A stretch of DNA of 64,000 bases from Entomortierella parvispora E1425 (GCA_020891255.1 BQFW01000012.1:1178001-1242000), one strand, 5' to 3'; numbered from the stretch's first letter, positions 1-64,000 are shown. Program-made: numbers and translations. Notes: generated by a model not told the origin, from the sequence alone.

Positions 1-2864
1 GGAAATGCTCTCAAGGACAAGAGCTCTACCCCCAATGGCACTGGCGGGGTCTCTCCCACGAAACGAGAACCCTCTCCAACGGGTAACCAGGATTCCTCAA
101 ACACGGACGATGACCCCAATGCTTCGAATGACCATGTGCAGGCCGACATGACAGAAGAGGCAGATGAGGCGATGGCAGAGGCAGGTCGTAGCCCACCCGT
201 CGAAACTGACGAGCAAGTCAAAGGTGCAAGTTTGTCCGGAAAGGAGGATCCAATTGAGGAGAAGGATCCAACTCAACCTCTGGATTCTGAATTTGGTGAT
301 AGTCAGACGGACGACACTCCTGCGGCTACACCGACAGATGCTGACGAGGACAAAGATCGGGACGACTCAACCGAGGGCATTGAAGCGGATCAAGGAGAAG
401 ACGGTGAAGAAGCCGAGGAAGGTGAATTTACAGATGACGGTGAAGTGGCGAACGATGATTCTCATCAGGGTCAGGCAGATGGCCTGGACCTGTTGGCCGC
501 AGCAGAGGCATCTATCGCCCTTGCAGAGAAAGATCAGGACGAGGACGCTGTAATGGCAGAGCCCGACGAAGTTGGTACACCGACAGAGCAATCAGCCGAG
601 TCCGAGATCGATTCGCAGCAGGAAAGAACCGACGGCTCCGATGAGGAAGAGGAAAATGACGAAGATGAAGACAAGATGAACGATAATGAAGATCAGGAGG
701 ATGAGGAGGACAACGAGGACGAGGAAGAGGCCGAAACACCCGCGGCTGTCGTTGACTTCAAGAAACCCTCTCTCCTCTCTCAAAAGCCCACCTTAAACAG
801 ACCTCAATTGATCGAGGAAGAAAAGGACAGTGGCGACGAGCTCTCAGATCTCTCAGAGTTTGATGACACAGATGACTCGGATGAGGAAGAAAGTACCAAG
901 GCGACGAGTGAAGCCGCTTCTACTCCCAAGGCGCCAAGCACAAGCCAGATCAACACTAGGCCCTCTCTGGGAGGACGAAGAAAGTCACTACGTGAGACCA
1001 GCCGTGAACGTCGCGAGCAGGAGCAGGAGCGAGTTAAGCGGGAGAGGCAAGATGAAGAAGATGACGGAGACTCTTCAACAAACGAACGTCCTGTCTCTAA
1101 TCGAGCAAGCCAATCGAAGCGTCATCGAAGACTCTCAGAGATTCGACACGATGAGGAAAGAGACTCTGGATCCGATGCCACAGAGGGTGAAGACCAGGAG
1201 AGAAAAACTGCGGAGGAAGAGGAGGAGGAAGAGGAAGAAGTGGAAGAAGGTAGGTCTACCATGTTCCGAGCTGCCCTGACAAACACAAAATGGGCTTTTT
1301 TCTGATTATAATTGAAACCATTAGATGCCGAAGTCAAACTTAAACAAAAGCAGGCCCTGGATGCCTTATCAAGCATAGAGGAAGAGTTTGCAAACCTCCG
1401 AGATCGGTAAGTTTATGATATTCTATGTCTGACGCCTAAGACGGATGACGATCCCTAATATCGTTATTTCAACATTTACAATAGCATGTACGACGAGAGA
1501 ATGCGTGAACTAGACAAGGAAGTCGAAATGATTAATGAAGGTATGATATTTCCCAAACCCTGTCAATGAGAAGACGGGCGACTTTATCATAAGGAGAGGC
1601 TGATGATTCTGTGCTGATTCGCAACTATGTAGGCACTCATCCGGAACTCTCATCACTGATGCGGGAAATTGAAGACAAGAGGCACCAGCGCCTTCGAGTA
1701 GCAAAGGCCTGGAGGACCCATTTGGGAGAGATTGCACAGTGTCAGTTCGAGATTACAGAATATCAAGCCCACTGCACGTACCAGGTGAGAGAATCGTTTG
1801 CTGGGGTTTGCATCATTTATTTTCTGATGATATTGATGGTTACCTTGCGCACGACACTGACTCTTTTATGTTTTTATAACAATTTATAGTCAACGAAGAG
1901 GACAGCACGGACAGACATGGCCAGAGAGCTGGGTAGAAAGCAACGCAAATTGATCTTGGAACTGACTCTGTCCTCTGATACCCGCAGAAAGAACGGTATG
2001 GATTCAATCAACGCAATCATTTTGGTTCATGATCTTGTATTAATTCAAATTTTGTGCATACATCAGTGACGGCAGAGAAGCAAACCTTGGTGCGTGCACG
2101 CAAGCAGAGGAAATACGAAGTACAAGAGATCAGGTTACTGAAAGAAAGGTCTGGAGTTCCAGTGACCCCGATGCCACCCATGCTCACTCATGAGGAACTT
2201 GACGAAGACTTTCAATCTATGGGGGTAAGAACAGTCAAATAGTGTTGCTTTTTTCTTGACAAGACTCGATACATACTGACGCTGTGTTATCATGCAGTTG
2301 GCTCGCCCTGTAGCCCCACCATCCCAACCAGCTTCATCTTTTGATCACGTGGGAGGACATCACCACTCAAGTTCTTCAAGGATAGGAGGGTCATCTATGG
2401 CTTCGAGCATTGGACAGCGAGGTGGGCACTTTATTGACCATAGATCTCATGGTAGGTTGCTTTTTCTTTTTTTCTTTTCTTTTTTCCTCCAAAAACTGTT
2501 GCTAACAAATACGTTCGGCTTTCATTCAAAATCAGCAGCTCGTCCAGATGTTGAAATATATGTGGATGGCAGTCGATGTATGATTGACGGAATTTGGTAC
2601 AGACCCAATGATACCGTTGTAGTCTTGGATGCAGCAATTGGACAGTACCAAGCCAAATATTTGTTCTTGGCTGATGACGAGGTAAAAAGAAGGGGAAAAA
2701 AATCAATGGGCACTAGGGACCATTCATTCTAAAGGATCCCTTCTCACCTTTTTGCTCATTATTGTGTTGTTTAGGTCATGTTGCAGAAAACGGATGGCAC
2801 AAAGACACGGATTCATTTGGATCTCTTCCGGGTGCGGAAATTATATATGCAGCCAAAGGCTTGA
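1..2864 (+). CDS. Sds3/Dep1/BRMS1-family Rpd3L-Sin3 HDAC complex subunit, 5'-partial, multi-exon
   Basis: Frame 1 is open from base 1 with a very acidic region. Splicing (first introns 1250-1324 and ~1408-1483, then several more GT-AG introns) gives the Sds3 coiled coil 'QALDALSSIEEEFANLRDRMYDERMRELDKEVEMINEGTHPEL' and a SUDS3-like C-terminus 'VEIYVDGSRCMIDGIWY...VMLQKTDGTKTRIHLDLF'. TGA at 2862-2864. Confidence 0.85.
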
Positions 2865-2978
2865 GCGAACCGCTCGATCCCGTTGTCTTGTTCCCTCCTC
2901 TCTTCGCAACCCCCACCTCTTAATAAACAACAAATTAAGTGTGAAAGTTATGCTCTATGTTATTGACTTTTGTAGATA

Positions 2979-3736
2979 CTAATTCTTTTCGGAGGCATCG
3001 CGCTCCTGCAGTAAGTCACGAATGTGAGACGTAACAAAGTACCGAGACATGACATCGGAGGACAGGAACTTTGCACCTTGAATGCTTTTACAGCAATTTT
3101 CAGCACCGCACCAGCAAGGGAAAGGTTGGTCCATCTCCCACTCACTCGAAGGATAAAAAAAAGTCAAAGGATCACCTAGTGCAAAGAGGTAAATAATTGG
3201 AATAGGAGACGGTTGGAATACGTAAAATAAATAAAAAAAAAAGTGCGGTATTTTTTTACCCTTCTTGATATTAATAGCTGCAATCAACCGCATCTTGTCT
3301 GTATCGAAATGAGTGGATGGCTTGCAAGAGTGGTTGAGAAAGACGACTAAACAGCAGCGGGAAGAAAATAAAAAAAAATAAAAAAAAAAAAAGAGAAAAA
3401 AGATCAGCATGCATGACAGCGGTCCGTTTTGTGGATCTCCCTCCTTTTTTTTTTTTTTTTTTTTTGTTTCTGTTATTTCCTACGGTCAGAGTTGAGCTCG
3501 ATATGCAGATCGCGTGCAACCTGAACGGAGGTATATTTTTTGGGTCCAGGGGTTGTGCCCTTGATATCGCAGATGACCTCGCCTTTGGAAAAGTCCTTGG
3601 AGGCGACAAGCTGAGAGTTGAACGAACCCTCGGCATAGACAACCTCAAAGAGTCCAGGATGAGAAGGCTTGTAAGCCTTCTTTACCGCCTCTGCGTCCAA
3701 AATGGTGTCCTCTTTGATGTAGTTTGTGGCAGGCAT
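2979..3736 (-). CDS. Small stand-alone SET/post-SET domain protein (putative lysine methyltransferase), 3 exons
   Basis: Exons join to give 'SDLVFLNHSCKPS' (SET NHSC motif), 'IKKGDPLTFFYPSSEW' (ELxF/YDY-like) and post-SET 'FPCWCGAENC'. Second intron 3259-3176. Confidence 0.85.
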
Positions 3737-4143
3737 TGTATCAGTTGGAGCGTAGTGAGGCCAACGGGAAGAGAGCGTGGGAGGTGATTGAAAAGAGAGA
3801 GAACAAAGAAGAAAGAAAAGGGTTCAGTCCCAGCAAGCAACGAGAACGAAAAATGAGAAGGCGGTTTTGCCACCAAAATGCGACTGGTGGCTTTGAAACC
3901 ATAGTGTCCACTGGCTGTCTTCATCTTGCAGGGCCAAATGAGTGTGTTGTTGACCTCCTCCTCGAAAAAAAAAGACGGCGAACATCAACTCGAGCATGGA
4001 CACGGCGACATCGTCAGGCGGCGGGAATCTCTCGGTCGAGATTGGGCATCACTATGCCATCATTGGCATGGATGGACGTGAATGTATGGGCAAGCAATTG
4101 ACAAAAAAAAAAAAAAAAAAATATAAACAATGGCGCGCCTTTG

Positions 4144-7045
<2,902 letters not shown>

Positions 7046-7370
7046 AATCGGTGGAAAAATAAATTCCAAAGGCTCCGTTTCTTTTTTTTTTTTTTTTTTT
7101 TTTTTGACGCTGCCCGTTGTGACATTCTGGATGTGGTTTGACATTGCCGAAGAACAGGACTTAAGATGGTATAGTGATAATGATGGTGCAATTTCTGCAG
7201 GATCGCGAACAAAGCGCGTCAGATGTTTTTTATTGTCACAAATGAACAAGAAAAACAGGTCGGGCAGTGCCGCGTCGGATCAGGACCCCGATAATGGAAG
7301 AGGATATATTTATCTCGAGGTCCGAGCTGATGGACTGGGCGCATGCGTGGGTAACCTGCAGGGGGGCGAA

Positions 7371-7410
7371 GTGTATGAGTGTATGAGTGTATGAGTGTGT
7401 GTGTGTGTGT
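7371..7410. repeat. Compound microsatellite (GTGTATGA)x3 + (GT)n
   Basis: Seen directly in intergenic sequence. Confidence 0.85.
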
Positions 7411-8334
7411 TGTTGTAATTTTGGTCCGTGGGCATGGATTCGAGTCAGAGTCGATTCGGCTTTCTCGCGGGAGAAGTGGAACATGAATGGTCTGTCATCA
7501 TTCAAAAGAGCCTGGGCTTTGTTAAGTCTATTGTTGTTTGTTACTGTTGGTTCCTGTTCCTGCTCCTGCTCCTGCTCCTGCTGTTTTGTTTCCAACGAAA
7601 TGCCTCAGTGCGGGGCCGGTTGGTCGAGTGGTAGACTAGAGACTATGCAGGGCGGGACAAAACGTTATCTTTCCGGGAGAGGGAGGGAAGAAGGGAGGAG
7701 GCAAGAGGCAAGAGGAGCAGGACCATGAAAGAGCAGATGCGTGCATTATTGTTGCTTAGGAGTGGGAGTGGACAGTGCGCGCGGCAACAACACTTCTGGG
7801 TCAGTTTGTTTCTGTTTCTTGTTTGTGTTCCGGTGGAGCATCATCCCAGCAGCAAACGCGAAAGCATATGAAATCACATGACAGCAGGAAGAGCGTGCAA
7901 GCCAAAAATTGACTCAGAGACAGCACACCCGCAAAAGAGAAGGAAGGACCCTTTTCTGCCATTCTCTCTTCCCTTTCTCTCTCACTTTGCCTCTTTGTTC
8001 TTCGGTCTCTTTCTTCGCACTCGTCACACTCATCACACTCTCCACTTTCACACTGATCCTTTTCCTTGTGCACACAATCACCTCCATCCTTCACCTGTCC
8101 ATTCTTCATTTGAATCTCACCTTGATCTCTCCCTTTTCTCCTCACTTCTCCTCCACAATCCAAACCACATCTGTAAACGCGCCTCCTCTTCTCCTCTTCC
8201 ACCCTGCCTGTATCGCCCACACAGCACTCCTCATACCCTTTTTCATCTCTCTCTCTCTCTACCTATCTCCTCTTCCGCCATCCTTTCTTTCTCCACAACC
8301 CACCCTCGTTCTTTAATACCTACACTTTACAAAA

Positions 8335-10524
8335 ATGCCCTGCCGCGCATCACCTCCGCCTCCTCCTCCCCCACACTCAAGTCTGGACCTGACGCCCTCT
8401 CCAGCACCGCTTTCAAATCCCCTGGTCTATCGACTACGCACCTGCTGTCTCCAAGAGTTCTTGCCCAGGGTTTCGATCAAACAGAAACGCTCCTTCGCCT
8501 CTTCTTCGCTTTCGACTCGGCCAAGGACCTGCGCTTGCCCGTGCTCCACTCAATCCTCAACCACTGTGTCATCGCCCTGTTGCTCCTCCTTGCCACCAGC
8601 AAGGTCCTCAAGGACAAGAGCTACAGAAAACAATCACACGACTCGTCCTTGTGCCTCTTTCTCTCCCCGTCCAAGTCCAACCCAACTCTCGCTTCTCGTT
8701 CAAAACAACAACCCACATACCCATTGTAACCATAATATTAATAACTTCGTCCATACCCCTGCCACCACCACTTTCGACAACAGTAACAACAACCATTATA
8801 CCCACACCAACCATAACAGCACATGGCTTCCCCCAATGTCAAATATCCAACTGTCCCAGCTCCAATCGACCCTGGCTCATCATTTCCTGGGCTGGTCTCT
8901 GACCGAGAACAACCGTGTCTCGGACGAGCAATTTCAGAAAAACGACGCGTGCAGTTCCTCGTCCTCCTTTTGCTCTTCATCAATCGAATCTGAAGATGAT
9001 ACGATCGATAAGGAGCCACGACGGGGTCATTCGTGCACAGCAAGGACGCCTGTGTTGGACACTGCAACGGCGAGCGACATGGAAAAGGATTGGGCAGAGA
9101 CCCATGAGCTTCTTTGGCCCGAGGGCGACTATTACATGGCCAAAAAGACTTTTATCCGCGAGGGCGTCGCGCATCTGAGACGGGGTCGTCGGTACGTCTT
9201 TGTGGAACCAGTCCTTGGCCCTGCAGCGTCGTACTTGTACCCCCGATGGTCATCCCCGTCAACAGCAGGAACAACAACAACGACAACAACAGGGACCTCA
9301 GAGGCGACTACGTCGTCTCATTTATCATCCACAACAACATCCGCAACAAGGCATGCAGCTGCAGGTGGGGCAGAAGGTGTTTCTTTCCCTACGGCTGCCT
9401 TATCTACCGATTCCATCAACTCGTTATCTCATCCTGACCATGGCGCTGCAGATGGTGATGAAAACAGCACTAGCAACAACGGTTATCTTGTTACACCACA
9501 TGGTGGTCCAAGACACGAAAACGACGAAGATGTGCTCGACGCAAATGAGCAAGATAAGGATCAGAATGAGGAAGGGGACGGTCGATGTCAGGATGAGAAT
9601 CCCGCGCCAGGAGGAAGAAGAGAGGGAGGAGAAGGGCTCGAAAAAGTTCAGGAGGAAGAACAGGGACACAACGAGGGTGATCGTGTTCTTGCACAGAATG
9701 ACGAATCGGTCACAGAAGACCGTGCGTCTGCGGGACGGCCACTCCAGCAGCTGCTGCTAGATAACAAGGACACGGACCCTGCTGGCCTAATCGGGGGTGA
9801 AAGGTTTGAGAAGGAGGACTCAGAAGAGACCATGGCCACTGGGCCTAATGGCGCTCCAACAGCGACCTCGACTACAACCAATACCCCAGAGTTGTCGAAC
9901 CCAAGTACGGTCACCTCCACGACCACCACCGCATCTGCTGAGAGTTCCTCGACCGATCCCTCTACGCTGGACAATACCCTCTTTGACTCTTCAGTGCAGG
10001 ATGCGACTTTGGAGGATTCTTATCCTCATCTAGACGAGCCTTCTCTGGAGCCCTACTCTCCTCTTTTGGACCCTGCCACAGATGGCCAAGACCAGTTTGA
10101 GTACGGCCTGTATGAGCTGCAATATATCCCCAAGATCCAGTACCTCCACCCAGATCAGTTCTTGCCGACTCGACAGTCGTTTATCGTTCATCTGGATGAA
10201 GATCGCCCCACTTTGGCTTCTCCAGTGCCCACGCCCCGCCCTTTGTCCTCGTCGTCATCATTTTCTCTCTCTTCGCTCGCATCCTCATCCCAATCGCGTC
10301 CATTGACCAGAACGGAATGTCGCTGTCAGCTGATGATGCGCAAGGCATTGATGCAACAAGATCTCCTCCAGGTCTGGCCTCCTGTGGCCCCCATCCGCAC
10401 CCTTCAGGAACGTTTGCAGGATGCAGAGGAGGAGGCGCGCATGATGGAGATCAAACAAAAAGTCCAGCTGCAGACTATGCATTGGCGAAAGGCCTTGATG
10501 ACCCAAACCGTCGTCTGCGGTTGA
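8335..10524 (+). CDS. Hypothetical intronless low-complexity protein (729 aa)
   Basis: Long ORF with a good start context (ACAAAAATG) after a CT-rich leader; S/T/E/D-rich; no recognisable domain. Confidence 0.7.
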   Translation: MPCRASPPPPPPPHSSLDLTPSPAPLSNPLVYRLRTCCLQEFLPRVSIKQKRSFASSSLSTRPRTCACPCSTQSSTTVSSPCCSSLPPARSSRTRATENNHTTRPCASFSPRPSPTQLSLLVQNNNPHTHCNHNINNFVHTPATTTFDNSNNNHYTHTNHNSTWLPPMSNIQLSQLQSTLAHHFLGWSLTENNRVSDEQFQKNDACSSSSSFCSSSIESEDDTIDKEPRRGHSCTARTPVLDTATASDMEKDWAETHELLWPEGDYYMAKKTFIREGVAHLRRGRRYVFVEPVLGPAASYLYPRWSSPSTAGTTTTTTTGTSEATTSSHLSSTTTSATRHAAAGGAEGVSFPTAALSTDSINSLSHPDHGAADGDENSTSNNGYLVTPHGGPRHENDEDVLDANEQDKDQNEEGDGRCQDENPAPGGRREGGEGLEKVQEEEQGHNEGDRVLAQNDESVTEDRASAGRPLQQLLLDNKDTDPAGLIGGERFEKEDSEETMATGPNGAPTATSTTTNTPELSNPSTVTSTTTTASAESSSTDPSTLDNTLFDSSVQDATLEDSYPHLDEPSLEPYSPLLDPATDGQDQFEYGLYELQYIPKIQYLHPDQFLPTRQSFIVHLDEDRPTLASPVPTPRPLSSSSSFSLSSLASSSQSRPLTRTECRCQLMMRKALMQQDLLQVWPPVAPIRTLQERLQDAEEEARMMEIKQKVQLQTMHWRKALMTQTVVCG

Positions 10525-10607
10525 ACGGGAACTAAAAAAAAGATGAAGAAGATTAAAGCTGCAAGAAATTGCCACTTTTTCTATTTATTTGCAAAATTTG
10601 GGAAATG

Positions 10608-13404
10608 TTACTGGTGAAGGTGGTGATGATGTTGATGGTGGTTGCGATGGTTGTGATGAGAGTCGTCATGTTTGCGGGGCTGGATTGGAATCGCTTCGAT
10701 ACCGTTGACAACTAGTTCAAAGTCATTTGCTGAATCTGAAATAACGTCAACTGCAATGGTATCCAAAGGATCGATCACGCCTGGGCCTTGGCCATTGTCG
10801 CTATCGTCCGTGTCCTCTGAGGTCACATCCGAAGATGCGTTAGCGCTACTTGTACTTGACGTGCTGGATACACTCGATGCGGTCTCATCACTGTCCAAGA
10901 GAGTAATGGAACCGCCTTCAATCACATTCGCAGGCGGCTCGAGTCCCGCAGAGCTAGCCCTAGAAAATACCGCATCATAATCGGTGGCTGGTGTCTGGAG
11001 GGCCGATTTTAACGAGTTTGTAGGCGAAGGAGGGCGGGCCACTGCCTTTCCAAACATGCGCTCCTCCATCTTGACTTGCATCCCTCGGAGTCTCCATTCG
11101 TTTTCCGCCAACCAGCTCTGTTGAGGCCCCACCACTGATCCAGGACGCATTAACCTCAAGAACGCAATGACCTCTCTCGCCGTCATATCAAAATGGCGCA
11201 TCAGGTAAGCGCCAATCAGAGTCCCAGTTCGACCCAGCCCTGCCATGCAATGAACCGCCACGACCCCTTGTTTGAATTGGATCACCTCCTCACTGACCTC
11301 CAAAAAGAGCTCCACAATCGACCATGGTGGGTTGGTCCCGTCTGCAAAAATCATGTCCATGTGCTGCATCCCCCGCGCCAAAAAATGGTTCTTGTCATAA
11401 GTCGGTGCGTTCAATCGGATCACCGTGTGGACCTTTGCCTTTTGTTCGAAGTAGTCCAGTAGACTCTGAAAGCTCTTTTGAAGACGGGTCCGTTTCTTTC
11501 GGATCTTCTTTACGACGGGCTGGCCTTCCATTAGTACATGTTCTTCTTTTCCTTCTCTAGCAGACGCACTGTTGCTATAACTCTCCACCGTGTCCTCTTC
11601 CGGACTACCACTTGTTATCGAGGACGACAGTGGTGATGGAGCTTTGATTTTCGAATCTTCGTGATGGCTGTGAATCGAGGATGCCTGCAGTGATGATGAT
11701 AAAGGACAGTCCCTTGGTTGGTCGGCAGGCAACATGACACTGGAAGTGATGAAGGGCGTTGATATACGCGAAGAGCCAGCAGAGGATTGAATCGGCGACG
11801 GCGTATTGGAACGCGTTGAAGCCAGGGAGCTCAATGTAGACGATGATGACTCTTCGCTAGTCGTCTCTTCTTCTGTCGCCTCGCGTCCTTCGGCGGCAGC
11901 TTCTGCTGCAGCCTGTGCCGCCCTGGCTTGAAGTTCCACGAGGCGAGCACGCGTCATAGGATCTTTTGGCCCCGCAAAAGCAATGAAAAAGGGTGTGATC
12001 CAATTAAAATCCCCGTTGACAACCCGCTCGTAGTGTTCGTACTCCTTGACGTCAAATTGATCCAAACGCAACAATCCCAAGTCCAAACCCTTTCGAAGTC
12101 CACGTAGACAATCCAAAATGCTGAGTGTATAATGAGCTGGGCAGTCAGCAGCATCGCGATATGGCGTGAAAGGCGGATGAACATATTCAATTGGAGCATA
12201 CGCCTCTTCGGGTGTTTTGTTTTGTAAGAGCATCTAAATGGACACCAGAGCGTCAGTGATTGTGGAAGGCATGCAAGTGTGTAAAATGGCCTGTGGATTA
12301 TTTCACTACTCTTACCATGTAGCAAGACATTGCAAAGGCTGCATTCGCTCGCTTTTTGTCATTTGGCTTCGTATGCAAACAAAGAATTTTGCCTTGTGCT
12401 GCAGCGATCTAGTTTCAAAAAAAAAAAAAAAAAAAAAAAGGTAAGTCAGAGACCCTGTTCCAATCACTGTTAGATCACTATGATGCTAAAGAAGCCTTTT
12501 ACCTCCATTCTCTCTTTCATCAGACAACAGAAACGAAACACATCGGCGATATTGAAGGGACCGAAGTCATGACAAAATTCCATGTAGGTGAGGTATTTAT
12601 CGATGGTCAGATATGTTGTCCTGGAGGTGCTGATGGGAGCGGTGTTCGTCCACATAAAATACAATCGATCTAAGTTACAATGTTACTACGGTGAGTATTG
12701 TGTGAAGGAGGATGCGAGCAATAGAGAAAAAAAAGGGGGTAGTAAACACGACCAACAATGAAAAGGAAATCACCTTCCATAAACTCGCACACATTCGGAG
12801 CTTCTCGATCAACGTCGTCCAAAACTGACCGTCTGCGCTGGTGCCCTCCCCGCATCTGAAGCATCCCTTGGTGGTAAGATGGGCGTCTGTCACTGCCACG
12901 CTGACTGTGCGCACCTCTGTTGGACATACTGGTAGGGGGTGATCCCTGGGCGCGTGGGCTCCTGGGGACGTGCATGGCCACCGAGCCTAATGATCCACTT
13001 TTAGGTCCAGAATGTGCCACCCCCTGGACAGTGCCGACGCCACCGCCACCAACTTTGTCCCAAAGAGCAGCAGCTCTCTCCCCGCGAGTAGTGGTTGTAG
13101 TGTCACGGTGACCATGGTCCCATTCATTTGCCCATTCCATGGGCTCATGTTGCTTCTCTAGATCCTCTTCGTTTTTGAACAACTTGATGCCATGGGTTTG
13201 CATCGCTGCATGGGATCGATTCCATGACCTGACAGGGTTACTAGGCGGTGGTGGCGTTGAAGGATGCTTTCTTCCAGCCAAGAGACTCGTCGAGTGTGCA
13301 GCACCCTGAGTCAACTTGGTGGCCGAGGTTGCCTCCTTGAGGTTGGCCATAGACAAAGTCTCGTCTTCGTAGTCGTGGCGCTTCAGGGACAAGGTTGGGG
13401 GCAT
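10608..13404 (-). CDS. CDC14: Cdc14 dual-specificity phosphatase, 4 exons
   Basis: DSPn motifs 'CEFMEDRLYF', 'DFGPFNIA', 'KKRANAAF', 'PYRDA', 'YEHYERVVNGDFNWI...FIAFAGP'; catalytic 'MIFADGTNPP' and 'VHCMAGLGRTGTLIGAYLM', 'RPGSVVGPQQ'. ATG at 13404. Confidence 0.93.
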
Positions 13405-13963
13405 TTGAAGGTGGAAATGAACAGAATGGGACACAAACAAATGCGAGGATCAAAAGAGGAATGAACTGAATGGAGGATGGGCGAAATGAAAGGACGAGGG
13501 AAGGGGGATTGGAAAGCAAAAAAGGATAGATGCACAAAAGGGAATCCTCCAGGCTTTCTGTGCTGGACCAAGACCAAAGGCCAAAAGGGCTGGCCCAGTG
13601 ACAGAACAGCGGATCAGATTCGATCTGACGGAGGTGCGTTTCTGCAAGAGCACCGTGCGACAGACACACGCGAGATTGACCCAGCTGCAGGGTACACCGT
13701 TGCTGGCCAGAAAACAACCAGCCAGTCATCAAGGCGCAGGAGATGTGCATCCCAACGAGATGCAATCCTGGAATGTGGAATCGACATCCACACTTGCGCT
13801 GCTCTCGACGGATTTTGGTGGCAACGGTGGGCTGCGGGGCTGCGGGGGCGCGTCGTCGCGTCCTCGTCGCGTTTCTCTTCGTCTCCCTTTTCCGTCCCCT
13901 TTTATCTCTCGCAGCGCGCATTTCCAGCCTTGTTCTTCACAGACAAGCACAAAGTTGTTTTTA

Positions 13964-18229
<4,266 letters not shown>

Positions 18230-18948
18230 CTCCTATGGTGCAGTGGCATCAGATCAACAAGCGGTATGAAAGGCTGTTTAGTCATGGCAGGTTTGGTCGT
18301 GTCCACGTGGATAGAGCACTCCAAAGAAACAGCCTCCACCCTGAAAAAAGGCGACGGGCTGTGCTGTCAAGTACCTGCTGTCTCCTGTCCTGATCCATCT
18401 TCGACTAGTGGTGTAAAACCCTGTAGAATGCCTGGTCGAGAGGAGATCCGTTTTGTCTCTCAAATGAGATCCCTCAATGTCGAGAAGCGAAAGGTCGATA
18501 GAGTTGGCGACAAAAATAGATAGAAAGGTATGCAACTCCAAAGAAAAAGAATGGAGTGAACGACAGGAATTTACGTCTCTTTTCTCGCTTTCTGTGCTCG
18601 GTGTAGGAAGGAGAGATAAAGGAGAATAGGGAGAGAATAAGAGCTTGAGTGAGAAGGAGTGAAGGGGAAGAGACTGGGGGAGAGAGGTCAACAAGTGAAG
18701 TTGAAAGATGATGATGATGAAGAGGAGAGGACCGAGCTGGACCGAGCAATTCAAGGTACGACGAAGGAGCGAACGAACGAACGAACGGTGAACCCCAAAA
18801 TGAATCACGTGCTTTCTTTGCCGCCAATTTTTTTTTTTTTTTTCTTCCGGTTCCTGGCCGACAAGCCAGGCATGTGCACAAAACAACACCTGAAACTTTT
18901 GAATCTTCATTCGCCTGTTCCCTTCATACCACTACCATTACATCAACC

Positions 18949-20585
18949 ATGTTGGCCACCCACAGGCGAGTCCTCGGAACAACAACACATGCCATCCTCA
19001 AGGCCCTCCAGTGCCGCATTGACGTTGCCTCAAGGACTTTTATCCTGCCCTCAAACAAGGTTCCTGCAAACTTCATTCCTCTCCATTTGACCCAACATGG
19101 CCCTAGCTTGGCTTACAGGGCTTTCTCCTCTTCGCCAGGCTTGCTCGAACGTCAAAAGGCTGGTCAAGCTAGTCAACCAGTGCTGAGTTCTGAACCTCAC
19201 TCTAGTGTTTTGGAAGATGGAACCGCTCTTGTGAGAGCACCAACCACGGTCGACGACGAACTGGACAAGGTTGTCGGAAAGATGATGAGGAACCACCTCC
19301 AACGTACGCCACATCCTCCAGCCAAAGACTATGTCACCCTGTCCTTTTATCAATTTCGTCCGATTGCTGAGGCCGACTTGGTGAAGATCCAGTACTACTT
19401 CTTGACAGATCTCCGAGCCATAGATGTCGTTGGCCGAATCTACGTCTCTGCCGAGGGGATCAATGCTCAGATCAGTTGCCCAAAAGACAGGGTTGACTCT
19501 TTCAAGAGCTACTATGAAAAGAACTGGCCTATTTTTGACAAGATCCGATTTAATCCCGCCATGTCGGAAGGAAAAGCCTTCAAGAAGTTGCATGTTCGGA
19601 TCAAGGGTCAAGTAAGTCGGAAGTCCAAGACAAGGAGCTAGTTTTTTTTGTTTATCATGAATCAAGTGAATTAACAACGGAATGTTGTCGTCTTTCCTGA
19701 TCAATAGCTTGTAGCAGATGGTATCAGTAACGACACTTTTGATCTCTACAATGAACCAACATACTTGACTCCTGAGGAATGGCACAAGGAGCTTTCCTCT
19801 CTATCAAAGCCCCCAGTGTTGATTGACATGCGAAACCACTATGAGAGGTACCAACAAGGAAGATCATATGTGTCGGAAAAGCGGAAATACAATTACTGAC
19901 CCACTTGTTTCTCGGTATGCATAGTTCGATCGGCCATTTCGAGAATGCCATTAGACCCGACGTGACGACTTTCAAGGAGAATGTGGATGCCATGTTTGAC
20001 ATTTGCGAGGGCAAGGAAGATCAGGATATTTACATGTACTGCACTGGTGGCATCCGTTGCACTCGCTCTGGGGCTTTGTTGAAGTCCAAGGGTTTCAAAT
20101 CTGTCAAAATGTTGCAGGGAGGTGTCACAGCTTATGGGCGTTTTATTCAGGATCAAAAGGCAGCAGCAGAAAAGGCCGCGGCAGAGGCCGCGGAGGCAGA
20201 AGAGGTCAAGTCTATTTACAAAGGCAAGAACTTCACCTTTGATAAGCGTCTGGGCGAGCCCATTACGGACGAGGTGCTCGCAAAATGCCACATCTGTGGA
20301 ACTGACTGCGACACTTACTGCAACTGCAAAAACACTGCATGCAATCTTTTAATGATCGCCTGTCCAGCTTGCCAGGAAACTCACAGTGGCACATGTGGAT
20401 CTGGCAGCTGTGTAGAGATGGTTAAGGAACTTCAGGAAAAGCAAAAGTACATTGACGAAACGTACCCCCACTTGGTCGGTATGAAGGCTCGTCCAGGTGT
20501 CAAGCCTCTTCATAACTACCGCCTTCGCGTCAGGCCTGAAGTGATTATGGAGCAGCGTAAGAATAAAGAGACCAGTCGTCTGTGA
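18949..20585 (+). CDS. TrhO/YceA/TSTD2-family rhodanese-domain protein with probable mitochondrial presequence, 3 exons
   Basis: 'LSFYQF...GRIYVSAEGINAQIS', 'LHVRIKGQLVADG', 'LIDMRNHYESSIGHFENA', 'YMYCTGGIRC', 'LQGGVTAY', 'GKNFTFDKRL', Cys-rich 'CHICGTDCDTYCNC...C...C'. Introns 19612-19707 and 19848-19924. Confidence 0.92.
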
Positions 20586-20612
20586 AGGGCACCACTGAGT
20601 CAATTAATTTTA

Positions 20613-21374
20613 TTAGCGCCCAGGCCTTTGGCATGCCTTGAGAATAATTTGAAGACGCTCTTCTTGTTCTGCGGACAAGAGCTCCATCCTATGGGTTAGA
20701 TCATGTCGTAATGCCTTTAGCTGATCTGCTGTCACTGGCGTAGAGGTTGAAGGGACATCGAACGTTGAGGCATTGTTGGCCTGGAAAGGGGACCAGTCAG
20801 AATCTTCTACTACCGAGGAAATTGATGTTCTCTCACGATTTGAGGTCCTGCTACTACTGCTAAGGCGAGTCTGTGCAGGTGCATGGCCTTCTGTCGAGGC
20901 CCTTGTTGTGGATACGGAGGAGATGGACGATCGAGACAGCTGACGCTGATGTTGAGAGTCGGGGGCTGATGAGGATAAGGAGGTAGAGGCGAGACTGTCA
21001 TTTAGAGTCGAGATTCCGCTGCCAGCAGCTGGTGGGTTTTCAATCTTTTCAATGTTTTGGGGGATAATGGAAGTCGGTGGGACATCCTGACTGGAAACAA
21101 CTTGCAAGACGACATCTGGATGCAGTCGAATTGACTTGGGTGAGATCCTCCTATGGGCAGAGTCACGGGCCGGCATGACGATGCCGGAAGCGTCCATGAC
21201 ATAGACAGCATTGGGGAATACCTCAAGTATATCCTCCCAAGGGATAAGCTTGACATTGTGAGTCCTGTCGTTGAGAGAGTTGATTTTGAGGATGGGACCT
21301 TTGCCAGAGACGTCTCGAAACGACTGAGTTTCGATAGTGTCTGGCAGCTGAGGCGACTTGATCCAGTTAAACAT
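20613..21374 (-). CDS. Mortierellaceae-type 'QSFR...WEDI..VFP' N-terminal module plus Ser-rich linker; short or truncated
   Basis: 253-aa ORF with 'QSFR', 'WEDILEVFP', 'RD....RISPKSIRLHPDVVLQVV'. I recall this motif set from an expanded Mortierella family (not searched). Confidence 0.65.
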   Translation of the reverse strand: MFNWIKSPQLPDTIETQSFRDVSGKGPILKINSLNDRTHNVKLIPWEDILEVFPNAVYVMDASGIVMPARDSAHRRISPKSIRLHPDVVLQVVSSQDVPPTSIIPQNIEKIENPPAAGSGISTLNDSLASTSLSSSAPDSQHQRQLSRSSISSVSTTRASTEGHAPAQTRLSSSSRTSNRERTSISSVVEDSDWSPFQANNASTFDVPSTSTPVTADQLKALRHDLTHRMELLSAEQEERLQIILKACQRPGR

Positions 21375-22316
21375 GATAATACGTAAAAGCTCTGCTTTTT
21401 TTCCTGGGCGGTTGTTGTCCTGAAAGAGAGATGCTTTCCAGTGTAGAGTCTTTTGGTGGGGGAGAAGAAAAGGAGTAAAGACAACAGAGCAAACACACAG
21501 GATTTTACCATCGCGCCAAGCTCACAGCCAAAAGAAAAAAAGGAAGGAGCAGCAGTCCCGTTTCCCTTTTTGGCCTTTGGGGGTCGACTGCCCAATCCAA
21601 TCCAATCGCACAGCCCCACGCGGATGCCCTGTGCTCCCTGGAGTCGACTCTCGGCGGTCCCAACCATCAACACCAAACATCATCTGCCAAGACATAGGAC
21701 CTAACCACATTTTTCCTAGAAAATAAAAGATGGTGCAACCAACGGATCAAACTTCTCAGTTTCTCCCAGTGGATCCGCTAAGGGACTCATGGCTGGGTGG
21801 TCATAGGCGTACAAAGGAAACGTGGCCAATATGAACATGCAGGCGTGTGAACTGAACAAGCGGCAATTGCGTTGATACCAGACTAGGAGTTGCGATGCTT
21901 GTTGCAACTGAGGGGAATAAACATTGTGTCGGGATAACAGGACAGCGTGAGGATGTGTCATCCATCTCCACACAACAGATATGAAGGAACCCCTTTGAGA
22001 AGTCAATTATTAAGACGTTTCGCTTAGTAAAAAAAAGCTGGAACCCAAACTGAACGAAATCCAGCAACCAAATGACGGGCTGCACAAGCCACCGAAAGTG
22101 ACTCTCCCATGTGAATTGTATGTGAATTGTGTGGTCCGATCACTCTGAGACGGCCGCTCTGCTTTGTCACTGAACAAGGAACCGAAGCAAGACAAAAAGG
22201 GCCGACCAACCCTCATTGTATTTCCCCTCTCATCATCTCTATTCCTTCATCTCTTTTTTCGTCTGCCTCCTTTGCCCTTCCATCTCGCATCCAAACAGCT
22301 CATTTAATACTCTACA

Positions 22317-23623
22317 ATGGTCCAGGAAATCTCTGAAGTTCGGTTCGACTCGGTCGAGGATGCCGTCAAGGATATTGGTAATAACTCATCACCACCCCTC
22401 TTGGAGCCAGGACTTTGAAACAAAGACCGTTACCACGGAGGACCTGCAGGGACGAACGTAATCGAGTGCTAATGAGCAAGAAGCTCTTCCCAGTACTCGG
22501 CAGCAGGATGGGATTCAACTGATCGCCACCAACCCCTGCTCCAACTCGTGCTTTTTTTTTTAGAAAAAAAAACCACTTCACTAAACCTTTTGTTTACCCT
22601 CGTTGGCCAACTTTTTGTTTCTTTCTGTAGCCGCTGGCAAGTTCATCATTGCTGTTGACAACGAGGACCGCGAGAACGAGGGCGATCTGATCATCGCCGC
22701 CGAGAAGGTCACCACAGAGCAGATGGCCTTTTTGATCCGTTACTCCAGGTAAAAAAGAATACCCGTTGCAGATTGAAGTTCGATTATTGCTGAAAAGGGA
22801 GTCCGCTCCGCTCTTGGAGGGTTAAGAGTGAGGGCACGCATAGCGAAGGAGGCCGACGGCACAGGAAACAAAATCGGCCGACCGATCATGAACAAAAGAA
22901 CTGGAAAGGGACACTTTGCACGCTTCGCAGCGACGAGGGCAGCTTAGAGTTTAGCATATGGCTCACCTCGCTCGGAAGACCAAGGGTGGACCCGAGCAAT
23001 TCGATTTTTTATTCTTCCCTCCCCTCCCTCGCTGACTTTTTGCTTTTTGCACTGGAGTTCTCGAGTCTAAAAAAAGGATGCTGAAGAAAGACAACGGCGC
23101 TGACAACTGCCTTTGTTTTGTTTTTTTTTTCCTTTTTTGCCTCTCTTGTAGTGGATACGTCTGCGTTCCCTCTGCACCCTCAAGGCTAAAGGAGCTCGAG
23201 CTGCCTTTGATGGTCCCCAACAACCAGGAGCTTATGAAGACTGCCTACACTGTCTCTGTCGACTATGCACACGGAACCACAACTGGAATCTCTGCCCATG
23301 ACCGTGCCTTGACCTGCAGATCCTTGGCCGACCCCTCAAAGACTGCCAAGGACTTCAACCGCCCCGGACACATTTTGCCCCTGCGCTACGCCGAGGGCGG
23401 TACGATCCGTCGCTTCGGACACACCGAGGCCTCTGTGGATCTCTGCAAGTTGGCCAACTTGCAGCCTGTGGCTGTTATTTGCGAATTGGTCAACGACCGT
23501 GACGGATCAATGGCTCGCCGGGACGACTGCTACAAGTTTGCAAAGCAACACGGTATCAAGTTGGTCACGATCGCCGATATCATCAAGTATAGACAGGAGC
23601 ATGGCTTGGTTGAGAACTTTTAG
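22317..23623 (+). CDS. RIB3: 3,4-dihydroxy-2-butanone 4-phosphate synthase (riboflavin biosynthesis), 3 exons
   Basis: Exons 22317-22377, 22631-22748 and 23152-23623: '[13 protein letters not shown]', 'TAYTVSVD', 'TTGISAHDR', '[10 protein letters not shown]', '[11 protein letters not shown]'. Confidence 0.97.
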
Positions 23624-24034
23624 ATTCCCCCTTCACTCTTTATCCCCGCATTCCCCCTACTTTTATGAGTAGGTTGTTCTTTTTTGCGTTTACTTCCCTC
23701 TTATTACCAAACAACCAGATCCGAAACCGGACAACGCCAGATGAAGGGGACGGTTAGCGTTTAGCCAATGTATGTATTTTATAAACCGTTTGCTTTCACA
23801 TATGACAATCGCTGGTTGAATGCAGAATGTTTCTGCATGTACAGACACAAATGGAAACTCGGCCTGTTGGATCGGGATCGCTGATCACAAAACTGAGCAG
23901 CTTGGAGAGAGCAAAGCCAAAAGATGCACCGGATATTTGATGATTAAAACACATGTGTCGTGTCTTCTTTTTTTGTGTTCTGTTCTAAGGTTTCCCACGC
24001 CGTGAGTGTGGGATTCAATTTATTTTATTTTCTT

Positions 24035-25840
24035 CTATTCCTTGAGCTCTAGATGGCCCTTGACTGCGCTTCCGACATTGACAATTTCCAACAAGAAGGC
24101 GTCGTGACCATACATGGAGTCGAGTTCATAATAAGTTACGTTCTTATTGCCCGTCTGCCTCAGGCAATCGGCTACTTCCTTTTGTTGCCAAACCGGGAAC
24201 AAGATGTCGGACTGGATTCCAAGGACTAACGTGGGAATGTCCTTGATCGTGCTCAAACCCGCTTTGAGATCGTTCAATTGAGCCTTGGGATCATCCAAGT
24301 CATCCTTAGCCTTGGCCTTGGCTGCTGCCTCGGCGACCGCAGATCCCGATCCCGTAGAACACACTGCTTGCTCCTGTTGCTGCTGGATCAATTGCTCCTC
24401 GGGCGACGTGGCTGCATTCTCGGGTGCCGTAGACCCCTTGCCTTCCTGGAGTCGAACCGTGTTTCTAGCCCTCCGAAGAGCAGTCTCGGCCGAGTTGGAG
24501 GCCGAAAGATCAAACATGTCCATTGCCTTGGAGACATAGAGCAACGAGTTGGGGTCATACTGAAGACAGAAACGTTCTCCCTGGTGATCCAGATAGGTCT
24601 CGATCAAAAAGTCTGCGCAGAGTGAAGGGGTCGTTGTTGGTTGAGATCTCTTTCTTCCAAATCGCTGCTCCCACTCGGGTCCCGATCGATAGGAGATGGT
24701 GGCAATCTCTCGAGCGAGTTTCATACCACTGTGGGGTGGCACCTTGTCGTAATAGAATCCCTTGTTCCAGTTGGGATCAGCCATCAGTACTAAGTATCAT
24801 GAAGATAGGATTCAGTTAATATTTCGCTGTCATTTACCATCCGATATCTCCCGTTTTGAAATAAAGAAAAGAAAAGAAAAACAAAAAAAGACGTAATGGG
24901 CAACATCTCGTTTTACCTTGACGCTGTGTGAATCGAAGGGCGATACTGTAAGGATGAGATCGCGCCGCGGCCGAGATACTGACAACCTTTCCAACGCGTT
25001 CCTTGAACAAAAGTGCTGCCGCAAGGGATTGCATGCCACCCATACTGGCACCAACCGAGGCATGCAACTTTTTGATGCCCATTGAGTTCAACATCTCAAA
25101 TTGAGCCCTAACCATATCAAAAATGGTAACGATCGGGAATCGGGTCGCATATGGTTTGTTGTCCTTGGGATCGATCGACGAGGGTCCTGTAGATCCATAA
25201 CAACCTCCAATGACGTTGGTGCAAACAACATGAAATCGGTTCGTATCGATCGCCAGACCCGGTCCAATGAACTTTTCCCACCATCCTGGCGCAGGGTTGG
25301 CCGGATGGGACTTTGCATGTGAGGAAGCCGACAATCCAGTATGAAGCAAGATCACATTGGATTTGTCTTCGTTGAGCTCTCCCCAGGATTCATACGCAAT
25401 CTCAAACGAGGGCAAGATCCCGCCATGGTCCAGCAGGAAAGGTTTCTTGTGGTGATAAAGACTGTAGCCAGAGACCGGGTTGCTGTAGGATGGCTCGGGA
25501 CCTCCATCAAATGACTGTTGAAGGAACTTTTGGGTTCGCTGTTCCAAATGATCGACGCAAGGGAACGCCATGGGTGGGTTGCTGGAGGAGTGGGCAGTCG
25601 CTGCGGACGACGATAGCGATCTCGAGGAGGATTGATTGACTATAAAAAAGACAAGGGCAAAAAGTATGAGCCATTGCTACTCTTTGTTTTTTACAAGCAG
25701 GGAGAGTGGTGACCACAGGAGAACTTGCGTTTTCGGGAAGCAGGGATAAGAGTAGTAGGCACTAGCGCCCGTAGGTGGACTGGCCCTGACAGGGTCGCCC
25801 TCAGAGAGCGCGTAGTTGCTGAGACGAGTCGAGGGTGCAT
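24035..25840 (-). CDS. CYS2: MetX-family serine O-succinyl/acetyltransferase (S. pombe Cys2 / A. nidulans CysA type), mitochondrial presequence, 3 exons
   Basis: '[10 protein letters not shown]', '[12 protein letters not shown]', '[10 protein letters not shown]', '[12 protein letters not shown]', nucleophile '[10 protein letters not shown]', 'SDILFP', 'YGHDAFLL'. HTGLS rather than CHALTG suggests the Cys2 rather than Met2 subfamily. Confidence 0.88.
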
Positions 25841-26300
25841 TAGAACAATGAGTGTGATGAGTTTAATAAGATTGGGTTGTGAATGAAGGAATGAAAGAAA
25901 TGCAAGAAATGGAGAAAGAAAGAAGAGAAGAGTAGGAGAAGGCGAGACGGAGAAGAATAAAGAGGAAAGAGCAAATGGTTGGAGCTCTTGGAAGGTGGAG
26001 AGGTGTGGAGACAGAGAGACCAGGGGAAAGTGAAAAAACGCCATATCGCCATCTGCCTCAGATCCGTTGTCAATCCCGTTTGTCAGCGCGCTGATTGGCG
26101 TGCTCTGCGAGATGTGTGACCGCTGTCCTGGCGCGTCTTCGTTGCTCTACGGGCATCTACCTGCTGCCTTCCGATGTGCTCCTTTGCTTCGCTTTCTCCC
26201 TATCCCTTCCTTTGGAGAGGACACAAGTCGGGAGGTGGTTGGGACGTCTGTCATTTGCAATTCTCTTTATTGTGTCTTAAAAATGTCTCTTGGACAGGGT

Positions 26301-29300
26301 CTATGTACGTCGAGACTCCAGTCCTGATGCTACCAACACAGCAGAAACAAGTGACATCTGCTTACTAACACAGCCTCGGCAGATCCATCGATCGCCGCAG
26401 GTACCCACTGGCATCTTGTACAGTCCCCCGAATCCCTCTCCGCCTCCTGGGCCTGTCACTTCTGGAACGTCTGGATTACCGGCCGTCGGGGAGAGTGGCT
26501 CTAACTGGAAGTTCAAGGCCGCCAAATGGTCTGAGAGGTCATCATATCCAGTGCCGCCCAGAGACAAGCCAGCATGATTCATTGTATCACTGGCAGCGAC
26601 CATCGACACTCGCTTCATTTGTCCTCTTGTATTTGACCCGCCTGAAGGAGGTGTGTTTCCTGGAGTCTGTGATTGTTGGCGCACCAATCGAACGAGCCAC
26701 GCTTCGAGTTGTCTTAGCTTGGGACCTCTCATAGCCAACAGTTCATTCATGGTTGGTGGATGTCCCACTTCCTTTTGAAGCGAAGACTGCAACATCTCAC
26801 AATACATTCTTAAGGAGGGATACCATCGCTGACAGTTGTCCAGAGAGGTTCCCGTCTTGATTAGAGGCTGCTCCGGTCCCGGATTGTCATATGGGCCACT
26901 TGCAACAGCAACGAGATGGAGCAACATCTTTCCTAGATCTCGAACAAAGGATGCGGAGTCCTCAAGGACATAGCCACGATGGTCTGTAAAATGGGCATCC
27001 TCTCCAAAGCCGGTCAAGCCCTCACAGAGGAGGACAAGTCGAAGACTCTTGTTATCCATGATTTTGGACGGTTGGAAAGGTCGGCTGGGGTCCAGATCGT
27101 GCGCCATTGGAGGGAGCAACATGAACAATCGAGGAACTTGATCAAACTGAGAGTCCAAAATACGGCTCACGCCCTCCATCAACATCTGTTGTTGCTGTGT
27201 AGTTGAAGGTGAACTGTAGAACGAATCCAGAGATCCAGTACTGCTGTTGTAGTTGCTACCCCCTCCGTTTCCATCCATGTATGTGCTACCAAGTCCACCA
27301 TTTCTGAGATTGCAGAGTCGAGCCATCTTCAGGTCTCGGTAAGTTTGGATATTGTTGTTCACAACCAACTCGTCAGTGCGAACAGGATTGTCCGTGATGG
27401 GTGTCGTAAAGATATCCATCTGCAGGAGCTGGAGGGCTGTGGCTCGTTGATTTGGATCATGGGTCAGCATGGCATCCAGCAGTGGTATGTACGCCGGCAA
27501 TACATTCAGATGGTTGTAATACCGAACAGGTTTGAGCGGCCGCCGAGCGTTAGGGACGAGAGCATCCTTCGCCTTTTCGTCCGTAGGGAACAAAGGTCGG
27601 TCGGTTAAGAGCTCATAAATGACCAGTCCCAACGACCAAACATCCTGGGATCCTTTTGCGTAAACACCCTTCATAGTTGAGTTGGCGATCAAGATCTCTG
27701 GAGCGGCATAGGAGAAAGTGCACCGTCCTACAACCTCTTCCTCAATCACTCGAGCTGCCTCGAAATCTATCAGCTTCCAGCCTGAACCCGAATTTTGGCG
27801 CATGGTCGAGGTCGAATAAGGATCACGTACAAAGTTGGAGGGCTTGATGTTCAAGTGACAGATCTTTCGACTGTGAATCCAGGCCACACTTTCAATCATC
27901 GATCGGATGATCGGCAGCGTCACTTCCAGGCTAATCGAAGATGCGGAGCGCTCATTGATATACCCCTGCAGTGTCTCTGGGTACCACTGTAAGATCGACA
28001 GATAGCGACATCCTCCATCTCGATCTGTGCCATGCGGGTGAAAGAAGGTCTCGTAAAGTCCGACCACAAACGGGCTAACACTCTTGGAGTGCTGCTGTAG
28101 TTGAGGATAATCCGTGTATTGGCTGTCGAGTTTCTCCTCTGGTCGGTGGCAGGTCAGATATCTCATCATGGCACAGTCCACCTCCCATTCACGACGCGCC
28201 TTGATGTACTTGAGAATCACCTTGTCATTTGCCTCCTTGTCCATAGAGCTTTGCCGCTGTGTCGACCCCCGTTGCTGTCTGTTGGTAAAGGACGGACTCT
28301 TGTCCTTGACGTACATTCCTTCTCGGACATACTTTTCACGAGACAGTCCGATTGTATACCGTGACATGATTCTGCGGCCAATAGTCTGGTCTGGCAAAGA
28401 CTCTTGGATATCTCTCCCTTCACAAGGCAACGCTCGAGGCGAATACTGGGTGAAAATAGGCTCTTTGGCGGCCGCGGGTATCCTAGCTGGAATAGGTGCG
28501 GCAGGAGACCTCACTAATGTACTGAAAGAGTCATTATAGGATAGAGCGGAAGTTGGCCTTGAGCTCTGGGCAACTCGACTAGGGGGCTTCTGACGGCCTG
28601 TAGCTCCTGAATAAGGCAACTGTTGCTCCTGGGACATGGGAGAAGCGTAAAATACCCCCTGTCCCAAGGGGCTGGATGGTGCAATCACATGTCCTTGATT
28701 TGGGTAGAAGTAGTTCCGTGTACCAGGTCGATCCATTTCTGGCAAGGCTCCCGGCATCTTGAAATTACTGGGACGCGAAGGCTCTTGGTCTGCTTGCATC
28801 TTGAAGTTACTGGGGCGCGAGGTTTCTTGGTCTGCTGGCATCTTGTAAGAATTGGTACGCGAGGACTCCTGAGTAAATGGGGGCTTGAAGGAATTGGTCC
28901 GCGAAGGTTCCTGATCTCCCAATTTAGGAGTCATAGCAGATGCAAGCATCGTGGCAATGACCGCTGCTGATGGCGGAGGTGGCGAGGTCAACAATGACAG
29001 TTGCTCTGAGAGAGTACGCTGATGCTCATGAGAATAGGTATCGGGAAGGTAACCAGAGGCAGGTCCAAGGGAAGAAGCTGTAACCGGAATCGAATTCTGG
29101 GGAGCAGTGGGATGACTCAGTGCGATGGCAGCTGCCATCATACTACCCTGGGTCTGTGGGATTGTCAGAGTTTGAGCTGACTGAGAAGAGGATGCTCCTG
29201 TATTCATTTGGTATCGTGTGTTAGGCAAAGTCGAATATTTGGTGTTGCCATTCAATTCTGGCATCCTGGACTTGGGAGCATTCCGAGGTTGAAAGACCGT

Positions 29301-31497
29301 GTGGGGTTGGTATGGCACGGATGGGCTCTGGATCGGAGGCATCGGGTTTTTAGGAGGAGGGGATGGCATTTGTGTGGGTAAAGGCATGGGTGCTGATGTC
29401 ACTGGGGATGCTGCCCCGGGTCCCAGACCCTGCGACTGCTGTGGATAGTTTTGAGACTGTGTCTGCTGCGTCTGTTGTGGTTGCTGTTGAATCTGCTGTG
29501 GCTGCCGTGGCGGAATGTAATTCTCTGCGACGGGCATAGGGATACTCAATGGCCTCTCAGGTCGAGGAGGGGGTTGTGGCTGTCCACTGCCTGCTCCCTG
29601 GCCAGAGGCCTGGAAGGATGCAGGGAGATGTCCACCGCCGGTGTAAAGCGAGTCGCCAGGATATCCGCCTGCAGGTCGAGGAAAGAGATCGCGCCCATTG
29701 CTTCGCTGTTGGATTTTCAAGTCATCGTAGTAGAACTGGGCAGCAAGAGCACGCTTCAGTATCTGCGGCGTGGGCTCAAGCCAATTGGGGTCAAACGGGG
29801 CCACCAAATATCTGAGAGGGTTGATGTTTCCATCGCTGTCCTGGAGAATGAACGTCTGTTTTGGGCTACCAACATCCCCATCCACTCCTTCCACCTCGTG
29901 CTTCCTGTTTAAACTATCGTGGACGTCATTTTCTTCATCGTCCTCGTCGTCCTCGTAATCATCGTAATCAGCATCTTCGTCCTCATCGTCCTCATCGTCC
30001 TCATCGTCGTCATCATAATCATCGTTGTCATCCGAGTAATCATCCTCTTCTTCTGAAGAGGAGTTTGCAGGAATAAAAACTCGTACGTCTTCCATGGACC
30101 TTGACATAGTACGTCGATCAGGTGAATCTGCGAACCGGATTGTCCGCTTCCTCTCTTTCAGATCAGCCATGGACCGAGGGCGATGTAGCCGATTCAAAGG
30201 GGATCGTGTAAAGTCAGAAGTGTTAACAGGCGGGTCGCCGATAGTGGGGTGACTGATATTCAACGCCCTGATCGTAGTGGGTTGTGATGCGCTCCTGGAC
30301 TTGGCAAAACTAGACCGAAGTTGTTGAAGTCTATTCAGCTTCTTGCCAGTCTTCGCTGGCGACTGCTTCTTATCGGATCTTCTCAAGATTGAACGGGTTT
30401 TGGAAGCAGTGGCCTCTCTGTGAGGCGACATTTCCGAAGTATCCGGCGCCGGCTATCAGGGATAAAGAATGTCCAGAAGTAGAGACGGGAAAAATGGAAA
30501 AGAAAAAAACAGCAATCGTGTGTTCAGCATGGTGCAACATAGAGTCCGACGTAGCAAAACAACCACAGTTGAGGACAGCAATTGAAAGCGTGCCCCCAGC
30601 CCCAATCCTTCATTGTTGTCGACTTACGATGGGGTCACACAGCCACAAACGGAGATGGACTTGACCCGACTTCACGCCGTCGTTTGAAAGTTGAAGCCAG
30701 CCTAAGAAGCAGGGGTGAACAAGAAAAATAAATACAAGAGAACATGTAAAGTGCCAATGGCACGGGGTCGGGGGAACAATGAGTGGAAGAGGTCAGGAAC
30801 GGACGACGAACCACACGCCCCATTTTCGAACCTCTATTTCCCTTTCTCTCTCTCTCTGACAGCCACTGCTCTTGCTGCTCTCTGAACACTACTCCTGGCT
30901 CTCGCCAACCGTATTGGAGGAAAACGGGCCTTACCGTCATAGAGGCCCGCGTCGGACGAAAACAGCACTTGCTTCAGGTCCACATCACAGGTACCAATCA
31001 GCCCGCCCTTGGCCCCTGTCTGTTCATGATAACAGGATATCTTCAGTGTTGTTTCTTCCTGAGTGCCATCGTGAATTTCATGAAAGGTTTTCTAAGCGCA
31101 CAATCAAAGTTGGGTTCCAGGTCAAGGACCAACGCGTACAGTTAGTTCAGCATTCACCAAGCCCAGCAAACTGAAACCGAGTCCGAGTTAGTGTTAGTGG
31201 CAAAAGAGAAAGAGAATACAGGCGGGCACTCACAGTGTGGTTCCAAGAAGGGTTCACACCGCCCTTGACGGCGACTGCTGTGTACTTTGTCAGCTTTTGA
31301 ATGAAGAATGACAGGTAGGGATCTAACAGTGAAGTAAAAGAACCATTGAGTTTGTTCATTCTGTCTTGCATGTTGGTAATGGACAGGGATTTTTTTTTTG
31401 TGCTTTTCTGACCTTGGGTTCCAAACCGCTTCTTGTTGGCTAGATCCTTGCCTGCCACAGCAGTGATTTTGAGTCCTCTCGGGAACGATTGCACCAT
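26301..31497 (-). CDS. ~1518-aa C2 - Pro/Gln-rich - pseudokinase - COR-like protein, 5 exons
   Basis: Exons 31497-31413, 31322-31234, 31091-30935, 30701-30628 and 30452-26301 splice in phase via GT-AG introns. C2 'KDLANKKRFGTQDPY...GGVNPSWNH...LIGTCDVDL'; kinase fold 'VILKY', 'HLNIKPSNF', 'WKLIDFE', 'YAAPE', 'DVWSLG'; tail 'PRLFMLLP...LRLVLLCE...HRGY...GGLYK...WIC'. Confidence 0.85.
28750..28920 (-). repeat. About four tandem 42-nt (14-aa) coding repeats, xQE(P/S/T)SR(T/P)(N/S)(S/N)(F/Y)K
   Basis: 'DQEPSRTNSFKPPFTQESSRTNSYKMPADQETSRPSNFKMQADQEPSRPSNFKMP'. Confidence 0.85.
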
Positions 31498-33263
31498 GGC
31501 CAAGTCTGCAAGTTAGGGAAAAAGAACAAGGAGGTGGGCGAGAATGAAAAGGGGAGGGGGGGGGGAAGGTGCAAGGTCGGCGCAGGCACAGGGCGTGTTG
31601 CTCGGACAGCAAAAAGAGAGAAAAAAGGAAGCAAAAGGATGAGGCTGCAAAGGACAAGAGAGGAGAAGAGCAAGCAAGAAAGTGAGAGCGAGTGAGAGCG
31701 AGAGAGGAAGGCTATCGGCACGGCGGTGTTAATGGAAGTATGAAAAAAGGGTATATCGCCGAGATACTGCGATGATGGGGTCGTAAAGTTGAAAAGGAAA
31801 GGAAGAAAGAAAGAGAGCGATGGAAGCTAGCTTGCAGTAGAGATGAGGATTGTTTTGGGACAATTGCCAGGAGCGATGGACAAATCAAACAGCGGACAAC
31901 GATGCAGAAGAGGAAGAGGTTGTCCACCCAAACGACCAGTGTAACCACACTGTTTTGTTTTCAAAGGAAGCACAAGTCAGCACGAGCAGGTCTCCCGCGC
32001 TTCCTCACCGCCCCCTATCGCCCCTGTGAGCGGAAGGTTTGGGCTGGATCTCACAGAGCGTTCCCAACCGATCTAGCAATGCCCTTGAGAAAGAATGGAC
32101 AGTACAGTTCTTGGCCAGCTTCCTTCCAAGGGCAGAAACGACTGGACCGTTGGTCCGTTTTTTAAGGTGGAGAGTCAACAGAGCAAGGATGCTTGCCCAT
32201 TGTGGCCAAGCACGCTTGTAAAAGAGACACGAGTTATGGCCATGACAATAAGGGACGTGCCTTGGATAATGGGTGCTAATTCTTCCGGCGCAAGTAGTAG
32301 GCCATGGTTAATGACCTGTAGAGCGCGTCTGGTCGAATCTTCTCCTCCTCCCATGCCCTCTCTCTTTATTTTTCTCTCTGCCAATGTTCTTGCTGTTGGC
32401 CTACGGATACGTTGACCCCCCTCATCTTGCTACGGTTGAGTCGACTCCTAGTGGAATGATGATGTCGATGAACAAAAATGAACAACAAACATTTTGCGCC
32501 ACCACAACCTGGGTTGCAGTAGTAGTTGCTCAGTCCTCCTTCTCTCACAGAAGGCCCAATGCTCTTGTTGACAAGATCTAGCCCATGATCCGTGTGTTTT
32601 CCAAGGGCCCATGACGACCTGTTGTTTTGGTGACGATAGCTCTTTTCACTCGTCACCCTTCATTTGTCGATTGTGTGTGCTACCTTGGTCCCTTTTTTGG
32701 ACCATTGGCTTTGACACCCGACGAGGGCCTGGTCCTTCTCTTTGCCAGACCCGACTTTTCGTTATATAGATAGATATAGTGTGGAGATCGAATCTTGGGC
32801 GAAGCCCTCAATAAGAAAGAGAAAAAAGAAAACAATGGTGGGGGGAATTGATCTGTGCACGTATACCCCAAGCATACGTGGAAAAGTGTGTGCTCAGCTT
32901 CCCTAGAGCATCTCCAGAAAGTGGACAATCACTTAAACCCCGCGGTCTCTCGGAATGCCGAAGGACAAAAAAAAAGTGGTGAGCGATCCCATGGACGAGG
33001 GCTCAAAAAAAAAAAATAAGCATTTTGCTTTGTTGATTGGCACATGAAGGCCATTTCCATTGTGGCCTAGTCATCACAAATGCACCTGTGAATATCTCTT
33101 GTGGGAACGCAAGCAATAAAGGGGGAATGGAGAAGACCCCGGGAGGGGTCCATGTGCTGATCTTTATGATAAGATGTGTGGTGTGTGTGTGTGTGTTTGA
33201 ATGATGTCTAGCCTCGGAAACAAAAAAGGAGAGCAAGATAAAGAAATATCATGCAGATCTCCT

Positions 33264-34460
33264 TTACTTCTTGAAGAAGACAACGCCTCCCTCGTCCTCA
33301 ACAAACTTGCACTCTCGGAAAGATCTCCAGCAGGCGAGGGCAATGGGAGTGTCATCGTAGACGTAGTAGTCTCCCAAAAGCTTCTTGAGATGATGGGTAG
33401 CCTCCTCAGCGTGATAGAATGGCATCTGCGAGAACAAATGATGGGCCACATGGGTATGAACGATGCCGTGGAACATATGGTCCAAGAACTTGCCAAAGGA
33501 GCGGTCGACAGTGCAAAGGGCTCCACGCTGGAAGTTCCAGGTTCCCTCACGGTAATGGGGCAACTTGGGGTCGGTGTGCTGCAAGAAAGTGATCAAGACC
33601 AACCAAAAGTTCACAAAGAGGTAGGGAACAATGTAGTACTTGGTGACAGTCAACAACGAGAACTGGAGCGATCCGTAGATAAGAGCACCCAAGGTCATCA
33701 AGACACCCAAGTCCGAGATGATCACATCGATGAAGTTACGGGGCTCAAAGATGGGCGATGAGGTGTGGAAGTGAGAGGTCCAGCGGCCATAATCCTGACC
33801 GGAAGCGTTCATGATCAAGTAAGCGGGCCAGCCGAAAAGAAATTGGACAACCATCCAGAACAAAGTAACAATAGGAGCCTCCTCATCCAAGTCAGCGTGA
33901 TGGTCATCCTCCTGCTTGATCTCAGTCGCGGCCTTGGCAGGGAGACCAACTTGAGTACGGGTCTTGGGGACAAAGACTTGATCCTTGGTCAAATGTCCAG
34001 TTGCCTTGTGATGCTTGGAGTGAGAGATTCTCCACGAGTGGTAAGGGACCAACAACAAGGAGTGAAGAATCCATCCAACAGTGTTGTTCAAGGTCTTGGA
34101 GGTCGAGAACGATTGATGACCACACTCGTGGGCCAAGACCCAAATACCAGTGCAGACAATACCCTGAGCAATCCAGTAAGCGGGCCAGAGGAAGGCACGG
34201 ATCAACAAAGAGTCGACCTTGTCGATCTGGGTGGCACCCAAGAACAAGAGGGAAGCCCAGGTGAGGTCGATGGCCACATGGCAAAGACCTCGGAGACCGG
34301 AGCGCTCAAAGCAGTGAGCAGGGATGCACTCGCGGATCTCCTTGATGGTGAACTCGGGCAACTGGTAGTTGCGCTCGAAGGTTGGCTTGGTTCCTGAGGG
34401 TGTGGGGGCGGGGATGTGACGGTGGGTCAAACCGGCATCGATTGTGTTGGGTGGGGCCAT
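33264..34460 (-). CDS. FAD2: Delta-12 (omega-6) fatty acid desaturase, intronless, 398 aa
   Basis: Starts 'MAPPNTIDAGLTHRH'; three His boxes HECGH, HSKHH, HVAHH; ends 'VVFFKK'. Closely resembles M. alpina delta-12 desaturase as I remember it. Confidence 0.98.
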   Translation of the reverse strand: MAPPNTIDAGLTHRHIPAPTPSGTKPTFERNYQLPEFTIKEIRECIPAHCFERSGLRGLCHVAIDLTWASLLFLGATQIDKVDSLLIRAFLWPAYWIAQGIVCTGIWVLAHECGHQSFSTSKTLNNTVGWILHSLLLVPYHSWRISHSKHHKATGHLTKDQVFVPKTRTQVGLPAKAATEIKQEDDHHADLDEEAPIVTLFWMVVQFLFGWPAYLIMNASGQDYGRWTSHFHTSSPIFEPRNFIDVIISDLGVLMTLGALIYGSLQFSLLTVTKYYIVPYLFVNFWLVLITFLQHTDPKLPHYREGTWNFQRGALCTVDRSFGKFLDHMFHGIVHTHVAHHLFSQMPFYHAEEATHHLKKLLGDYYVYDDTPIALACWRSFRECKFVEDEGGVVFFKK

Positions 34461-35463
34461 GGCTTTGTGTCTGCGTGGATTTGTTGTTGTTTGTCGAGGT
34501 GCGGACAAAGACCAACAGAATTCGGAAAAGGTGGGGAGGGAGGGAGGAAGGGTGAAGAAAGGGAAGAGGAAGAAAAGAGAGAAAAGAAAATAAAAGAGTG
34601 AGAAAAGAAAACAGGGAGCCGCCAACGAGGCCCGGACGGAGCACCGAGAACGAGATAGGGACACCCGAACAGGAACAGCGCTTGGAATTGGTGTGATCCA
34701 CGTTGTACCTAACACACCACAGGAGGTCTGCACAGACAAAGGCAGCGATCCCATAGCGGGCATGGCAACACAAACAAGTGGATTACTGCTGATTCATCGG
34801 ATTCACTTTTCAGTGTATCTTCCAGGGGCGACTGCCTCGATTCAAGGTCCGTTGCAGCCCCAAAAAAGTTGAGTACAAAAACGTGACTGCCATGTTTAAT
34901 TGCTTCATGCTACTCTGTTAAGGGTATGGAACGCCACCAAATCATGTCGACCTCGACTCCCATGTCGCACAAGGAAGAACATGAGAACAACCATATCGTT
35001 TACTTTCCTGCGTCCTCCTCCTCCAGTATCAAAAAAGATGCCTGCTGTCTACCACCAGGTGTGTTATTTGTGATCACTGAGCCCTGTCGTTGTCAAAGTC
35101 ATGGGTGAACTCAACAGGTTACGGCTCAAGATGGTCATAGAAGGAGCATGCTGATCTCTCCGGTGACTTTTGGAGTATTATGCATGTGCCATTTTATATT
35201 GACGCGTCCTGCACCAAACACATGTTCACAAGCGACTCCCCAACAATGAAGAAATAGGGTCCAGCGCTTTCCCCTACATAACAGAAACTTGTGCATGGTG
35301 GAAATAGCCAAAGCAAATAGAAGATATTATTACCACTGTATATACCTCCCTGAAGACAGCGATTCTTTACAGCGAGAGTAGCCTCGCTGTCGCCACCTTT
35401 CCTTTGTCCACATCTTTTTTCACGAGATACACGCAAGAGAAAAAAAATAAAAAAATAAATGCC

Positions 35464-35505
35464 ATGTGCTATGTGCTATGTGCTATGTGCTATGTGCTAT
35501 GTGCT
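35464..35505. repeat. Heptanucleotide tandem repeat (ATGTGCT)x6
   Basis: Six perfect copies just downstream of the stop of the 35656-38205 gene. Confidence 0.95.
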
Positions 35506-35655
35506 ATGATCAATTTTTTTTTTAAAAAATGAAACTGGTGGATATAGCGGACCAAGTCTCCTTTGGTGCGAAAGCTCGCCAGGTGTGAATGCGCGTGTAG
35601 TTGAACAAAATACGGTTGTATGAAAATGGAAGGGGGAGGAGGGGAAGGTATATTT

Positions 35656-35677
35656 TTAATAGTAGCCATACGTCGAT

Positions 35678-35709
<32 letters not shown>

Positions 35710-38205
35710 TTGCTGAAGCTGCTGCATATGAAGCTGTTGCTCGTATACCTGCTGATGTTGATGTTGCTCCTGCTCTTGCAATTGATGTTGCTGCATGCTA
35801 GATCTTTGCTCGAACGGATTTCCGTGGGGAGAGGAAGGTCTCAAGCCATCCTCTACAGGGACAAAAGGACTTGTCAACAGCGACGACGGGCGGTTCAGCA
35901 GTGACGAATCGGGCAGTAGAGCGTTGTTCGAGGCTGATGAAGACGGAGGGCTAATAAACTTTGCATGGGCTGCTGAAATAGGGGTCGGGGACTGAGAGCC
36001 GAGCAAGGGACTGGAATAGGTGGCAGCGATAGGTGCAGGTGAATGAGGTCGGGTGGATGAGTAGGAAATCTGGCTTGTCCTGTTCTGTGCGATGGCTCCG
36101 GGCCTTGTAGCAGCAGCCTCAGCTGCGGCAACAATAGCCACAGCAGGATATTTTGCGTTCATGAGTGAAGGCACGGGCGACTCAGATCCTTTGCTACGAC
36201 CGCCTTGGTTGTTGAGTTCCTGCATCCTTGCTGCATGGGCGGCAGCAATGGGCGTGGGCGAGTGTGGTCTTGCTGGACTGCCAGCATACGGCGCACTAGG
36301 GCCCATCTCCATCATCTCCGTTCGATTTGTTGTTGCGGGACTGCCGGGTATGTCGCTTCCAGTCGAGAATGAAGCCAGCTCGTTGTACCGAGTTGCAGCG
36401 CCACCATTTCCTGGTCGCTGGTTGTTGTCATTTGGGGCAAACAAGGGTACAGCTTGGATGGGAGCTCGCAGTTTTTTTGACAAATGTTCCTCTGCGGCGC
36501 GTTTGTTACTGTGTCGGATCACATAAAAGCCAATAACTCCTGCCAAAATCAATACGCCCACAGCACAGCCGACTCCAATGACAATAGATTTTGTCTTTGC
36601 GGAGACCACGATGTTGCCCGATTGCGGATCATCAGGTGGGGGATCGTCGGATCCACCCGAAGAACTGGAACCGGGTGAAGTTGGGGCTTCAATAAAGAGC
36701 ATGACTTTACACGGTGCACTCGAAGCTGTCGATACACCTGTGAAGGGGTCAGTGGAAGTCCAATCGAACGCACCTTGGAATTGCTGTTTTGTTTGTTGTA
36801 AGAATACAGAGAGAGGGCACCGCAGTGGTTAGGTTCAAGACTGCGACAGTTTGAGGCAGCTCCAAAGTTTTTCCATATGGCCGGAGGGACAAACAAACAA
36901 AACTCTAAATTATCCTGAAATGAAGAACACAGAGGTTCTCGACCCTGTTTTCGGCCTCGGAGAACCGCTTCCACCCCTGTCCATCCCACCCAAATAGAGC
37001 TCTGACCTGCCCCCCTCTCCTCTTCATCCCAGGTCAACTTTAGTCGGGCAGATCTGCTGCAGATACGAGGTCAATGGCACAGGGGGGACTGACGTTGGAG
37101 ATCTGCACGCAATTAACGAGATGCCCAGGGACAGCTGCTGATTAAAGGGACTGGTGGAGGTTTTCTTCACTGTTCCTGCATTTGGGGAATGCTGCGATAA
37201 AGAGGAAATTGGGATGACCTCAGCTGCACCTCGTTGTCCAAATGCAATCGGACGTTGCTCTCGAATCAAGACAGCGGTTTTTGTGTGTTGCATGTTACGG
37301 TGTGTCCTTTTCCGCTCTTCTTCCTTTGCCTTGTTCGTTTCTCCGGATCCATCTGTATCGCCGTGGCTCTTGTCAGATGTCCCACTGGACTGGGTTGTGT
37401 GCACGATTCCCTTTTTTTGTGAGTTGTGTTGTGTTGTGTTGTTGCTTTTTGTGGTCAACTGTTCCAGTTCCTTCGCCTTTCGCTCTGATATCAGCTCCTG
37501 CACCAACACTGTTCCCCTCTTCTTCAAACCCTCTTTGTTTCGAGCAAAACATGCGCTGTCTTTTCCATCGAACATAGGCTCCCTACTTCTCAAAATACCC
37601 AAGATCTCGCTCAATACCACACGGCTCATGTATCCAAAGAACAAAAAAAAATCAATTGAACTCAAAGCAGGCCTGGTGGATAAACCGAGTTGGAACGAAA
37701 CAAGAAAAGGAAAGCGTCGACACAGAAAAGGAAGAGAGCAGGTAACCCTACCCTGCCAAAGAGGAAACTGAGACCTCAAGAGGGAGCGTGGGGAGGGAAA
37801 AAAGGCACACCATCACCACCTTCCCTCTTCTGGCAGCGCTAAGACGATTGTGTTTCAAAAACTCACCAGAGCAGAGCAATTGGCGGCCAAGGTAGTGAAA
37901 GACTGACCCACGACCCAGTTGACCGTCGTTGGAGAAGACTGATTCAGGGTCGCAAGGGTGGTCACCAACTGACTGTTTTGGACGCAGTACAGATCCAGGT
38001 TGAAGCTGTCGATATCATCCGACTGTGTGTCGTTCCATTGGAACTTGACCATCGATCCAACCCTGAACGTGTTCGAGCCATCTTGTGTGCAATTCATATC
38101 TGCTCGGACTGGCTCTGGGGTCGTAGCTAGAAGTCCCAAAATAGCCATCATGGCCATCGAAGCCATGGCCGAGACGGCCGAGCAGAGTCCAAGTCGTTGA
38201 CGCAT
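35656..38205 (-). CDS. Type I single-pass membrane protein (Mid2/Skg6-like topology), 2 exons
   Basis: Signal peptide 'MRQRLGLC...LLATTPEPVRA'; exon 1 38205-37867 joins exon 2 36783-35656 in phase 0; TM 'IVIGVGCAVGVLILAGVIGFYVI' then RHSNKR; S/P/Q-rich tail. Confidence 0.8.
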
Positions 38206-38874
38206 GATTCTTTGACCTTAGTGAGATTCCTGTTTTTATCCTTTCTCCTGAGGGTGGCGAGGCGGTAGAATCTACTGCGTTACTGGCTGGTGAGCGAGAG
38301 GGGGGGTGAGAGGGGGAGAGGGAGAATGAAGACGCAGAAAGGGATCTTTGTCTTTAAGGGCAGGCGTGAAGGTGAAGAGCTACGAGGAAGCGAGCGTTCA
38401 GCTGTTGGAAAGATGATTTTGATATAAGAGTCCGTTAGCCTGGAAGACAGGGAATGCGGTACCGAGATAGCGAAATAGGGATTGGTGGATAAAGTAGAGG
38501 AAAGAAAGAGAAAAGGAGCAAAAGCGAGAAACTATGGGATGATTATTGATGAGCACTAAGACAGTGACATGAAAAAAGAACTAAGCTGTTGACGGGGCAA
38601 AGGGCAGGCAAAGAAACAACTAAGGTGGATGGGTTTCTTTTGTTATGATTGTCGATGTTGTTGTGCAACACCGTTGGCAAAGGACTCAACAGTCAGTCAG
38701 GACAGCTACCTTGGACAGGGGTCGTCGCAATTACAAGAAGAAACTCGCTATATAGTTGCTGTGCCTGCAAAAAATCCAGGTACTGTACCAGGGGAAAAAA
38801 GTGGAGGAGAGGGAATGGACAAAGGGAAGAGGGGAAAGGAGAGCAAGATGGAAGAGCGACCCGTAAAAGAAATG

Positions 38875-38905
<31 letters not shown>
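38875..38905. repeat. Poly(A) tract, ~31 nt
   Basis: Seen directly; longest of many A/T homopolymers in the window. Confidence 0.9.
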
Positions 38906-38907
<2 letters not shown>

Positions 38908-39177
38908 TTGATGAACAAAAGGGTCGTGTCCGCTTCTATTTCCGTTTTGGCGCAGGCTGGGCTGGACTGTGCTCCTTTGCACAGGTGTCCGCCGCCACCA
39001 GCAGCTGTGAGCGGAGGATGGATGTGGATTGAACAACGACGCCGCCACCTAAAATAGTACTGCACAACCAGAGGATTGGCCAAGATCAGAGGACAAAAGA
39101 GTGGTGCCTGCTCTGTTCGACCCAACACGCTCTACGTCTTTCTTCATAGTTTATTGATTCTCGTTGTTCTTGTGTTG

Positions 39178-42100
39178 CTAGAATCCGTGCATTCCGACGA
39201 TTTCCTTCTCAGGCAAGATCAGTTTGAGGGCCTGTGTTTGTTGCTTGATGACAGCAGCAAGTATCGCCACGACCATGAAGACTGGCTGCACCTCTGTTCC
39301 AAAAGTGATGAGACACATATTCGAGAGTATCTTGGCCACCTGACCAACAACGCGGTCTATCGAATTCGCAGCAATTGAGGCCGCAGTACCGTTCGGATAC
39401 TCGGCCGTCGTCGCGGTGCTGTCGAGTATGATGGACACTCCTATGGGGAATAGCTGGGTGATATTTACAATTGCCCCTATAACCCCTTGGGCCTCGTCCA
39501 CTGGGATGAACTTGCCCAGGAGCAGTAAGAACCCAAGAATCCAGTTAGCATTACGCCAATCCAATCCGGGTCGTGTCTCCTTGGAATCAGGGACTGAAAA
39601 TATCAATGAGAAGAGGGAAATGATAGTGCCTCCGACAAAGCCCATCGTGCCGACAGTGGGATCTTCCCACCCTAACGTCCCCCACCACACACATGCCATG
39701 TTGACGCCAAACATAGCGTATGGGATACTCTGTCTGATTTCGTCAATAATGGCCTGGATTTTGTCCATTGTCCCATCAGAAGTTCCTTTGCTGAGTGCGT
39801 TGTCCCCCAAGCCCCTTGTGAATCCTGGCATCATTCCAAAGTCGTTCTTGGGCATAGACGTCGCCGACAGCTCTGATAGCTTCTTGCCGGTCAGAATCTT
39901 GCAGATGACTGTAGTGGGTATGGCCAACAAGAGCGAGATCGCGTCCAGGATCGTCAGGTCCTTTCCGGTTTTTTCCTTGTAAAGAGGTGAGAGAAGCGGG
40001 ATATTCAACGGCGTGTTGATTGAAGTCCTCACTGTGGAGATGATCGTCTCTGTCAGCTTTAGAAACCCCGTGACAATGTCCCTCAGAAGATCAAGCATAG
40101 TGGACACGAGGTCAGTGCCAACCCGCGTGAAGACGTCAGCAAGCGAGAAGGACTGGGAGCTCTTAGTGAGGACCGCAAGTTCCTCCAGGACTTTCGTCAA
40201 ATCAATCTCCATGTCCTTCCACGTTGGCTCCACAATTTTCACCCAGATATCAATGAACGGGTTGTCAGAGTCATTTTCGCCACTGACAGATATATTTGCA
40301 GTGGCCAGGGATTCTCCAACGCCACCGTGCTCGAGTTGATAGCTGGACCAGTTGGAGCCCGATGTATTGAAGGCCGCGTTGATGGGTCCTGTGTCGGCTT
40401 TGATCTTCGATGCGCTCATAGGGTCGTACGTGCTAGTCAAGCTGGAGTTCTTCGTGTCCAACAATTGAAGATTGTCCTTGAGCTGGCCAAACCACCCATC
40501 CACGCTCGCTTCCATCTCGGAAAACGCGCTGGGGGCCAGATCAAAGAGGTTATTAACAACGTTGACAAAGCTGTCGTGGGTGCTGAGAATGTCGTCCCAT
40601 CCAAAGAGGAATCCGACCCACTGAATGATCTTATCTATACCAGTGACAACCTGATTGAGGACCCAGCTAGCGGCTTTGAGGACGTGCGTGACGCTGTCCA
40701 ATAGAAACCTGAACTCATTCCCTGCAACACTGATCACCCAATGTGCTACATCCTCGACCACATCCACAACATATTTCTCGATCGCCTCGACCCCGTCCTC
40801 GAGCCCATGCCAAAAGTCCCAGAGCCAGTCACCGGTAGAAACCTCAAGGAGAGCGTTCTTGGTGGAGACGCGATTAAGAGAAGCACTCTGGAGGCTGCCG
40901 TCGCGTGGAAGTGATTGCATGTGCGTGTAGAGCATCCCAATCGCTTTACCAGCCTGGTCGACTTGATCGGGGGTGGCGAGGGAACCGGCTAGAAGCTTAC
41001 TGCCATCCGGTAAAGTCACACTCTGGAGGCTGGCTCCGTCGGTAACTTTTGCTAGTCCTTCTTGTACCTTCTTTGCGGGGTTCAGAGTATAGGATTGACC
41101 GACGGATGGATATCCTGGTGCGTCTTTAATGGTCAGCACAACGGATGCAATGTCGTCAACTCGATGGATGACGGTGATGTTGCCCATTCTATCGGTTAGG
41201 ACCAGCACTCCTTCAGGACCCACCGCCAGAGACTCCCCGTTCACTGCGAGGTCGGTGGGGGAGGAGCTGCAAAGGAGAACAGTAGACGCGGCCAGCGCGT
41301 TGCCGTAGCAATCAGTGACATTGATGTGCGATGTGAAGGAAGTGAAGTCCTCATTGTGGCCCGTGGCAGGCACTAGGACGGTTGAGTTCTGCCATAGTCG
41401 GGTCGTCGGATCCTGAGCTAGACGTGTCAACTGAGATTTGTCGCCGACAATAAACAGGGTTTGCGAGCCTGTTTTTGGGTCGAGGTAAACAGCAAAGGCT
41501 CCACCTCCTTGTTCCCGTCTGAGGAGTGGTACTACAGGCGTGATCTGCGTAGTCATGGTGGCATCATTGGGATCAAACTGCTGGTACACGATATCGTTTG
41601 AGTCGGTCTCGGCCCACACGGTGATGCAGGCATCAGTCTGCGCAATGCGGAGCTCCGTGCAAGGAGGATAGTTAAGAATGAGGTTGAGTTTGTCCCAGAC
41701 AAACTCGCCCCCTTCCAACCGATATCGCAAATGGAATAAGCCCAAGTCATCCGCAAGCAAGAGGTCTGTGTAGCCGTTATGGCCGGTGAAGGTGGCCATT
41801 GCAGATGCATCTTTAAAGTAGATCGCGTGTGAAGATTTACCCGTTTTGATATCGATGAAAGCGAGAAGAGGTCCGGCTGGGTCCCCTCCTGTGTAATAAA
41901 CGAAGACGCCTATCGCACCATTCACGACACCGCAGCGCTTGAGCATTATTTTATCTGGCAAGTTGAGTTTAGGACCCCATGCCCAGGTCTTGGACGCAGG
42001 AGTGACAATAATTTGCCAGAGGTGGGGACTGCTGCCATCTATGTCGGTGCAGCTGACGACCAGGAACGGGTACTCAGTGTCGCTGAGTTCTTTGCTCTAT

Positions 42101-64000: not shown

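Follow-up and report, generated by a model that had tools for sequence, protein, structure and literature searches.

The gene described here, which lies on the minus strand of a 64,000-nucleotide stretch of Entomortierella parvispora DNA (the window), encodes a protein combining a C2 domain, an apparently dead kinase and a tail domain with a Cys/His cluster. This combination is undescribed, and it is found across Mortierellaceae as a single-copy orthologue, one per species. The earlier note on this DNA, made from the sequence alone, knew of no described protein with such domains, and we likewise found no paper on a C2–pseudokinase–tail architecture in the literature, even though the protein is familiar in kind, since pseudokinases are known signalling scaffolds.

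We consider that the protein is probably a membrane-docked, non-catalytic signalling scaffold, built from the C2 domain, a linker, the degraded kinase and the Cys/His tail. The C2 domain would dock the protein on membranes or on a partner in a calcium-independent manner, and the kinase region would not phosphorylate substrates; the protein would serve as a scaffold or an allosteric switch, and it may still bind nucleotide. The tail would bind zinc and mediate self-association or association with partners. A catalytically dead, membrane-docked scaffold with a COR-like part had been proposed in the earlier note; the C2 domain is indeed part of the gene and the kinase motifs are degraded, while the COR likeness is confined to predicted structures.

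Gene structure, C2 domain and linker

Five minus-strand exons (Table 1) join via GT-AG introns when the window sequence is spliced, with the reading phase held throughout, resulting in a coding sequence of 4557 nt, or 1518 aa. As had been claimed, four small exons connect in phase to the 1376-aa open reading frame through canonical GT..AG introns, and a C2 domain is gained. A database comparison showed the product to be identical, letter for letter, to EMPS_08764 (P0001) from Entomortierella parvispora, which NCBI labels a hypothetical protein; the five-exon gene was therefore already annotated with these exons.

Table 1. Positions of the exons, domains and motifs, counted from the first letter of the window
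Feature	Position	Strand	Support
Exon 1 (ATG at 31497), start of C2 domain	31413..31497	minus	Orthologue N-termini (MVQSFPRGL...) conserved
Exon 2, C2 strands (DPYLSF...GGVNPSWN)	31234..31322	minus	Pfam C2 match alone; linked to exons 1 and 3 in X10 contigs
Exon 3, C2 core, loop-3 Ca ligands replaced (YHEQTGAKGG)	30935..31091	minus	Pfam C2 match alone
Exon 4, last C2 strand (GQVHLRLWL)	30628..30701	minus	Gene model, Pfam C2, X10 contig
Exon 5 including stop codon: disordered linker, pseudokinase, tail domain	26301..30452	minus	
Asp/Glu-rich acidic tract, ~residues 268-310	29935..30032	minus	Tandem-repeat finder
Conserved island, residues 333-380 (…PLRYLVAPFDPNWLEP…)	29718..29861	minus	77% mean identity to this protein's residue, 14 orthologues
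Four tandem 14-aa repeats (…QEPSR[TP][NS][SN][FY]K…)	28722..28925	minus	Period-42 array
Pseudokinase domain, ~residues 835-1150	27408..28355	minus	Pfam Pkinase; PDB sequence and fold matches to GSK3/CDK/CaMK
VILK (beta3 Lys)	28206-28220	minus	Pseudokinase motif
alphaC Asp	within 28155-28190	minus	Pseudokinase motif
HLNIKPSN, catalytic loop	27834-27857	minus	Pseudokinase motif
Asn codon (AAC) in place of catalytic Asp	27849..27851	minus	Asn in 31/31 orthologues
DFE	27759-27767	minus	Aligns with DFG
APE	27696-27704	minus	Pseudokinase motif
Tail domain, residues 1218-1505	26343..27206	minus	Profile match, AF2 model, invariant columns, fold searches
PRLFMLLP	27111-27134	minus	Tail motif
LLCEG	27018-27032	minus	Tail motif
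HFTDHRGY	26970-26993	minus	Tail motif
Hairpin GGLYK…RWICRGC	26370-26429	minus	Tail motif

A search for sequencing runs of every type yielded mostly DNA runs. Four runs of unrecorded kind were aligned with the window, and the splicing of the gene is reflected in one of them, X10, which carries the same species label but is only 80-95% identical. One X10 contig (3621 nt, depth 237) lies on 30363-30452, 30635-30699, 30934-31091 and 31234-31316, and is without introns 4, 3 and 2, making it transcript-like, albeit in a close relative and in a run of unrecorded kind. The joint of intron 2 (31091->31234) is exact in this contig, its ends being CT..AC on the plus strand, and intron 1 is bridged by further, shorter contigs. 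A contig retaining intron 3 has a depth of 4.4, and X4, a larger run of the same sample, contains the intron-bearing form only. The splicing proposed in the earlier note has support from a relative's run; among the RNA runs listed, none came from the strain itself. That circumstance, together with several database orthologues annotated without a C2 domain, would fit the C2 exons being a separate gene or a prediction artefact, with the true protein starting at the ATG of the long reading frame (30431). We regard this as very improbable, given the intron-free joining of exons 2-5 in one contig and the bridging of intron 1, the phase kept over four GT-AG introns, the presence of C2 and kinase within one protein in ~18 independently annotated species, and the highly conserved N-terminus of the orthologues. 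The gene is a real five-exon fungal gene.

In the assembled protein, the Pfam C2 profile (PF00168) matches residues 9-114 with 53.2 bits (cut-off 22; E 3.9e-14), and exons 2 and 3, each taken alone, match its positions 24-53 and 57-92, respectively. The five acidic ligands of Ca2+-dependent C2 domains of the synaptotagmin/Doc2 type are not all present: when the domain is aligned with Doc2b, just one of them, the Asp of QDPY, remains, the other ligand positions being Lys, His, Gln and Gly (loop-1 Asp is replaced by Lys, and the loop-3 D-x-D…D by H-x-Q…G). Four of the five canonical ligands are accordingly lost, and a basic loop is retained. The assignment of this domain to the Inn1/Fic1 type gained no support from the PDB sequence search, which returned generic C2 domains only, namely those of myoferlin, Doc2b and plant small C2 proteins.

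Between the C2 domain and the kinase extends a disordered linker of ~700 residues, within which lie an acidic tract and a small number of conserved islands. Residues 333-380, which have no Pfam match, stand out within this otherwise poorly conserved region and are possibly a docking motif or a mini-domain. The 14-aa repeats are lineage-specific and missing from most orthologues, and for this reason the resemblance of SR[TP]NSFK to basophilic kinase sites, which is a resemblance only, was dropped.

The kinase domain and its ancestry

The kinase region matches the Pkinase profile (PF00069) with 87.7 bits and E 1e-24, in an alignment that begins only at profile position 53. Its fold matches in Foldseek are CDK, GSK3 and CaMK (E 1e-11), and the PDB sequence search aligns HLN to the HRD of GSK3 and DFE to DFG. 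The degraded motifs described in the earlier note are all in place: the catalytic loop reads CHLNIKPSN, with the AAC codon at 27851-27849 of the minus strand putting Asn where the catalytic Asp would be; DFE substitutes for DFG; the alphaC Glu is an Asp; and the Gly-rich loop is absent, no G.G..[GAS] pattern occurring over the 90-residue stretch leading up to and around beta3. Every one of the Mortierellaceae orthologues (31/31) has HLN, none has HRD, and alphaC reads WE[IV]D in all aligned ones. The catalytic-loop Asp, the Gly-rich loop and the alphaC Glu, by which catalytic competence is judged, are all missing.

The nearest relatives are Kelch–(TM)–kinase–tail proteins from Glomeromycotina, which are uncharacterised. 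They include P0033 from Paraglomus brasilianum, with further carriers in Ambispora, Geosiphon, Acaulospora, Dentiscutata and Racocetra, and their kinase and tail are 26-28% identical to those of our protein. HLD is found in 12/13 of these proteins, the alphaC Glu in 13/13, and DFE in all 12 scored for DFx. Since the catalytic Asp and the alphaC Glu are kept at these frequencies, the relatives look active; and since relatives keeping the Asp also carry DFE and His-Leu, both of these are ancestral. The earlier note had listed DFE and the Arg-to-Leu change with the other altered kinase motifs; both are present, but neither marks inactivation, and the derived changes are only Asp-to-Asn, Glu-to-Asp and the loss of the loop. 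The protein descends from a kinase+tail module, which in Glomeromycotina is placed behind a Kelch ectodomain and retains the catalytic Asp.

A kinase still active by an unusual mechanism, or performing another nucleotide-dependent chemistry as some pseudokinases do, would fit the retention and conservation of the beta3 Lys (VILK), the catalytic-loop Asn, the DFE Asp and APE, and DFE-bearing relatives with the catalytic Asp do look active. A change of the catalytic Asp to Asn can leave some activity behind, HER3 retaining a weak one, and this counts against the non-catalytic reading. Three independent losses, those of the base Asp, the alphaC Glu and the Gly-rich loop, are nevertheless fixed together in 31/31 orthologues, and the strands preceding beta3 are modelled without confidence (pLDDT ~30), which makes continued catalysis improbable. 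Over 14 orthologues, the kinase and tail blocks share 70-93% identity to this protein's residue, contrary to the unconserved linker, a pattern that indicates selection, probably on a non-catalytic function.

The tail domain: family, signature and fold

The tail is an alpha/beta domain of ~260 aa, with a ~75-aa disordered insert preceding its hairpin. The AF2 model (core pLDDT ~90, pTM 0.73) predicts a sheet, four helices and the hairpin, whose block is the most conserved part of the tail (93% over 14 orthologues). At least 666 database proteins carry this domain; the 120 carriers listed are all Mortierellaceae or unlabelled, and their partner domains include LRR, NACHT, NB-ARC and Sel1; EMPS_02592 and EMPS_09003 are examples of LRR paralogues with this tail. 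P0088, a NACHT/NB-ARC protein, has the tail at residues 295-551, and in rotifers it is fused to an ADP-ribosyltransferase domain. A single-sequence search among 1.8 billion representatives gave 7 hits, three of which led to the wider family.

In 49 diverse tails, whose identity to the reference is no more than 17-26%, the signature C…H-x3-H…W-x-C-x2-[C/H] is invariant or nearly so: C1278 is Cys and H1289 is His in 48/49 each, and H1293, W1491 and C1493 are kept in 49/49. Position 1496 is Cys in 13 and His in 36, and nothing else; such Cys/His alternation is the usual pattern of a metal ligand. Counting all columns, an Arg, a Cys, a Glu, two His, a Tyr and a Trp are invariant or nearly so.

The tail represents a large undescribed domain family without a Pfam match, none of the 49 tails matching any entry above the cut-off. 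The FV_peptidase hits (3 members, best E 4.7e-4) were rejected, since their 20 bits fall below the cut-off of 27 and they lie on a variable helical segment, off the Cys/His residues. The profile of the 49 tails returned noise only from the PDB sequences, its hits to apolipoprotein and TGA3 having E values no better than 0.5, and neither Foldseek of the tail model against the PDB nor further structure searches (VIA wide, VIA second look) gave a match. A language-model feature search of the tail yielded rows for IRE1/RNase L and PAN3, with scores of 0.81 or lower, at chance level, and these rows carry no weight as evidence.

RNase L and IRE1 have a C-terminal catalytic domain whose activity is governed by a (pseudo)kinase. 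The tail might similarly be an effector enzyme under the control of the pseudokinase, such as a metal-dependent hydrolase with Cys/Glu/His/His/Tyr as its active site, the protein then being more than a passive scaffold, and the polar residues near-invariant at such low identity (Arg, Cys, Glu, His, His, Tyr) would be in keeping with an active site as well. The tail of P0088 could be in an effector position, by analogy with fungal NLRs, and the rotifer fusion to an ADP-ribosyltransferase domain points the same way. We find this unlikely, however, since no enzyme family was matched by fold or sequence, the FV_peptidase hits miss the Cys/His residues, and the alternation at position 1496 is more readily explained by a structural metal site than by a catalytic residue.

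The resemblance of the tail to the COR-B-like region of Roco proteins and TORNADO1, advanced in the earlier note, has real support from predicted structures. In the ESM Atlas, the four nearest family sets are all Roc/COR-A/COR-B proteins, three with TM by query of 0.45-0.49 (180-186 aligned residues) and the fourth with 0.34 (139), the next row having 0.27. Among the AlphaFold DB clusters matching the tail are a pats1-like kinase and two algal proteins labelled 'COR domain-containing', in which the match lies at the extreme C-terminus. Residues 1162-1373 of the 1380 of TORNADO1 are the only Swiss-Prot hit with a probability above 0.1, and no LRRK1/2, DAPK1, MFHAS1 or Dictyostelium Roco appears among the Swiss-Prot structure hits. 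All these are comparisons of predicted with predicted structures, with TM below 0.5. On the other side, COR-A (PF16095) and COR-B (PF25497) have no Pfam match in the 49 tails at E up to 1 and do not occur in the precomputed Pfam annotation of ~170 tail-bearing proteins, Roc and Ras have none in the whole 1518-aa protein at E up to 0.1, and solved Roco structures, including LRRK2 and CtRoco chains, do not match the tail. The fold likeness to Roco and the TORNADO1 C-terminus is a candidate one, between predicted structures and without a Pfam COR, a Roc or a solved-chain match.

Comparison with known systems

Among HxN-type pseudokinases, HER3 and JAK JH2 also have Asn for the catalytic Asp in a recognisable loop with the downstream Asn kept. 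They belong, however, to an unrelated kinase subfamily, the nearest solved kinases here being GSK3, CDK and CaMK, and have other partner domains. Inn1/Fic1, which act in cytokinesis with a C2 domain and a PxxP tail, share with our protein an N-terminal C2 domain without Ca ligands followed by a Pro-rich disordered region; the PDB sequence search showed no specific similarity of the C2 domains, and Inn1/Fic1 are not known to have the kinase or the tail domain.

The nearest predicted folds of the tail are those of the dimerising half of COR in LRRK2-type (Roco) proteins, with sheet, four helices and hairpin in both; in both, the domain adjoins a kinase domain, and both belong to families rich in RNI-type LRRs (PMC4104024 for Roco). 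In contrast to Rocos, our protein lacks a Roc GTPase and any Pfam match to COR-A/COR-B, its tail follows the kinase instead of preceding it, and the tail carries an invariant Cys/His cluster, which COR is not known to have. A confirmed relationship would be at odds with the published claim that ROC and COR never occur in isolation (PMC4104024), and would offer a simple fungal system for the crosstalk between a COR-B-type domain and a kinase, central to LRRK2 biology.

A bolder proposal, to which we give a low probability, is that the tail is a zinc-binding orphan relative of COR-B acting as a homotypic interaction domain, and the C2-pseudokinase a shared membrane-docked adaptor, an IRAK-/ZED1-like hub for hundreds of LRR, NACHT, NB-ARC and Sel1 receptor-like proteins of Mortierellaceae. 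IRAK2/IRAK3-type adaptors would be comparable in joining a dead kinase to a domain shared by many receptor-like proteins, in the present case those with LRR, NACHT and NB-ARC, in analogy only, there being neither a death domain nor homology. Such a hub would mean an unseen innate-immunity-type signalling in early-diverging fungi, with a COR-like domain lacking the Roc GTPase.

The closest system to the favoured scaffold remains that of the Glomeromycotina proteins, whose kinase belongs to this subfamily too (His-Leu, DFE) and is likewise followed by this tail. They differ in that an N-terminal Kelch propeller replaces the C2 domain and linker, and several members have a hydrophobic stretch of at least 19 residues resembling a membrane span. 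This traces a clear evolutionary route: the sister subphylum has a Kelch receptor-like kinase module that looks active, and the protein described here is its dead, cytosolic counterpart.

EMPS_08764 and its gene model

EMPS_08764 is most likely a pseudokinase scaffold and as such belongs to a familiar class of proteins; its novelty lies in an undescribed domain combination and an undescribed domain at its end. Established are the gene model and the order of the domains, the fixation of the degraded catalytic motifs, the descent from a kinase and tail module, and the width of the tail family. A literature search found no paper on a C2-pseudokinase-tail architecture or on the tail (the C-terminal Cys/His-rich domain), in line with the earlier note, which knew of no described protein of this composition. 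Database names are either 'hypothetical' or spurious automatic ones, such as 'regulator of ime2' or 'Glycogen synthase kinase-3 beta'.

Upstream of a minus-strand ORF of 1376 aa lie four short coding pieces on the same strand, each bounded by GT…AG, and joining the five exons yields an open frame of 4557 nt, equal to 1518 aa. When the kinase and tail region was used as a database query, it retrieved, at 100% identity, a 1518-aa protein, 'hypothetical protein EMPS_08764 [Entomortierella parvispora]', with precomputed Pfam C2 and Pkinase domains. Since the spliced product is identical to it in every letter, the four small exons proposed earlier are correct, and they are already in the public annotation of the genome (announced in PMC8759367).

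Features of the C2-pseudokinase-tail gene and its surroundings
Feature	Position	Strand	Basis
Exon 1	31497-31413	-	script joining
Exon 2	31322-31234	-	script joining
Exon 3	31091-30935	-	script joining
Exon 4	30701-30628	-	script joining
Exon 5	30452-26301	-	script joining
1376-aa ORF	26301-30431	-	
Asn codon (AAC) of HLN	27851-27849	-	
14-aa repeat array in linker	28753-28868	-	
Conserved linker island	29718-29861	-	
Pyrimidine-rich (CT) tract	31510-31740	-	
Neighbour ORF, 245 aa	24834-25571	-	by eye

A search for RNA runs listed none for E1425, and four sequencing runs with the same species label, of unrecorded kind, were aligned to 30250-31750. In the run X10, a single contig of 3621 nt at depth 237 covers 30363-30452, 30635-30699, 30934-31091 and 31234-31316, and thus lacks introns 4, 3 and 2; intron 1 is bridged by shorter contigs. 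The joint at intron 2 is exact (31091 to 31234, the skipped stretch having ends CT..AC, that is, GT..AG on the coding strand), and the remaining joints depart from the gene model merely by a few diverged letters beside the joint. A contig bearing intron 3 in X10 has a depth of 4.4, and X4, a larger run from the same sample, holds the intron-bearing form only. Because the contigs share 80-95% identity with the window, their source is a relative. The junction check proposed earlier gives the joined C2-kinase message transcript-like support from that relative, short of proof in E1425. The rival account, a mis-joined gene, has this spliced contig against it; we regard it as very improbable.

The long CT tract lies immediately upstream of the start codon and stands out in the composition profile by its strong skew of both GC and AT; it probably belongs to the promoter or the 5'UTR. 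Judged by eye, the neighbour ORF resembles alpha/beta-hydrolases of the homoserine O-acetyltransferase type, and a larger gene probably includes it as one of its exons.

C2 domain and linker

Exons 2 and 3, each translated alone, match positions 24-53 and 57-92 of the Pfam C2 profile, respectively, and in the whole protein the domain spans residues 9-114 (E 3.9e-14). Its matches are generic C2 domains (myoferlin, Doc2b, plant small C2 proteins, and synaptotagmins), and no specific link was found to Inn1/Fic1, with which the earlier note had compared it. Since the alignment to Doc2b retains just one of five Ca2+ ligand positions, the domain is predicted to be Ca2+-independent, and in this manner it would dock the protein on membranes or on a partner.

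The linker, at about residues 135-830, includes an Asp/Glu tract and a lineage-specific 42-nt tandem array encoding four 14-aa copies (…QE[PST]SR[TP][NS][SN][FY]K…), which is present in E. parvispora, found once in Gryganskiella, and absent from other orthologues. Conserved islands lie at residues 225-236, 333-380, 517-524, and 599-615. The second, of 48 residues (…PLRYLVAPFDPNWLEPTPQILKRALAAQFYYDD…), is strongly conserved, the rest of the linker being disordered and unconserved; Pfam has no match to this island, which may serve for docking or form a mini-domain.

The pseudokinase and its ancestry

The Pfam Pkinase match covers residues 922-1149, starting only at profile position 53, and the best solved relatives by both sequence and fold are GSK3, CDK, and CaMK. 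In the HMMER alignment, CHLNIKPSN corresponds to CHRDIKPQN of GSK3, and DFE to DFG; the codon of the substituted Asn lies exactly where it had been placed. The beta3 Lys (VILK), the catalytic-loop Asn, the Asp of DFE, and APE are kept. A motif scan upstream of beta3 found no Gly-rich motif, and the 53 residues preceding beta3 have a pLDDT of about 30 in the AlphaFold model. Across Mortierellaceae, where conservation had also been proposed earlier as a check, HLN and DF[E/D] occur in 31/31 orthologues with the region, and the alphaC position reads WE[IV]D in all those aligned.

Outside Mortierellaceae, the only relatives with both kinase and tail are proteins of Glomeromycotina that begin with a Kelch propeller, several of which have a membrane-span-like hydrophobic stretch of at least 19 residues. 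These relatives carry HLD in 12/13 cases (in the thirteenth, P0177, the motif pattern missed the catalytic loop), DFE in 12/12 scorable, and F-x-x-E at alphaC in 13/13. Since relatives with HLD also have them, the His-Leu pair, which makes a non-RD loop, and DFE are ancestral to the kinase subfamily and no mark of inactivation, contrary to the earlier note. The other marks listed there stand as changes derived in the C2 lineage, namely Asp to Asn, alphaC Glu to Asp, and loss of the Gly-rich loop. The Glomeromycotina receptor-like kinases (P0033, P0172-P0182), in which a Kelch propeller precedes the tail and a DFE kinase of non-RD type (HLD), appear uncharacterised, although conserved in Paraglomus, Ambispora, Geosiphon, Acaulospora, Dentiscutata, and Racocetra.

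Kinase blocks are 70-83% identical to the EMPS_08764 residue across 14 orthologues and the linker is unconserved, which argues that the fold is selected for a role other than catalysis; it would serve as a switch, either by binding nucleotide or in a purely structural way. An alternative in which kinase chemistry persists, or takes an unusual form, seems quite unlikely.

The tail family and its likeness to COR

A HMMER search with the last 297 residues against 1.8 billion representatives returned the orthologues and three weak matches, which have in common PRLF…LP, LCE, H-x3-H-x-G-Y, LRG-x-x-L, and G-x-L-Y…W-x-C. One is a Paraglomus kinase and tail protein; the others are kinase-less Mortierellaceae proteins with the domain twice each, followed in one by RNI-type LRRs. 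With the tail copy of this LRR protein as query, 666 proteins were found at E <1e-3 among only 2418 candidates, that is, at least 666 database proteins bear the tail, and all 120 listed are from Mortierellaceae or unlabelled. Partner domains include LRR_6/LRR_TMOD-LMOD (RNI-type LRRs), NACHT, NB-ARC, Sel1, TPR, kinase, and WW, and E. parvispora itself has tail-bearing paralogues (e.g., EMPS_02592, EMPS_04233, EMPS_00756, EMPS_00763, and EMPS_09003). Within the Mortierellaceae family (P0051-P0171), the domain is often duplicated inside one protein. The pattern resembles expanded receptor or NLR-like repertoires. The tail would let the protein dimerise or bind further proteins that carry the domain; a reading in which EMPS_08764, single and conserved, serves the whole expanded LRR/NLR-like family as a common adaptor, by homotypic contacts between tails, is unlikely.

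Searched against Pfam, 49 diverse tail copies gave no family match, and their profile found nothing among PDB sequences. Invariant in the 49-copy alignment are F1245, P1249, H1293, G1295, Y1296, W1491, and C1493, with P1242, R1243, C1278, E1279, and H1289 present in 48; position 1496 is restricted to Cys (13 copies) or His (36). A C…H-x3-H…C-x2-[C/H] pattern in which Cys and His interchange typically marks a zinc site, and the cluster is thus a putative one, through which the tail would bind zinc. The alternative of the tail as an enzyme under pseudokinase control seems unlikely.

The AlphaFold DB matches (A0A2J7ZPW2, A0A6H5KND7, A0A817YJR7) include green- and brown-algal proteins with a kinase and then a tail-like domain, and rotifer proteins joining a tail-like domain to an ADP-ribosyltransferase; because of these matches, the domain may be far older and wider than Mucoromycota.

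The tail model from the 49-sequence alignment (core pLDDT about 90, pTM 0.73) runs through an N-terminal helix, three strands, four helices, a disordered insert, a beta-hairpin, and a final helix. Its four nearest ESM Atlas family sets are all Roc/COR-A/COR-B, three with TM by query of 0.45-0.49 (180-186 residues aligned, 4.0-4.6 Å) and the fourth with 0.34 (139 residues, 4.9 Å), the next unrelated row standing at 0.27. Two of these clusters are just 496 and 730 aa long, so an extra domain beyond Roc-COR cannot fit. An independent ESMFold model of the paralogue P0133 again ranked a COR-A/COR-B cluster second. AlphaFold DB clusters gave, beyond members of the family itself, two 'COR domain-containing' proteins of Gonium, matched at residues 860-1092 of 1095 and at 304-541 of 546, a pats1-like kinase in which the match directly precedes the kinase domain, and proteins from algae in which the tail comes after a kinase. 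In Swiss-Prot, the sole match with probability >0.1 was TORNADO1 (residues 1162-1373 of 1380, E 0.09, probability 0.57), with none to LRRK1/2, DAPK1, MFHAS1, or Dictyostelium Rocos; EMPS_08764 itself has no Roc domain and no COR match in the Pfam search. The COR-like tail of the earlier note therefore holds for predicted folds, where the COR-B likeness is real, and is unproven as homology.

Compared with the known systems, the tail model has the same inventory as the COR of Roco proteins (sheet, four helices, hairpin), and it also has a Cys/His cluster, which COR is not known to have. TORNADO1 is built of LRRs and then a C-terminal ROC-COR (PMC4104024), so that the part matched is its COR end. 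Interest would be greater if the orphan-COR or the hub-adaptor reading were true. According to PMC4104024, ROC and COR do not occur isolated, and a tail related to COR-B would be an exception to that statement.
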